Of a stretch of 64,000 nucleotides of DNA, positions 1-64,000 are shown piece by piece (the stretch's first letter is position 1; every line of letters begins with the position of its first letter). The stretch is taken from sequence record MZ311865.1, one strand, 5' to 3'. A program made the translations under genes and the position numbers. This DNA is from Escherichia phage vB_EcoM_LNA2. The notes under the pieces are model-generated. The model did not search any database. It saw only the letters and a list, made by a program, of their open reading frames with translations, and had not been told where the DNA came from.

Positions 1-382
1 GAGAAGCTTTAATTTCGTCAAACTTGTCGAGTACTGCCTGGTCTTCAGCGATTAAATTTTCGTACATCTCGATATCTTTCTTGATAAACTCGATATCTTC
101 CTGGGTTACTTTGGATAAACGAGATGCTTTATCCTTTTTGTACTGCTCGTTAGTTTCACGAGACCAGAATAATGTACGTTTTTTGTTAGTGTTTTTGTAG
201 ACTTCCACAATTCCAACTGAATCGATGATAGCAATCCAATTCCAGCGAGATTTGAAAATCTGACCTCCGTCCACGGTAATCTCGTTACCATAAGCAACGT
301 CATTAAAGAACTTGCTTTGTGCTTCAGATTTAAATTTACCGTCGTTATAATTTACCAGGTTGAAAATATCTTTAGCGTTCAT
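1..382 (-). CDS. hypothetical protein, N-terminal part only (gene runs off the window start)
   Basis: ATG at 382-380 preceded by GGAGG; hand translation MNAKDIFNLVNYNDGKF... stays open to position 1 (about 127 codons, no stop). The track ORF 106..303 is in another frame and is probably spurious. Confidence 0.5.
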   Translation of the reverse strand, partial: MNAKDIFNLVNYNDGKFKSEAQSKFFNDVAYGNEITVDGGQIFKSRWNWIAIIDSVGIVEVYKNTNKKRTLFWSRETNEQYKKDKASRLSKVTQEDIEFIKKDIEMYENLIAEDQAVLDKFDEIKAS

Positions 383-409
383 GTTTTACCTCCAGTAGTT
401 GATAGGTCT

Positions 410-438
410 ATAATAACATAACTATAGACCTTGTAAAC
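410..438 (-). promoter_or_regulatory. T4-type early promoter
   Basis: Minus strand GTTTAC (433-438), 17-bp spacer, TATTAT (410-415), upstream of the gene starting at 382. Confidence 0.6.
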
Positions 439-440
439 AA

Positions 441-728
441 CTAAAAGAAACTTTTTTCGGTATTTTTTCCACTGAACCAAACCGACTTCGGGGTTTTCTG
501 TAATTTTTCGGATTTAAGTTTCTCTTCCTGTTCTTTCTTATATGCATCCTTGTCGTACTGGAACAACTCTAGGGCATTCTTTTGTAGACGGTCTAAGGTA
601 ATTAAGGCTTTAGTTTTTCCTTTCAAGGAAGAGTCCTGGCGAACCTCCTCGCTATATTGCATTGTAGAACTAACCATACGATGAGCATAGAGTTCGACTG
701 CGGCTTTAATTTTTTGCATAAAATCCAT
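441..728 (-). CDS. hypothetical protein (95 aa)
   Basis: ORF track; GAGGA-like RBS before ATG; lies between two other minus-strand early genes. Confidence 0.45.
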   Translation of the reverse strand: MDFMQKIKAAVELYAHRMVSSTMQYSEEVRQDSSLKGKTKALITLDRLQKNALELFQYDKDAYKKEQEEKLKSEKLQKTPKSVWFSGKNTEKSFF

Positions 729-866
729 AACATATCCTCTTTGATTTGTACATCATTATTTTTAAATATTTCTATGCCCTCAGTAGGTTCCTGGTGTCCT
801 TCTTTGAGGTAAGCCATATGATTATTCATCTTTATGGCTTTTGTTACCTCAGAACTTCCTATAAGC

Positions 867-1868
867 TTATTTCAGTAAAGTAACTTCCGAGATTTCTTCC
901 CAACCATCTTTATCAGTTGAAATAAAATCTGCTACATAAAGAGCCGTACGTAATGATACATTGCGAAGACGAGATACGTTAGCCTTCATCCAGGACAATG
1001 CTTTATACGTTTCTGCATCTGTCAGACCACGTTTCTGCATCATGTCAGTAGATAATATTACATCTTCAACTCGAACCATAATCTCTTCATTAGAGTGTAC
1101 TCCAAGGTCGAGATACACTGAACGAGATACTAAAGCTTGAAGGTGTGGAGCAAGTTTCGAACCACGTTCTAACTCTTTATCGATATCAACGTTTGTAATG
1201 AAAACGATAGTACCTTCAAACTCAAATTCTTTATCAATACCCTTATCATCGAGATAAGATGACGCAGTGCTCCAACAAACTTTGCGTTTATCTCCAGTAT
1301 CTAATGCTGCTTTAAGAAGGTTCAAGATGTCCATATCTGAGAATACGTCAACGTCGTCGATTAAGAGAACGCTGTCTGCATCACGGTTGAGCCAAAGTTG
1401 TTCGTAAAGGCCGATACCAGAGATTTTACCATTAATGCTTTTGTATTTGATGAAACCGTTATCATTAGCATTATTAAGTGCTTTATCCAGAGAATACGTC
1501 TTACCAATACCAGCTGCACCTGAAATAATGAGTGAACGAATTTTGCCATCGATAATGCCATTCGTCATCATGTTCATTACTTTAAAGCGTTTGTTGATAC
1601 GAGTTTTCATATCTTCAGTGCTTTCAACAACTGCAACTGGTGATGTCTCAACTCCTTCCATTACGATGTCTGATTTGAAGACCCATACTCCACGTTCAGA
1701 ACCATCAATCATAACGAAAATTTTACCATCACCTAAGTGGGAACATTCAGGATTAAGCTTTGCCGGGAACCAGGTCTTTGTGGCAACATAAGAACCAGAG
1801 ATTTCGTTATTACGATAGATACCTTTTTTGATTTGAACGTTGAACATTTTATTCTCCAATTTACTCAT
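867..1868 (-). CDS. P-loop NTPase (AAA-like ATPase), function unknown
   Basis: Translation has Walker A GAAGIGKTYS and Walker B-like VLLIDDVD; early promoter immediately upstream (1886-1914). Confidence 0.7.
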   Translation of the reverse strand: MSKLENKMFNVQIKKGIYRNNEISGSYVATKTWFPAKLNPECSHLGDGKIFVMIDGSERGVWVFKSDIVMEGVETSPVAVVESTEDMKTRINKRFKVMNMMTNGIIDGKIRSLIISGAAGIGKTYSLDKALNNANDNGFIKYKSINGKISGIGLYEQLWLNRDADSVLLIDDVDVFSDMDILNLLKAALDTGDKRKVCWSTASSYLDDKGIDKEFEFEGTIVFITNVDIDKELERGSKLAPHLQALVSRSVYLDLGVHSNEEIMVRVEDVILSTDMMQKRGLTDAETYKALSWMKANVSRLRNVSLRTALYVADFISTDKDGWEEISEVTLLK

Positions 1869-1885
1869 TTCGTTTCGATAGGTCT

Positions 1886-1914
1886 ATAATAACATGTTTA
1901 AAGCAAAAGTAAAC
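1886..1914 (-). promoter_or_regulatory. T4-type early promoter
   Basis: Minus strand GTTTAC, 17 bp, TATTAT; upstream of the ATPase gene. Confidence 0.6.
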
Positions 1915-1916
1915 AA

Positions 1917-2135
1917 TTATTTGCGACGAGATTTTTTGGTAAGAGGTTGAAAGAACACTGCTTTACCGGCTGGGGTTAAGGTGACTCGTAATGCATTACC
2001 GATTCCTAAGGATGCTTTAACTAGACCTTTAGCTTTCAGTTCACCGAATGCTTGACGTTGGTCTGCATCACGAGTGTTAACCATAAGACCTTTATCACCT
2101 GCTTCACGAATCATTTCTAACATTTTGGTTTTCAT
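1917..2135 (-). CDS. small basic hypothetical protein (72 aa)
   Basis: Track ORF 1917..2192 starts at a GTG inside the upstream promoter; the internal ATG at 2135 follows GAGGAG (MKTKMLEMIREAGDKG...), so the shorter start is preferred. Confidence 0.45.
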   Translation of the reverse strand: MKTKMLEMIREAGDKGLMVNTRDADQRQAFGELKAKGLVKASLGIGNALRVTLTPAGKAVFFQPLTKKSRRK

Positions 2136-2163
2136 TTTGTTCTCCTCTTGTTTTGATAGGTCT

Positions 2164-2192
2164 ATAATAACATATCCTAAAAGCGTGTACAC
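2164..2192 (-). promoter_or_regulatory. early promoter (variant -35 GTGTAC)
   Basis: Minus strand GTGTAC, 17 bp, TATTAT; upstream of the 72-aa gene. Confidence 0.45.
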
Positions 2193-2212
2193 TACTTTTT
2201 AAAAATATTTTA

Positions 2213-2240
2213 ACCCCCTAAAGGGACCCGAAGGTCCCCA
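2213..2240 (-). terminator. hairpin terminator candidate
   Basis: GGGACC-cgaa-GGTCCC stem-loop preceded by CCCCCTAA, downstream of the exported-protein gene; the same architecture recurs at 20664-20686. Confidence 0.45.
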
Positions 2241-2243
2241 CAT

Positions 2244-2525
2244 TTACTTATCGCACTTAGCAACATAATTAGGCATATCACAGAATACGGAGCGAGTAAC
2301 TACTCGACCCTTTGACCATGCTTCAGTTGCTTGTCCGGCAGTGCTATTAATATAGCTTGATTTGATATTCTCAATACCCTGAGAATGTGATGCATTTACC
2401 GAACCGTTGGAAGGCCCAGAAGACTGGTTACCACCAGCTCCTGCACTACCGCTGGCTGCACCCGTGGTAGCACCAACAGAGAACGCCATCATTACTGCGA
2501 ATAAACCAATTACTAATTTTTTCAT
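2244..2525 (-). CDS. small exported Gly/Ser-rich protein (93 aa)
   Basis: N-terminal signal-peptide-like segment MKKLVIGLFAVMMAFSVGA followed by a low-complexity G/S/A/N-rich region; hairpin terminator just downstream (2213-2240). Confidence 0.55.
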   Translation of the reverse strand: MKKLVIGLFAVMMAFSVGATTGAASGSAGAGGNQSSGPSNGSVNASHSQGIENIKSSYINSTAGQATEAWSKGRVVTRSVFCDMPNYVAKCDK

Positions 2526-2556
2526 ATTTACCTCAAGTGAATGGTTATTTATCTAT

Positions 2557-3546
2557 TTATTTATAGTAAGAATTATGATTTTCGAGATAGACTTGCTCAA
2601 GGAAATCATCCCAGAAACTCATATCTACTTTTTGTTGCATACCGTTCTTAGCGGCTTGTTCTGATGCTTGTTCAACTTGGTCAACGATATCTTCTAGGAA
2701 TTCTTGTACAGTTTTAAACGTATGTTTACCAAGCTTAACATCGAGAATAAATGGAGCATCCTGAAGCGGGTAAACCAGGTCACCGGTTTTGTAAATTTCC
2801 AATAATTGAAGTCCACCACGACATGCATGACTCAATGCTTTCCAGTCAATACCTTCGTTGGCTTCCGCCTTACGAGCACGTTCACCATAGTTCTCTTCCA
2901 GTTTAACCAGGATGGCATTGAACTCTTTATTGGTTAACGTGTCTTGGAATTTACGGTCCAACAGATTATAGAATGTTTGCTTACCTGTTTTCTCGTTTTC
3001 GGTTTCAACCCATGAAGCAAATTCACCTACAGGCAGAACGTTCTTCATATGTGATAAACGAATTACTGCACCATTATCAAAGTATTGTCCCCATTCATTA
3101 GAACGTTTAAGGGCTTGACGAAGAACAGCCAGTCGAGAACCCTTGACACCATATTTAGAAGCTTGCTTACGGACATACCCTAAATAAGATTTCATGTTAG
3201 TGGTATAGAAACGAGACCTGTTATCTTGAATATACTTCCATACATCAGGCAAATCAGATTTAACTACTAGACTTTGTGGGGTGTGAAGCATATCTAATGC
3301 GACGGTTTCACCATCTGCAGCTAGTTTAAAGAAATATTTGAGACTATACAACTCATGGTCCACGTCGTCTTTTGTGTTCTTAGAAGCAGTGTTGTTAGTG
3401 TTCTTGCTCATGTGTTCTTTAACGTTACCGGTCAAGATATCACGAGCATGAGGGACATAAATTTCTTTAAAATCGACGTCAGATTCAGGAGTAGACGTTC
3501 CATAAAGGTGGCTACCAAAGTAGCCTTTCATAATTGTTTTCATCAT
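2557..3546 (-). CDS. putative nucleotidyltransferase-fold protein (Pol-beta superfamily motif), subfamily unknown
   Basis: N-terminal GSHLYGTSTPESDVDF fits the hG[GS]-x9-13-Dh[DE]h NTase signature; a downstream hhhD strand candidate (TVALDML); start overlaps the stop of the upstream membrane-protein gene (ATGA). Confidence 0.6.
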   Translation of the reverse strand: MMKTIMKGYFGSHLYGTSTPESDVDFKEIYVPHARDILTGNVKEHMSKNTNNTASKNTKDDVDHELYSLKYFFKLAADGETVALDMLHTPQSLVVKSDLPDVWKYIQDNRSRFYTTNMKSYLGYVRKQASKYGVKGSRLAVLRQALKRSNEWGQYFDNGAVIRLSHMKNVLPVGEFASWVETENEKTGKQTFYNLLDRKFQDTLTNKEFNAILVKLEENYGERARKAEANEGIDWKALSHACRGGLQLLEIYKTGDLVYPLQDAPFILDVKLGKHTFKTVQEFLEDIVDQVEQASEQAAKNGMQQKVDMSFWDDFLEQVYLENHNSYYK

Positions 3547-4016
3547 TTAGCCTTATATTCAAGAGTAGGACAGACTTTTTCTTTACGAGCTTTAATGTAT
3601 TCACCTATTAATGATTTCTTACGTTCAATAGGCTCAAGTCCATTTTTAATTCGTTCTTGGTTTTGTGCAATGAGCTCAATTTCTTTATAATATTTTCTGT
3701 CGTTATATTTGTCTAATAACCAAGATGGACCAATTACCGCCCCGACAGCAATAAGAACCATTACTGATATTGTTAAAATGCCTATACCAATTGAAGCAGG
3801 AACTAATGTCCATAAACTACTAAAGACAAAGAATTTAGTTAAAATTTCTTGGCCAATGATTGCGGCACCTGCTAAAGTTGCAAATCCAACAATTGAAACA
3901 GCCAATACCGGAATAAACGTTTTCCAAAAATAAGCACATAATGTTTTCGGACGATTCCATGTACTATTGAACGTGGCATAAATTTTAAAGTGCCAAGAGT
4001 TTTCATTGATAATCAT
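3543..4016 (-). CDS. small integral membrane protein (2-3 predicted TM helices, charged C-terminal tail)
   Basis: Hydrophobic stretches FIPVLAVSIVGFATLAGAAIIG, FFVFSSLWTLVPASIGIGILTI, SVMVLIAVGAVIG followed by a K/E/R-rich tail; translationally coupled to the NTase-fold gene. Confidence 0.6.
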   Translation of the reverse strand: MIINENSWHFKIYATFNSTWNRPKTLCAYFWKTFIPVLAVSIVGFATLAGAAIIGQEILTKFFVFSSLWTLVPASIGIGILTISVMVLIAVGAVIGPSWLLDKYNDRKYYKEIELIAQNQERIKNGLEPIERKKSLIGEYIKARKEKVCPTLEYKAK

Positions 4017-4025
4017 AATAATTCC

Positions 4026-4556
4026 TTATTTCAAAGTCGGGATAATAGAATCGAGATAAGCTTTAAGAGCAACTGCTTCATCTTTGTCTAATGTAATGAT
4101 ATGTTGACGAAGGTCGTCAATTTGACGAATAACTACAACATCACCGTCTTCATAAGAAGGATTAACGCTCAGGACTGTTGTATAGTCAGGGTTGTCCTGA
4201 TTTGTAATAAAAGCATTACGACATTTAGCCCATTGAAGTTTGGCCTTTTTGGCTGTTTCAGATTCCATGAATTCTTTCACTTTAGCGACGAATGTTTTCC
4301 AATTATTAATAGAAAAACATTCGTCTTCTGTTTCGATATTAACCCCACTATAAAGTCCGTGATAAAAACGAACTTGAAGGTCTTCATCAATGTTAATTAC
4401 AGATGCATGGCCTGGTGGATTGAGTTTCAAAATCTTGTCCAGTTCCATAGGAAGAATAGTAACAGCATCATCTTCTTGCGTCAGAACGTAAGCATAACCG
4501 CGTTTTTCAATACATAAATCACCAAACAATTCAGTTGTTTCAATTACAGTTTTCAT
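4026..4556 (-). CDS. hypothetical protein (176 aa)
   Basis: Track ORF 4026..4568 uses a TTG; the first ATG (4556) is preferred; first large gene of the operon ending with the NTase-fold gene. Confidence 0.55.
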   Translation of the reverse strand: MKTVIETTELFGDLCIEKRGYAYVLTQEDDAVTILPMELDKILKLNPPGHASVINIDEDLQVRFYHGLYSGVNIETEDECFSINNWKTFVAKVKEFMESETAKKAKLQWAKCRNAFITNQDNPDYTTVLSVNPSYEDGDVVVIRQIDDLRQHIITLDKDEAVALKAYLDSIIPTLK

Positions 4557-4557
4557 A

Positions 4558-4737
4558 TTATTCACCAATTAAAGTTTCAACAAAATTCACCAAAGCATTC
4601 TGGCAAGCGTCAACCTGATTTTCATAAAAGTCTCCGTTATCATTTACCGCATGATAAGCTACATCATTCAAATCTGAATCGGCTTCACGTAAGTCATGGA
4701 TAAGGTCCATCAATTTATTAGCTTGTTCACGGGTCAT
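4558..4737 (-). CDS. small hypothetical protein (59 aa)
   Basis: Hand translation MTREQANKLMDLIHDLREADSDLNDVAYHAVNDNGDFYENQVDACQNALVNFVETLIGE; below the 60-aa track cutoff; stop abuts the start of the next gene. Confidence 0.3.
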   Translation of the reverse strand: MTREQANKLMDLIHDLREADSDLNDVAYHAVNDNGDFYENQVDACQNALVNFVETLIGE

Positions 4738-4872
4738 TTTACCATACTCGTTTCAATAAGATTCACTATGCCGTTTACCATGTTATAAGTAAACATCGGA
4801 TAATTGTATTGTACTACAACATAAGCGATAAGCAAAAGTTTCATTTTGTTCTCCGTTCGTTTTGATAGGACT

Positions 4873-4902
4873 ACTATAACATAGTCCTATCAAGTTGTAA
4901 AC
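4873..4902 (-). promoter_or_regulatory. T4-type early promoter with -10 embedded in a palindrome
   Basis: Minus strand GTTTAC, 18 bp, TATAGT; the -10 sits inside the inverted repeat ataggactaCTATAACATagtcctat. Confidence 0.6.
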
Positions 4903-5111
4903 TACCGATTGTGTTTTAAATGTTGATAAAGTTCTTCAACTTGTTTAGGGTCCAAAACAATTAAGTCATTTTCTTGACGAAGATAAATCCATCCCTTATC
5001 CCCAGGGCCATTTTTACAAAACATCACCGTCGTCATATCGTCATCTTCAGCGCTTTCAGGTAAAAGTTCAAGTACACCATCTTCAGATTTTCCAGTATAA
5101 TCGTAAAGCAT
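4902..5111 (-). CDS. hypothetical protein (69 aa)
   Basis: Track ORF 4902..5138; internal ATG at 5111 preceded by GAGGAT is preferred. Confidence 0.45.
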   Translation of the reverse strand: MLYDYTGKSEDGVLELLPESAEDDDMTTVMFCKNGPGDKGWIYLRQENDLIVLDPKQVEELYQHLKHNR

Positions 5112-5118
5112 AATATCC

Positions 5119-5298
5119 TCACATAATCTCGTTAACATACATTTGCAATTCGGTGTGCGTATCAGCCATCTTTTTCATAGCTCTGTTAATGTCGATGTCC
5201 CCATCTTCGCAACCATGAGCATTTTCCCAATCAGATACCGCATTAGCGTACTCTTCAATCAAAAACATTAACTTAGAAATTTTTTCTTTACGTGACAT
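5119..5298 (-). CDS. hypothetical protein (59 aa)
   Basis: Track ORF 5119..5367; in-frame ATG at 5298 preceded by GAGGAG; early promoter 5326-5354 upstream. Confidence 0.4.
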   Translation of the reverse strand: MSRKEKISKLMFLIEEYANAVSDWENAHGCEDGDIDINRAMKKMADTHTELQMYVNEIM

Positions 5299-5325
5299 AA
5301 CGTTCTCCTCTAGTAAGTAAGGTCT

Positions 5326-5354
5326 ACTATAACACAACCTGAGGAAAAGTAAAC
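5326..5354 (-). promoter_or_regulatory. T4-type early promoter
   Basis: Minus strand GTTTAC, 17 bp, TATAGT. Confidence 0.55.
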
Positions 5355-5365
5355 TGCTAAATGCC

Positions 5366-5395
5366 AAAAAGCCCCAACCTTTCGGAAGGGGCTAT
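5366..5395 (-). terminator. hairpin terminator after rI
   Basis: aaaaagccccaacctttcggaaggggctat; GC stem with a U-run on the minus-strand transcript; identical 30-mer at 21363-21392. Confidence 0.55.
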
Positions 5396-5399
5396 TAAA

Positions 5400-5702
5400 T
5401 TAGATAGATGTAGGCTCTAATTTTATTTTCATGAACTCAGCAAATTGTCTGGCGGTTTTTATGCCTTGTTCATGACATTCAAATGCATCATCACAGGGAC
5501 TATTTTTGTAATGCTTTGCCATATACTTATAGAATTTTTCAGAATTCTCGACATTTTGAATTTCAAACAAAGTATATACGTTTTTAATCCCTGATTCCAT
5601 AAAGTTATCAAAATATGGGTCGATATGTGCAGTACCAACGATAGGAGTTGTTGCTGCAAAAAACCCCAGCATCGCTATGACAGCTATCGCTCTTAAGGCC
5701 AT
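5400..5702 (-). CDS. rI: lysis-inhibition regulator rI-like protein (signal-anchor membrane protein)
   Basis: Translation MALRAIAVIAMLGFFAATT...DPYFDNFMESGI... closely resembles T4 rI as recalled; AGGAGG RBS; positioned next to tk as in T4. Confidence 0.8.
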   Translation of the reverse strand: MALRAIAVIAMLGFFAATTPIVGTAHIDPYFDNFMESGIKNVYTLFEIQNVENSEKFYKYMAKHYKNSPCDDAFECHEQGIKTARQFAEFMKIKLEPTSI

Positions 5703-5714
5703 ATAGGCCTCCTG

Positions 5715-5927
5715 TTAATTTTGGCCAGTATTTATTTTTCGCCTTTGGACGGCCTTAACATCTGTGAGGTATTTTTCCAGCTTGCGCTTGCGTGTATAAT
5801 CAGCTTTAGAACCAGTTTGACGGATATCCTCATTTAAATGAGAAATAGAATGTCCTAATTCTCTTCGGATTTCATCCAATTGGGTTACAGTAAGATTACG
5901 AAGTTGTCTTTCGTTTAATTGCTGCAT
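5715..5927 (-). CDS. hypothetical protein (70 aa)
   Basis: ORF track; compact arrangement between rI and tk. Confidence 0.45.
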
Positions 5928-5954
5928 ATATACCTCTTGGTTAGATATTAGTAT

Positions 5955-6536
5955 TTATAACAACCCTGTCAAATCATTCCAATGCTTCCGGCATAATGAC
6001 ACGTATCTATCAGTATCACCAATTTCAATTTGACTGCCATCTGTAATTGGAAGTCCGTCTTCCGTGACTCTAGCTACCATTGTAGCCTTTTTACCACAAT
6101 GACAGACACCTTTAAGTTCAACAAGCTTATCGGCAATAGCCATTAATGCTTGAGAACCTTCAAATAGATTACCTTTAAAATCTGTTCGTAGTCCATATGC
6201 CATTACTGGCACATTGTATACGTCAACAATACGACTAAGTTGATACACCTTTTCAGTAGTTAAGAACTGAGCTTCGTCAACAAATACACAATGAATATCC
6301 TTTTGTGCTGCAGCCCATTTATAGAATTCAAAGATGTCCATGTCTTTTGTAATTATATTGGCATCCTGACGAATACCAATACGAGAGACTATTTCACCTT
6401 TTGAATCACGAGTATCAATAGCCGGTTTAAGAACTAATACACCCATGCCACGTTCTTTATAGTTATGTGCAGCAGTAAGTAATGAAGCAGACTTACCGGC
6501 ATTCATAGCGGCATATGTAAAAATTAAACTAGCCAT
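5955..6536 (-). CDS. tk: thymidine kinase
   Basis: P-loop AAMNAGKS near N-terminus, FVDEAQF motif and C-terminal Cys cluster (CHCGKKA...C) typical of TK1-type thymidine kinases; matches T4 tk organisation. Confidence 0.9.
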   Translation of the reverse strand: MASLIFTYAAMNAGKSASLLTAAHNYKERGMGVLVLKPAIDTRDSKGEIVSRIGIRQDANIITKDMDIFEFYKWAAAQKDIHCVFVDEAQFLTTEKVYQLSRIVDVYNVPVMAYGLRTDFKGNLFEGSQALMAIADKLVELKGVCHCGKKATMVARVTEDGLPITDGSQIEIGDTDRYVSLCRKHWNDLTGLL

Positions 6537-6545
6537 AAGAGTCCC

Positions 6546-6728
6546 TTATAGTGAATTCACGTAGTCAATGAGTTCTTGTTCTTTCCTGTCAAATGATTCC
6601 ATCAATGCGTGATATTCTTCGTCCGTCAAAGGAGCATATTCATCGTACGCATTGGTGGCTGCTTGTTCATCCAATAGGTCATGGATAAGTTCGAACAGTT
6701 TAGCTTTCTCTTCTTTAGTTAATTTCAT
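6546..6728 (-). CDS. hypothetical acidic protein (60 aa)
   Basis: ORF track; tight spacing after tk. Confidence 0.4.
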   Translation of the reverse strand: MKLTKEEKAKLFELIHDLLDEQAATNAYDEYAPLTDEEYHALMESFDRKEQELIDYVNSL

Positions 6729-6937
6729 TTAGGTTCACCTTCTTTAACGAAATCTGGGTAAGGGTAAAATCCTGAGTAAAATCCTTCACCTTTATGATTG
6801 CTACAACCTTTGTTCGAACAGTAACACCAATAATCAAAATCACAAGCCATTTCGTCATTGCATAAAGCAAAAACTACAGGCCATTCGCATTTTTCGCATT
6901 TAGCACCTGTAAGAATTTTTGTTTGGCTCATAACCAT
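6725..6937 (-). CDS. hypothetical Cys-rich protein (70 aa), possible metal-binding
   Basis: Multiple Cys pairs (CEKCEW, CNDEMAC, CYCSNKGC); overlaps neighbours by 4 nt. Confidence 0.45.
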   Translation of the reverse strand: MVMSQTKILTGAKCEKCEWPVVFALCNDEMACDFDYWCYCSNKGCSNHKGEGFYSGFYPYPDFVKEGEPK

Positions 6938-7155
6938 GTCACCTTTAAGCAGTATTCTTCTACATGCTGTTTACGACCTTTCTTATCAATAAAGGTATAT
7001 TCAACGAATGTTCCAATGTAGTCTTTATCTACATCATGTGGACTATTAATTGGACATTTAGTACGACAAATGCGTTCCCATTGACGAATAATTACTGCCT
7101 TATTCTTTGGGTCGTATGGATGTGGATAATGTATATTCATAATAATGGTTCCCAA
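6928..7155 (-). CDS. hypothetical protein (75 aa)
   Basis: ORF track; overlapping start/stop with neighbours. Confidence 0.45.
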   Translation of the reverse strand: MGTIIMNIHYPHPYDPKNKAVIIRQWERICRTKCPINSPHDVDKDYIGTFVEYTFIDKKGRKQHVEEYCLKVTWL

Positions 7156-7634
7156 TCAACAATCACAATTTCTAGTTTAGTGGAATACGTATCTAAAATC
7201 TCTTCGATGATATCCCAGTTTCCGCCACCGATACCAGCACCAATTCTTGGCATATAAATTAAAGGCTTTGTTATCTTATTCTTTCCGAATTTATTTAATT
7301 CTATTATACAATTCATTAAAGCAGAGTACTCAAAATTAGGTCCAGGCTCAAACTGTGTATAAAGATTAAAGCAATAAGCTTTATGGGTCTTAAAATATTT
7401 TTCATAAACCGAATAAGACCCGAGTTTAGATTCGTCTCCGAATTCGGTTTGAAGTTTATCGGCTTCCAGAATTTTTGGATAAGCCTTTGCTAATTGTCCT
7501 GCCACACCAGCGCCCATTGTATGAAAACAATTACACCCATGAGCAATATTATTACCTTTAGAAAACAGGGCGACAATATCGCCCTTGATATAGTTTTTAA
7601 TCACTTGCTGCAAGTCCTCTAGTATAAGAGTCAA
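7137..7634 (-). CDS. macro-domain-like protein (possible ADP-ribose binding/hydrolase)
   Basis: Motifs NNIAHGCNCFHTMGAGVAGQLAKAYP and PRIGAGIGGGNW resemble the two glycine-rich phosphate-binding loops of macro domains; assignment by pattern only. Confidence 0.5.
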   Translation of the reverse strand: MTLILEDLQQVIKNYIKGDIVALFSKGNNIAHGCNCFHTMGAGVAGQLAKAYPKILEADKLQTEFGDESKLGSYSVYEKYFKTHKAYCFNLYTQFEPGPNFEYSALMNCIIELNKFGKNKITKPLIYMPRIGAGIGGGNWDIIEEILDTYSTKLEIVIVDWEPLL

Positions 7635-7944
7635 CTAGACGGTCCACCATAGAATTGCATGCTGCCTTATCTTTAGGTTCCGCCACCGAGCATTCTAATA
7701 TTTGCCATTTTTTATAGTATCTTTTAATTAAGGTAGACGCCTTGAACCTACTAGACGCCCCATCTTTTTCTCCGTCTTTATACGCATATAACAATTTTTG
7801 TGAAAAATCTACTTTACACTCTTGACTTTTACCACAATAATCAGACGCCGTTCTGTTTGTATACTCCGTTACATCAGTATATGTAGTATTAGCAAGAGCG
7901 TTAAATGAAACCAAGCCAACTATTAAAGCCAACATTTTGGTCAT
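7597..7944 (-). CDS. exported small protein (115 aa)
   Basis: N-terminal signal-peptide-like MTKMLALIVGLVSFNALA; several Cys. Confidence 0.5.
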   Translation of the reverse strand: MTKMLALIVGLVSFNALANTTYTDVTEYTNRTASDYCGKSQECKVDFSQKLLYAYKDGEKDGASSRFKASTLIKRYYKKWQILECSVAEPKDKAACNSMVDRLVDSYTRGLAASD

Positions 7945-8483
7945 TCTTTTATTTCCAGTAGTTTATTTGATTTAAGGTAATTAGCCTTTTCTAGGACTTC
8001 AGAAGCATATTTACTTCCAGCACTTGTCTTCCATCCCGCATTGTATGAGGATATAGCTTTTCTTATATCCCCATTATGTATATTTAACCAATAAGAAAAT
8101 TCGATATAAGCCCATCTGGTTGAATTAGACCGCTTAGATAGCATTTTCTTAATTTGGGCATCAGTCATATTATAACCAAGCTGGTTAATTCTTGCCCTCA
8201 TTGTTGGTAGATAATTTTGGAACATTCCATACGCATGGTGACCTTTCTTATCTTTAAGATTAATACCAGCAGATGATTCCTGCCATAGTATTGCGGCCAT
8301 TATGTATCCAAGTCCTTTCTTATGCATATTTTCATGCGTTTTAAATTTTCCATCCTTAGAAAACTGTTCCCCAAACTGATAAGCATAATTCAAGTTATCG
8401 AGTTGGACATTACTAAAAGTATGCTCGGAGCTATGTGCTGATAATGAAAGAGCAAATAGACCAGCGAGTAGTGCTTTTCTCAT
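7941..8483 (-). CDS. exported lytic-transglycosylase-like (SLT-type) protein
   Basis: Signal peptide MRKALLAGLFALSLSA; ILWQESSAG...GMFQ and SYNAG motifs resemble the catalytic Glu-Ser and GLMQ/AYNAG motifs of soluble lytic transglycosylases. Confidence 0.55.
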   Translation of the reverse strand: MRKALLAGLFALSLSAHSSEHTFSNVQLDNLNYAYQFGEQFSKDGKFKTHENMHKKGLGYIMAAILWQESSAGINLKDKKGHHAYGMFQNYLPTMRARINQLGYNMTDAQIKKMLSKRSNSTRWAYIEFSYWLNIHNGDIRKAISSYNAGWKTSAGSKYASEVLEKANYLKSNKLLEIKE

Positions 8484-8491
8484 GTTTACCT

Positions 8492-8950
8492 CTAGATTTT
8501 AATCACTGCTTTAGAAGCTTTTCCTGGTAGTCGTTTATTGTTAATAATAGCCATTCTGCATTGAAGAGTCTTCATTTTGAATGCCGGATTTTCGCGACAA
8601 ACTGTAAGTCCTAACCAAAGATTTCCATCAGTTATTTCTAAACGGCCTGGGCGATATTCGACACCTTCGACAAAATCTTCATCAACATCTGGACGTGCCG
8701 GCATTGATAAAAATTCTGCAACTTCTTTAACATGATTTTTTACTTTACGAAATAATTCAAAAACGTAATTCTCATCTATTTCTCTCTGGATGGCACGATC
8801 TAAGAGATGTTGAGAATACTTGATATGAAAGCCTGGTAGTCCAAGAGACTTTGCAGCATCTTTTATACTGGCATTTATTTTGCGGAACTCCGTTTCAAAG
8901 ATTCGACGGAGTTTATTGCGGCGGATAAAAACGTCTGAATTGATAGTCAT
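8492..8950 (-). CDS. regB: RegB-like sequence-specific endoribonuclease
   Basis: Translation MTINSDVFIRRNKLRR...YSQHLLDRAIQREIDE...GVEYRPGRLEITDGNLWLG... closely resembles T4 RegB as recalled; strong early promoter at 8979-9007. Confidence 0.85.
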   Translation of the reverse strand: MTINSDVFIRRNKLRRIFETEFRKINASIKDAAKSLGLPGFHIKYSQHLLDRAIQREIDENYVFELFRKVKNHVKEVAEFLSMPARPDVDEDFVEGVEYRPGRLEITDGNLWLGLTVCRENPAFKMKTLQCRMAIINNKRLPGKASKAVIKI

Positions 8951-8978
8951 TTTGATTTCTCCTCTAGTTGACAGGTCT

Positions 8979-9007
8979 ATAGTAACACAACTAGAGGAGA
9001 AGTAAAC
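8979..9007 (-). promoter_or_regulatory. T4-type early promoter (regB)
   Basis: Minus strand GTTTAC, 17 bp, TACTAT, about 30 nt upstream of the regB ATG. Confidence 0.6.
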
Positions 9008-9306
9008 TACTCTTTGAAAGGAATTAACTTTTTAACTGCTTTAGATACTTCGTCACGAACCTGGTGGAAGTTCTTGAGCTGTTCAAGGCGTTGTTCGTAA
9101 TACGCAATCTCATCTTCTTCAAGACAATCGTCAGCGTCTTCTTTCAGATATGCCTTGTACTCATTAAAGAGGGCCCATAGGCGATTCTCAAAGTCATCAA
9201 GGCTTTGAATTTTCTTGTGCTTCGGAACAAGGCCAAAAGGATTGCTTTCAGTTATGCGTCGAGATGCTTCATAATGAGTTCCAAAGCCTGATAGGATTTG
9301 AGCCAT
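9007..9306 (-). CDS. hypothetical protein (99 aa)
   Basis: Track ORF 9007..9348; ATG at 9306 preceded by GAGGAAAAA is preferred (MAQILSGFG...). Confidence 0.5.
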
Positions 9307-9572
9307 TAGTATTTTTCCTCTGGTTGAAATACCGCACGACAAGCCCACATACTAGCTTCTTTTAGATGTTGCTTAGCATACTTAAGAGCCTGCACTGCAT
9401 CCATATCTTCTTTGGTTTGTTGCTCTGTTTCATTTTCTTTTAAGATATATGCTTCTTCAATCAGAGCATCAAACATCAATCCAAGACGGACTTCTGCATC
9501 TTTAATAGCGTTCACTTTACTGATTTTATCGTCGGTATGTGGCTTGTAGCCTTTAATATCTTCAATCGACAT
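9306..9572 (-). CDS. hypothetical protein (88 aa)
   Basis: Track ORF 9306..9740; ATG at 9572 preceded by GAGGAAA ([10 protein letters not shown]...) is preferred because the longer form overlaps the upstream gene. Confidence 0.45.
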
Positions 9573-9786
9573 AAGGAATTTCCTCATCTGTGGCAAAGTC
9601 ATATTCGACCAATTGGATAGGCTCATTAATACCATATCCACGTACAGTGATATCAGTTGTCGGATAGTTTCCAGTAATATCACCCATTCTAAATGCTTCA
9701 ATGAATGATTGCTCGCCTGAGCAACTAAACCAGGCGGCAAAACATTTTAAAACATCTTCAGACCCTTCTATAATCAATTTAGCCAT
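9562..9786 (-). CDS. hypothetical acidic protein (74 aa)
   Basis: ORF track; start codon overlaps the stop of the GrcA-like gene. Confidence 0.45.
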   Translation of the reverse strand: MAKLIIEGSEDVLKCFAAWFSCSGEQSFIEAFRMGDITGNYPTTDITVRGYGINEPIQLVEYDFATDEEIPYVD

Positions 9787-10148
9787 TATAGACTCTCGGT
9801 AAAGGTACGAGCGATAACGTCGCGCTGCTGTTCCGGAGTCAGAGAGTTAAAGCGAACTGCATAACCTGATACACGGATGGTCAGCTGCGGATATTTTTCC
9901 GGATGCTTAACTGCATCTTCCAGAGTTTCACGACGCAGAACGTTAACGTTCAGGTGTTGACCACCTTCAATTTTAACTTTAGGTTGATGTTCAATTTCAA
10001 TTTCACGAGCATTCAAACCGTAGAAAATTTCTGGGTCTACAATAGAGTCTTCTTTAAAAGTCTTAGAGACAATAATCCGGGCTTGAGTACCGTCTTCAAA
10101 ATAAATAGTGCCTTTATGTGCACCTTCAAGAATTTGATATGCTTTCAT
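9786..10148 (-). CDS. autonomous glycyl radical cofactor (GrcA/YfiD-like, PFL C-terminal glycyl radical domain)
   Basis: C-terminal [59 protein letters not shown] carries the RVSGYAV glycyl-radical signature and is essentially identical to enterobacterial GrcA as recalled. Confidence 0.85.
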
Positions 10149-10154
10149 ATAACC

Positions 10155-10463
10155 TCAATTAGAAAATAAATTTATCCAAGATTGTTCTTTAATCAAAAAT
10201 GGGTCAGAATTAAACGCCATTAAACTTTGAGTGATTAATCCCTTAATTGGCCCATCAATAAATTCCATTTTGAAATGCGGAATACTAGTCATCAACCGTG
10301 CATTAGGAGCAGTACAAAGAACCTGCTGACCTGCGAACGGACCTTTAGTCAAACGATATCGTTTAGGTTTAAAATGGTAAATCTCGTAATTTTCTACAAG
10401 GGCCCTTTTATTGCATACTGGGCTGTTATAACAATATTCAAAAACTTCAATAGTGGACATCAT
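10155..10463 (-). CDS. hypothetical protein (102 aa)
   Basis: ORF track; 4-nt overlap with the upstream gene. Confidence 0.45.
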   Translation of the reverse strand: MMSTIEVFEYCYNSPVCNKRALVENYEIYHFKPKRYRLTKGPFAGQQVLCTAPNARLMTSIPHFKMEFIDGPIKGLITQSLMAFNSDPFLIKEQSWINLFSN

Positions 10464-10999
10464 TGCATTCCAATCACAAAAAATTGAGGACGAGCATTAC
10501 CGCCGATGCAATATTTGCTTTTGCAACAGTGTTGGACTGTTTTAATATGGACATTGTAAATCTTATCCATATCAGGAGCTTTAATAGGCTCGTCAATTAT
10601 GTACAGAATACGAGAAAGCGTTAATCCACGGAATTTATGTCCTTCATTACCAATAAAACTACGGACAGAATCAGTAAATAAACGGAATCGAATATCATCG
10701 CTAGAATATCGAGAAAATTCTTTTTCAATGTTGCCAGCAGAAATTTTAGCATAAGCTGAAGTATTAGAAAGAACAATAACTGTTCCACCATCATACAGCC
10801 AATTAGCAGCAAAATTAGTTACTGCGGTCGATTTACCTGATTGTCTGCCACCGTCTAAACGAAGTGTACAGTACTGCTTGAGTACGTCTTCAAATGGCGG
10901 GACATAACCGTTCTTACAAATTTCTTCTACTCTAGCATCAGAATGGTGTGTAAAAGCATTCATCAGGGATAGATAAGGACCAGTTAAAAATGTTCTCAT
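10460..10999 (-). CDS. hypothetical P-loop-containing protein (179 aa)
   Basis: Walker-A-like GGRQSGKST in translation. Confidence 0.5.
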   Translation of the reverse strand: MRTFLTGPYLSLMNAFTHHSDARVEEICKNGYVPPFEDVLKQYCTLRLDGGRQSGKSTAVTNFAANWLYDGGTVIVLSNTSAYAKISAGNIEKEFSRYSSDDIRFRLFTDSVRSFIGNEGHKFRGLTLSRILYIIDEPIKAPDMDKIYNVHIKTVQHCCKSKYCIGGNARPQFFVIGMQ

Positions 11000-11172
11000 T
11001 TAGTTTCTCTTAAGGTTGGGGCCATTCCGTGGCACATGTTAGGTCCTTCGACTCGCTATGTAAACCCATTACCGCACTTGGGCTCGACCTTGTTACAGGT
11101 TGGAAAAGGTACATCACTCAGAGGACTCGACGTTCATGAGGAGAGGTTGCGCTTCCCTTTATTAGGCAAGAA

Positions 11173-11502
11173 TTATACTCTAGGCTTTTGAGCTTGTTTG
11201 GTATTGGATTCCCATGCGGCTTTGGTAATTTTGTTAGCGGCATAACCAAAGGCATTAGATAGAACACCTTTAGAGTTGAATACATCCAATCCAATAAGTA
11301 CACCGGCTGTGTTAAATTTAGGAGCAAAGTACGCATTAGTTTTAGAAAGAACTTTTTTCAATTCAGGGTCTTGAACCAAGTCATCAAAAACGCCTTTACT
11401 ATTTACTTTATATGTTACTTTGGGATTTTTACCTTCTTCGATAGCAGCTTTCTGTTCCGCAGATAATGTAACTTCAGTGATAAACTCCTGATATGTTTTC
11501 AT
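11173..11502 (-). CDS. internal-protein-family protein with capsid-targeting leader (109 aa)
   Basis: N-terminus MKTYQEFITE matches the T4 internal-protein capsid targeting sequence (cleaved by the gp21 prohead protease after the Glu). Confidence 0.7.
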   Translation of the reverse strand: MKTYQEFITEVTLSAEQKAAIEEGKNPKVTYKVNSKGVFDDLVQDPELKKVLSKTNAYFAPKFNTAGVLIGLDVFNSKGVLSNAFGYAANKITKAAWESNTKQAQKPRV

Positions 11503-11527
11503 TTTGTTCCTATTGTTTTAATTTATG

Positions 11528-11842
11528 TTATTCTTTAGGGAAGTTTTTAGAGTATGCATCATAAAGTTTATTACCAATACGGCGGAAGACTTTAGCTGCA
11601 AAACGGTTTTCAGGGTTTTTAATCATGATTTGCATCATGTAAGTTCCTGCATCCGAAAGAGCTTCTTCATAGTACCCATTAATTTCTTTAAGAGTCCTAC
11701 GTTTACCGCCAGGACCGTCAACAGTAATTTTCCATTTACCTGTAGAAGTGCGGCTCGGTGGCTCAACTTGTTCAATCCAAATATAACCGCCTTCAACGCG
11801 TTGGTTGGCGGATTCTGCAATAAATTCTTTATACGTTTTCAT
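11528..11842 (-). CDS. internal-protein-family protein with capsid-targeting leader (104 aa)
   Basis: N-terminus MKTYKEFIAE; early promoter at 11874-11903 with a perfect TATAAT. Confidence 0.7.
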   Translation of the reverse strand: MKTYKEFIAESANQRVEGGYIWIEQVEPPSRTSTGKWKITVDGPGGKRRTLKEINGYYEEALSDAGTYMMQIMIKNPENRFAAKVFRRIGNKLYDAYSKNFPKE

Positions 11843-11873
11843 TTTTTGTTTCCTTGTTTGTTTTGATAGAGTA

Positions 11874-11903
11874 ATTATACCATATTAATACTTAAGCGTA
11901 AAC
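11874..11903 (-). promoter_or_regulatory. T4-type early promoter
   Basis: Minus strand GTTTAC, 18 bp, perfect TATAAT; upstream of an internal-protein gene. Confidence 0.65.
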
Positions 11904-11906
11904 AAT

Positions 11907-12167
11907 TTAAGCTTTACCGCCAGAAATAATTCCGAAGTTGTTAAAATCGTATCCAATATCGTCAACATCTACTTTAGGGCTTGCTACAACATAAGCAATT
12001 TCACTACGTTTTGCATAGGTGTTGATTTCTTTACCATCGCCACCTAAGAAAGAATACCCATTACGTTTTAATGAGCCAAAGTCTTCCGCATCACCAATGA
12101 AAGCTTTAACTTTAAATTTAGGACCTTTGGCATCTGCTTCAATGATAAATTCTTGATACATTTTCAT
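11907..12167 (-). CDS. internal-protein-family protein with capsid-targeting leader (86 aa)
   Basis: N-terminus MKMYQEFIIE. Confidence 0.7.
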   Translation of the reverse strand: MKMYQEFIIEADAKGPKFKVKAFIGDAEDFGSLKRNGYSFLGGDGKEINTYAKRSEIAYVVASPKVDVDDIGYDFNNFGIISGGKA

Positions 12168-12173
12168 TTTTCC

Positions 12174-12587
12174 TTAGTAAATTGATTTACCATAGTATTT
12201 GTACCAAGTCGGACGTTGAGCAATTTTTTCATCTAAGCGTGCTTGACTTATCGCAATGGACGCTTCGGACGGGACGTAATTATTACGAAATTCTACAGGA
12301 ATGTCGGAAATATCCTGGACTGTCGTGTCCTTGATTTTGAAACCACGTTTCAAACATTCAGCGATTAGCTCGATTTGACGTAAACGTAAAAATTCGAGTT
12401 TATCGTAAAAGAATGTTACGTGACCTGTGCCTAAGATAAATGTTGGAGAGATTTTAAAATCCTTTACACGTTTACCGTTTTGAACATGTTTACGGACTGC
12501 ACCAAATACGCGTGGTAATTCACGATACTCAGCCATAAGATGTTGGTCGGACAGTTCAGAAACAAGTGTTAAATTGATACGAGTCAT
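12174..12587 (-). CDS. denV: endonuclease V (pyrimidine dimer DNA glycosylase)
   Basis: Translation from the ATG at 12587: [34 protein letters not shown]... closely resembles T4 DenV as recalled; GGAGG RBS. Confidence 0.9.
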
Positions 12588-12614
12588 AATTTCCTCCAAG
12601 TAGTTGATGAATGT

Positions 12615-12644
12615 ATAGTATCAAAACCCCTGGAGGAAGTAAAC
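12615..12644 (-). promoter_or_regulatory. T4-type early promoter (denV)
   Basis: Minus strand GTTTAC, 18 bp, TACTAT. Confidence 0.6.
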
Positions 12645-12645
12645 A

Positions 12646-12927
12646 CTATTTTTCTGAAGCGCCTGAAATATATTTTTCAAGACGTTGTTTCATCAGCGAG
12701 CCGTTCTTAGCGATTTCTTCTGGTTTATCGCACATACGCAACAAGGCTTCAAGCTTAGCGATATCGCTGGTACGTTCAAATTTGCGAGTATCTATCTTAC
12801 TAGCAAGTTCAGAAATACGTGCTAATAGACTTTCAGCTTCAACCAAAGCTGCACCTAGCTTAGTTGCAAATGTGTCAGTAGCTTCGTTAAGAATAGATTC
12901 TGATAAAAATTCACTATATGTTTTCAT
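12646..12927 (-). CDS. internal-protein-family protein with capsid-targeting leader (93 aa)
   Basis: From the ATG at 12927: [10 protein letters not shown]...; its start overlaps the e stop (ATGA). Confidence 0.65.
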
Positions 12928-13412
12928 ATATACGCTTTCCAAGTTCCTGTTTTAAATGTTGAGATTACGCGTTTCGCGCGATTAGGTGTCTGACGATACC
13001 ATTTAGATTGGGCTAGATTTGCTGCCGCTTCATCCCAACGTTTCTGTTTAAGCATACGAAGAGAATTAGTAAAACCGGCGACTCCTGCTACACCCATTTG
13101 GAAGACCATATTGACCAATGCACACCGACGAACTGCATCTAAAGAATCATATACCGGTTTAAGTTTAGCATTACCCAAGATTCCGCGGACGGCTTTATCA
13201 ACGTCTTCATTAAATAGCTTTTCAGCCTCATCAAGGGTAATTGTACCGTTGCATTTACGACCGATCATTCTGTCAAGTTCAGCTTTAGCTACGGCTAAAG
13301 ACGGGTTCTTTGTTACTAAATGGCCTATGCCAATCGTCCAAAAGCCTTCAGTGTCTTTGTATAAAGTCAGTCTAAGACCTTCGTCATTACGAAGCATTTC
13401 AAATATATTCAT
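12924..13412 (-). CDS. e: lysozyme (endolysin), T4 e-type
   Basis: From the ATG at 13412: [32 protein letters not shown]... closely resembles T4 lysozyme as recalled, with catalytic Glu11/Asp20 context conserved; SD sits in a hairpin. Confidence 0.9.
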
Positions 13413-13413
13413 A

Positions 13414-13439
13414 ATACCTCCCACGTTTATAGGAGGTAT
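13414..13439 (-). promoter_or_regulatory. RBS-sequestering hairpin in the e (lysozyme) leader
   Basis: 8-bp inverted repeat atacctcc / ggaggtat with a 10-nt loop; the GGAGG Shine-Dalgarno forms one arm, and the ATG follows 1 nt after the stem. Confidence 0.55.
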
Positions 13440-13446
13440 TTATTAC

Positions 13447-13905
13447 TTATAGGAGGGTAGTGAGCACCTTATATAATGATTTGCCCATTACATATTCCCA
13501 TTGAGAAGGTTTAATTAAAGCGAATGCATCAAATTCAGGAATCTGTCGTCCGTCCGGGAATGTATGATAGGAATTACAAACACTGTTTCTGAATTGCTCG
13601 TGCTCTACAGGGATGGTATATAGGAACAGATGAATATTCTTATTGTCTGAGTAATTATGTTCACCTAGGTCTTTCAGGAAGGCAGGGTCATATTGTGTAA
13701 ACCCAGTTTCTTCTTCGCATTCACGAATAGCGGCTTCGATAGGAGATTCACCCGGCTCGACACGTCCTTTAGGAATATCCCACCGATGAGCTAATGCACC
13801 TTTAGGACGAGAACCAGTTACACGCCCCATGAATAACTCTTTATCTTTTGTCATGAAGATAATACCAGCTGATATCTCTTTCACTTTATTTTTCTTACTC
13901 ATCAT
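13447..13905 (-). CDS. nudE: Nudix hydrolase
   Basis: Nudix box GRVEPGESPIEAAIRECEEETGF in translation; position after e as in T4. Confidence 0.8.
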   Translation of the reverse strand: MMSKKNKVKEISAGIIFMTKDKELFMGRVTGSRPKGALAHRWDIPKGRVEPGESPIEAAIRECEEETGFTQYDPAFLKDLGEHNYSDNKNIHLFLYTIPVEHEQFRNSVCNSYHTFPDGRQIPEFDAFALIKPSQWEYVMGKSLYKVLTTLL

Positions 13906-14146
13906 CTCGGTCCCATGATTTGGCCATTAATTCGGACATAAATTCTTCAATGCGCGTTTCTTTAGATGGACTTTCACTATTAGAGACCGCAAGTTTGTAA
14001 TCTGCAATAGGACGGAACAAATCAAGGTCCGTATTAAGGTCGTCTTTGATTTTTTCTTCTGACACATCTTTATCATATGTGTACAGATAACTATCACATG
14101 ATTCTGATTTAATGTAAATTGCTATACTCATCTCAAATTCCTGCAT
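13895..14146 (-). CDS. hypothetical acidic protein (83 aa)
   Basis: ORF track; its ATG lies inside the ECR codons of the upstream gene. Confidence 0.45.
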   Translation of the reverse strand: MQEFEMSIAIYIKSESCDSYLYTYDKDVSEEKIKDDLNTDLDLFRPIADYKLAVSNSESPSKETRIEEFMSELMAKSWDRDDE

Positions 14147-14619
14147 TCGGTAATAAAACGTTCAACTTCATTATTCTTGGCTTTTATCTTGTCTTTATGT
14201 TCTTGTAAACTACTTTTAATAAGATTAATAATGATGGCGGCGGTACCGCCGCCAATGATGCCACCAACAACACTTATGATACTAGATGCTAATAAGATAG
14301 CAATAATATCAACAAAACCGAAAGAACTCACCTTAGTACTAAAAAACCACACTGACGGTACAAATATAATCCATCCTGTTATCCATTGGCACTTATTGAA
14401 AAACTTTTCAAGCTCAGCTTGAGTTGTTCGTATTACTTCATCGATAGGTTGATATCCGTTAATGTATCTGTTCACAATAATACCTGCTGGCTGGTCGATT
14501 TTAAATGCTTGACAATGACGTTTCACTAAGTAGGATGGACATCCTGTCCAATCTATAGAATAATATGAAGTACCTTCGTCGTCATCGTCCATGTTTGCCC
14601 AGTGAATTTTATGTATCAT
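14128..14619 (-). CDS. membrane protein with C-terminal TM segments and FITECR tail motif (163 aa)
   Basis: Hydrophobic segments near the C-terminus (WIIFVPSVWFF, IIAILLASSIISVVGGIIGGG) and tail ...ERFITECRNLR shared with paralogues. Confidence 0.5.
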   Translation of the reverse strand: MIHKIHWANMDDDDEGTSYYSIDWTGCPSYLVKRHCQAFKIDQPAGIIVNRYINGYQPIDEVIRTTQAELEKFFNKCQWITGWIIFVPSVWFFSTKVSSFGFVDIIAILLASSIISVVGGIIGGGTAAIIINLIKSSLQEHKDKIKAKNNEVERFITECRNLR

Positions 14620-15305
14620 TACCAGCCTTCCATAGGGAATTCCAGATAAACTTGAGCATTGACACGAATTTCATTGGTAATCTTTTTAACTCGGTCTGTA
14701 TTACGAGATACACGTCCGAACCAACGCCATCCGTTACTAATTGCACGAGAACCAGTGTGCCATGTTTGCCAATCAAACTGAAGAAGAGTACGATCTGGAG
14801 CTTCCCATTTCTCTAGTTCACCTTTTTCATTTTTTTCGAGGACTTCTTTGTGCCACTGGCGATAGATAAGTTCGCCATCAGGAATCTGACTGAACTCCGC
14901 AGTTCCTGTTGCAAAATGAGTAGGACACACATCAGCGTTAACAAGACCAAGAATATGTTCAGAATGGTAACGAGGGTTGTCATAGTCAGGTTGTCCTGCA
15001 GTAATAAAGTGTTGACCTACCGGAATATCCGGGCGTGGTACGTCGTCATGGTGATAGCCTGGGATTGCAGGATACCAACCAGGCATCAGCATGTGGACTC
15101 GTGAATCAAATACAACCTGGTCGGTGTTCCAATCATCCGGCAAGTTCATGATGAAGCTGCGAGTAATAGGACCGCCGTTATTATAAGCAAATTCTAAACT
15201 ACAGTTGAAGAACATAGGCTCGTTCTTGATTTTATCATTAGAAATACCGCCGGCAAAACCACCTACTGCACGAGCTTGACTATTAAACACTTTAGAACTA
15301 TTCAT
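14619..15305 (-). CDS. hypothetical protein (228 aa), His/Asp-rich
   Basis: ORF track; GYHHDD and HxxxH-like clusters in translation; function not assignable. Confidence 0.5.
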   Translation of the reverse strand: MNSSKVFNSQARAVGGFAGGISNDKIKNEPMFFNCSLEFAYNNGGPITRSFIMNLPDDWNTDQVVFDSRVHMLMPGWYPAIPGYHHDDVPRPDIPVGQHFITAGQPDYDNPRYHSEHILGLVNADVCPTHFATGTAEFSQIPDGELIYRQWHKEVLEKNEKGELEKWEAPDRTLLQFDWQTWHTGSRAISNGWRWFGRVSRNTDRVKKITNEIRVNAQVYLEFPMEGW

Positions 15306-15306
15306 A

Positions 15307-15612
15307 TTATTTTCCTCGACATTCTTTAATGAAATTTTCTAGATTGGTAGATTCAATAGCTTTTTTACGAGCTTCTGCGTGTTCTTCTTCGGACAATTTA
15401 CGTTTATAATTGACCCAGACATTATGGTCGAAACCAGTCGTGGCATATAATATCAAAGCTCCGACGAATAATAAAAACGGTGATAAAAATATACAACCAG
15501 GAACACCATCCATATCGTAAGCCTTTTGTAATACTGCAACAGAAAGAGTTACGTAAAAAGGTGATGCAAGTATTGTTAAAAGACCAATTCGGTTGGTTTC
15601 TGTTAATTTCAT
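15307..15612 (-). CDS. small membrane protein with C-terminal ENFIKECR motif (101 aa)
   Basis: Two hydrophobic helices; tail ...LENFIKECRGK; early promoter at 15639-15668. Confidence 0.55.
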   Translation of the reverse strand: MKLTETNRIGLLTILASPFYVTLSVAVLQKAYDMDGVPGCIFLSPFLLFVGALILYATTGFDHNVWVNYKRKLSEEEHAEARKKAIESTNLENFIKECRGK

Positions 15613-15638
15613 AATATTCTCCTCAAGTTGATAGGACT

Positions 15639-15668
15639 ACTATAACATAGTCCTATAATTGTGTAAAC
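15639..15668 (-). promoter_or_regulatory. T4-type early promoter with palindrome
   Basis: GTTTAC, 18 bp, TATAGT inside the same ataggactactataacatagtcctat palindrome. Confidence 0.6.
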
Positions 15669-15680
15669 AGTTTTGTGAAG

Positions 15681-16637
15681 TTATTTGAAAGGTTTTACCA
15701 TATGGAAATTTTGTTTGAAACGTTTTACGTAATCGTCGTGTCCTAAGCTTTGGTACATACTTACTACTTTGCTATAATTTTCCCAAGCGAACTCACGGAA
15801 CCAACCGGAGGTGATGCTTGTGCAGACTTTTTCTAATGCCATCATAAAACTATCACGCGGATGGATTTTAAAGTTGTTAGGAATCTGAGAACGTTCTAAT
15901 GCTAGTACACATGATTCTTCGTATACACCTGCCAATTTGACCATTTCTGGTAACGATTCGAACTTCTCGCGTGAGGTCATGACTTCAGAACCGTCTTTCA
16001 TGTAAAACGTATAAGCCGGACGGTCTGTTAGTGCAATGGCTTCATGAATAGTATCATGGTCATATGTATAGATGTCATCTTTAAAGAACGCACTTTTAGA
16101 AGTGTCAAGAACCGGGTGAGCATAGTTCAAAGTTTCTTTCTGGCGTTTCAACATAATTTCAGTAAGTTCATCGTTCAGTGTAACACCTTTACCACGAAGA
16201 TACTGAATATGGTTCATAGTCTTTAAAAAGAATGGATTATTTTTCTTGAAACGATGAGACATCTTAATTGCAAGACATATCTCAGGAGTTGCCCAGTAAA
16301 ACCCAGTCAAACGGTCTTTAGTCAAATTTTTCTTGGCGTATTTTAAAAGGTCATAAGAAGATGTGAAATCTTCAGGAGTGAGTTCACCGACTAATTCACG
16401 GACATTAGTGATTGCCGGAACAATATATGCTTCAAAATGAGTTTCACGTCCATTATGGAAGCATTTGAAAACTTGGACATCAGGGTTATCTTGGTGAACA
16501 TATACACCCATCATTTGATTTTTGAATGCATTCCAAGAACCTTGGTCCGCAATAAAGTCCCAATCGCTATTTTTGATAGCGCTAGAATCAATAAGACCAT
16601 GATAGTGAAGTGCACGAGAACCAATAACTAACATCAT
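15681..16637 (-). CDS. hypothetical protein (318 aa) with N-terminal NTase-like GS...D.D motif
   Basis: N-terminus MMLVIGSRALHYHGLIDSSAIKNSDWDF resembles the Pol-beta-type nucleotidyltransferase signature; weak, pattern-only. Confidence 0.55.
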   Translation of the reverse strand: MMLVIGSRALHYHGLIDSSAIKNSDWDFIADQGSWNAFKNQMMGVYVHQDNPDVQVFKCFHNGRETHFEAYIVPAITNVRELVGELTPEDFTSSYDLLKYAKKNLTKDRLTGFYWATPEICLAIKMSHRFKKNNPFFLKTMNHIQYLRGKGVTLNDELTEIMLKRQKETLNYAHPVLDTSKSAFFKDDIYTYDHDTIHEAIALTDRPAYTFYMKDGSEVMTSREKFESLPEMVKLAGVYEESCVLALERSQIPNNFKIHPRDSFMMALEKVCTSITSGWFREFAWENYSKVVSMYQSLGHDDYVKRFKQNFHMVKPFK

Positions 16638-16665
16638 AATATTTTCCTCGGATTAATTCATCAAC

Positions 16666-16917
16666 TTAAATTTCACGACATGCGATATTATATTCATCCC
16701 AGAGGTCATCATGTGAAGCCTCTACCAATGGAACGATTGTACCGTTTATGTCTTCATTATAAGGGCAAATTGTACAGTGCGCATCTTCGAATCGGATGCC
16801 TTTGTGTTCAGATTTTTTATAACGCATATCGAATATCTTTGCAAACTTTTCACGAGTAATAGTTTTAGCAACTACTTCGGTTCCAATACTTTCGTAATAA
16901 ATCATTGTGGACTCCAT
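16666..16917 (-). CDS. hypothetical protein (83 aa)
   Basis: ORF track; early promoter at 16934-16963. Confidence 0.45.
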   Translation of the reverse strand: MESTMIYYESIGTEVVAKTITREKFAKIFDMRYKKSEHKGIRFEDAHCTICPYNEDINGTIVPLVEASHDDLWDEYNIACREI

Positions 16918-16933
16918 TTAATTTGATAGGACT

Positions 16934-16963
16934 ACTATAACATAGTCCTATCTTATTGTAAAC
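16934..16963 (-). promoter_or_regulatory. T4-type early promoter with palindrome
   Basis: GTTTAC, 18 bp, TATAGT inside the ataggactactataacatagtcctat palindrome. Confidence 0.6.
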
Positions 16964-16967
16964 TGTT

Positions 16968-17165
16968 TTAGCAAGAATAACTAGACGATACCCAGCCTTG
17001 AACAGTAATGCTATTATTAGATAATGAGATCGCGTCCTGGAGATTCAGACCTGCGTTATCTTCAATCCATAATGTAACTTCTTCGCGTTCTTCTGTTGCA
17101 ATTTGGAACAGGTTTTCTAGAGCAGCTACTGCGGTACGTACAGCACAATCTAATTCACGAGACAT
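16968..17165 (-). CDS. small protein of the GW-x-SSS-xx-C C-terminal family (65 aa)
   Basis: C-terminus QGWVSSSYSC; one of three tandem paralogues. Confidence 0.5.
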   Translation of the reverse strand: MSRELDCAVRTAVAALENLFQIATEEREEVTLWIEDNAGLNLQDAISLSNNSITVQGWVSSSYSC

Positions 17166-17174
17166 ATGGTTTCC

Positions 17175-17447
17175 TTAGCAAGTGTGAGAAGATGCAACCC
17201 AACCACCAGTTTCGAGGCTCAGGTTATAGTCGTATTGGTAAACGTCGGCCCATTCAGCATAGCCGTTTTTTGTACAACGTTCAAGATCGGCTTTAAGATG
17301 TCCTGGCGAATGATAGGTTCCACCCATACCATAAGCTGGATACAAGTCGAATGTTGTGTTTTGTTTATCAGCAATTTCTTTGGCAGCCTCAATAGCTGCA
17401 TAGATTTTTGCTACAGCTTCAGCCAGCTCGGTTTGTTCTTTAGACAT
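17175..17447 (-). CDS. small protein of the GW-x-SSS-xx-C C-terminal family (90 aa)
   Basis: C-terminus GGWVASSHTC; GGAA RBS for the next gene follows the stop. Confidence 0.5.
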   Translation of the reverse strand: MSKEQTELAEAVAKIYAAIEAAKEIADKQNTTFDLYPAYGMGGTYHSPGHLKADLERCTKNGYAEWADVYQYDYNLSLETGGWVASSHTC

Positions 17448-17456
17448 AATGATTCC

Positions 17457-17762
17457 TTAGCACAACGCAGAAGACGAAATCCAAGCACCTTCAGTAATAA
17501 CGTAACCATTACCTTCACGCTTAACATCGCCACCATTATTTTCAATTTCGTTTTTCATCCACTGGGATACGATTTCACCTTTAGGATAATAAGTACGACC
17601 GCTACCATAATCACCTACAGAAAACGATACGGCATATTGGTCTGCGATCTTTGTTGCTTCTTCTTCGATACGTTCAGCTTGATTCAGAAGTTTATAAATT
17701 GCATCTGAAGCGGATTTGGCATCATTAAACTCTGGTACTTTAATTTCAATAATCTTACTCAT
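17457..17762 (-). CDS. small protein of the GW-x-SSS-xx-C C-terminal family (101 aa)
   Basis: C-terminus GAWISSSALC. Confidence 0.5.
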   Translation of the reverse strand: MSKIIEIKVPEFNDAKSASDAIYKLLNQAERIEEEATKIADQYAVSFSVGDYGSGRTYYPKGEIVSQWMKNEIENNGGDVKREGNGYVITEGAWISSSALC

Positions 17763-18118
17763 TTTCTACATTCCTTAATAAAGTTTTCGATTGTTTCATT
17801 TTCACGTCTAGCTAGGAGTTCATTATAACTAATCATTTGAGAAGCGTAAACCTTTTTATTTTTCTTGTTATGGTTTATAAAATCGTAGTAAAAATAGACT
17901 ACAGTACAAAATGATGCGATGGATGCAAAGGCTTGGGTATACCGTAAGTCCTGCCATTGGTCTGTGAATCCACCAGTGTTCCCTATAAATCCTAACACAA
18001 CGCCGTCAATAAGAAATCCAATTAATCCAAAGGCAAATCCCATGCCAATACTCATAATAAAAATTAGAATGTTCTCACCAAGAGAAGGCCATACGGTTAA
18101 GAGTTGAGGCTTTTGCAT
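17759..18118 (-). CDS. small membrane protein with C-terminal ENFIKECR motif (119 aa)
   Basis: Hydrophobic N-terminal half (ILIFIMSIGMGFAFGLIGFLIDGVVLGFIG); tail ...IENFIKECRK. Confidence 0.5.
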   Translation of the reverse strand: MQKPQLLTVWPSLGENILIFIMSIGMGFAFGLIGFLIDGVVLGFIGNTGGFTDQWQDLRYTQAFASIASFCTVVYFYYDFINHNKKNKKVYASQMISYNELLARRENETIENFIKECRK

Positions 18119-18522
18119 CTTATTTCCTTAACGAATTCCATAGCTTCTTCATATTCGTACTTTTTAACAGCTTCATCATACTGAGCTTGGGCTTTTGCGC
18201 ACTGGACTTTCCACTCGCGAACTCGAGCTCTGTGATGACGGCCTTGGTGCCAATATCCTGCCCAATTAATAGGCATTAATAAAAACGGTACAATAAGTGG
18301 TGCGACGAACATTAATGAAAACGCTGCATCAGACGATATAACTTTATTGGAATCTAAAATAGCTCCTATAATCATAAAGATTAAAAATGCTAAAGCTAAA
18401 ATAGGGCCAAATAGTACTTCGTTTGGGATTAATTTACGTTTGTATTCGTATGCCCAGGGCTTAATTGGCATGTATAGGGTTGGCTTTGACATATTCTCTA
18501 CATTCCATAATAAATTGCTCAA
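18097..18522 (-). CDS. membrane protein (141 aa), start uncertain
   Basis: Hydrophobic segments (FGPILALAFLIFMIIGAIL, AAFSLMFVAPLIVPFLL); tail ...EFVKEIRCK is a variant of the family motif; overlaps the upstream ORF so the true start is probably an internal Met. Confidence 0.45.
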   Translation of the reverse strand: MSNLLWNVENMSKPTLYMPIKPWAYEYKRKLIPNEVLFGPILALAFLIFMIIGAILDSNKVISSDAAFSLMFVAPLIVPFLLMPINWAGYWHQGRHHRARVREWKVQCAKAQAQYDEAVKKYEYEEAMEFVKEIRCKSLNS

Positions 18523-19078
18523 GGATTAAATTGTTAGTGAAATTAGGACTAACAACCATGGTTTCATAAAGCGCATCAATAGCACTTAAAGCATCAACTC
18601 TTTTAAGCAAAGGCTTGCCTTCATACATAGTTTCAGAATCGACGATTAAAGTGAAGTAGTATTTTTTATTATTGACCAGAACTTCTGTATCAATATAAAA
18701 CATGTTAGACCTTAAAAGCTTGTCTCTAAAGCCTACGTAATCATCTGAACGTTCACTGATGTATTCCCATTCAGTGTTTAAACAACAAACAGACCACGTA
18801 GGAGCAACGAAATCAGTGAATCTAATATCATGGTCTGCAACTAGTTTAGCAATAGCTCCGATATCATGAATCATAATACCTGGGGCTAATAAAGATTTTC
18901 GGTGATTTGCATATTCAGTTGTCTCATAAGAAGACGACCAGTACCATTTACGTCCAGTTGCAACATATCGTAATGAATCAACTAAAGACGTAGGTGGATT
19001 TACCTTATTTCGGAACTCTTCGAACATTGAGTCAATATCATTATTTTGGTTTCGCATGTTAACTCCTTTATTATCCAA
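18461..19078 (-). CDS. hypothetical protein (205 aa) ending in EQFIMECR-like motif
   Basis: ORF track; C-terminal ...LEQFIMECREYVKANPIHAN. Confidence 0.5.
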   Translation of the reverse strand: MDNKGVNMRNQNNDIDSMFEEFRNKVNPPTSLVDSLRYVATGRKWYWSSSYETTEYANHRKSLLAPGIMIHDIGAIAKLVADHDIRFTDFVAPTWSVCCLNTEWEYISERSDDYVGFRDKLLRSNMFYIDTEVLVNNKKYYFTLIVDSETMYEGKPLLKRVDALSAIDALYETMVVSPNFTNNLILEQFIMECREYVKANPIHAN

Positions 19079-19106
19079 AAGGAGGACCGGAGTCCTCCGT
19101 ATTATT

Positions 19107-19700
19107 TTATTTCAAAGAGTTAATATATTCTTGTACATCAGCAGAAGTGGTTTCGACACCGGCTGGAGTACCATTGAACGTTTCAACACGAGTTAGAGTG
19201 TCTTCGATATCAACCTTAGTCAGTGCAGCGATTTCAATTACATCATCGGCCGTAGAGATACCAAGGGCATTGGCTGCTCGAGTTTCACGAATGTATTCGA
19301 GTTTGATTGCCAGATTCTGACGAGCATCATCAAGTTCAACCACCTTACGAGCAATTTCAATTCGCATAGCGGCATACCCGTCAGCTTTTGTATTAAGTTG
19401 TTCTGCAGTTCGACGATACAGAAGACCAAGCTTAGCATGCATGGTAACATCTTGTCCTTCAGCCAGGAGCTTACGAATTTCACGTTCCTTAGAAGCGGCT
19501 TGCTTATTCTTTTCAATAACAAGTTCGCGAATACGTTTTTCTTCATTAATAGATTTAACAGAAGCCGTTTTTAGTTCTTTGATTTGGGTAATCAACTTAT
19601 CTGCAGCTGCGTTATACTGTTCTTCGACAGTCAGATTTTTAGCCATAGCAGTACCCAGTTTAGTGCGAATGAATTCAACAAGTTTCTTCAGTGTGTTCAT
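19107..19700 (-). CDS. coiled-coil protein (197 aa)
   Basis: Track ORF 19107..19715; ATG at 19700 ([10 protein letters not shown]...) is preferred; K/E/A/R-rich heptad-like composition. Confidence 0.5.
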
Positions 19701-19770
19701 ATTATTACCTTTCAATTGGTGGTTTATTATCCAATGAGAGCATTATACTCTGCTCTCAAGAGTTTGTAAA

Positions 19771-19998
19771 TTATTTTTTAATCAAATTGACATAAAACTT
19801 GGCGTCTTCCGGGTGCATGCCTTCACAGTATTCTTCAACCATGAACTTCTTAACAGCTTCGTAAGGACCACTCAGATTAAGCTCAGTTGTCCAGAACTTA
19901 GAATCTTGGACCGAATCGATACGAACGCCAGGGTGACGGTTGCGAATAACTTCTTCGGTGTATTCATAATCAACGACATCAATACTAACTTTAGCCAT
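19771..19998 (-). CDS. hypothetical protein (75 aa)
   Basis: ORF track. Confidence 0.45.
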   Translation of the reverse strand: MAKVSIDVVDYEYTEEVIRNRHPGVRIDSVQDSKFWTTELNLSGPYEAVKKFMVEEYCEGMHPEDAKFYVNLIKK

Positions 19999-20044
19999 TT
20001 TGTTTTCCTCTTGATTTGATGTGATTACTATAACATAAACTTAC

Positions 20045-20209
20045 TTAGATGTAAATTATTTCAACGTCACCTTTAGCGGCTTTATAACCTTCAGCCCAAG
20101 ATACAACAGAGTTTTTATCTGAGGATTCAAATTCAGGCATTGGGCTTTCGCCAATGTTCACACAGTATGTTTCTTCATTTTCGTCAAACCAAATAATTAA
20201 AGTAGTCAT
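20045..20209 (-). CDS. small hypothetical protein (54 aa)
   Basis: Hand translation MTTLIIWFDENEETYCVNIGESPMPEFESSDKNSVVSWAEGYKAAKGDVEIIYI; GGAG RBS; shares its promoter/leader cassette with the gene at 56210-56479. Confidence 0.4.
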   Translation of the reverse strand: MTTLIIWFDENEETYCVNIGESPMPEFESSDKNSVVSWAEGYKAAKGDVEIIYI

Positions 20210-20276
20210 TTTGTTTACTCCACTGTAGTTGATAAGTCTATAGTATCACCATCCTTGGTGCTTGTACATCATTATT

Positions 20277-20582
20277 TTATTTTTTCCAACTTAACAACTT
20301 GTAGTGTCCTTCATTCATACGTGGTTTATCCCAAGAAATACTAATATATGATTCACTGTCAATAGAAGTCGCCGGGTTTTTCTCTACCGTAAGACCTTCA
20401 CTTTCCAGCCATTCAATAGTATTTGCGCATAAATCTGAAGAACACCTCATCGGAAACCGGCAAGATTTTTCACCTTTAGCTGCAGTGTTATACATCTTTT
20501 CTAAAATACGCTTTTGCACGTTTTTAAAAATAGTTTCAGCAGATTCTTCAGATTTTTTATTCAGTTCGGTATAAAGACTCAT
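20277..20582 (-). CDS. hypothetical protein (101 aa)
   Basis: ORF track; early promoter at 20611-20639. Confidence 0.45.
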   Translation of the reverse strand: MSLYTELNKKSEESAETIFKNVQKRILEKMYNTAAKGEKSCRFPMRCSSDLCANTIEWLESEGLTVEKNPATSIDSESYISISWDKPRMNEGHYKLLSWKK

Positions 20583-20610
20583 AACATTTTCCTCATGTTT
20601 TTATAGGTCT

Positions 20611-20639
20611 ATAGTAACACATCTAGGGAAGAAGTAAAC
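20611..20639 (-). promoter_or_regulatory. T4-type early promoter
   Basis: GTTTAC, 17 bp, TACTAT. Confidence 0.6.
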
Positions 20640-20691
20640 AACTTTTTCAGTAAGTTATAGACCCCCTAATGGGGACCGAAGTCCCCATTCT

Positions 20692-21318
20692 TTACTTACG
20701 AGTTTTTGCATACTGAGCAGCGTCAGCAGCCAAACGACCTGCCTGACGAAGTTTTTCTTTAATCGCATCGTGAAGTGGTTGAGTATACTTCAAACCTTCG
20801 ATAGTCAAATAAAGACGATAAAGGTCTGGGGTATCAAGGTTGTTGATATGTTGGCCATTACGAAGACTGTTGAATTCACGAACGAGTGAAGATGTATCGG
20901 ATTCAATATCACGAACAAGCGAAGATAGTTGTTTATATTTTTTTTCCAGGCTAGAAGTATCAAACTTAAGAGCAGGAGCTTTAGGAGTTGCTTTTACTTC
21001 CGGCTTAGGCTCAGGTTTTGCTATTGCTTTAGGGGTCGCAGGTTTAGGAATGGTAGGAGCAGGTTTTACTTTAGGCGAACCCGATTTAGCAGAAACACCA
21101 CCACTAACAATATCTTTGAATGCTTTAGAAGCTCTGTAATATTCTTTTTGGCTAGAAGTGTCGATACCGTACATGGCTTGAACGTTTTTGAAAAACTCTG
21201 TACTAGTTTTTGTACCAGAAATAGCATCGTAAGCAGCTTGCCATTTCTCTTTTGTCATACGTACGCCGGCTTCGGTGATTACTTCCGTTTCGGCTAAAAA
21301 TTCATTAAAAGTATACAT
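20692..21318 (-). CDS. internal-protein-like protein with capsid-targeting-type leader and Pro/Lys/Ala-rich linker (208 aa)
   Basis: N-terminus MYTFNEFLAETE resembles the MKTYQEFIAE leader; central low-complexity PKVKPAPTIPKPATPKAIAKPEPKPEVKATPKAP. Confidence 0.55.
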   Translation of the reverse strand: MYTFNEFLAETEVITEAGVRMTKEKWQAAYDAISGTKTSTEFFKNVQAMYGIDTSSQKEYYRASKAFKDIVSGGVSAKSGSPKVKPAPTIPKPATPKAIAKPEPKPEVKATPKAPALKFDTSSLEKKYKQLSSLVRDIESDTSSLVREFNSLRNGQHINNLDTPDLYRLYLTIEGLKYTQPLHDAIKEKLRQAGRLAADAAQYAKTRK

Positions 21319-21362
21319 TGATGGTCCTTAGAAAGTAGGTTTATTGTTTACTATATTTATAC

Positions 21363-21392
21363 AAAAAAGCCCCAACCTTTCGGAAGGGGCTA
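21363..21392 (-). terminator. hairpin terminator downstream of the tRNA region
   Basis: Identical 30-mer to 5366-5395. Confidence 0.5.
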
Positions 21393-21440
21393 TGCCTTGC
21401 GGCAACCTTGTCGGGTTTCCACCTACTAGGTAAGTGTTTG

Positions 21441-21465
21441 TACGAAACGCCGGGATTCGAACCCG
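21441..21465 (-). pseudogene. tRNA 3'-half remnant (T-arm plus acceptor strand only)
   Basis: Minus strand reads CCGGG-TTCGAAT-CCCGG-CGTTTCG, a canonical T-arm and 3' acceptor strand, but no anticodon or D arm can be folded upstream. Confidence 0.3.
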
Positions 21466-21701
21466 GTTATTAAGCAGTTGACGCTACTCAATATTTTTAA
21501 AAGGCCATATCTCGACCATATCCGAACGTTCCGTCAAAAACGCTACTCGGCTTACGGCAAAGATATTTCCTCGAATCGATAATTCTGTGCGCCGTTTCTG
21601 CTGTGATGTAAGGGGGTATTAACAAATCGTAAAGATTTATTAAGACCAGTCCTTACTCAGGGAACATCAGTCCGACGTCTTGCCGGTAGCGACCCGGCTT
21701 C

Positions 21702-22046
21702 TTATTTTGGCATATCATCAATTTGCTCTCGACGCCGACGCCATAGATTAATCGCTTCATAAACACATTCAGCATTTGGTATATGGCGACAATAGTATAG
21801 TGATTCGCGTTTCTGGAACCGATGTTGTAATGGAATTTCGTTTAAAAGGTCTTTACGGTCAAAGTATTCAAAACTAGTTAACCCGGAACGGTTTTTAAGA
21901 AACTTCCAATGTCCGAATTCATTTTGAAAATAAACGTAATCAGCGTGTTGATATAACGAATTAATCAACCGGTCGGAAATAACTGTATCCTGTTCGTTAA
22001 AATAAAACGTTAAATCATGAACTACCAAATAAATATTGCCTTTCAT
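21702..22046 (-). CDS. hypothetical protein (114 aa) inside the tRNA region
   Basis: Track ORF 21702..22094 would overlap tRNA-Arg; the internal ATG at 22046 preceded by GAGGAAAA (MKGNIYLVVHDL...) is preferred. Confidence 0.45.
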   Translation of the reverse strand: MKGNIYLVVHDLTFYFNEQDTVISDRLINSLYQHADYVYFQNEFGHWKFLKNRSGLTSFEYFDRKDLLNEIPLQHRFQKRESLYYCRHIPNAECVYEAINLWRRRREQIDDMPK

Positions 22047-22064
22047 ATTTTCCTCACTTGAAGT

Positions 22065-22141
<77 letters not shown>

Positions 22142-22144
22142 GAT

Positions 22145-22219
22145 TGGTGACCCTGGCTGGTTTCGATCCAGCTACCTATCAGTTATGAGCTGACAGCTCT
22201 CCCATTGAGCTACAGGGCC
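22145..22219 (-). tRNA. tRNA with CAT anticodon (Met, or Ile2 if C34 is modified as in T4)
   Basis: Hand-folded cloverleaf: acceptor GGCCCTG/CAGGGTC, D-stem GCTC/GAGC, anticodon stem GTCAG/CTGAT with loop CTCATAA, T-stem GCTGG/CCAGC, encoded CCA; 3 nt from tRNA-Arg. Confidence 0.75.
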
Positions 22220-22281
22220 TTAATAACTTTCTATTATGAAAGGCACTTTAGAGCACCTTTGGTAATAGAGGGTATGAATTA

Positions 22282-22307
22282 ATAATAACACATAATTCTT
22301 AAAGCAA
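22282..22307 (-). promoter_or_regulatory. MotA-dependent middle promoter candidate upstream of the tRNA cluster
   Basis: Minus strand TTTGCTTTA (MotA box), 12-bp spacer, TATTAT -10; about 55 nt upstream of the first tRNA. Confidence 0.5.
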
Positions 22308-22814
22308 ATCAATCATTTTAACAGTCGGCAAAACAATTTCTTCTTCAATATAAGCGAATTCAACACGTTCAACTACACGCAAGAAATCGTAATCATAGTA
22401 TTCAGAAGCATAGCCAAGAATATCAATAAGTCCTTGAGATATCTCATCTCCGCTCTCAAAGAATAGGTCGAATACACGTGTTTCATCTTCTTCGGATTTG
22501 TCACCAAGGTCAACTTCGATACCAAAGACCTTTTTAATGAATTCTGGATAAAGCTGGTCTGAGAACAGTCCTTCAACCAAGTATTCATAGATTAAAAGCG
22601 AACAATCACTGAATGGTGTATTACCGCAATAACGTTCGGCTTTAGTGCTAGAATGACGGCTCTTAAATTTCTTCAAGAGATATTTAAACTGTTGGAGCTC
22701 ATGCTCTTCCACACCAAATAATGTTTTTGTTTTATAGTTGTCGCCGTCATTTTCCCAAGTAGTGACATCAATTACGTAACCTTTAGGAATTGTACTGCCT
22801 AAACAAATATTCAT
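22299..22814 (-). CDS. hypothetical acidic protein (171 aa)
   Basis: ORF track; lies between the tRNAs and ipI. Confidence 0.5.
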   Translation of the reverse strand: MNICLGSTIPKGYVIDVTTWENDGDNYKTKTLFGVEEHELQQFKYLLKKFKSRHSSTKAERYCGNTPFSDCSLLIYEYLVEGLFSDQLYPEFIKKVFGIEVDLGDKSEEDETRVFDLFFESGDEISQGLIDILGYASEYYDYDFLRVVERVEFAYIEEEIVLPTVKMIDLL

Positions 22815-22818
22815 TTAC

Positions 22819-23109
22819 TCACCGTACCATATTAATGTAATTATATTCAATGCAACATAATTTCAAAGGATTCTTGAAAATATCATATTCAAGAGGACCT
22901 TTTTCTGTTTCAATAAAGAAATCAAAGTTCACACTATTAAATTTGCGGTCTTCCCAAAGTAATTTAACCTGTGAAGATGAACGGTCGACGTAAACCTTTT
23001 CAACTTCAAAGTGGGTCAAAATACCATAGTAATCGACTAGTGCTTTAGCTGCAGCTCGGTCGCTTTCATATCCATTCTCAATGGATTTTACCTTAGCATA
23101 AAGAATCAT
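22819..23109 (-). CDS. hypothetical protein (96 aa)
   Basis: ORF track. Confidence 0.45.
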   Translation of the reverse strand: MILYAKVKSIENGYESDRAAAKALVDYYGILTHFEVEKVYVDRSSSQVKLLWEDRKFNSVNFDFFIETEKGPLEYDIFKNPLKLCCIEYNYINMVR

Positions 23110-23468
23110 GAATGTTCCACCATTTCAAAGGTATGAGCATCAACAATATGATACCAGTCAAAATTTTCTTCTGCGTTTTTATAAATTTCGCGAAGAACCT
23201 CAACAGTTTTTCCTGTAGCAACAAGGTCGTCAATACCGCCAAGAGGATAACAGTCGTAACCAGCAAACAGAAGGAAATTAATAGTTTCTGTAGGTTCTGG
23301 ATGCAGAACACCGTTATCGTCTACCACTTCAAAGAAAATGTAAGAAGGAGTACAAGTTTTAATCCAAGCCCAGGCTTGAGCTGCTGAATCAAATGGTCTG
23401 CGTATCAAACGACAATCAGGGTCTTTAGAAGGATTTGCTTCAAAATCCGCATATACGTGATATTTCAT
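23106..23468 (-). CDS. hypothetical protein (120 aa)
   Basis: Track ORF 23106..23486; ATG at 23468 preceded by AAGGTGA is preferred. Confidence 0.45.
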   Translation of the reverse strand: MKYHVYADFEANPSKDPDCRLIRRPFDSAAQAWAWIKTCTPSYIFFEVVDDNGVLHPEPTETINFLLFAGYDCYPLGGIDDLVATGKTVEVLREIYKNAEENFDWYHIVDAHTFEMVEHS

Positions 23469-23469
23469 T

Positions 23470-23676
23470 TTACTCACCTTTTGCAATTTTATCCATAACG
23501 ATAGCGATTAAGCCGATTAGAAATGCTACTACCAATGAGATAGAGTTTTCAGTTGTTGTCAGTAGTCCACAAATGAATCCTACAAACATCGAAAAACTAA
23601 AAGCCATTGAAGCAATTACTACAGCAACATTACGAATCAGTTCAGCGCGTTTCATTTTATTTCTCCATTTACTCAT
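23470..23676 (-). CDS. small membrane protein (68 aa)
   Basis: Hydrophobic helices (VAVVIASMAFSFSMFVGFICGLL, LVVAFLIGLIAIV); early promoter at 23693-23722. Confidence 0.5.
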   Translation of the reverse strand: MSKWRNKMKRAELIRNVAVVIASMAFSFSMFVGFICGLLTTTENSISLVVAFLIGLIAIVMDKIAKGE

Positions 23677-23692
23677 TTGTTTTGATAGGACT

Positions 23693-23722
23693 ACTATAAC
23701 ATAGTCCTATCAGTATGTAAAC
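23693..23722 (-). promoter_or_regulatory. T4-type early promoter with palindrome
   Basis: GTTTAC, 18 bp, TATAGT inside the ataggactactataacatagtcctat palindrome. Confidence 0.6.
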
Positions 23723-23725
23723 TAC

Positions 23726-24013
23726 TTACAGAAGAGTTTTTGCAATAATTTTAAGCTGAGCTACAGAAATATGCTTAGCTTTAAACAGTGCAGTCTCTTC
23801 AGCCGGAGAGATAACAATAGTAGCGCCATCTTTCTTAGCAGACCATCCATCCCCTAAGTAAACAGTACCTTTTACTTCTTCACCATCAACCAGACTAATC
23901 ATTGGTTTACCCTCACGTCCTTTATTTGTTTTAATAACTTCAGAAGTAAGGGATGCTTCAGTCAGAGTAGAAACGTTAGCAACAGGTGATATAAATTCTT
24001 TATAGGTTTTCAT
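23726..24013 (-). CDS. ipI: internal protein I-like (capsid-targeted, ejected protein; anti-restriction candidate)
   Basis: N-terminus MKTYKEFISPV capsid-targeting leader; 95 aa; positioned before 57B as T4 ipI; early promoter at 24048-24077. Confidence 0.65.
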   Translation of the reverse strand: MKTYKEFISPVANVSTLTEASLTSEVIKTNKGREGKPMISLVDGEEVKGTVYLGDGWSAKKDGATIVISPAEETALFKAKHISVAQLKIIAKTLL

Positions 24014-24047
24014 TTTATTTCCTTGAGGTCGTTTATTTGATAGGATG

Positions 24048-24077
24048 ATAGTAACACGCCATCATCCTTATGTAAAC
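24048..24077 (-). promoter_or_regulatory. T4-type early promoter (ipI) with a different palindrome
   Basis: GTTTAC, 18 bp, TACTAT; the -10 is flanked by the inverted repeat aggatgat...atcatcct. Confidence 0.6.
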
Positions 24078-24090
24078 TGTTTTGTGAAAA

Positions 24091-24776
<686 letters not shown>

Positions 24777-24780
24777 TTTA

Positions 24781-25515
24781 TTACCTTAAGATTGTTTCAA
24801 TTTTAGAATAAAGCTCTTCTAAAGAGCCGTCGTTTGTAATAACTAAATCGCCTTCTTCAATAGGCAACCCAGCTTCTGTAATATGTTTATCGGTGGATTC
24901 CGTACCAGAGCGAACCACATGAATAACTGTAGCACCCATCGCTCTAGCGGTTTCCATTTCATGGACTTGGCGTGTATCGGTCACAACATAGTAATCGAAA
25001 TCACTTCCAATATAATCCATATAGTTTAATGCAAAAAGTTTAACCCAATACATACGGTCAAATAAATTAACGACAACATCCGTACCGAGGGCTTGCATAA
25101 GACGGCGGATTGACCATGTGTCGTTGATATTATTTATAGCTTCACGCAGGGCTTCATATGGTTTAATATCTAGATACGAATATCCACCTTCTAACGATGA
25201 TAATACTTTAACATTATTAATCGGTAAATATTGACTTTGTAAATAAATTAGCGCTTCTTCCATTAATTCAATAACATCCAACTTATTGAGATTTAATGGT
25301 GTTTCACGGTCATATCCGACACCTTCAAAGTATTCGTATTTCAACTCTGTGAATACATCAGGGTTTTCAGCATGTTTACGTCCCCAGGCTATTGCTAGAG
25401 CGTCTTTAATCGGATATGCTAATTGGTATTTTACGGATTTAAAGTTTGAATTGATGTAATCAGCAGTAGTGTCTTTACCACTACGTTTGATGCCACTTAA
25501 AAAGATTAGCTCCAT
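24781..25515 (-). CDS. 1: deoxynucleoside monophosphate kinase
   Basis: P-loop FLSGIKRSGKDT at N-terminus; length 244 aa; resembles T4 gp1 as recalled. Confidence 0.85.
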   Translation of the reverse strand: MELIFLSGIKRSGKDTTADYINSNFKSVKYQLAYPIKDALAIAWGRKHAENPDVFTELKYEYFEGVGYDRETPLNLNKLDVIELMEEALIYLQSQYLPINNVKVLSSLEGGYSYLDIKPYEALREAINNINDTWSIRRLMQALGTDVVVNLFDRMYWVKLFALNYMDYIGSDFDYYVVTDTRQVHEMETARAMGATVIHVVRSGTESTDKHITEAGLPIEEGDLVITNDGSLEELYSKIETILR

Positions 25516-25568
25516 AGGTTTTCCTCATATAATTTATGAGTGATTATAACATACGGAGCTAGAAGCGA

Positions 25569-26153
25569 TTAACGCAAGGAAGGGTGCCTAGAAATGGATT
25601 TAGATTCGACTGCTTGACGTGGTTGTTGAGATACAATGACTTCACCATCCTTTTCTATCGTCATATACGCATAGTGAATAGTTGCTACGCACGTAACGGC
25701 AGGGTCAGAGTCTTCGGTGTAACTAAATTCAATTTCACTCAAATCAGAAATCCATGGTTTATAGAAATTCGCCGTCAAAACTACTTCAGTCTTATTGTTG
25801 TTTAAAATGTGCAAAGTAACAAACTCAGGACCATCGGAGTGGGCCGTATTATGTCCGGTTATATAGTTATTAGTGCTGAGCATCCATTTATACATGTTCA
25901 TCCAGGACGTCATGTCTTCATCAACTATAAATCGTACAACAAAAGGGTCATATTCAAATGTGGTGCCTGCACGCATTGCACGCCCTAACCCCATTGTGCC
26001 TGTCACAGTTTCAACAACAGGAATTCTCACACCTGGTAATGGAGCCGTTTGGGCATTGAGCACAAAACCTGAAGTTCGTGTACTATCCGGGATATCCACA
26101 ACAAAGTTTGTTATATTTGTTTGGTTAAAAATCTGTCTCGTTGGACGAGTCAT
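25569..26153 (-). CDS. 3: tail completion / sheath stabiliser protein gp3-like
   Basis: ATG at 26153 with AGGTG RBS (MTRPTRQIFNQ...); position between genes 1 and 2 as in T4. Confidence 0.65.
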   Translation of the reverse strand: MTRPTRQIFNQTNITNFVVDIPDSTRTSGFVLNAQTAPLPGVRIPVVETVTGTMGLGRAMRAGTTFEYDPFVVRFIVDEDMTSWMNMYKWMLSTNNYITGHNTAHSDGPEFVTLHILNNNKTEVVLTANFYKPWISDLSEIEFSYTEDSDPAVTCVATIHYAYMTIEKDGEVIVSQQPRQAVESKSISRHPSLR

Positions 26154-26255
26154 AAGCACCTCAAAAACGCTTTAATAAAAATGCAGTATAATGGTTTTAG
26201 GTCTCTTCCATTAATCCGGTTCAACAGAATATCAGAAGAACGGAAGAGAATAGAA

Positions 26256-27077
26256 TTAAGATTTCCAAACAGTATTCGCAGAGAAACGTTTTCCTTTTGA
26301 CATAAACTGCTGAGTAGGTAACATGATTATGTTAGCCCAGTCTTTAGGAGCTATTTCTGTTATTGTTCCTCTAATGTGGCCTGGCAGGTATGCTTTAATC
26401 ATTTTGTCAGCACCTTGAAATCCTTTCACCTTGCTCCAGTCTATCTTCAACTTTGTGTTATTAGTAATAGTAGTTGTGCTAGCATATTGCTTCAGCAATT
26501 CTTCAAGAAACTGTTGACGTGCTTTAGGTGGGATATAGTGCAAGTTTAACCCATACATCAAATTATGTTTACCTAATCCTAAATAAATAATCAAAGGATA
26601 ACGGTCCCAGTATGGCAGAGTATCTTTATGTTTAGCATCATAAACGTAAGTATAAATTTTGCCTGGCGTAGGCTTGACTACTTTATGACCTTTTACACTT
26701 TTCTTAATTGTTTCAACAAACCACTTAGATGATTTGTTGTTTACTGCTGCGCCTTCATTTCTAATCTTTTCTCGTATTGAACTGCGAAACGAGTTTATCA
26801 TCAGAAGTTGACGTTCTTGCTTATTGAGTTTATTTTTAGGTTTAGATTCAAGCGTTTCAATTTTCTGTGCAGTCTTAATAGATGATGCATATCTAGACAT
26901 TGCAGATGTAAACGACGAGTATTTTATTCCTTTTGATTCTGCAAATGCTTTTGCAGTGATTCCTTTCTCTTTAGCTTTCTTGTATTCTAATCCTATCTCA
27001 ATCCATTTTCTTTCATTCATAGACTGAGCAATCTTAGGGGCTTGTACGCCTTCAGATATAATTTGGAATATGCTCAT
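26256..27077 (-). CDS. 2: DNA end-protector protein gp2-like
   Basis: 273 aa basic protein; position and size match T4 gp2. Confidence 0.7.
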
Positions 27078-27079
27078 AA

Positions 27080-27529
27080 TTACCCCTTGTATCCGAGTTT
27101 TCTAAGTCCGTCTTCGGTTAGAACTCGAAATTTTATATTTCTCTTTTCAGCAACAGCTGAGGCAGCTTTCCATTTGTCACAGTTCACAGACCACGTGTAG
27201 ATTTCATTCATATAACGTTTCTTAGCCGCAGTTGTAAGATTCACCGGTTTAATAGGTGGCTGAGTTTCTTTCTTTGGTTTTATTTCTACAAAGAACTCTT
27301 GACCTGATGCATCTTTCATCCATATGTCCATATAGTATCGACGTTTCTTACCTTCAGCATTACAAAAATATGGAATTACTGCTGTTTCACTACCCCATGC
27401 AATAATTTCTGGATTTTTATCCAACCATTCGAAAAAGAATTTTTCCCAGTTTGAACGATACGTTATTTTGGTATGGTCTCCACGGTATTTTTTTAAATTT
27501 TTTGGGACCCATTTACCAGAGTAGGCCAT
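27080..27529 (-). CDS. 4: head completion protein gp4-like
   Basis: 149 aa; position and size match T4 gp4; minus-strand TATAAATA late promoter upstream (27556-27563). Confidence 0.7.
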
Positions 27530-27540
27530 GTTGTCCTCCT

Positions 27541-27548
27541 TATAAATA
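27541..27548 (+). promoter_or_regulatory. late promoter (TATAAATA) for gene 53
   Basis: Exact TATAAATA about 45 nt upstream of the gp53 ATG. Confidence 0.6.
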
Positions 27549-27555
27549 GTATTAT

Positions 27556-27563
27556 TATTTATA
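27556..27563 (-). promoter_or_regulatory. late promoter (TATAAATA on minus strand) for genes 4-2-3
   Basis: Plus-strand tatttata is TATAAATA on the minus strand, about 27 nt upstream of the gene 4 ATG. Confidence 0.5.
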
Positions 27564-27590
27564 CCAATTTCATATTGGAAGGAGACTATC

Positions 27591-28166
27591 TTGTTATTTA
27601 CATTCTTCGACCCAATAGGATATAGTGCTAAAACAGTTGATAAGAATGCACCTACTATTCCTATGACAGATATATTTCGTAACTATAAAGAGTACTTTAA
27701 GCGTGTTGCTGCCAATTATAGATTACGTTCTTATTACATTAAAGGCTCTCCACGTCCTGAAGAACTAGCAAACATAATTTATGGAAACCCTCAATTATAC
27801 TGGGTCCTTTTGATGTGCAACGATAACTATGACCCGTATTATGGTTGGATTACATCTCAGGAAGCAGCGTATCAAGCTTCTATTCAGAAATATGCAAATG
27901 CCGGCGGAGACCAAATTCTTTATCATATTAACGAGAACCGTGAGAAATTTTACAATTTGGTTTCATATCCGGACGAGCCTTTAGTGTGGTACGATAAAGG
28001 TGATGAAGCTCGTAAGTATCCGCAATATAAAGGACCTTTAGCTGCAGTAGATACTTATGAAGCGGCAGTATTAGATAATGAAAAACTTCGTAAAATAAAA
28101 ATTGTTGCAAAAGAAGATATAAACTCGTTTATCACAGATTTGATTCGAGAGATGGAGATTGCATAA
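27591..28166 (+). CDS. 53: baseplate wedge protein gp53
   Basis: Translation MLFTFFDPIGYSAKTVDKNAPTIPMTDIFRNYKEYF... resembles T4 gp53 as recalled; late promoter at 27541. Confidence 0.8.
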   Translation: MLFTFFDPIGYSAKTVDKNAPTIPMTDIFRNYKEYFKRVAANYRLRSYYIKGSPRPEELANIIYGNPQLYWVLLMCNDNYDPYYGWITSQEAAYQASIQKYANAGGDQILYHINENREKFYNLVSYPDEPLVWYDKGDEARKYPQYKGPLAAVDTYEAAVLDNEKLRKIKIVAKEDINSFITDLIREMEIA

Positions 28167-29899
28167 TGGAAATGATTAGCAGTAGCCTTAATTGGTTCGT
28201 GGGTGTTGTCGAGGACAGAATGGACCCATTAAAACAAGGGCGAGTTCGAGTTCGAGTCGTTGGTCTTCATCCGGCACAGAGGGCACAAGGTGATGTACAA
28301 GGTATTCCTACAGAAAAACTTCCATGGATGACTGTTATTCAACCTATTACGTCTGCGTCAATGTCAGGTATTGGTGGTTCTGTTACAGGTCCTGTTGAAG
28401 GAACTCGAGTATATGGTCATTTCTTAGACAAATGGAAAACAAACGGGATTGTACTTGGTACATACGGTGGAATCGTACGTGAAAAGCCTAATAGACTCGA
28501 AGGTTTTTCCGACCCTACAGGTCAATATCCACGACGTTTAGGTAATGATACGAACGTATTAAACCAAGGTGGTGAAGCTGGTTATTATTCGAACTCTAAC
28601 GTAATTCAAGATAACAACTTGGATTATGGTATAAACCCAGATGATACAGATTTAGCAAATATTCCAGAAGATGATGACCCTAATTTTACAATAACAGAAA
28701 TGTTACGTCGTGACGAAGGTCTTCGTGATAAAGTGTATTGGGACCATCTCGGATATCCTACGGTAGGTATTGGACACCTTATCGTAATGGAAAAGACCCG
28801 AGATATGTCTCGAATTAATAAATTGTTATCTGATCAAGTAGGGCGTGAAGTAACAGGAAATCCTGGAACTATTACATTAGAAGAAGCAACAGCGTTATTT
28901 GAGAAAGACCTTGCTAAGATGCAAAAAGACATTCGTTCTAATTCTAAAGTAGGTCCTGTTTATGCTAAAATGAACAGATCTCGCCAAATGGCATTAGAAA
29001 ACATGTGCTTCCAAATGGGCGTTGGTGGTGTAGCAAAATTCAATACTATGCTTAAAGCAATGGCCGCAGGCGATTGGAAAACTGCATACAAATCTGGGCG
29101 CGATTCATTATGGTTCCAACAGACTAAAGGACGCGCTTCACGTGTAACAACAATTATTTTAACCGGTAACATGGAATCATATGGTGTTCCTGTTAAAACA
29201 CCGCCTTCACCAGGAGTTGGTGCCGATTTAGTTACTAGAAATACCGATCCAGAAGACCCGGCCGGTCCTCCTGTTCCGTTAGATTCACGTATCCTTTTTA
29301 AAGAACCAGAATCAAGTTATCGTGGTGAGTATCCATACGTTCATGCTATGGAAACGGAAAGCGGTCATATCCAAGAATTTGACGATACTCCAGGTAATGA
29401 ACGTTATCGCTTAGTTCATCCAACAGGGTCATATGAGGAAGTTTCTCCATCTGGGCGTCGTACTCGTAAAACTGTAGAAGACCTTTTTGACATCACTAAT
29501 GGCGATGGGAACTTCTTGATTTCTGGTGATAAACTTGTTAACGTTGGTGCTAATGAAATATATTATAACATGGCAGACCGCCTCCATCAAATAGACGGCA
29601 ATGATACAATCTTTATTCGTGGTAACCAATCTAAAACTGTTGAAGGCGATGGAACTCTTTACGTTAAGGGCAATATCAAAATAGTCGTTGACGGAAATGC
29701 AGATATTCTTGTTAAAGGCGATGCTAAAACTCAGGTCGAAGGGAATCATGATTACACCGTCAACGGAAACGTTAAATGGACTGTTAATGGTAATGTTGAT
29801 ATGACTGTTGCAGGGGATTGGGCAGAAACAATGTCTACAATGAGCTCAGTAGCTTCAGGACAATACACTGTTGACGGATCTCGTATTGATATTGGGTAA
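28166..29899 (+). CDS. 5: baseplate central spike / tail lysozyme gp5
   Basis: Internal lysozyme domain (RRDEGLRDKVYWDHLGYPTVGIGHL) paralogous to e, plus a C-terminal beta-helix VxG repeat run (VKGNIKIVVDGNADILVKGDAKTQVEGN...). Confidence 0.9.
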   Translation: MEMISSSLNWFVGVVEDRMDPLKQGRVRVRVVGLHPAQRAQGDVQGIPTEKLPWMTVIQPITSASMSGIGGSVTGPVEGTRVYGHFLDKWKTNGIVLGTYGGIVREKPNRLEGFSDPTGQYPRRLGNDTNVLNQGGEAGYYSNSNVIQDNNLDYGINPDDTDLANIPEDDDPNFTITEMLRRDEGLRDKVYWDHLGYPTVGIGHLIVMEKTRDMSRINKLLSDQVGREVTGNPGTITLEEATALFEKDLAKMQKDIRSNSKVGPVYAKMNRSRQMALENMCFQMGVGGVAKFNTMLKAMAAGDWKTAYKSGRDSLWFQQTKGRASRVTTIILTGNMESYGVPVKTPPSPGVGADLVTRNTDPEDPAGPPVPLDSRILFKEPESSYRGEYPYVHAMETESGHIQEFDDTPGNERYRLVHPTGSYEEVSPSGRRTRKTVEDLFDITNGDGNFLISGDKLVNVGANEIYYNMADRLHQIDGNDTIFIRGNQSKTVEGDGTLYVKGNIKIVVDGNADILVKGDAKTQVEGNHDYTVNGNVKWTVNGNVDMTVAGDWAETMSTMSSVASGQYTVDGSRIDIG

Positions 29900-29902
29900 C
29901 AT

Positions 29903-30418
29903 ATGGCACAAATACTTCCTTTAAATACCGACTTAGGAGAAGACATGGAAGGGGCGTCTATTGACGTCCTTTTTACTCCACAGTTAGAAACAACCGAAAC
30001 TTTAGTGTCAATAAATATAACAGATTATGAACCGACACAAGGCATTACGGTAGATGGTAATCGTTTATATGGAACATATGAAAGTGTGTTTAGCTTTTCT
30101 TCGGACGCATTGAAATACCGATTAAATGATGATTTTGAAACCGCATCTTCATGGGATGATTTACCAAAAGATGAGTCCACACAGTTATATTTGTGGAGAG
30201 CTCCTCAGAATCTTCGTAAAGTGTTTAGTTATACGGTTGAAATGATTTATAACTACCAAGAAGAAAGTTCATCAGGCGGTTCTAGAAGTGACTCTGGTAC
30301 AGAACCTCCACCGGCTCCAGTACAAAAAACTCTTACTAAGGTTTATACAAAAACTATAGTAGGAAATTGGAGCAAATGGGCTCATCAATTACGAAACTAT
30401 GTTTATGTGAGGCCGTGA
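29903..30418 (+). CDS. 5.1: gp5.1-like protein
   Basis: ORF track; position between 5 and 5.4. Confidence 0.6.
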
Positions 30419-30420
30419 AA

Positions 30421-30714
30421 ATGTCTGGCTTAAGTTACGACAAGTGCGTTACAACAGGTCATGAAGCATGGCCTCCTACTGTAATAAATGCTTCCCAATC
30501 TAAAGTATTCACCGGCGGTATTCCTGTTCTTGTGGCAGGAGACCAAATAACACCTCATACAGAAATTAAAAAACCATACGAGACTCATGGAGGTGTTACT
30601 GAACCTCGTACATCTAAAGTATACGTCACCGGTAAAAAGGCTGTTCAAATGGCTGACCCAATTTCATGCGGGGATACTGTTTCTCAGGCCTCGTCAAAAG
30701 TCTTTATAAAATAG
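30421..30714 (+). CDS. 5.4: PAAR-repeat spike tip protein gp5.4
   Basis: From the ATG at 30421: [41 protein letters not shown]... (97 aa) resembles T4 gp5.4 as recalled. Confidence 0.75.
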
Positions 30715-30722
30715 GAATTAAA

Positions 30723-32696
30723 ATGGCAAACACTCCTGTAAATTATCAATTAACCCGAACAGCGAATGCTATTCCCGAGATTTTTATCGGGGGCACATTT
30801 GCCGAAATCAAACAGAACATTATCGAATGGCTCAATGGACAGAATGAATTTCTTGATTATGATTTTGAAGGTTCGCGTTTAAACGTATTATGTGACCTTT
30901 TAGCATATAACACTCTTTACATCCAACAGTTCAGTAATAGTGCAGTGTATGAAAGTTTTATGCGTACTGCAAACTTGCGTAGTTCTGTTGTACAAGCGGC
31001 TCAAGATAACGGATATCTGCCTTCATCTAAATCAGCAGCACAAACAGAAATTATGCTCACATGTACGGATGCATTAAATAGAAACTATATCACCATTCCA
31101 CGTGGCACTCGTTTTTTAGCATACGCTAAAGATACTTCTGTTAACCCGTATAACTTTGTTTCTACTGAAGATGTCATTGTAGTTAAAGACAAAAATAACC
31201 AATATTTTCCACGTCTTCGATTAGCTCAAGGACGTATTGTTCGCACTGAATTAACATTTGATAGATTAAAACCTATCATTATACGTGATAAGAACATTGA
31301 CCGTAATTTGGTTAAGTTGTATGTTGACGGAGCAGAATGGATTAACTGGACTCGTAAGTCGATGGTTCACGCTGGTTCTACGTCAACAATCTATTATATG
31401 CGTGAAACAGTTGATGGGAACACCGAATTTTATTTTGGTGAAGGCGAAATCTCTATTAACACGTCAGAAGGTGCGTTAACGTCTAACTATATTGGTGGCC
31501 TTAAACCTGTTCAGGGTTCTAAAATCGTAATTGAGTATATTTCTACTAATGGCGCAGATGCTAACGGTGCTGTAGGATTTTCTTATGCAGATACATTAGC
31601 TAATATCACGGTAATCGATATTAACGAGAACCCTAGCAATAACCCAGACTTTGTCGGGGCCGATGGCGGTGGTGACCCTGAAGATATTGAACGTATCCGC
31701 GAATTAGGCACAATTAAACGCGAAACTCAACAACGTTGTGTAACCGCTTCCGACTATGACACATTCGTTTCTGAGCGGTTTGGTTCTATTATTCAAGCGG
31801 TTCAAACATTCACAGATTCATCTAAACCAGGGTACGCATATATTGCTGCTAAGCCTAAATCTGGATTGTATTTGACTTCTGTTCAACGTGATGATATCAA
31901 AAACTATTTAAATGATTATAACTTAGGGACTATTACACCTGTTGTTATTTCGCCTGATTATTTGTTTATCAAAATGAATATCAAAGTTACATACGCGTTG
32001 AATAAACTCCAAGAATCAGAACAATATCTTGAAGGGCAAATTATTAATAAAATTGACCGATATTATATTGAAGATGTAGAAATTTTTAACTCATCGTTTG
32101 CAAAATCTAAAATGCTAACTTATGTCGATGATGCAGATATTTCTATTATTGGTTCTTCAGCTACTATTCAAATGGTTCGCGAAGTACAAAACTTCTATAA
32201 AACGCCTGAGGCCGGTATTAAATACAATAATCAGATTAAAGATAGATCGATGGAATCTAATATATTCTCGTTTGATTCGCACAGACCTAATCCAGAAAAT
32301 GCAAACGAAACTATTAAATATGGTGTTCGCATAGTATCTTCTGACCGTAATGACCGTGGCATAGGTCAAGTTATTATTGGTCCATTTGCAGATGGCGATG
32401 TTGTTGAAAACGAAAATATACAACCTTATACAGGTAATGATTTTAATAAACTTACTGTTACTGACGGACGAAACAAATACTATTCAATTGGTGAAGTGAA
32501 TTATCCTGCCGATTCGATTTATTGGAACATTGCTAAAATTGACCTCACTTCAGACCGTTTTGAAGTTCAAACAATTGAACTTTATTCCGACCCTGCAGAT
32601 GATATTATTTTTACAAAGGATGGTTCTTTAATCGTATTCGAAAACGACTTACGTCCTCAGTACTTAACTATAGATTTGGAGCCTATTTCACAATGA
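30723..32696 (+). CDS. 6: baseplate wedge protein gp6
   Basis: Start at the ATG at 30723 (MANTPVNYQLTRTANAIPEIFIGG...), after the gp5.4 stop. Confidence 0.85.
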   Translation: MANTPVNYQLTRTANAIPEIFIGGTFAEIKQNIIEWLNGQNEFLDYDFEGSRLNVLCDLLAYNTLYIQQFSNSAVYESFMRTANLRSSVVQAAQDNGYLPSSKSAAQTEIMLTCTDALNRNYITIPRGTRFLAYAKDTSVNPYNFVSTEDVIVVKDKNNQYFPRLRLAQGRIVRTELTFDRLKPIIIRDKNIDRNLVKLYVDGAEWINWTRKSMVHAGSTSTIYYMRETVDGNTEFYFGEGEISINTSEGALTSNYIGGLKPVQGSKIVIEYISTNGADANGAVGFSYADTLANITVIDINENPSNNPDFVGADGGGDPEDIERIRELGTIKRETQQRCVTASDYDTFVSERFGSIIQAVQTFTDSSKPGYAYIAAKPKSGLYLTSVQRDDIKNYLNDYNLGTITPVVISPDYLFIKMNIKVTYALNKLQESEQYLEGQIINKIDRYYIEDVEIFNSSFAKSKMLTYVDDADISIIGSSATIQMVREVQNFYKTPEAGIKYNNQIKDRSMESNIFSFDSHRPNPENANETIKYGVRIVSSDRNDRGIGQVIIGPFADGDVVENENIQPYTGNDFNKLTVTDGRNKYYSIGEVNYPADSIYWNIAKIDLTSDRFEVQTIELYSDPADDIIFTKDGSLIVFENDLRPQYLTIDLEPISQ

Positions 32697-35600
32697 CAGT
32701 AAAAGCGCCAGCAGTCACAAGTCTCAGAATATCCAAGTTGTCCGCTAACCAAGTTCAAATACGCTGGGATGACGTTGGTGCTAATTTCTACTATTTCGTA
32801 GAAATCGCTGAGACTAAAACGGCAGACGGGGAAATAATTCCCCCTGCCAGCTACAGATGGATAAATTTAGGATATACTCCTAATAGCAACTGGTTCGAAA
32901 GTAGCTTAGACCCATTAACTTCTTATATTATTCGTGTATCAACTGCCGCCGAAGGCTTCGAGAGATCTGATTGGGTATATACCGAAATATTTGAATCATT
33001 TCAGACTAACGCGTATACATTTCAACATATGATTGAAATGCAATTGGCTAACACTTTTATTAGAGAAAAATTTACAAATAACAACATGGCTTATGTCGAT
33101 TTTAATAACGACACTATAATGGCAGCTCTAATGAATGAATCGTTCCAATTTAGCCCTGCTTATGCAGATATTTCATCTATTAAAAATTTCATTATTGGCG
33201 AAAATGAGTATCATGAAATTCAAGGTTCGATTCAACAGGTGTGTCATGATATAAACCGTGTTTATTTGATGGAATCCGAAGGAATTCTTTATTTGTTTGA
33301 ACGGTATCAGCCTGTGGTTAAAGTCTCTAATGATAAGGGACAAACCTGGAAATCAGTTAAATTGTTTAATGACCGTGTAGGGTACCCTGTATCAAGAACA
33401 GTGTATTACCAGACAGGTTATACCACGTATGTTCTTGGGTATGATAAATTATTTTACGGCCGTAAATCAACTGACGTTCGTTGGTCTGCTGATGATGTGA
33501 GATTTAGTTCTCAAGATATAACATTTGCTAAAATTGGTGACCAGTTAAATTTAGGATTTGATGTAGAAATATTTGGTAACTACGCATCATTACCTGCTAA
33601 CGTATCACGTATTGCAGAAGCTATCGTTTGCAACGACGATTATGTATACGTTGCTGCTCGAGATAAAGTTCGTTTTATTAAAACTAGTAATGCCCCTATT
33701 GATTCAGACCCGTTATCTCCGACATATTCCGAACGTTTGTTTGAACAAGAAACATTTAACATCACAGGTAACCCTAAGGCAGTTTGCTATAAAATGGATT
33801 CTGTTGGCGGTAAAATATTTGCACTGATTATCGGCGAAGTTGTTAATCTTAATGACGACCCGAGGACCACTCCTATTGTTGATTCTGCTGATAAGGGCGT
33901 TTACGTTCTAGACCATGATGCTGGCACATTTAAACGTGTGTTTGGTAATACTGAAGAAGAACGCCGTCGTATTGAACCTGGGTACACCAGTATGTCTACT
34001 GATGGTGTTGAGTTATCTATTTCATCTAGTAATTTTAAATTTCTAGAATCGGATATTGTTGATGACCCAAAAACACAAATCAAGTACGGTTTAATCGGTG
34101 CTGTTAAATATGAGTATCCTCGCGAATGGTTGGCTGATAAACATTATCATATGATGGCATTTATTTCAACTGAAGACTCTCAATGGGAATCGTTCACTCC
34201 TCAACCGATGGAATACTACGCTGAGCCATTCTTTAGTTATTCTAGAAAGTCCGGTACTCGATGTTGGATTAATAACTCAGACAAGGCTGTTGTAATTTAT
34301 TCTGATTTACTTTACACTAAGGTTATTGAGAATCATCCACTTAGTTCTTCAGACCGTGAAGTTCATGAATATTGGAAGGACGGTGACTGTACAATAGTGA
34401 TGCCTAACGTAGATTTCACCGGATTTAAAAAATATGCATCCGGCATGATTTTCTATAAATCATCAGGTGAGATTATTTCTTATTATGATTTTAGTTATCG
34501 TGTTAGAGATAATGTTTCTATAATTTGGAAGCCTACTAATATATTCTTAACAGCATCGTTACAAAACCAAGAAAAAGATACCACATGGACTCCTGTAGAA
34601 GAGAACGGTATTGCAGACCCAGATTTACGACCATTGCTCACTACAATGATGCCGGAGTCTTATCTTTTAGATAATACAAACTTCGAAGCATTCTGCGAGG
34701 CTTATATTCAGTATCTTTCTGACGGTTATGGGACTCATTATAACAACCTTTTAAATCTTATTAAAAATCAATATCCGCGAGAAGAACATGCGTGGGAATA
34801 TTTATGGTCTGAGATTTATAAACGAAACATTTACTTAAACGCCGAAAAACGCGATTTAGTGTCTCGTTTCTTTGAATCAAGAAGTTATGACTTCTATTCA
34901 ACTAAAGGAACCGAAGCGTCATATAAATTCTTGTTTAAAGTGCTTTATAACGAAGATGTTGAAATTGAAATTGAATCTAGTTCCGGGACCGAATATGATA
35001 TCATCATTGAATCTGATTCGTTGACAGAAGATTTGGTCGGACAAACCATATACACCGCTACAGGACGTTGTAATGTGACGTATATCGAGAGAAGTTACTC
35101 TAAAGGTAAATTACAATGGACTGTAACAATTCACAACCTCTTAGGTCGTTTAATCCAAGGACAGGAAGTTAAAGCTGAAAGACTCCCTGGTTTTGAAGGT
35201 GAAATTGTTCGTGGTATTAAAGGTAAAGAGCTTTCTCAGAACAACATCGATTACATAAATCGTGGTAGAGCATACTACGTAATGAAGATTAAATCTAAAC
35301 TTCCATCATCTCGTTGGAAATCAGACGTATTACGTTTTGTTCATCCGGTTGGATTTGGATTTATCGCAATTACCCTTCTCACAATGTTTATTAACACCGG
35401 ATTAACACTTAAACATGTTGAAACCATTATTAATAAATACAAAAACTATAAGTGGGATTCTGGATTACCAACTAAATATGCAGACCGAGTGGCTAAATTA
35501 GACCCACAAGGAAATGTTGAGTTTGACCCTATTACAGGTAAAGCGATATATGAAATAGGCCCTATGGCTGGTCAAGATTATCCATTGCCTGAAGATTATA

Positions 35601-35791
35601 ACGCTGAAAACAATAACTCCATATTTCAAGGTCAACTTCCATCGGAACGACGTAAACTGATGAGCCCATTATTTGATGCGTCCGGAACAACATTCTCTAG
35701 ATTTAGAGATTTGGTTGAACAACGGTTAATCGATAATGTAGGAAATCCAAGAGACCCCGTGAATCCACCACAGGTTAAATTAGATGAATGA
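32693..35791 (+). CDS. 7: baseplate wedge protein gp7
   Basis: 1032-aa ORF in the conserved 6-7-8 order; overlapping stop/start. Confidence 0.85.
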   Translation: MTVKAPAVTSLRISKLSANQVQIRWDDVGANFYYFVEIAETKTADGEIIPPASYRWINLGYTPNSNWFESSLDPLTSYIIRVSTAAEGFERSDWVYTEIFESFQTNAYTFQHMIEMQLANTFIREKFTNNNMAYVDFNNDTIMAALMNESFQFSPAYADISSIKNFIIGENEYHEIQGSIQQVCHDINRVYLMESEGILYLFERYQPVVKVSNDKGQTWKSVKLFNDRVGYPVSRTVYYQTGYTTYVLGYDKLFYGRKSTDVRWSADDVRFSSQDITFAKIGDQLNLGFDVEIFGNYASLPANVSRIAEAIVCNDDYVYVAARDKVRFIKTSNAPIDSDPLSPTYSERLFEQETFNITGNPKAVCYKMDSVGGKIFALIIGEVVNLNDDPRTTPIVDSADKGVYVLDHDAGTFKRVFGNTEEERRRIEPGYTSMSTDGVELSISSSNFKFLESDIVDDPKTQIKYGLIGAVKYEYPREWLADKHYHMMAFISTEDSQWESFTPQPMEYYAEPFFSYSRKSGTRCWINNSDKAVVIYSDLLYTKVIENHPLSSSDREVHEYWKDGDCTIVMPNVDFTGFKKYASGMIFYKSSGEIISYYDFSYRVRDNVSIIWKPTNIFLTASLQNQEKDTTWTPVEENGIADPDLRPLLTTMMPESYLLDNTNFEAFCEAYIQYLSDGYGTHYNNLLNLIKNQYPREEHAWEYLWSEIYKRNIYLNAEKRDLVSRFFESRSYDFYSTKGTEASYKFLFKVLYNEDVEIEIESSSGTEYDIIIESDSLTEDLVGQTIYTATGRCNVTYIERSYSKGKLQWTVTIHNLLGRLIQGQEVKAERLPGFEGEIVRGIKGKELSQNNIDYINRGRAYYVMKIKSKLPSSRWKSDVLRFVHPVGFGFIAITLLTMFINTGLTLKHVETIINKYKNYKWDSGLPTKYADRVAKLDPQGNVEFDPITGKAIYEIGPMAGQDYPLPEDYNAENNNSIFQGQLPSERRKLMSPLFDASGTTFSRFRDLVEQRLIDNVGNPRDPVNPPQVKLDE

Positions 35792-36788
35792 TTCAAGTGT
35801 TATCTATCGTGCAATAGTTACATCAAAATTTAGAACAGAGAAAATGCTGAATTTTTATAATTCAGTTGGGGATGGAGATGATAAGAACTCCATTTATATT
35901 ACGTTTGGACGTTCAGAGCCTTGGGCGTCAAATGAAAATGAGGTGGGCTTCGCCCCACCTTATCCTACAGATTCTGTTCTTGGTGTTACTGATATGTGGA
36001 CCCATATGATGGGCACCGTTAAAGTTTTACCTTCAATGTTAGATTCTGTTATTCCTAGACGTGATTGGGGAGATGTGCGATATCCAGACCCTTACACGTT
36101 TAGAATTAACGATATAGTCGCATGTAATACTGCTCCGTACAACGCGACAGAAGTTGGAGCTGGTTGGTTAATTTACCGTTGTTTAGATGTCCCTGACGTA
36201 GGGCTCTGTTCAATAGAATCTTTAGATAATAAAGATGAATGTCTTAAATTGGGTGGTAAATGGACTCCGTCTGTTCGTTCTATGTCTCCTCCTGAAGGCA
36301 GAGGCGATGCTAATGGGGTTATCGAAACCGGTGATGGATATATTTGGGAATATCTTTATGAGATTCCTGCCGATGTGTCAATTAACCGTTGCACTAACGA
36401 ATATCTTGTAGTTCCATGGCCGGAAGAAATTAAAGAAGACCCCACCCGTTGGGGATATGAAAATAACTTAACTTGGCAACAAGATGACTACGGTTTGATT
36501 TACCGTGTTAAAGCTAATACGATGCGGTTTAAAGCATATTTTGATTCTGTTTATTTCCCTGAGGCAGCTTTGCCTGGTAACAAGGGTTTTAGACAGATAT
36601 CAATTATCGCAAACCCGTTAGAAGCTAAGAAAAATCCAAATGACCCTAATGTTAAAGCAGAAAAGGATTATTACGACCCTAGAGACCTGCAACGTCATTC
36701 TGGTGAAATGATTTATATGGAAAACCGACCACCTGTTATTATGGCAATGGACCAAACAGAAGAAATTAACATTTTGTTTATGTTTTAA
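35784..36788 (+). CDS. 8: baseplate wedge protein gp8
   Basis: 334 aa; followed by hairpin terminator and late promoter. Confidence 0.85.
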   Translation: MNDSSVIYRAIVTSKFRTEKMLNFYNSVGDGDDKNSIYITFGRSEPWASNENEVGFAPPYPTDSVLGVTDMWTHMMGTVKVLPSMLDSVIPRRDWGDVRYPDPYTFRINDIVACNTAPYNATEVGAGWLIYRCLDVPDVGLCSIESLDNKDECLKLGGKWTPSVRSMSPPEGRGDANGVIETGDGYIWEYLYEIPADVSINRCTNEYLVVPWPEEIKEDPTRWGYENNLTWQQDDYGLIYRVKANTMRFKAYFDSVYFPEAALPGNKGFRQISIIANPLEAKKNPNDPNVKAEKDYYDPRDLQRHSGEMIYMENRPPVIMAMDQTEEINILFMF

Positions 36789-36791
36789 TTA

Positions 36792-36815
36792 GGGAGCCTT
36801 CGGGCTCCCATTTTT
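36792..36815 (+). terminator. rho-independent terminator after gene 8
   Basis: gggagccttcgggctccc hairpin followed by TTTTT. Confidence 0.65.
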
Positions 36816-36820
36816 GTATC

Positions 36821-36828
36821 TATAAATA
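36821..36828 (+). promoter_or_regulatory. late promoter for gene 9
   Basis: Exact TATAAATA after the gp8 terminator. Confidence 0.6.
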
Positions 36829-36860
36829 GAATATAATATCGGACAACAAAAGGCAGAATT

Positions 36861-37733
36861 ATGGCATTTTTTAAGCAAACTCCTAAACAATTAATCGATA
36901 CCGGCGAAATTGGTAATGCCTCAACAGGTGATATCTTATTCGACGGTGGTAATAAAATAAATGATGATATCAACGCTATTTACAATGCATTTGGCGATCA
37001 ACGTAAAATGGCCGTAGCAGATGGAACCGGACCTACAGGTCAAACTATTCATGCCACAGGCTATTATCAAAAAGGAAAGGCGGTCGATTATCAAACTCCT
37101 ATTAAACCAGGCACTATGCATGATATTGATGCTTCTGATGGTGGTGTGATTGTTATTATTGACCGTCCTGAATTAGGTGACTCTGTAGAATTCATAAACT
37201 CTAATGGGTCTATTTCTGTTAACAATCCTTTAAGTATCCAAGTAACCGATGGTTCGATTAAAGGTGTTCTTAATAATCTTGTTATTTCAACCCCTTATAC
37301 CCATGTTGTTCTTCGTTGTGTTGAAATTAATGGGCCAACTTCAGTATGGAATTATTCTACTGATAGCATGTTTGGGCAGAAAGAATCTCCTGTCGATGGG
37401 ACTTGGAGTCTTACAGGAAACACAGTTTCTATTCCTCTGTTTTATCGCACAGATTATAACATGGCTAAATTGCTTGTTACATGCCAATCCGCTGACGGTA
37501 GAAAAATAAAAACATGCGAAATAAATATTCTAATAGATACAATTAACTCAGAAGTTCTTTCTACCGAATTTGCAGTAATGCGAGTTGGTAATGTAGATGA
37601 AACCGACGAGATTGCTAATATTAGCTTTAGTATTATTAACAACTTTGCTACTATGACGATTACATCCGATATTATTGGATTACGTTCGGCAGTTAAAATT
37701 ATCTCAACTCAGAAAATTGGGGTCGCTCAATAA
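36861..37733 (+). CDS. 9: baseplate wedge / long tail fibre attachment protein gp9
   Basis: Translation ...LIDTGEIGNASTGDILFDGGNKIN...QKIGVAQ resembles T4 gp9 as recalled; late promoter at 36821. Confidence 0.85.
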   Translation: MAFFKQTPKQLIDTGEIGNASTGDILFDGGNKINDDINAIYNAFGDQRKMAVADGTGPTGQTIHATGYYQKGKAVDYQTPIKPGTMHDIDASDGGVIVIIDRPELGDSVEFINSNGSISVNNPLSIQVTDGSIKGVLNNLVISTPYTHVVLRCVEINGPTSVWNYSTDSMFGQKESPVDGTWSLTGNTVSIPLFYRTDYNMAKLLVTCQSADGRKIKTCEINILIDTINSEVLSTEFAVMRVGNVDETDEIANISFSIINNFATMTITSDIIGLRSAVKIISTQKIGVAQ

Positions 37734-39538
37734 TGAAACAAAATATTAAAATTGGTAACGTCGTTGATGACGGACAAGGCGATTACCTTCGTCGAGGTGG
37801 TGAAAAAATAAATGAGAACTTTGACGAAATCTATTATGAATTAGGTGATGGTGAAGTTCCTTATGCCGCTGGCGCATGGAAGACTTATGATGCGGCTGAT
37901 GGTCTTAATCTTAAGGCTGCTTGGGGTAAATCTTATGCAATTAATACTACTTCTGGGCGAGTTTCGGTAAATCTTCCTAAAGGGACAATTGCAGACTATA
38001 ATAAAGTTATTCGTGCTCGTGACGTATTTGCAACTTGGAACATTAACCCTGTTACTTTAATTCCGGCAAACGGAGACACGATTAAAGGTTCTTCATCTCC
38101 GGTAGAAATTAACGTTCAGTTCTCTGATTTAGAATTAGTTTATTGTGCTCCTGGACGTTGGGAATACATCAAGAACAAACAAATTGATAAAATAGTTAGC
38201 TCTGACATTAGTAATGTTGCTCGTAGAGAATATCTGGTTGAAACCCAAGGTCAGACCGATTTCATGGATGTTTTTAACGGTACCTCTTATAACGTTAACA
38301 ACATTCGCGTAAAACATCGTGGCAACGAATTGTATTATGGTGATGTATTCAGTGATAACAGTGATTTTGGTTCTCCAGGCGCTAATCCTGGTGAACTGGT
38401 TGCACTCGATGGATTTAATATTAGATTACGCCAACCATGTAATGTTGGGGACACTGTACAAATTGAGACATTCCTAGACGGTGTTTCTCAGTGGCGTAGT
38501 TCATATACTCGTCGCCAAGTTCGCATTTTAGATAGTAAATTGACTGCTAAAAAGTCTATTGACGGAAGTATTTACGTCACTGATTTGAGTACATTCAGGT
38601 CTATTCCATTTACAGCATTTGGTATTAATCCTACAGAACCACCTAACCCGAATTCATTAGAAGTTCGCTTCAATGGTATTCTCCAAGAATTAGCGGGTAC
38701 TGTTGGAACTCCTATTTTCCGTTGTGAAGGTGTGGATGCTGATTCTGAAGAGTCATGCGCTAATCTCGGTGGGACATGGACTCAATCGTATACAGATTAT
38801 GCGATTGAATATACTGATAATATCCCTAGCGCAATTCTGTTTGACCGTCAATTTGAAGACCAAGACATTATTACCATCACATGGTTTAATAACGATTTAG
38901 GAACTCTTCTTGAAATGGAAGAAATCCTTGATGTCGCTGATGAGAAATATGTTTCTCAAGGGTCTAACGTTGAAATTACTGGTGACGTTGCATTAACCGA
39001 TTTCGATAAAATTGGATGGCCTAATGTAGAACCTGTTCCTAAATATGAACGTGAATTCTCGACTATCTCAGCAATATTTGATACAATTTATCCTGTCGGG
39101 ACTATTTACGAAAATGCGGTTAACCCTAATAATCCGGCCACTTATTTAGGTTTTGGTTCGTGGAAAATTTGGGGACAAGGCAAAGTATTAGCAGGTTGGA
39201 ATGATGACGCGTCGGATCCTAATTTTGCATTAAATAATAATGACCTTGACGTCAATGGTAACCCTACTCATACCGCAGGTGGTACCGTTGGTGTAACAAC
39301 CATCACATTAGAAAATGCTGATTTACCAGCTACACAAACCGATGAAAAGGTTCTTATTTCTGATGATAATGGTACAGTAATTATAGGCGGTTGCCAATAC
39401 GACCCGGATGAAGAAGGTCCTATTTACACTAAATATCGTGAAGACCATGCAAAGACTAATGAATCTCATGTTCCAGCGCGTTCTATAACTAATATTCAGC
39501 CATCTATAACTGTATACCGTTGGGTAAGGATTGCATAA
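37733..39538 (+). CDS. 10: baseplate wedge / short tail fibre attachment protein gp10
   Basis: 601 aa, [40 protein letters not shown]... as T4 gp10. Confidence 0.85.
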
Positions 39539-40197
39539 TGACTGTACTTAATACAAAGGCGGGAGTTATTTCCCGCCATGCTGATTTTTTGAATTACAGA
39601 AAAAATCCAGCTCAAATTGATGTTTTAAACAACCAAGCTGTAGGTTCCGTGACTATTTCTCAGTTAGCTCGCGGTTTTTATGATGCTAACGTAGAATCTG
39701 CAATAAATGATGTCCATAATATGGCACGAGCTGATATTGGTACTGTTGTCACAAACACTTCAGGCATATCGCCTGAAGGTACAGCACAAGTTGATTATTG
39801 GACCTTTTCCGGTGATGTTCTCGACGATACTTTGGACACTGGAACGCCAGTCGTTATTAACGTATTTGGACTTGCTGTTAAAGCAACAATCGGTATGACT
39901 GATAACGAATTAACGGCACAAGTTCGTATAGCTTTACAAGAAGCCATTGCTAATCAAATCGCTATTTCTTCTTATAAAGACCATCCGTCTGAAGGTAATA
40001 AACTTCAGGTGACATATTTAGATAACCAACGTCATGTGTTGCCAACATATGCTTCGTTTGGTGTAACAATTTCGCAAGAAATTTTGTCTGAAGCAAAATC
40101 CGGATACGGAACATGGAATTTATTGGGTGCCCAAACGGTTACTCTTGATAACCATGATACTCCTACCGTTTTCTACCACTTTGTGAGAGCCTCATGA
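39538..40197 (+). CDS. 11: baseplate wedge protein gp11
   Basis: Start at the ATG at 39538 overlapping the gp10 stop (TAATG); 219 aa as T4 gp11. Confidence 0.8.
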
Positions 40198-41777
40198 GTA
40201 ATAACAATACATACCAACACGTTTCAAACGAATCCATTTACGTTGAATTCGACCCTACGGGGTCGAATTTTCCAGATACAGTCACTAATGTCCAAGCCGC
40301 ATTAGCTGCCATTTCTCCTTCAGGTGTTAATGGGGTACCGGAAGCAACAACTACTACACCAGGAATTATTCAAATAGCTACTCCACAAGAAGTTATTGAT
40401 GGATTAGATAATAGTAAAGCTGTTACTCCGGCATCACTGAATGCTCGTCTACAATATCCTAATGCAACCGAAACTCAATATGGCTTAACTCGTTATGCTA
40501 CTGAAGATGAAGCAGTAACAGGAACTATTGACGATGCATCGATTACTCCGCTTAAATTGAATCAAAAAATAGACGATGTATTTCAGACAAAAGTGTCAAC
40601 AGAAGCAACAAATGGTGTAATTAAAATTTCAACTTCTGCTGCGGCATTAGCCGGTTCTGATGATACGACGGCAATGACTCCGTTAAAAACGCAACAATTA
40701 GCAATTAAACTTATTTCGCAAATTGCTCCAAATAATAGTGACGCCACCGAATCTATTACCGGTGTTGTTCGTTTGGCTACAGTTGCTCAAGCGCAACAAG
40801 GCACCCTACGTGAAGGCTATGCAATTTCACCTTATACCTTTATGAATTCAGTAGCATCAGAAACTAATAAAGGTGTCGTTAAACTAGGGACACAGACTGA
40901 AGTAAATAGTAACAACTCTTCAGTTGTAGTGACCGGCGCAACATTAAACGGACGTGGTGCTACAACTTCTTTACGTGGAGTTGTTCGTTTAACTACACAA
41001 GCGGGTAGCCAATCAGGAGGTGATGGTTCTTCTGCTCTTGCTTGGAATGCTGATGTTATCCACCAGCGAGGCGGACAAACTATTAATGGCACGCTTCGCA
41101 TTAATAATACGTTGACGGTTGGTTCTGGCGGCGCTAATATATCGGGCAATGTCAATATGTCCGGTGGTTATATTCAAGGCAATCGTATTGTGACTCAAAA
41201 TGAATTAGACCGAATTCTTCCAGTTGGCGCTATTACAATGTGGGCTGCAGATAGTTTACCGAGTTCTGATTGGCGCTTCTGCCATGGTGGGACCGTTTCT
41301 GCTTCAGAATGTCCGGTATATGCTTCCAGAATTGGGACACGATATGGTGGTAGTTCTTCTAACCCAGGCTTGCCTGATATGCGTGGATTATTTGTTCGTG
41401 GCTCAGGTCGTGGCTCTCACTTAACAAATCCAAATGTTAATGGTAATGACCAGTTTGGTAAGCCTAGATTAGGTGTAGGTTGTACTGGTGGATATGTTGG
41501 TGAAGTACAGAAACAACAGATGTCTTATCATAAACACGCTGGCGGATTTGGTGAGCATGATGATTCTGGAGCATTCGGTAATACCCGTAGATCAAATTTT
41601 GTTGGTACACGTAAAGGACTTGACTGGGATAACCGTTCATACTTCACCAATGACGGATATGAAATTGACCCGGCATCACAACGAAATTCCAAATATACAT
41701 TAAATCGTCCTGAATTAATTGGAAATGAAACACGTCCATGGAACATTTCTTTAAACTATATCATTAAGGTAAAATAA
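40194..41777 (+). CDS. 12: short tail fibre protein gp12
   Basis: 527 aa; position after gp11; repetitive Gly/Thr/Ser-rich fibrous sequence. Confidence 0.85.
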
Positions 41778-43225
41778 TGGCTGATATAACTCTGGTAGAT
41801 TTACCATATGTTGACGGCCCGCCAGACGCGGGTCAGAGTCGTATTGAATGGATTAAAAACGATGAAGAAATAACAGGTGCTGACACAAAATACGGTTCTG
41901 AAGGTGTAATGAACCGTCCTATTGTTGAAGTTCAACGTAACGTAGAAGCGTTAGATGTTAATATTAAAACTATAGCATCTTCTTTGAATACGGCCAATGA
42001 AGATATCAAAGTTATTCAAGGTATTTTAGATGTTTCCGGGGATGTTGATGCTCTTGCACAGATAGGCCAGAACACCCAAGATATTGATGTCATTAAAGTC
42101 ACAGTTCAAACCCATGCTAGTGAATTGAATGATTTGAATGAACATATTGATGCGAATACTGATGATATTGGTGTTTATAATCAGGAAACAGATTCAGTTT
42201 ATAGAACTGTTCGTAATGACCTGCTTTGGATTAAAAACGAATTAGGACAATATACGGGTCAAGATATTAATGGGGTTCCTACTCCAGGAAATGATAGCAC
42301 TGGTATGAAACGCCGTATTATGACTAATAGCTCCGTAATTGTTGACCACGGTGTTCGATTAACTGATTTAGAAACTAAATTTGCTGATTCTGACGTCGGC
42401 TCTTTAACTATTGAAGTTGAACACTTGCGCGAAGAAATGGGGCCTCGCACTTCTTTCACTACTCCAGTGTTTAGTCGTCTTTCCAGTATTGATTTAACTT
42501 TGTCACGTCAAAATGCTGACTTGGATGGCATTAAACAGTCTATTGGGTATCCTAATACGACTTCTATTATTACTACAACTAATGCGAATAGTTCAGCAAT
42601 AAATGACATTAATCTTGAGCTCAATCAATCCGGTGGTATTAAACCTCGTTTGACTACAGTAGAAACTGCCATTGGCGGCGATGATTTGCCTACTACAATC
42701 CAAGGACGTATTAAACTCAATACTGATGCTATCGGAGCATTGAACACTGTTGTCGGCTCTGATTCTTCGTCAGGATTGCGTTTTAATGTGTCATGGTTAA
42801 ATAACGTAGTTGGTGTTGACGCTTCAGGTGGGAAACCGGAACCAGACGGCTCTTTGCTTTATCGTACTCGAGAGCTTGAAGGAACTATCAGTGGGATGAG
42901 TAATGACATTCAGAACATTCAAACTGATGTTGGGACTAATTCCACAGGAATTAAAGGTTCTGTAAACACATTAAATACTCTTATAAATGGCACCAACCCA
43001 AATGGTTCGACTGTTGAAGAACGAGGTATATTGCCTACAGTTAAAAGTCATGATACGACAATTAATGGTTTAACTTCTAGAATTGCTACTCTTGAAACTG
43101 ATTTGGCCGCTGCAGAAGCTGAAATCCAAACTCTTAAGGACGCTGGATATATTGAAGATGCTCCTTCAGACGGTAAATTCTATGTTCGCAAAGATGGTGC
43201 ATGGGTTGAACTTCCTACAGCTTAA
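41777..43225 (+). CDS. wac: fibritin (whisker) Wac
   Basis: 482 aa with repetitive coiled-coil segments and C-terminal foldon-like GYIEDAPSDGKFYVRKDGAWVELP. Confidence 0.8.
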   Translation: MADITLVDLPYVDGPPDAGQSRIEWIKNDEEITGADTKYGSEGVMNRPIVEVQRNVEALDVNIKTIASSLNTANEDIKVIQGILDVSGDVDALAQIGQNTQDIDVIKVTVQTHASELNDLNEHIDANTDDIGVYNQETDSVYRTVRNDLLWIKNELGQYTGQDINGVPTPGNDSTGMKRRIMTNSSVIVDHGVRLTDLETKFADSDVGSLTIEVEHLREEMGPRTSFTTPVFSRLSSIDLTLSRQNADLDGIKQSIGYPNTTSIITTTNANSSAINDINLELNQSGGIKPRLTTVETAIGGDDLPTTIQGRIKLNTDAIGALNTVVGSDSSSGLRFNVSWLNNVVGVDASGGKPEPDGSLLYRTRELEGTISGMSNDIQNIQTDVGTNSTGIKGSVNTLNTLINGTNPNGSTVEERGILPTVKSHDTTINGLTSRIATLETDLAAAEAEIQTLKDAGYIEDAPSDGKFYVRKDGAWVELPTA

Positions 43226-43257
43226 TGAAAAGGGCCTTCGGGCCCTAAAGGATTTAT

Positions 43258-44184
43258 ATGTCAGGTTATAATGCACAAAACCCTAAAGAATTAAAGGATG
43301 TAATATTACGTCGTTTAGGCGCTCCTATTGTAAATGTTGAATTAACTACAGACCAAATTTATGATTGTATTTCACGGGCGTTAGAACTTTATGGCGAATA
43401 CCATTTTGACGGGTTGAATAAAGGTTTCCATGTATTTTTTGTTGATGACGAAGAAAAATACCGTCACGGCGTATTTGATATGCGTGGTTCTAACGTATTT
43501 GCTGTAACAAGAATTATAAGAACAAATGTTGGCTCTATTACTTCAATGGATGGTAATGCAACTTATCCGTGGTTCACTGATTTCCTTTTAGGAATGGCCG
43601 GTGTTTCAGGTGGTATGGGTAGTAATTGCGGTAAATTCTACGGCCCGAACGCTTTTGGCGCTGATCTCGGGTATTATTCTCAATTAGTATCTTATATGGG
43701 TATGCTTCAAGATATGATTGCTCCTCTTCCAGATTTTTGGTTTAACTCTGCAAACGAGCAATTAAAAGTAATGGGTAACTTTAGACAGAAAGATGTCATT
43801 ATCGTTGAATCATATGTTCGCTCTTATATCGAGACCCATAAGATGGTAGGAAATACAGTAGGGTACGGTCAAGTAGGTCCTCGTGATTCATGGTCTATTT
43901 CTGAACGTTATGATAATCCAGACCATAATTTGGTCGGACGCCGAGTTGGTGAAGATCCTGCAACTAAACAAGGCGCATATAACAACCGCTGGGTTAAAGA
44001 TTATGCAACTGCATTAGCTAAAGAGCTTAATGGACAAATTCTTGCTAAACATCAAGGTATGATGTTACCGGGTGGCGTCACTGTTGATGGTGTTCGATTA
44101 ATTGAAGAAGCTCGTTTAGAGAAAGAAGCTTTACGAGAAGAGTTATATTTACTGGACCCTCCTGCAGGTATTTTGGTAGGTTAA
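43258..44184 (+). CDS. 13: neck protein gp13
   Basis: 308 aa; conserved position. Confidence 0.8.
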
Positions 44185-44185
44185 T

Positions 44186-44950
44186 ATGGCAACTTATGAT
44201 AAAAATCTTTTCGCCAAACTAGAAAATCGCGGTGGGTATTCTCAGACAAATGAGACCGAAATCCTCAATCCATTTGTCAATTTTAATAACTATGAGAATA
44301 GTCAGACATTAGCCGATGTTCTAGTGGCAGAAAGCATACAGATGCGCGGTATTGAATGTTTTTATGTTCCACGTGAATATGTTGCCGTGGACCTTATCTT
44401 TGGTGAGGATCTTAAAAATAAATTTACTAAAGCATGGAAATTTGCTGCATATCTGAACTCTTTTGAAGGTTATGAAGGAGCGAAATCGTTCTTCAGCAAC
44501 TTCGGAATGCAAGTTCAAGACGAAGTTACATTATCTATTAACCCGGGTCTTTTCAAACACCAGGTCAACAATCAGGAGCCTAAGGAAGGTGATTTAATAT
44601 ACTTCCCAATGGATAACAGTTTGTTTGAGATTAACTGGGTTGAACCATATGACCCATTCTATCAAGTAGGTAAAAATGCGATTCGTAAAATTACTGCAGG
44701 CAAGTTTATTTACTCTGGCGAAGAAATCAATCCGGTGCTTCAGAAAAATGAAGGTATCAATATACCTGAATTTAGTGACTTGGAACTTAACCCTGTTAGA
44801 AATCTTGACGGTATCCATGACATTAATATCGATGAATATTCTGAAGTTGAGCAAATCAATTCAGAGGCAAGTGAATACGTTGAGCCGTATGTAGTAGTTA
44901 ACAACCGTGGTAGACAAAATTCACCATTTGACGATGGGTTTATGAATTAA
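44186..44950 (+). CDS. 14: neck protein gp14
   Basis: 254 aa; conserved position. Confidence 0.8.
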
Positions 44951-45002
44951 TAAATAGATAAGATAAAGCAAACACCGGTCGAAAGGCCGGTTAGGAGAAA
45001 TG

Positions 45003-45824
45003 ATGTTTGGTTATTTTTACAACTCGTCGTTCAGGCGATATATCACAATGATGGGCGATTTGTTTTCAAATATCCAAGTTAACCGTCAATTGTCTACAGG
45101 CAATAAATTAATTAGAGTTCCTATTACGTACGCATCTAAAGAGCACTTTATGATGAAACTTAATAAATGGACCTCTATAAACTCACAAGAAGATGTGGCT
45201 AAAGTCGAAACTATTCTACCGCGTATAAATCTTCAAATGGTAGATTTCGTTTATAACCCAACGTTTAAAACGAATATATTGAATAACTCTCTTTTGAGTA
45301 AATCGACTAAGGATATTGTAGACCAATACAACCCATCACCAATTAAAATGATTTTTGAACTGAGCATCTTTACTCGTTATGAAGATGATATGTTCCAAAT
45401 CGTTGAGCAAATTATTCCATATTTTCAGCCGCATTTTAATACGACTATGATTGAGCAATATGGGCAGGATATTCCATTTGAAAGGGATATTAAAGTCGTA
45501 TGGATGGCAGCAGCAATGGATGAACAAATAGACGGTGATAATTTATCCCGTCGACGTTTAGAGTGGTCATTAACATTTGAAGTAAATGGATGGATGTATC
45601 CTCCGGTAGGCGCAGCTGAAGGCCTTATTAAAACGACTTATCTTGATTTTCATGCTAATGAACGAGACCTTCAAACAGCCGCCAGCGTTTTTGAATCAGT
45701 TGATACAGAAATTAAACCGAGAGACGTTGAAGCCCAAGATTGGAATGGTGAAGTTGAACAAACTTATACTCATGATATTCCAATCCCGACTCCACCAACC
45801 CCTCCTGGTCCTAGAAAACAATAA
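45003..45824 (+). CDS. 15: tail sheath stabiliser / tail terminator gp15
   Basis: Second ATG (45003) has better RBS spacing; MFGYFYNSSFRRY... as T4 gp15. Confidence 0.8.
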   Translation: MFGYFYNSSFRRYITMMGDLFSNIQVNRQLSTGNKLIRVPITYASKEHFMMKLNKWTSINSQEDVAKVETILPRINLQMVDFVYNPTFKTNILNNSLLSKSTKDIVDQYNPSPIKMIFELSIFTRYEDDMFQIVEQIIPYFQPHFNTTMIEQYGQDIPFERDIKVVWMAAAMDEQIDGDNLSRRRLEWSLTFEVNGWMYPPVGAAEGLIKTTYLDFHANERDLQTAASVFESVDTEIKPRDVEAQDWNGEVEQTYTHDIPIPTPPTPPGPRKQ

Positions 45825-45833
45825 GAGGTAAAT

Positions 45834-48150
<2,317 letters not shown>

Positions 48151-48177
48151 AAATAAAGCAAATTAAGAGGAATTAAA

Positions 48178-50160
48178 ATGGCACTTCTCTCTCCGGGCGT
48201 TGAGCTCAAAGAAACTACCGTACAGAGTACTGTAGTTAATAACTCCACTGGTACTGCTGCCCTGGCTGGAAAATTCCAATGGGGACCTGCATTCCAGATT
48301 AAACAAATCACTGATGAAGTTGCATTAGTTGATATGTTTGGTACTCCTAATACAGATACAGCAGATTATTTCATGTCTGCTATGAACTTCCTTCAATATG
48401 GTAATGACCTTCGTGTTGTACGCGCAGTTGACCGTGATACTGCTAAGAACTCATCTCCTGTAGCAGGCAATATTGAATTCACAATCTCTGCTGCTGGTAG
48501 TAACTATGCAGTTGGTGATAAAATTATCGTTAAGTATTTGACCGAAACTGTTGAAGCAGATGGTTATGTCACTTCAGTTGATGTCGATGGTAAAATTCTT
48601 AACATTTATATCCCAACCGGTAAAATTATTGCTCGTGCAAAAGAAATTAATGAATATCCGGCATTGGGTTCTAACTGGACCGCCGAAGTTGCCAGTTCTT
48701 CTTCTGGACTTTCTGGCGTTATTACAATTGGTTCTATCGTAACCGATTCGGGTATTCTGTTAACTGAAGTTGAAACTTCTGAAGAAGCTATTACTTCTCT
48801 AACTTTCCAAGAATCTATTAAAAAATATGGTGTCCCAGGCGTAGTTGCTCTTTATCCTGGTGAACTTGGCGACCAGCTCGAAATTGAAATCGTATCTAAA
48901 GCAGACTACGACAAAGGTGCTTCAGCCCAGTTAAAAATTTATCCTGATGGTGGTACTCGCGCATCTACTGCTAAAGCAATATTTGGGTATGGCCCACAAA
49001 CTGATGACCAATATGCAATTATCGTTCGTCGTAACGATGCTGTAGTCCAGAGTGTAGTTCTTTCTACTAAACGCGGTGAACGCGATATTTATGGTAGTAA
49101 TATCTTTATTGATGATTTCTTTGCTAAAGGCGCAAGCAATTATATTTTCGCTACTGCACAAGGTTGGCCAAAAGGTTTCTCTGGCGTAATCAAACTGGGT
49201 GGTGGCTTATCATCTAATGAAACGGTTGACGCTGGTGATTTAATGGAAGCTTGGGATTTGTTTGCTGACCGCGAATCTGTTAATGCGCAGTTGTTTATTG
49301 CAGGTTCTTGTGCAGGTGAATCTTTAGAAGTTGCTTCTACAGTTCAGAAACATGTTGTAGCAATTGGTGATTCTCGCCAAGATTGCTTGGTTCTTTGCTC
49401 ACCGCCACGTGCAACTATAGTCGGTATTCCTGTTAATCGTGCAGTTGATAATCTGGTTGATTGGCGTACTGCGTCAGGAACTTACACTGATAATAACTTT
49501 AATGTAAGTTCTACTTATGCCGCTATTGACGGTAACTATAAATATCAATATGATAAATATAACGATGTGAATCGTTGGGTTCCGTTAGCTGCTGATATCG
49601 CCGGTCTTTGTGCTCGCACAGACAATATTTCTCAGCCTTGGATGTCTCCTGCTGGCTATAATCGTGGACAAATTCTTAACGTTATTAAGCTTGCAATTGA
49701 AACTCGTCAACCACAACGTGATCGTTTGTATCAGGAAGCTATTAACCCTGTTACTGGTACCGGTGGTGATGGGTATGTTCTGTACGGTGATAAAACTGCC
49801 ACTTCTGTTCCTTCACCATTTGACCGTATTAACGTTCGTCGTTTGTTCAATATGGTTAAAACGAACATTGGTTCAGCATCCAAATATCGCCTGTTTGAAT
49901 TGAACAACGCATTTACCCGTTCTTCTTTCCGTACAGAGACTTCTCAATATCTACAGGGTATTAAAGCTCTCGGTGGTGTATATAACTTTAAAGTTGTTTG
50001 TGATACTACCAATAACACCCCAGCAGTTATCGACCGTAATGAATTTGTAGCTACTTTCTACTTACAACCTGCCCGCTCGATAAATTATATTACGTTGAAC
50101 TTTGTAGCAACAGCAACAGGTGCCGATTTCGACGAACTGATTGGTGCTGTAGGTGGTTAA
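48178..50160 (+). CDS. 18: tail sheath protein gp18
   Basis: 660 aa MALLSPGVELKETTVQSTVVNNSTGTAALAGKFQWGPAFQ... as T4 gp18; late promoter at 48143. Confidence 0.9.
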   Translation: MALLSPGVELKETTVQSTVVNNSTGTAALAGKFQWGPAFQIKQITDEVALVDMFGTPNTDTADYFMSAMNFLQYGNDLRVVRAVDRDTAKNSSPVAGNIEFTISAAGSNYAVGDKIIVKYLTETVEADGYVTSVDVDGKILNIYIPTGKIIARAKEINEYPALGSNWTAEVASSSSGLSGVITIGSIVTDSGILLTEVETSEEAITSLTFQESIKKYGVPGVVALYPGELGDQLEIEIVSKADYDKGASAQLKIYPDGGTRASTAKAIFGYGPQTDDQYAIIVRRNDAVVQSVVLSTKRGERDIYGSNIFIDDFFAKGASNYIFATAQGWPKGFSGVIKLGGGLSSNETVDAGDLMEAWDLFADRESVNAQLFIAGSCAGESLEVASTVQKHVVAIGDSRQDCLVLCSPPRATIVGIPVNRAVDNLVDWRTASGTYTDNNFNVSSTYAAIDGNYKYQYDKYNDVNRWVPLAADIAGLCARTDNISQPWMSPAGYNRGQILNVIKLAIETRQPQRDRLYQEAINPVTGTGGDGYVLYGDKTATSVPSPFDRINVRRLFNMVKTNIGSASKYRLFELNNAFTRSSFRTETSQYLQGIKALGGVYNFKVVCDTTNNTPAVIDRNEFVATFYLQPARSINYITLNFVATATGADFDELIGAVGG

Positions 50161-50192
50161 TAAGACGCCTGATGGGCTATTTCGGTAGCCCA

Positions 50193-50200
50193 TATAAATA
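50193..50200 (+). promoter_or_regulatory. late promoter for gene 19
   Basis: Exact TATAAATA following a hairpin after gp18. Confidence 0.6.
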
Positions 50201-50272
50201 TACTATATCGTTTAAAAATTAATTCTATGGGCATCAGGTTAATCCTAAGCCCATATTACTACAGAGGCTAAT

Positions 50273-50764
50273 ATGTTTGTAGATGACGTAACTCGTGCCT
50301 TCGAATCAGGTGATTTCGCACGCCCTAACCTGTTCGAAGTAGAAATCTCTTATCTTGGGCAAAACTTTAGCTTCCAGTGTCGTGCTACGGCTCTTCCTGC
50401 TGCGATCGTTGAAAAGGTTCCTGTTTCTTATATGAACCGTAAAATTAACGTGGCTGGTGATCGTACATTCGATGATTGGACTATTACAGTAATGAACGAT
50501 GATGCTCATAGCATTCGTCAGAAATTTGTTGATTGGCAAGGTATTGCAGCAGGACAAGGTAATGAAATTACCGGTGGTAAACCTGCTGAATATAAAAAGA
50601 CTGCTATCGTTCGTCAATTTGCTCGTGATGCTAAAACGGTCACTAAAGAAGTTGAAATTGTCGGCTTGTGGCCTACTAACGTTGGCGAAGTATCTCTTGA
50701 CTGGGACAGCAATAACGAGATTGAAACGTTCGAAGTAACTCTTGCTCTTGATTGGTGGGAATAA
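50273..50764 (+). CDS. 19: tail tube protein gp19
   Basis: 163 aa MFVDDVTRAFESGDFARPNLFEVEISYLGQNF... as T4 gp19; late promoter at 50193. Confidence 0.9.
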   Translation: MFVDDVTRAFESGDFARPNLFEVEISYLGQNFSFQCRATALPAAIVEKVPVSYMNRKINVAGDRTFDDWTITVMNDDAHSIRQKFVDWQGIAAGQGNEITGGKPAEYKKTAIVRQFARDAKTVTKEVEIVGLWPTNVGEVSLDWDSNNEIETFEVTLALDWWE

Positions 50765-50811
50765 TCTGGTTGGGGAGAAATCCCCAGCTTCCCGTGATGA
50801 CGGAGAAGTCC

Positions 50812-50819
50812 ATATAAAT
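50812..50819 (+). promoter_or_regulatory. late promoter for gene 20
   Basis: Exact TATAAATA about 30 nt upstream of the gp20 ATG. Confidence 0.6.
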
Positions 50820-50848
50820 ATAACTATAATTCCCATTCGGAGAATACA

Positions 50849-52420
50849 ATGAAATTTAATATCTTAAGTTTGTTTGCTCCATGGGCAAAAATGGACGAAC
50901 GTGATTACAAAGACCAAGAAAAAGAAAATTTAGAATCTATCACCACACCAAAATTAGACGATGGTGCTAAAGAATACGAAGTATCTGAAAATGAAGCACA
51001 GCAAACATATAATGCTATGTTTCAGAGAATGTTTGGTAGTCAAGAACCAGGGCTCAAATCAACCCGTGAATTAATCGATACGTATCGAAATTTGATGACG
51101 AACTATGAAGTGGATAATGCAGTCTCTGAAATAGTTTCCGATGCTATCGTATATGAAGATGATACAGAAGTCGTTTCTATAAATTTAGACAACACAAAAT
51201 TTAGTCCAAATATAAAATCAATGATGTTGGATGAATTTAACGAAGTGTTGAATCATTTATCTTTCCAACGTAAAGGTTCAGACCATTTTAGACGTTGGTA
51301 CGTAGATTCTCGAATTTTCTTCCATAAAATTATTGACCCTAAACGCCCTAAAGAAGGTATTAAAGAGCTTCGTCGTTTAGACCCACGTCAAGTTCAATAT
51401 GTCCGTGAAGTTATTACAACCACTGAAGCCGGTGTTAAAATAGTCAAGGGTTATAAAGAATATTTCATTTATGACACATCACACGAATCTTATGCTTGTG
51501 ATGGTCGCATATATGAAGCTGGCACAAAAATAAAAATCCCTAAAGCCGCGATTGTTTATGCCCATTCTGGTTTAGTTGATTGTTGTGGTAAAAATATCAT
51601 CGGTTATTTGCATCGGGCTATTAAGCCGGCGAACCAATTAAAACTTCTTGAAGATGCCGTCGTAATTTATCGTATTACTCGTGCTCCTGATCGTCGTGTA
51701 TGGTACGTTGATACAGGTAATATGCCTTCAAGAAAAGCAGCAGAACATATGCAGCATGTTATGAATACGATGAAAAACCGTATTGCATATGATGCTACTA
51801 CAGGCAAGATTAAAAACCAGCAGCATATTATGTCGATGACCGAAGATTATTGGTTACAACGACGTGATGGTAAAGCAGTAACAGAAGTTGACACATTACC
51901 AGGTGCAGATAATACTGGAAATATGGAAGATGTACGTTGGTTCCGTAATGCGCTTTATATGGCTTTACGTATTCCTATTACCCGTATTCCAAGCGACCAA
52001 GGTGGTATACAGTTTGATGCTGGTACTTCTATTACACGAGATGAATTATCATTTGGTAAATTTATTCGTGAGCTGCAACATAAATTTGAAGAGATATTCC
52101 TAGACCCGCTTAAAACTAATTTAATTCTTAAAGGAATTATTACAGAAGATGAGTGGAATGATGAAATAAATAATATTAAGATAAAATTTCATCGGGATAG
52201 TTATTTCTCGGAATTAAAGGATGCTGAGATTCTGGAGCGTCGCATTAATATGCTTCAGATGGCCGAACCATTTATTGGTAAATATATTTCTCACAGAACA
52301 GCTATGAAAGATATTCTTCAGATGTCTGACGAGGAAATTGAACAAGAGGCTAAGCAAATTGAAGAAGAGTCGAAAGAGGCTCGTTTCCAAGACCCCGACC
52401 AAGAACAAGAGGATTTTTAA
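50849..52420 (+). CDS. 20: portal vertex protein gp20
   Basis: 523 aa; late promoter at 50812; followed by the prohead core genes. Confidence 0.9.
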
Positions 52421-52659
52421 TGGACGATTTAATTCAAGCTATTAAATCAAACGACCTCGTTGCTACTCGAAAGTTTTTTGAAAGTGCAATGGCAGAAAAA
52501 ACGGTTCGTTTGATTGAAGCACGCAAAGCAGAAATCGCTTCTCAATTTTTGATTGAAGGCGAAGAACCTGAAGAAGAAGAAAAGAAAGCTAAAGCTTCGG
52601 AAGACGACGCTGATGAAGGCGATGACGACGAAGACGAAGATGATGAGGACGATGAATAA
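52420..52659 (+). CDS. 67: prohead core protein gp67
   Basis: 79 aa with extremely acidic C-terminus ([32 protein letters not shown]). Confidence 0.75.
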
Positions 52660-53084
52660 TGTATCTTATCCCTGAATCTTATGAATTGGTACTCGAAAAT
52701 GTCGAAGCACTTATTCCTGAAGCACAGGGCCGAATCGATGCATTGTCTTCTGCTCTCGATATTGACGATATAAATACTATTATCGAGAACATGCTTGAAA
52801 CTGAAACGGATTTAGCTGTTGCAATGGCTTCCATTATTAATGAAGAACAGTTAAATGAGTTTATCGTTAAACATGTTTCTTCTCGTGGTGAAGTCACCCG
52901 CACTAAAGACCGTAAAACTCGTGAACGTAACGCGTTCCAAACAACCGGACTTTCTAAAGCAAAACGTAGACAAATCGCTCGTAAGGTCGTTAAAGCTAAA
53001 AAAGCTAACCCTTCAGGCCAAGTTAAAGGCCTGCGTAAGCGTAAAAAAGCTCTTAAACGTCGTAAAGCATTAGGATTAAGCTAA
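52659..53084 (+). CDS. 68: prohead core protein gp68
   Basis: 141 aa with basic C-terminus; conserved position. Confidence 0.75.
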
Positions 53085-53725
53085 TGAATAAACCCGAGTT
53101 ACTTATTGAAACTTGGGGTCAACCCGGTGAGATTATTGATGGCGTTCCAATGTTGGAATCTCATGATGGAAAAGATTCTGGCTTAAAACCAGGGCTTTAT
53201 ATAGAAGGTATTTTTCTTCAGGCAGAGGTTGTTAACCGAAATAAACGTTTATATCCTAAACGCGTTTTGGAAAAAGCAGTAAGTGACTATATTAAAGAAC
53301 AAGTCGCAACCAAACAAGCCCTTGGAGAATTAAACCATCCACCTCGCGCAAATGTTGACCCTATGCAAGCCGCTATCATTATTGAAGATATGTGGTGGAA
53401 AGGAAACGATGTATATGGACGCGCTAGAATTATTGAAGGCGACCACGGTCCCGGTGATAAATTAGCTGCTAATATACGAGCTGGTTGGATTCCAGGTGTT
53501 TCCTCTCGTGGTCTTGGTTCTTTAACCGACACCAATAAAGGGTACCGTATCGTGAACGAAGGATTTAAATTAACCGTCGGTGTAGATGCCGTATGGGGGC
53601 CTTCTGCTCCAGATGCTTGGGTTACTCCTAAACAAATATCAGAATCAGAAAATTCGGTGGAAATCACCAAAAACAGTGCTGATGAAGCATTTAAAGCTCT
53701 CGCAGAGAGTTTAAAAGCATTATAA
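53084..53725 (+). CDS. 21: prohead core protease gp21
   Basis: 213 aa; conserved position between 68 and 22. Confidence 0.85.
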   Translation: MNKPELLIETWGQPGEIIDGVPMLESHDGKDSGLKPGLYIEGIFLQAEVVNRNKRLYPKRVLEKAVSDYIKEQVATKQALGELNHPPRANVDPMQAAIIIEDMWWKGNDVYGRARIIEGDHGPGDKLAANIRAGWIPGVSSRGLGSLTDTNKGYRIVNEGFKLTVGVDAVWGPSAPDAWVTPKQISESENSVEITKNSADEAFKALAESLKAL

Positions 53726-53728
53726 ATA
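53721..53728 (+). promoter_or_regulatory. late promoter for gene 22
   Basis: Exact TATAAATA at the gp21 stop. Confidence 0.6.
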
Positions 53729-53758
53729 ATAATGTAATCTAAACCACAGGACACTAAA

Positions 53759-54571
53759 ATGATCAAAGAACAACTTTTGAAAGAAGCTCAGAATATCGAG
53801 ACTTCAGTTGCTCTTAATAGTGTTTTCGAATCAGTAGAACTGTCTCCGGACGTTAAAGCTAATTTCAGCACTGTATTCGAAGCCACCGTTAAGCAGGAAG
53901 CAGTCAAACTAGCTGAATCTCATATCAAAGCTATCGCCGAAAAAGCCGAAGAAGAAGTTGAAAAGGCTAAAGAAGATGCTGAAGAGAAAGCTGATAAAAA
54001 ATTGGCTGAACAAGCTTCTAAATTCCTAGACCATCTTGCAAAAGAATGGCTCGCAGAAAACCAAATCGCAGTTGATAAAGGCATTAAAGCTGATTTGTTC
54101 GAATCCATGCTTGGTGGTCTGAAAGAACTGTTTGTTGAACATAACGTTGTTGTTCCAGAAGAATCTGTAGATGTTGTAGCAGAAATGGAAGAAGAGCTGG
54201 CCGAACATAAAGAAGAAACCGCTCGTTTGTTCGAAGAAGTTACCAAACGTGATGCATATATCAATTACGTTCAGCGTGAAACCGCTATTAATGAAAGCGT
54301 AAAAGACCTGACTGAATCTCAGAAAGAAAAAGTTATTGGCCTGGTTGAAGGTATGGATTATTCTGACGCATTTGGTACTAAGTTAACTGCTATTGTAGAA
54401 ATGGTTAAAGGTTCTACTAAAGAAGAAGCCGCTATTACCGAAAGTATAAATACAGTTGACAATGACGCTGCCGGTCTTAATTTTGTTGCCGAAGCAGTTG
54501 ACACTACCACAACTCAGGTAGAACAGAATTCTAATGTAAGTTTATATGCGAAAGTCGCATCTCGTTTCTAA
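53759..54571 (+). CDS. 22: prohead core scaffolding protein gp22
   Basis: 270 aa acidic coiled-coil protein; late promoter at 53721. Confidence 0.85.
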   Translation: MIKEQLLKEAQNIETSVALNSVFESVELSPDVKANFSTVFEATVKQEAVKLAESHIKAIAEKAEEEVEKAKEDAEEKADKKLAEQASKFLDHLAKEWLAENQIAVDKGIKADLFESMLGGLKELFVEHNVVVPEESVDVVAEMEEELAEHKEETARLFEEVTKRDAYINYVQRETAINESVKDLTESQKEKVIGLVEGMDYSDAFGTKLTAIVEMVKGSTKEEAAITESINTVDNDAAGLNFVAEAVDTTTTQVEQNSNVSLYAKVASRF

Positions 54572-54588
54572 TTTAAAGGTTAACACAA

Positions 54589-56157
54589 ATGACTACTATC
54601 AAAACTAAAGCTCAGCTCGTAGACAAATGGAAAGAACTGCTGGAAGGTGAAGGCCTGCCGGAAATCGCTAATAGCAAGCAGGCTATTATCGCTAAAATCT
54701 TCGAAAACCAGGAAAAAGATTTCGAAGTATCCCCTGAATATAAAGACGAGAAAATCGCTCAGGCATTTGGTTCTTTCTTGACCGAAGCTGAAATTGGTGG
54801 TGACCATGGTTATAATGCTCAGAACATCGCAGCAGGTCAAACCTCTGGTGCAGTAACCCAAATTGGGCCGGCAGTTATGGGTATGGTTCGTCGTGCTATT
54901 CCTAATCTGATCGCTTTTGATATTTGTGGTGTTCAGCCTATGAACAGCCCGACCGGTCAGGTATTTGCTCTCCGTGCAGTATATGGTAAAGACCCTATCG
55001 CTGCTGGCGCTAAAGAAGCTTTCCATCCGATGTATGCTCCAGATGCGATGTTCTCTGGTCAGGGTGCTGCTAAGAAATTCCCAGCTCTGGCTGCTGACAC
55101 TACTACTGTTGTAGGTGATATCTATACTCACTTCTTCCAAGAAACTGGTACTGTATATCTGCAAGCTTCTGCTGTCGTAACACTTGATTCTGGTGCAACT
55201 GATGCAGCTAAATTAGATGCAGAAGTTAAGAAACAAATGGAAGCTGGTGCACTGGTAGAAATCGCTGAAGGTATGGCTACTTCTATCGCTGAACTCCAGG
55301 AAGGTTTCAACGGTTCTACCGATAACCCATGGAATGAAATGGGCTTCCGTATCGATAAACAAGTTATCGAAGCTAAATCTCGCCAGCTGAAAGCTGCTTA
55401 CTCTATCGAATTAGCACAAGACCTCCGTGCAGTACACGGTATGGATGCTGATGCTGAACTGAGCGGTATTCTGGCTACAGAAATTATGCTAGAAATCAAC
55501 CGTGAAGTTGTTGATTGGATTAACTACTCAGCACAGGTCGGTAAATCTGGTATGACCCTGACTCCTGGTTCTAAAGCTGGTGTATTTGACTTCCAGGACC
55601 CGATTGATATCCGTGGTGCTCGTTGGGCCGGTGAAAGCTTTAAATCTCTGTTGTTCCAGATTGATAAAGAAGCAGTTGAAATTGCTCGTCAAACCGGCCG
55701 TGGTGAAGGTAACTTCATTATCGCTTCCCGTAACGTAGTTAACGTACTGGCTTCAGTTGATACTGGTATTTCTTACGCTGCACAGGGTCTGGCTTCTGGT
55801 TTTAATACCGACACTACTAAGTCTGTATTTGCCGGTGTACTTGGTGGTAAATACCGCGTATACATCGACCAGTATGCTAAACAGGATTACTTCACCGTTG
55901 GTTACAAAGGCGCTAACGAAATGGATGCAGGTATTTACTATGCTCCTTACGTTGCACTTACCCCACTGCGTGGTTCCGATCCTAAGAACTTCCAGCCGGT
56001 AATGGGCTTTAAAACTCGTTACGGTATCGGTGTTAACCCGTTTGCTGAAAGTTCCCTGCAGGCTCCAGGTGCTCGCATCCAGTCCGGTATGCCGTCTATC
56101 CTGAACAGCCTTGGTAAGAACGCTTACTTCCGCCGTGTATATGTAAAAGGCATCTAA
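54589..56157 (+). CDS. 23: major capsid protein gp23
   Basis: 522 aa MTTIKTKAQLVDKWKELLEGEGLPEIANSKQAIIAKIFENQEKDF... near-identical to T4 gp23 as recalled; strong terminator downstream. Confidence 0.95.
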   Translation: MTTIKTKAQLVDKWKELLEGEGLPEIANSKQAIIAKIFENQEKDFEVSPEYKDEKIAQAFGSFLTEAEIGGDHGYNAQNIAAGQTSGAVTQIGPAVMGMVRRAIPNLIAFDICGVQPMNSPTGQVFALRAVYGKDPIAAGAKEAFHPMYAPDAMFSGQGAAKKFPALAADTTTVVGDIYTHFFQETGTVYLQASAVVTLDSGATDAAKLDAEVKKQMEAGALVEIAEGMATSIAELQEGFNGSTDNPWNEMGFRIDKQVIEAKSRQLKAAYSIELAQDLRAVHGMDADAELSGILATEIMLEINREVVDWINYSAQVGKSGMTLTPGSKAGVFDFQDPIDIRGARWAGESFKSLLFQIDKEAVEIARQTGRGEGNFIIASRNVVNVLASVDTGISYAAQGLASGFNTDTTKSVFAGVLGGKYRVYIDQYAKQDYFTVGYKGANEMDAGIYYAPYVALTPLRGSDPKNFQPVMGFKTRYGIGVNPFAESSLQAPGARIQSGMPSILNSLGKNAYFRRVYVKGI

Positions 56158-56181
56158 TCTTAATTGATTAAATCTTATTTT

Positions 56182-56210
56182 GGGAGACTTCGGTCTCCCA
56201 TTTTTGGTTT
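56182..56210 (+). terminator. rho-independent terminator after gene 23
   Basis: gggagacttcggtctccc hairpin followed by a T-run. Confidence 0.7.
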
Positions 56211-56479
56211 TATTTCTGTGCAATTTTGATGTAAGTTTTCAAAATATTTTGCCAATTAGGCATACCTTCTTGGACATATGCCGGAGAACCGTCTTTGTTT
56301 TTGAATGATGCAAGTTTATCAGTGGCCCAATAACCTTTAGCTCGAGCTTCAGAATCAACTTTCATCCATACTTTGTTGAAGGCATTACCATTAACTTTTG
56401 CACTATATTTTTCTACTAACTTAACTGCTTCAGCTTCCAGAACTTTTAAAGTATCTCGTAAGAAACGTGCTTTAGTCAT
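56210..56479 (-). CDS. hypothetical early protein (89 aa) encoded antisense between genes 23 and 24
   Basis: ATG at 56479 with GGAG RBS and its own early promoter (56510-56539); occupies the slot where T4 carries segD. Confidence 0.55.
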   Translation of the reverse strand: MTKARFLRDTLKVLEAEAVKLVEKYSAKVNGNAFNKVWMKVDSEARAKGYWATDKLASFKNKDGSPAYVQEGMPNWQNILKTYIKIAQK

Positions 56480-56509
56480 TTTGTTTACTCCTCTGTAGTT
56501 GATAAGTTT

Positions 56510-56539
56510 ATAGTATCACATACTAAATACGTTGTAAAC
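56510..56539 (-). promoter_or_regulatory. T4-type early promoter driving the antisense gene between 23 and 24
   Basis: GTTTAC, 18 bp, TACTAT; divergent from the gp24 late promoter 7 bp away. Confidence 0.55.
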
Positions 56540-56545
56540 AATCTT

Positions 56546-56553
56546 TATAAATA
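56546..56553 (+). promoter_or_regulatory. late promoter for gene 24
   Basis: Exact TATAAATA about 27 nt upstream of the gp24 ATG. Confidence 0.6.
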
Positions 56554-56579
56554 ATCTATATCACATAAGGAAAAATGCA

Positions 56580-57863
56580 ATGAGTAAAATCCAAAAATTA
56601 TTGCGTGAATCTACAACGTCTACTAGCAACTCAATTGGTCGCCCAAATCTCGTTGCTTTGACTCGCGCTACGACTAAATTAATATATTCTGACATTGTAG
56701 CAACACAAAGAACTAATCAACCTGTTGCTGCTTTTTATGGTATCAAATATCTTAACCCAGATAACGAATTCACATTTAAAACTGGTGCTACTTATGCAGG
56801 CGAAGTTGGATATGTAGACCGAGAAAAAATTACCGAACTCACAGAAGAATCAAAAGTCACACTAAATAAAGGTGATTTTTTCAAATATAATAATATCGTC
56901 TATAAGGTGTTAGAAGATACACCATTTGCAGATATTCAAGAAAGTGATCTAGAATTAGCTCTTCAGATTGCAGTCGTTCATTTAAAGGTACGGTTATTTT
57001 CAGATGCAGCGGTAACAAGCAAATTTGAAAGCTCTGATAGCGAAATTTCTGATGCAAGATTCCAGATTAATAAATGGCAAACTTCAGTCAAATCTCGTAA
57101 ACTTAAAACTGGCCTCACGGTCGAATTAGCGCAAGATTTGGAAGCGAATGGATTTGATGCCCCTAACTTCTTAGAAGATTTGCTTGCTACTGAAATGGCC
57201 GATGAAATTAATAAAGATATTCTTCAGTCTTTAATTACTGTATCGAAACGTTATAAAGTTACTGGAATTACTGACACCGGATTTATTGACTTGAGTTATG
57301 CATCAGCTCCAGAAGCAGGTCGTTCATTATATCGAATGGTGTGTGAAATGGTATCACACATTCAAAAAGAGACAACTTATACTGCAACGTTTTGTGTAGC
57401 CTCAGCTCGTGCAGCTGCTATTCTTGCTGCTTCCGGTTGGTTAAAACATAAGCCAGAAGATGACAAGTATCTTTCACAAAATGCTTATGGATTCTTGGCA
57501 AATGGATTACCTCTTTACTGCGATACCAACAGCCCGTTAGATTATGTTATTGTGGGTGTTGTAGAAAATCTCGGCGAAAAAGAAATTGTAGGGTCCATCT
57601 TTTATGCTCCATACACTGAAGGAGTAGATTTAGATGACCCAGAACATGTTGGTGCATTTAAAGTTGTAGTTGATCCAGAAAGCTTGCAACCGTCTATCGG
57701 ATTATTGGTTAGATATGCTTTATCAGCAAATCCTTACACAGTAGCAAAAGATGAAAAAGAAGCGAGAATAATTGATGGCGGGGACATGGATAAAATGGCA
57801 GGACGTTCAGACTTGTCTGTTTTATTAGGTGTTAAACTACCAAAAATTATCATTGATGAATAA
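56580..57863 (+). CDS. 24: capsid vertex protein gp24
   Basis: 427 aa; late promoter at 56546; bidirectional terminator downstream. Confidence 0.9.
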   Translation: MSKIQKLLRESTTSTSNSIGRPNLVALTRATTKLIYSDIVATQRTNQPVAAFYGIKYLNPDNEFTFKTGATYAGEVGYVDREKITELTEESKVTLNKGDFFKYNNIVYKVLEDTPFADIQESDLELALQIAVVHLKVRLFSDAAVTSKFESSDSEISDARFQINKWQTSVKSRKLKTGLTVELAQDLEANGFDAPNFLEDLLATEMADEINKDILQSLITVSKRYKVTGITDTGFIDLSYASAPEAGRSLYRMVCEMVSHIQKETTYTATFCVASARAAAILAASGWLKHKPEDDKYLSQNAYGFLANGLPLYCDTNSPLDYVIVGVVENLGEKEIVGSIFYAPYTEGVDLDDPEHVGAFKVVVDPESLQPSIGLLVRYALSANPYTVAKDEKEARIIDGGDMDKMAGRSDLSVLLGVKLPKIIIDE

Positions 57864-57893
57864 AAAAAAAGGGACCGTAAGGTCCCTTTTTTT
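57862..57893. terminator. bidirectional terminator between gene 24 and rnlB
   Basis: A9 - gggaccgtaaggtccc - T7: a hairpin flanked by an A-run and a T-run serves the convergent genes. Confidence 0.7.
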
Positions 57894-57895
57894 CG

Positions 57896-58894
57896 TTATG
57901 ATACTAATTCAATCCATGCAGGACGCAGAACATCTTGCACCATTCGGACCAATTCTTTCTTAACAAGATTCGGATTATCAGATGATGTTAATACAATACC
58001 TTCACGAGAAGTTTCTTCCAGAATATCTTGAACAGTCAATCCCATCACTTTGCCAAAATCTTTTGGCGTTACAGCACCAATCTTAGAAATCACATTATTA
58101 ACACGATTTAATGTAACATAACAAGCTAGAACATCAAGCAAGTTTTTGTCAGTTTCGGTTAATGGAACCTGAGTTTTAATAGGCTTATCAGACTTTTTCT
58201 TTTCGCTGAATTTAGAGTTCTTGCACTTAATAGCTACACGAGTACCGTTTGGCAGCCATTTAGGGAAACAAGGTTTCAGAACATAACCTTCCGCAGTATT
58301 ATCACCAATAACATTAGCATCAAATACGCAATTATTTGCTTCGACAAGGTCTTCTGACGCAGTAGCATTATAAGCGGCTAAGACGGAATCAAGGTCGTTT
58401 GGAATCATGATAAGAGCGTCAAATGTTCCACGACCAAGCATTGGTGCCATTTTAAAACCAAATTCATTACAGAAATCTTGCATTTCGTAATCGGTCAAAT
58501 ACGTATTATCACCACTTTCTGTATTGATAAGGATATCGAACACATAAAAATCTTTTTCACCGTAGTCAACACCTTTCTGGATTCCACCACCGGCGAATTC
58601 ACCGAATACTTGATATGATACGGCTCGAGCTGTATACATGAATTCCTGAACGGCTTTAATAGCTTTATCATACTTCTTGAGTACGATTTCATAACCATAA
58701 AAATCTTCTGCTGGAAGAATAGGGCCTGTGCGCTTGGCGCATGTGACGTTGTCACGTTCAATTATTAACGAGAAGTTGGTCCCATGGATTTTCTCACGTG
58801 CTACCCAAACACCAGTAGTCAAACCATTAGTGTAGAGTTTTTCAATAAACTTAGAGTTGTAGTGGTTTTCAAGACTGCTGTATTTCTTAAACAT
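57896..58894 (-). CDS. rnlB: RNA ligase 2
   Basis: [21 protein letters not shown]...[14 protein letters not shown]... with the KxHG nucleotidyltransferase lysine motif; resembles T4 Rnl2 as recalled. Confidence 0.9.
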
Positions 58895-59013
58895 AAATCA
58901 CCATTATAAATAATAATATCAAAATAATTAGCAGAGACTCTGTCTCCGACCAGATGTTTAATTTGAATGGATAGAACCTAGATTCATTATACCATCAAAA
59001 AATGTAAAGCATA

Positions 59014-59265
59014 TTAGAACTTGATTTCTATCCAATGACCATCACGTTGGTCGTGATTAATTTTATACTGAAAGCCATTATCACGTAACCACTGCCCAAC
59101 TTGCTCAGTGATAGTTAAATCATTCTTTGATGGATAGTACGTGAATTGTGTCTGACCTTTGTCAGCAGCTTTCTCTGCCATCACAGAGAAGTTAGCAATA
59201 AAATCACTCAACAAATTAGCTTTAGTGGCCAGAGCCCTTTCTCTTAATTCCTGTGCAAAACTCAT
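59014..59265 (-). CDS. hypothetical protein (83 aa)
   Basis: ORF track; between rnlB and hoc. Confidence 0.5.
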   Translation of the reverse strand: MSFAQELRERALATKANLLSDFIANFSVMAEKAADKGQTQFTYYPSKNDLTITEQVGQWLRDNGFQYKINHDQRDGHWIEIKF

Positions 59266-59468
59266 TTCTTCACCTTTTTGTTAATCAAACGTTTACGGTA
59301 TACAACTTTTTCTTTTGCTTTAAACTTTGACCGAGCTGTCTCGGCTTTAGTCCATAGTAATCCAACTTCTTTAGGTTGTAAACCGATTTTTTGAGCAATT
59401 TCTACGAATGAAAATCCCGCCTCATGTAATGTATAAACTTCAACCTCAGTTCTCATAATCAATCTCAT
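59262..59468 (-). CDS. small basic protein with helix-turn-helix-like segment (68 aa)
   Basis: AGFSFVEIAQKIGLQPKEVGLLW resembles an HTH; basic C-terminal tail. Confidence 0.5.
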   Translation of the reverse strand: MRLIMRTEVEVYTLHEAGFSFVEIAQKIGLQPKEVGLLWTKAETARSKFKAKEKVVYRKRLINKKVKK

Positions 59469-59536
59469 GTTATCGAGTTGGTGCCATTATATACATCAAT
59501 CTCAAGTTGTGTTTTTATGCTTTAAAAACGAAGAAA

Positions 59537-59550
59537 GGGGCCGAAGCCCC
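59537..59550 (-). terminator. hairpin terminator after hoc
   Basis: ggggccgaagcccc hairpin followed by a U-rich tract on the minus-strand transcript. Confidence 0.5.
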
Positions 59551-59556
59551 TTACGA

Positions 59557-60972
59557 TTATGGATATGTATAGATGATACCAGTTTCTAAAGCAGTTTTAT
59601 GGATGATGTATCCATTACGTGATTCTTGAACATCAACTTCTGGGTAGTCTTTCATCATCTTCTGAAGAGTATAACGATGCAAGTAGTATTTACTATCTGG
59701 ATCGTCAATTTTCCAATCTTTACCTTCTTCAGTCATTTTTTGGATTTCATCCATAACCCACCATCCGCACCAGATGTAAGCTGAAGTACGATGTGGAAGA
59801 GGATGAACATAAGGTAGTTCACCTTCTGGTTCAACTGGAGTCCGTTCAGCAATGACAACTTCAGCGGTTGAACTAATTGTCTTTGAAGTATAATTATCTT
59901 TAGTTAATACTGCTTCAACTTTAATTGTATGAGTACCCGCTGTGGAGGTATCAATACTATAAGTATTAGTAGAATTACTTTCTGCTACATTGTCTTTCTT
60001 CCAAGAGTACACAATATTAGTATCACCAGGAGCACCAGTAACAGATGCTGTTAAAGTTGCAGTTTCACCAACAGTAGTATTAACTGATGACGGAGATAAA
60101 GAAATGGTGGCACTATTAAATGTCGCATTATTAGTTACTACTGTTGCTTCTGCTGAAATTTCTTTTGTAACATAATTTGTTGCAGAAACAGATGCGGTGC
60201 ATTTAAGAGTTTTACTTCCGACTTTGGTTGGAGTGAATTTATACGTAGCAGAAGTTGCATCCGGAATATTACTGTCATCCATTGACCATTGGAATGTTAT
60301 AGTAGCACCTGAAGGTGCACTAGAGACATTTGCAGTTAAAGTAATAGGAACACCAAAGACTGTAGTCGGAGACTCTGGTGTAATTTTTAGCGTTGAAGAA
60401 TTAGCCTTTTTATTTACAGTCAAAGAAACCGCTGATGATTCTACCGTTTTATCAACGTAATCAGTTGCAGTCACTGTGGCAGAGCAAGTTATAGACTTAG
60501 TTCCTTCAGATGTTGGTGTATATTCAAAGGTTGATTGTTTTTGACCGTCGACAGCGACCCCGTCAACTTTCCATGTATAAGCAATAGCAGCACCACTAGG
60601 TTGATTGCTTACATTAGCAGTGAATGTTGTTGCTGTTCCAATTTCTACTGCCGCCGGAGAAGCCGGAGTAACAGCGACGGTAGAATTATTTTCTTTCTTA
60701 TTAACAGTGATAGTTGTTGACGCTTCAGCTATTTCCGGATCTCCTGCGGAAAGTGTATTAGTTGCAACCACTTTAATTTTTTTTGTTCCTGCTGGAGAAG
60801 CAAGAGTATAATCCATTGTAGCAGCCGTAGAATCCTGTGCTATATCATCTACAGTCCAGACGTATGTAATAGTACCGTCCGGAGTTTCACCTGCAGGTGT
60901 AGCAGTGAATGTTTGTGAACCTCCAATAACCCCTGTAGGAGTTAAAGGAGATAACGTGACAGTGAATGCCAT
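59557..60972 (-). CDS. hoc: highly immunogenic outer capsid protein Hoc with tandem Ig-like domains
   Basis: About 95-aa internal repeats (TVNKKENNSTVAVTPASP... / TVNKKANSSTLKITPESP...) and C-terminal capsid-binding-like domain; position before inh. Confidence 0.8.
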   Translation of the reverse strand: MAFTVTLSPLTPTGVIGGSQTFTATPAGETPDGTITYVWTVDDIAQDSTAATMDYTLASPAGTKKIKVVATNTLSAGDPEIAEASTTITVNKKENNSTVAVTPASPAAVEIGTATTFTANVSNQPSGAAIAYTWKVDGVAVDGQKQSTFEYTPTSEGTKSITCSATVTATDYVDKTVESSAVSLTVNKKANSSTLKITPESPTTVFGVPITLTANVSSAPSGATITFQWSMDDSNIPDATSATYKFTPTKVGSKTLKCTASVSATNYVTKEISAEATVVTNNATFNSATISLSPSSVNTTVGETATLTASVTGAPGDTNIVYSWKKDNVAESNSTNTYSIDTSTAGTHTIKVEAVLTKDNYTSKTISSTAEVVIAERTPVEPEGELPYVHPLPHRTSAYIWCGWWVMDEIQKMTEEGKDWKIDDPDSKYYLHRYTLQKMMKDYPEVDVQESRNGYIIHKTALETGIIYTYP

Positions 60973-60981
60973 AAGTTATCC

Positions 60982-61650
60982 TTATTTTAATGTTACGAAA
61001 GAAGAATTACGAGTTTCGCGAATTAGAACTGATCCATCGCGATTAATATAATAAATTAAGCTAAATAATGTTTGGTGTGCCGACGCATGTTCAAAACTGG
61101 TTGGGCGAGATTTCCAATCAGGTGTTTCGGCTATCCATTGATAAATCCACCAAGGAACAGTAACATACCCTGGGCCTTTGCCTAATTTAATAAGCGTAGG
61201 ACTAAAATTTTCAGGCAGAACAAATTTTACTTCTTTATTTACTTCTGGCTCAGGCTCTTTTTCAGATTCAACAACCTGAGTAATTGCTTCTTCAAATTTA
61301 TCATGGTCGAATTCTATTTCTTGTTCGACAACTTCTAATACTTCAACTTGTTCTGTTGGAGAATCAAACAACAGAATAGCTTCTTCTTTAACTTCTTCGT
61401 TGGTGAAATTAACACCGTCTACATCATCTGCGGCAGTAATTAAATCAGTGATAGATAATCCATCAGTTTCAGGTAATGGTTCATCAGCCAGTGCGTTAAG
61501 AGCTTCTTCGATATCAATAACAATATTATCGAATGATTTTGTTTTCTTAACACTAATACCAAATTGTTCCGCATATTCAGACAGTTTAGCTTTGGCTTCC
61601 TTTTTATCAGAAAGAGCACGTAACTCTTCAATATAGTCTTTATCGATCAT
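60982..61650 (-). CDS. inh: Inh-like prohead protease inhibitor
   Basis: 222 aa acidic protein positioned between hoc and uvsW as in T4. Confidence 0.65.
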   Translation of the reverse strand: MIDKDYIEELRALSDKKEAKAKLSEYAEQFGISVKKTKSFDNIVIDIEEALNALADEPLPETDGLSITDLITAADDVDGVNFTNEEVKEEAILLFDSPTEQVEVLEVVEQEIEFDHDKFEEAITQVVESEKEPEPEVNKEVKFVLPENFSPTLIKLGKGPGYVTVPWWIYQWIAETPDWKSRPTSFEHASAHQTLFSLIYYINRDGSVLIRETRNSSFVTLK

Positions 61651-61663
61651 GGTATTTCCTCAT

Positions 61664-61671
61664 TATAAATA
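61664..61671 (+). promoter_or_regulatory. late promoter for uvsW
   Basis: Exact TATAAATA about 30 nt upstream of the uvsW ATG. Confidence 0.55.
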
Positions 61672-61700
61672 TAACTATATTTATTACATGGTAATTTGAC

Positions 61701-63215
61701 ATGACTGACATTAAAGTACATTTTTATGATTTTAGTCACGTGCGCATTGAATGCGACGAAAGTACGTTTTACGAACTTCGTGACTTTTTTAGCTTTGAAG
61801 CTGACGGGTATAAATTTAACCCAAAATATCGCTATGGGCAATGGGATGGTAGAATTCGACTTTTAGATTACAACCGTTTGTTACCATATGGACTTGTAGG
61901 ACAAATAAAAAAGTTCTGTAGCAATATGAGTTATTCTGTATGGATTGACCCTAAAATCTTTGAGACCGAAGACCTTACCAGAGAAGATTTTGACGCATGG
62001 CTTTCTAAACAAGAAATTTATTCGGGCAACACCAAAATCGAACCACATTGGTATCAAAAAGATGCAGTATATGAAGGACTAGTTAATCGTCGTCGAATTT
62101 TAAACCTTCCGACATCAGCAGGTAAATCACTAATCCAAGCACTTTTAGCTCGGTATTATTTAGAGAACTATGAAGGTAAAATTCTCATTATCGTCCCTAC
62201 AACAGCATTGACAACCCAGATGGCTAATGATTTTGTTGATTATCGCTTGTTTAGTCATTCGATGATTAAGAAAATTGGCGGTGGTGCTGATAAAGCGGAC
62301 AAATCTAAAAGTGATGCTCCAATTATTGTTGGCACATGGCAAACGGTAGTTAAGCAGCCTAAAGAATGGTTCTCTCAGTTCGGTATGATGATGAACGATG
62401 AATGCCACTTAGCAACAGGCAAAAGTATTTCTTCAATCATCTCAGGATTAAATAATTGCATGTTTAAATTCGGATTATCCGGCTCATTAAGAGACGGAAA
62501 AGCCAATGTAATGCAGTATGTAGGCATGTTCGGCGAAATCTTCCGTCCTGTTAGCACGTCTAAATTAATGGAAGACGGACAGGTAACCGAGCTTAAGATT
62601 AATAGTATTTTCCTTCGTTATCCGGACGAATTCGCCACCAAATTAAAAGGTAAAACATACCAAGAAGAAGTTAAAATTATTACCGGACTAAAACGACGTA
62701 CAAAGTGGATTGCTCAACTTTCAGTCAAATTGGCTAAGAAAGACGAGAACGCCTTTGTAATGTTTAAACACGTTACACACGGTAAAGAAATATTTGAAGC
62801 TATTAAAGAGCTTGGATACGAAAAAGTTTATTACGTATCAGGTGAAGTTGATACTGAAACACGTAACGCGCTTAAAGTCATGGCAGAAAATGGTAAAGGC
62901 ATTATTATTGTCGCATCATATGGAGTATTCTCTACTGGTATTTCAGTCAAGAATCTTCATCATGTTATTTTTGCCCATGGTGTTAAATCAAAAATTATCG
63001 TACTTCAAACCGTAGGTCGCGTGCTTCGTAAGCATGGTTCTAAAGCTGTTGCTACAGTTTGGGATCTCATCGATGACGCAGGTGTAAAACCTAAATCATT
63101 AAATACTAAAAAGAAGTATACTCATCTTAATTACTTGTTAAAACACGGTATTGATCGTATCCAACGTTACGCTGATGAGAAATTTAACTATGTAATGAAA
63201 ACAATTAATTTATAA
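61701..63215 (+). CDS. uvsW: UvsW SF2 DNA helicase
   Basis: Walker A LPTSAGKS and DEAH-type box MMNDECH; 504 aa; late promoter at 61664. Confidence 0.85.
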   Translation: MTDIKVHFYDFSHVRIECDESTFYELRDFFSFEADGYKFNPKYRYGQWDGRIRLLDYNRLLPYGLVGQIKKFCSNMSYSVWIDPKIFETEDLTREDFDAWLSKQEIYSGNTKIEPHWYQKDAVYEGLVNRRRILNLPTSAGKSLIQALLARYYLENYEGKILIIVPTTALTTQMANDFVDYRLFSHSMIKKIGGGADKADKSKSDAPIIVGTWQTVVKQPKEWFSQFGMMMNDECHLATGKSISSIISGLNNCMFKFGLSGSLRDGKANVMQYVGMFGEIFRPVSTSKLMEDGQVTELKINSIFLRYPDEFATKLKGKTYQEEVKIITGLKRRTKWIAQLSVKLAKKDENAFVMFKHVTHGKEIFEAIKELGYEKVYYVSGEVDTETRNALKVMAENGKGIIIVASYGVFSTGISVKNLHHVIFAHGVKSKIIVLQTVGRVLRKHGSKAVATVWDLIDDAGVKPKSLNTKKKYTHLNYLLKHGIDRIQRYADEKFNYVMKTINL

Positions 63216-63240
63216 GGGCTTCGGCCCTTAGGAGATAAAA

Positions 63241-63474
63241 ATGGTACTTGAATTTAAACAATTTTTATACGAAGCATCTATTGACGAATTCATGGGTAAA
63301 ATTGCTAGTTGTCATACCTTAGAAGGGCTTGAAGAATTGGAAGCTTATTATAAGAAACGTATAAAAGAAACGGAATTAAAAGATACAGATGATATTTCTG
63401 TCAGGGATGCCTTAGCAGGTAAGCGTGCCGAACTTGAAGGCGACGATGATGAGGATGAGGAAGAAGACTTCTAA
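63241..63474 (+). CDS. uvsW.1: UvsW.1-like small acidic protein
   Basis: 77 aa with acidic C-terminus; directly after uvsW. Confidence 0.6.
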   Translation: MVLEFKQFLYEASIDEFMGKIASCHTLEGLEELEAYYKKRIKETELKDTDDISVRDALAGKRAELEGDDDEDEEEDF

Positions 63475-63532
63475 TTAAAAAAAGGCCCGACCTTTTTGGA
63501 AGGGCCAAAAACCATAGGCAAAAAAAGGTAAC

Positions 63533-63700
63533 ACTATAGTAAAAGTTGGGTTTCGTTCAATTGCTCTTCTGAACTTTCTGAAACCGGCAATTGTTGGACA
63601 TAATTATAACAAGGACCAGGATGTGCCGGACCTTTGTCTGTTTCAACAACCAATGCAGAATCGATTGGAGTTTTACAGACAACACAAATCTTATCTGACA
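63533..63700 (-). CDS. small Cys-containing protein (55 aa)
   Basis: Hand translation MSDKICVVCKTPIDSALVVETDKGPAHPGPCYNYVQQLPVSESSEEQLNETQLLL; AGGAGG RBS; below the track size cutoff. Confidence 0.4.
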
Positions 63701-63733
63701 TGATTGCCTCCTAAGTTGAAATTACATATCTAT

Positions 63734-63958
63734 TTATACCATTCGCATGCACATATCGATACCCATATCTTTTGTATAAAAATACTCGTCGATGTACCCG
63801 GCAAACTTCCCTTTAATATAAAGGACGTCTTCGCCACAAGGGTGGTCCGCCAGAATACGAATATCCTGGCGACGCAGACGATACTTTTCCATTAAGAATT
63901 TAATTTCAGTTTCAAATTCTTCATCATTATTAAAGGCATCTTCAATTGAATAACGCAT
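63734..63958 (-). CDS. hypothetical protein (74 aa)
   Basis: ORF track; upstream of the small Cys protein on the same strand. Confidence 0.5.
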   Translation of the reverse strand: MRYSIEDAFNNDEEFETEIKFLMEKYRLRRQDIRILADHPCGEDVLYIKGKFAGYIDEYFYTKDMGIDMCMRMV

Positions 63959-64000
63959 TATTGCCCCGCTTCAAATTCTCGCATATCCTGGATATGTTTA

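Follow-up and report, generated by a model that had tools for sequence, protein, structure and literature searches.

The window analysed here (64,000 nucleotides of Escherichia phage vB_EcoM_LNA2, record MZ311865.1) comes from a T4-type phage of the genus Mosigvirus (RB69-like). Between its major capsid gene 23 and gene 24 lies a gap of 422 bp, inside which a single minus-strand ORF is found (Table 1). An earlier sequence-only reading of this DNA had placed an antisense 89-aa gene in a gap of about 420 bp at the site where T4 carries segD; the comparison with T4 bears this out, segD being likewise antisense. The 521 bases around the feature, used as query in a DNA search, gave 120 matching phage records at a coverage of 80% or more. 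The best matches listed, PhAPEC2 and APCEc01 among them, are about 99% identical, and in PhAPEC2 the ORF is annotated as 'hypothetical protein, similar to RB69ORF188c'. Our literature search found neither a paper discussing this ORF nor transcriptome data for segD or any Mosigvirus.

The core of the gp23 terminator hairpin is identical in phages JS98, LF82-3, IME08 and 04086 and in the metagenomic contigs L007 and L009, and the 3' end of gene 23 carries in the window the endonuclease-free codon variant TAC TTC CGC CGT GTA TAT discussed below. On the opposite side of the gap, the gp24 late promoter has a counterpart in RB69, the predicted Pl:109573, which overlaps a predicted early promoter (Nolan et al. 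2006, PMC1524935 supplement). In the window the early and the late promoter stand back to back on opposite strands, the -35 box of the former being 7 nt from the latter, so the canonical early promoter divergent from the late promoter of gp24 that the sequence-only reading had described is indeed present. The G preceding the -35 box yields the T4 early -35 motif GTTTAC. A simple promoter scan of the region gave no enrichment (3 found versus 4.0 expected in shuffles), and the stronger evidence is comparative: the -35 box, the TG-extended -10 box and their 17-nt spacing are conserved at 12 divergent loci, where the spacer sequence itself varies freely. The orthologous early promoter of RB69 was predicted in 2006 (Pe:109605, score 29.9; Nolan et al., PMC1524935 supplement). 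The promoter sequence suggests that the gene is of the early type.

The leader is short and unstructured, its 5' end (56503) being inferred from the position of the -10 box. RegB of T4 is specific for GGAG (PMC3014915), and by analogy the GGAG of this leader is a plausible candidate substrate. At the other end of the gene, the gp23 terminator hairpin lies about 10 nt past the stop of the ORF. Read on the minus strand it would form the 3' hairpin of the ORF's mRNA, with an A-run after it in place of a U-run. The scan called no terminator on this strand, the gp23 terminator being the one hairpin between 55500 and 57000.

Table 1. Positions of the features discussed (window coordinates unless another locus is named)
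Feature	Position	Strand	Remarks
gp23 (major capsid)	54589-56157		
gene 23 3' end	56105..56157	+	left boundary of the exchangeable segment
gp23 intrinsic terminator hairpin	56181..56200	+	GGGAGACTTCGGTCTCCC, then T-run
89-aa ORF	56210..56479	-	ATG start; intact ortholog of RB69ORF188c/189c; 'A' allele of phrog_6003
5' leader	56480..56503	-	Shine-Dalgarno GGAG 56488-56491, 8 nt before the ATG; LF82-3 crossover zone
T4-type early (sigma-70) promoter	56510..56538	-	TTTACA-17-TACTAT with TG extension; -35 (G)TTTACA 56533-56538, 17-nt spacer, TG 56517-56518, -10 TACTAT 56510-56515
gp24 late promoter	56546..56553	+	TATAAATA; right boundary of the slot; read from sequence
gp24	56580-57863		
shared block, copy 1	56473..56519	-	GTGATACTATAAACTTATCAACTACAGAGGAGTAAACAAAATGACTA; repeat family D3
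shared block, copy 2	20203..20249	-	45/47 identical; precedes the 54-aa ORF
54-aa ORF	20045-20209	-	RB69ORF145c homolog, phrog_5461; e.x/tRNA hyperplastic region
ORF(C)+endonuclease unit	L021 3001-3930; also L035, L036, L037 and L004 2501-3442		

The 89-aa product and its family

The product matches the PHROGs profile phrog_6003 (E=1.4e-44, residues 1-89 of the 90-position profile), a family without functional annotation from which the window ORF shows no differences. In agreement with the sequence-only reading, Pfam detects no GIY-YIG or HNH domain in the window protein or in any of 25 family members, and there is no similarity to SegD. Identity with DUF4859 was rejected (E=0.0013, below its cut-off, with 2 of the 25 members matching in Pfam). 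A match of residues 41-70 to a 655-aa protein with five cytochrome-b5-like repeats, P0013 (WATDKLASFKNKDGSPAYVQ versus WTTEKLAVYNGKNNQPAYIAV, E=1.6e-5), is treated as a chance one because the motif is absent from clades B and C of the family, which are introduced below. The NCBIfam search gave nothing meaningful, the profile search of PDB sequences gave nothing, a Foldseek search of the PDB with a first, weaker model gave no match at E<=0.001, and the BFVD structure search returned solely a member of the same family. In none of Pfam, NCBIfam, PDB and BFVD was a sequence or fold relative of known function found.

The AlphaFold2 model built from 25 sequences is a confident one (pLDDT 94.6, pTM 0.81). 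It predicts a three-helix bundle with a beta-hairpin (helices 3-25, 31-48 and 76-88, hairpin 52-70), for which no informative structural relative was found. The 10-kDa product is basic (pI 9.8, net charge about +7.5). Among the 25 homologs the length is kept and M1, K3, F6, G31, N32, N35 and Q70 are invariant, and the dN/dS ratio is 0.14 between the window and L007 and 0.11 between JS98 and VR20. The low dN/dS, the conserved length and motifs and the confident model together indicate that the ORF is a real gene under purifying selection.

A tblastn search found the family in 239 phage records, 119 of them at 90% amino acid identity or more (Mosigvirus) and all others below 60%, about 119 of these lying at 30-37%. 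In Mosigvirus the gene is present in about 120 records at 95% amino acid identity or more. A divergent allele (30-36% amino acid identity) occupies the same slot in the same orientation in Dhakavirus (JS98, 04086) and Gaprivervirus (VR20), and so do versions 61-69% identical in the contigs L007 and L009. The family is tiny: it accounts for about 30 of 5.8 billion clusters in one search and for 7 of 1.84 billion representatives in another. In a neighbour-joining tree resting on only 83-93 residues it falls into clade A (Mosigvirus type), clade C (Dhakavirus and Gaprivervirus type) and a clade B between them; members of clades B and C match phrog_6003 too, as do therefore all three clades. Clade B consists of unrelated phages that carry the gene in sense-oriented arrays of small early genes, namely a 141-kb contig about 88% identical to Vequintavirinae-type phages, a 46-kb contig with the gene beside a D5-type primase and Ead/Ea22, and a 75-kb contig without match. 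Two side observations concern L007: its 90-aa family member (P0006, contig k123_278436) bears the JGI name 'NADPH-dependent curcumin reductase CurA', an evident mis-annotation, and the contig has two tandem copies of gp24, like Dhakavirus and Gaprivervirus.

The occurrence in some 120 Mosigvirus records, and of a divergent allele in the same slot of two other genera, indicates that the gene is a long-resident one and not a recent insertion. At the same time it is not a conserved core gene of all relatives, many of which have an empty slot. RB69 has the gene split by two frameshifts into ORF188c (41 aa) and ORF189c (29 aa), and phage mogra also has a split copy. In RB69 one nucleotide has been deleted and one inserted, and the sequence between the two sites is divergent (L018 3792-4032, RB69 109291-109531). 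Since the gene is frameshifted in RB69, split in mogra and missing from the slot of RB3, JD18 and most T4-like records, it can be regarded as dispensable, accessory and non-core. Its accessory nature, already proposed in the sequence-only reading, agrees also with the empty slot of most Tequatrovirus and of Jiaodavirus and with the presence of the family in unrelated phages. The small size, the charge, the early promoter, the rapid divergence and the spread among unrelated phages lead us to guess that the product may be a small binder of a host or phage macromolecule acting in host takeover or counter-defence.

The repeated promoter-leader block

The 45-mer at 56475-56519 recurs at 20205-20249 with 2 mismatches, and no match of this kind was obtained in 100 shuffles. 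The nearly verbatim recurrence of a regulatory block of about 45 bp in front of an unrelated 54-aa ORF, noted in the sequence-only reading, is thus real, BLASTP showing no relation between the ORFs behind the two copies. The alignment limits the identity, however, to the tract from the TG-extended -10 box through the ATG region, ending at the start or second codon; the -35 box is excluded from it, and the -35 regions at the two loci are unrelated. The promoter of the RB69 ORF145c is another of those predicted by Nolan et al. in 2006 (Pe:72567; PMC1524935 supplement). The ORF145c copies of RB69 and SA35RD are 100% identical over 45 nt to the ORF188c copy of PhAPEC2, and the pairing of the two leaders is genus-wide.

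Weaker relatives of the block (80-86%) stand upstream of cef, alc, denV and other genes in several genera, and the early promoters of the window form stereotyped families, D1-D4. In view of these two facts the pair is an outlier within a loose family of early promoter-leader modules. Both facts would also suit a history in which the two loci never recombined and each converged on the best sequence for an early promoter, leader and ribosome-binding site. We give this explanation only a small chance of being correct, since the pair agrees at 45 of 47 positions and every other site on both strands of the window at no more than 31 of 47 (the next best site), since the identity covers positions that differ in all orthologous leaders (L007, L009, JS98, VR20 and the Tequatrovirus ORF145c), and since the agreement between the PhAPEC2 and the RB69 and SA35RD copies is complete. 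The identity of the ORF188c and ORF145c leaders is best read as the result of recombination or gene conversion between two joints. Both candidate ancestral leaders contain TACAGA, and the comparison of orthologous leaders favours neither locus as the donor.

Several further observations were made on repeated elements of the window. The segment 20050-20277, which comprises ORF145c and its promoter, has 87-88% DNA identity to Tequatrovirus (Shfl2p133 = RB14 orf134) and is apparently closer to this genus than the surrounding sequence, which suggests that the ORF145c module may have been exchanged between genera; the Tequatrovirus leader of ORF145c differs between the -10 box and the ATG. In several early promoters of families D1 and D4 (4857-4890, 15623-15656, 16918-16951 and 23677-23710) the -10 box is flanked by the arms of a perfect 10-bp inverted repeat (GATAGGACTA-CTATAACA-TAGTCCTATC), which places the promoter within a potential hairpin or cruciform. 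Terminator hairpins likewise occur in distant pairs, 5361-5395 with 21359-21393 (94% identical, D7) and 36774-36823 with 56164-56213 (78%, D11); such short repeated modules could be possible recombination substrates.

Gene exchange in the slot between genes 23 and 24

The comparison of the 23-24 intergenic region across T4-like genomes revealed the following states of the slot: empty (most Tequatrovirus, and Jiaodavirus), segD (T4), allele A, allele C, and allele C with a segD-like endonuclease gene. A distance of 17-18 nt separates the gp23 terminator from the gp24 late promoter in RB3 (Tequatrovirus) and JD18 (Jiaodavirus), which have neither a gene nor an early promoter there. Most T4-like records are without any insert, and of 921 records matching the T4 23-segD-24 region 53 cover at least 80% of it, i.e. 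contain segD. The gp23 and gp24 of the window are both 95% identical to those of T4 at the amino acid level and 84% and 70% identical, respectively, to those of JS98; with flanks nearer to T4 than to JS98, the occupancy of the slot does not follow the phylogeny of the flanking genes. Between JS98 and L007 gp23 and gp24 are 92% and 94% identical in amino acids and the ORF 29.5%. In DNA the two are 80-97% identical on either side of the slot and about 40-50% in exactly the interval bounded by the terminator hairpin and the late promoter. These data indicate that the slot is a hot spot of repeated gene exchange. As a separate observation, two IMG/VR T4-like contigs (L029 4119-5633, minus strand, and L031) have a 504-aa antisense ORF in the slot, with a weak PD-(D/E)xK-type match (PF18741, E=3e-4, below cut-off), which is probably another type of homing endonuclease.

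One exchange can be reconstructed. LF82-3 is a Mosigvirus whose gp23 and gp24 are 100% and 97.9% identical in amino acids to those of the window; its ORF is a C allele, 93% identical to that of JS98 and 32% to that of the window, and is followed after 4 nt by a gene for a 219-aa segD-like endonuclease with 58.5% amino acid identity to T4 SegD. The DNA of the two phages is about 100% identical up to about 56105 and then falls. Read from the other side, LF82-3 is of Mosigvirus type in gene 24, the promoter and the -10 box, down to GAGGAG in the leader; past this motif the ATG, the ORF, the endonuclease gene, the terminator and the last 30-50 nt or so of gene 23 are of JS98 type. It would appear that the C allele with the endonuclease gene replaced allele A, one of the crossovers having occurred in the leader at the ribosome-binding site. 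The position of this crossover indicates that the ORF is the cargo and that it is exchanged at the promoter-leader block, which serves as the recombination joint.

The C allele and the GIY-YIG endonuclease gene, 4 nt apart, form a two-gene early unit in 38 records assigned by NCBI to Dhakavirus, Mosigvirus and, in one case (F2), 'Tequatrovirus'. The DNA of the unit is 89-98% identical across backgrounds in which gp23 and gp24 are 63-82% identical, and IME08, with the endonuclease gene, is otherwise 97-99% identical to JS98, which is without it. Escherichia phage F2 (L036, NC_054913, Tequatrovirus efftwo) itself has gp23/gp24 DNA 97-98% identical to the window and 87-88% to T4, so that either its head region may be mosaic or its genus assignment is questionable. 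The LF82-3 pattern is what would be expected from endonuclease homing with co-conversion of flanking DNA, and the segD-like endonuclease was probably the driver of the swap, a link that covers allele C in other genomes and not allele A of the window, in whose slot no endonuclease gene is present.

The last 10 codons of gene 23 (56128-56157 in the window) may bear a trace of this process. In endonuclease-free genomes of four genera they read TAC TTC CGY CGY GTA TAT, and by hand comparison all 6 endonuclease-carrying genomes examined (gp23 3' ends at L011, L021, L036, L037, L035 and L004) have synonymous changes there: TTT AGA in T4, LF82-3, F2 and 005, and GTT TAC or GTT TAT in IME08 and 04086. 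IMG/VR pattern scans for the codon variant returned few relevant contigs, the endonuclease-type pattern matching unrelated DNA. The target of SegD is listed as unknown (PMC2988022), and these codons are a candidate target or immunity site of the SegD family. The wider idea that homing endonucleases make the slot an exchange point, through which different genera trade alternative alleles of a fast-evolving early protein of host interaction (counter-defence, for example), with the target or immunity site of the SegD family in the last 10 codons of gene 23, is a tentative one that we think unlikely on present evidence. If true, it would identify a target of SegD for the first time and would explain by selection why this ORFan family has an orphan fold and three deeply divergent clades.

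These data also bear on the mobile early cassette, carrying an accessory gene into the structural module, that the sequence-only reading had proposed. Part of the proposal stands: the gene is accessory and of early type, the slot is prone to exchange, and the promoter-leader may serve as a recombination substrate of the PeSL type (see below). A self-contained promoter-plus-gene unit that was recently inserted and seeded a copy of its regulatory end at 20.2 kb is, on the other hand, very improbable. The empty slots of RB3 and JD18, where the terminator leads directly to the late promoter, the near-identical regulatory block at the second locus and the family members in unrelated phages would suit such a unit; against it stand the residence of the gene in the same slot of about 120 Mosigvirus records (at 95% amino acid identity or more) and of two other genera, the lack of the -35 box and of the gene itself in the shared block, and the absence of flanking repeats and of a recombinase. 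The LF82-3 junction largely refutes this model: in the one swap that can be reconstructed the promoter did not travel with its gene, as had been supposed, but stayed in place, and the ORF that moved did so together with the segD-like endonuclease gene.

Interpretation and comparison with known systems

The explanation that we favour, and hold to be probable, is that of a resident non-essential early gene in a recombination-prone slot, the cargo of which is exchanged by homologous recombination. Under this explanation the host sigma-70 RNA polymerase would start at the early promoter right after infection, the short leader would supply the GGAG ribosome-binding site and the basic protein would be translated. 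The transcript may end at the gp23 terminator hairpin in reverse or be stabilised by it, and expression would stop with the shut-off of early promoters, possibly aided by RegB cleavage at GGAG. The product, which has no enzymatic motif, would most likely bind a host or phage macromolecule. The crossovers that exchange the cargo of the slot fall in the conserved promoter-leader and in the last 50 nt or so of gene 23, and at least one exchange went together with a segD-like GIY-YIG homing endonuclease gene that stands immediately behind the C allele. The identity of 45-47 bp with the region upstream of ORF145c is then read as a footprint of recombination or gene conversion of this kind between early promoter-leader modules, such as is known from the PeSLs treated below, and not as the mark of a transposable unit.

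A function at the RNA level, with the ORF incidental and the early transcript acting as an antisense to gene 23 or interfering with the gp24 late promoter, also has very little chance of being correct. It could be prompted by the antisense orientation of the ORF to the late flanking genes, by the minus-strand hairpin that is followed by an A-run and not by a U-tract with no terminator called on this strand, by the 7-nt distance of the early -35 box from the late promoter in every occupied slot, and by the retention of the promoter in RB69 despite the frameshifted ORF. The purifying selection on the protein, its confident fold model and its homologs in sense-oriented early arrays of unrelated phages nevertheless argue for a function of the product, and many phages live without the whole unit. 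Least probable of all is that the protein is a functional partner (a regulator, a specificity or a protection factor) of the segD-like endonuclease: the two form one early operon in 38 records, and in T4 this slot holds segD, with a promoter-like site at the equivalent position in front of it, but the endonuclease gene is lacking in most phages that have a member of the family, among them the window phage, JS98, VR20 and the 120 or so Mosigvirus records, T4 has segD without the ORF, the members in unrelated phages have no adjacent nuclease gene, and free-standing endonuclease genes typically invade beside pre-existing genes.

Returning to the resident gene with exchangeable alleles, the finding alone changes little, being that of an annotated hypothetical gene with an already predicted promoter. 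The ORF is annotated in more than 200 genomes, the promoter was predicted in 2006, and both shuffling of the PeSL type and endonuclease co-conversion are established; what appears to be new is the specific picture of the 23-24 slot and the reconstruction of the LF82-3 swap. The value of the case lies in its being a clean and reconstructable example of T-even-type phages swapping small early genes within a rigid structural module, in which a promoter-leader acts as portable homology. As a compact phage-only family with an orphan fold, under purifying selection and spread over at least three unrelated phage groups, phrog_6003 is for these very reasons a reasonable candidate for host-takeover or counter-defence screens.

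The closest parallel to the promoter-leader block is found in the PeSLs, the promoter-early stem-loop cassettes that together with their associated ORFans occur in T4-type phages (Arbiol et al. 2010, PMC2839356; Comeau et al. 2014, PMC4122927). The PeSL early promoter consensus in the T4/PST group is TTTACW-N17-TAYWAT, and the promoter of the window, with TTTACA-17-TACTAT and its TG, is a sigma-70-like early promoter of this kind. As with PeSLs, the small ORFan is non-essential and has a strong early promoter in front of it, the promoter-leader recurs almost unchanged at another locus, and the position inside the conserved core has precedents in PeSL elements occasionally found there beside plastic genes. 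Arbiol et al. (PMC2839356) located the crossovers that yield PeSL mini-circles in the stretch from the -10 box to the ribosome-binding site or ATG, and the LF82-3 junction at GAGGAG falls within this very zone. Unlike a PeSL, however, the window element has no defining stem-loop directly upstream of the promoter, where the gp24 late promoter stands instead, and its one hairpin, the gp23 terminator, lies downstream of the ORF. There are two near-identical copies only, and they are direct repeats 36 kb apart with essential genes between them, because of which the excision of a mini-circle between the copies would not be viable. By analogy, then, the element may work like a PeSL-associated ORFan, and is not a strict member of the PeSL group.

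The second system to be compared is the segD gene of T4, which lies between genes 23 and 24 and encodes a free-standing homing endonuclease of the GIY-YIG type (Edgell et al. 2010, PMC2988022). The slot, the antisense orientation and the presence/absence polymorphism are common to both genes, both have a promoter-like site equally far from the gp24 late promoter, and in 38 genomes a segD-like gene directly follows the C allele of our family. The window ORF does occupy a polymorphic intergenic position, as a homing endonuclease gene would, a property which alone does not define that family; it differs from segD in length (89 versus 223 aa) and in the lack of a nuclease domain, being a cargo or a neighbour rather than the mobile agent. 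On segD itself, the review states that no segD-specific promoter could be identified (PMC2988022), and we observe in front of the gene a TG-extended site, TTTACA-17-TATTAT (10 of 12 matches; L011 2754-2782, minus strand, T4 NC_000866 at about 107253-107281).

Co-conversion of flanking markers by T-even homing endonucleases has the SegB, SegG and MobE systems as its paradigms (PMC2988022), and a further paper is, by its title, on the same subject (PMC10448857). The LF82-3 case differs from these in being known from genome comparison alone. It resembles them in the replaced tract itself: this starts within the final codons of a conserved gene, extends a few hundred bp past the endonuclease gene and is set in a background that is otherwise about 97-100% identical.
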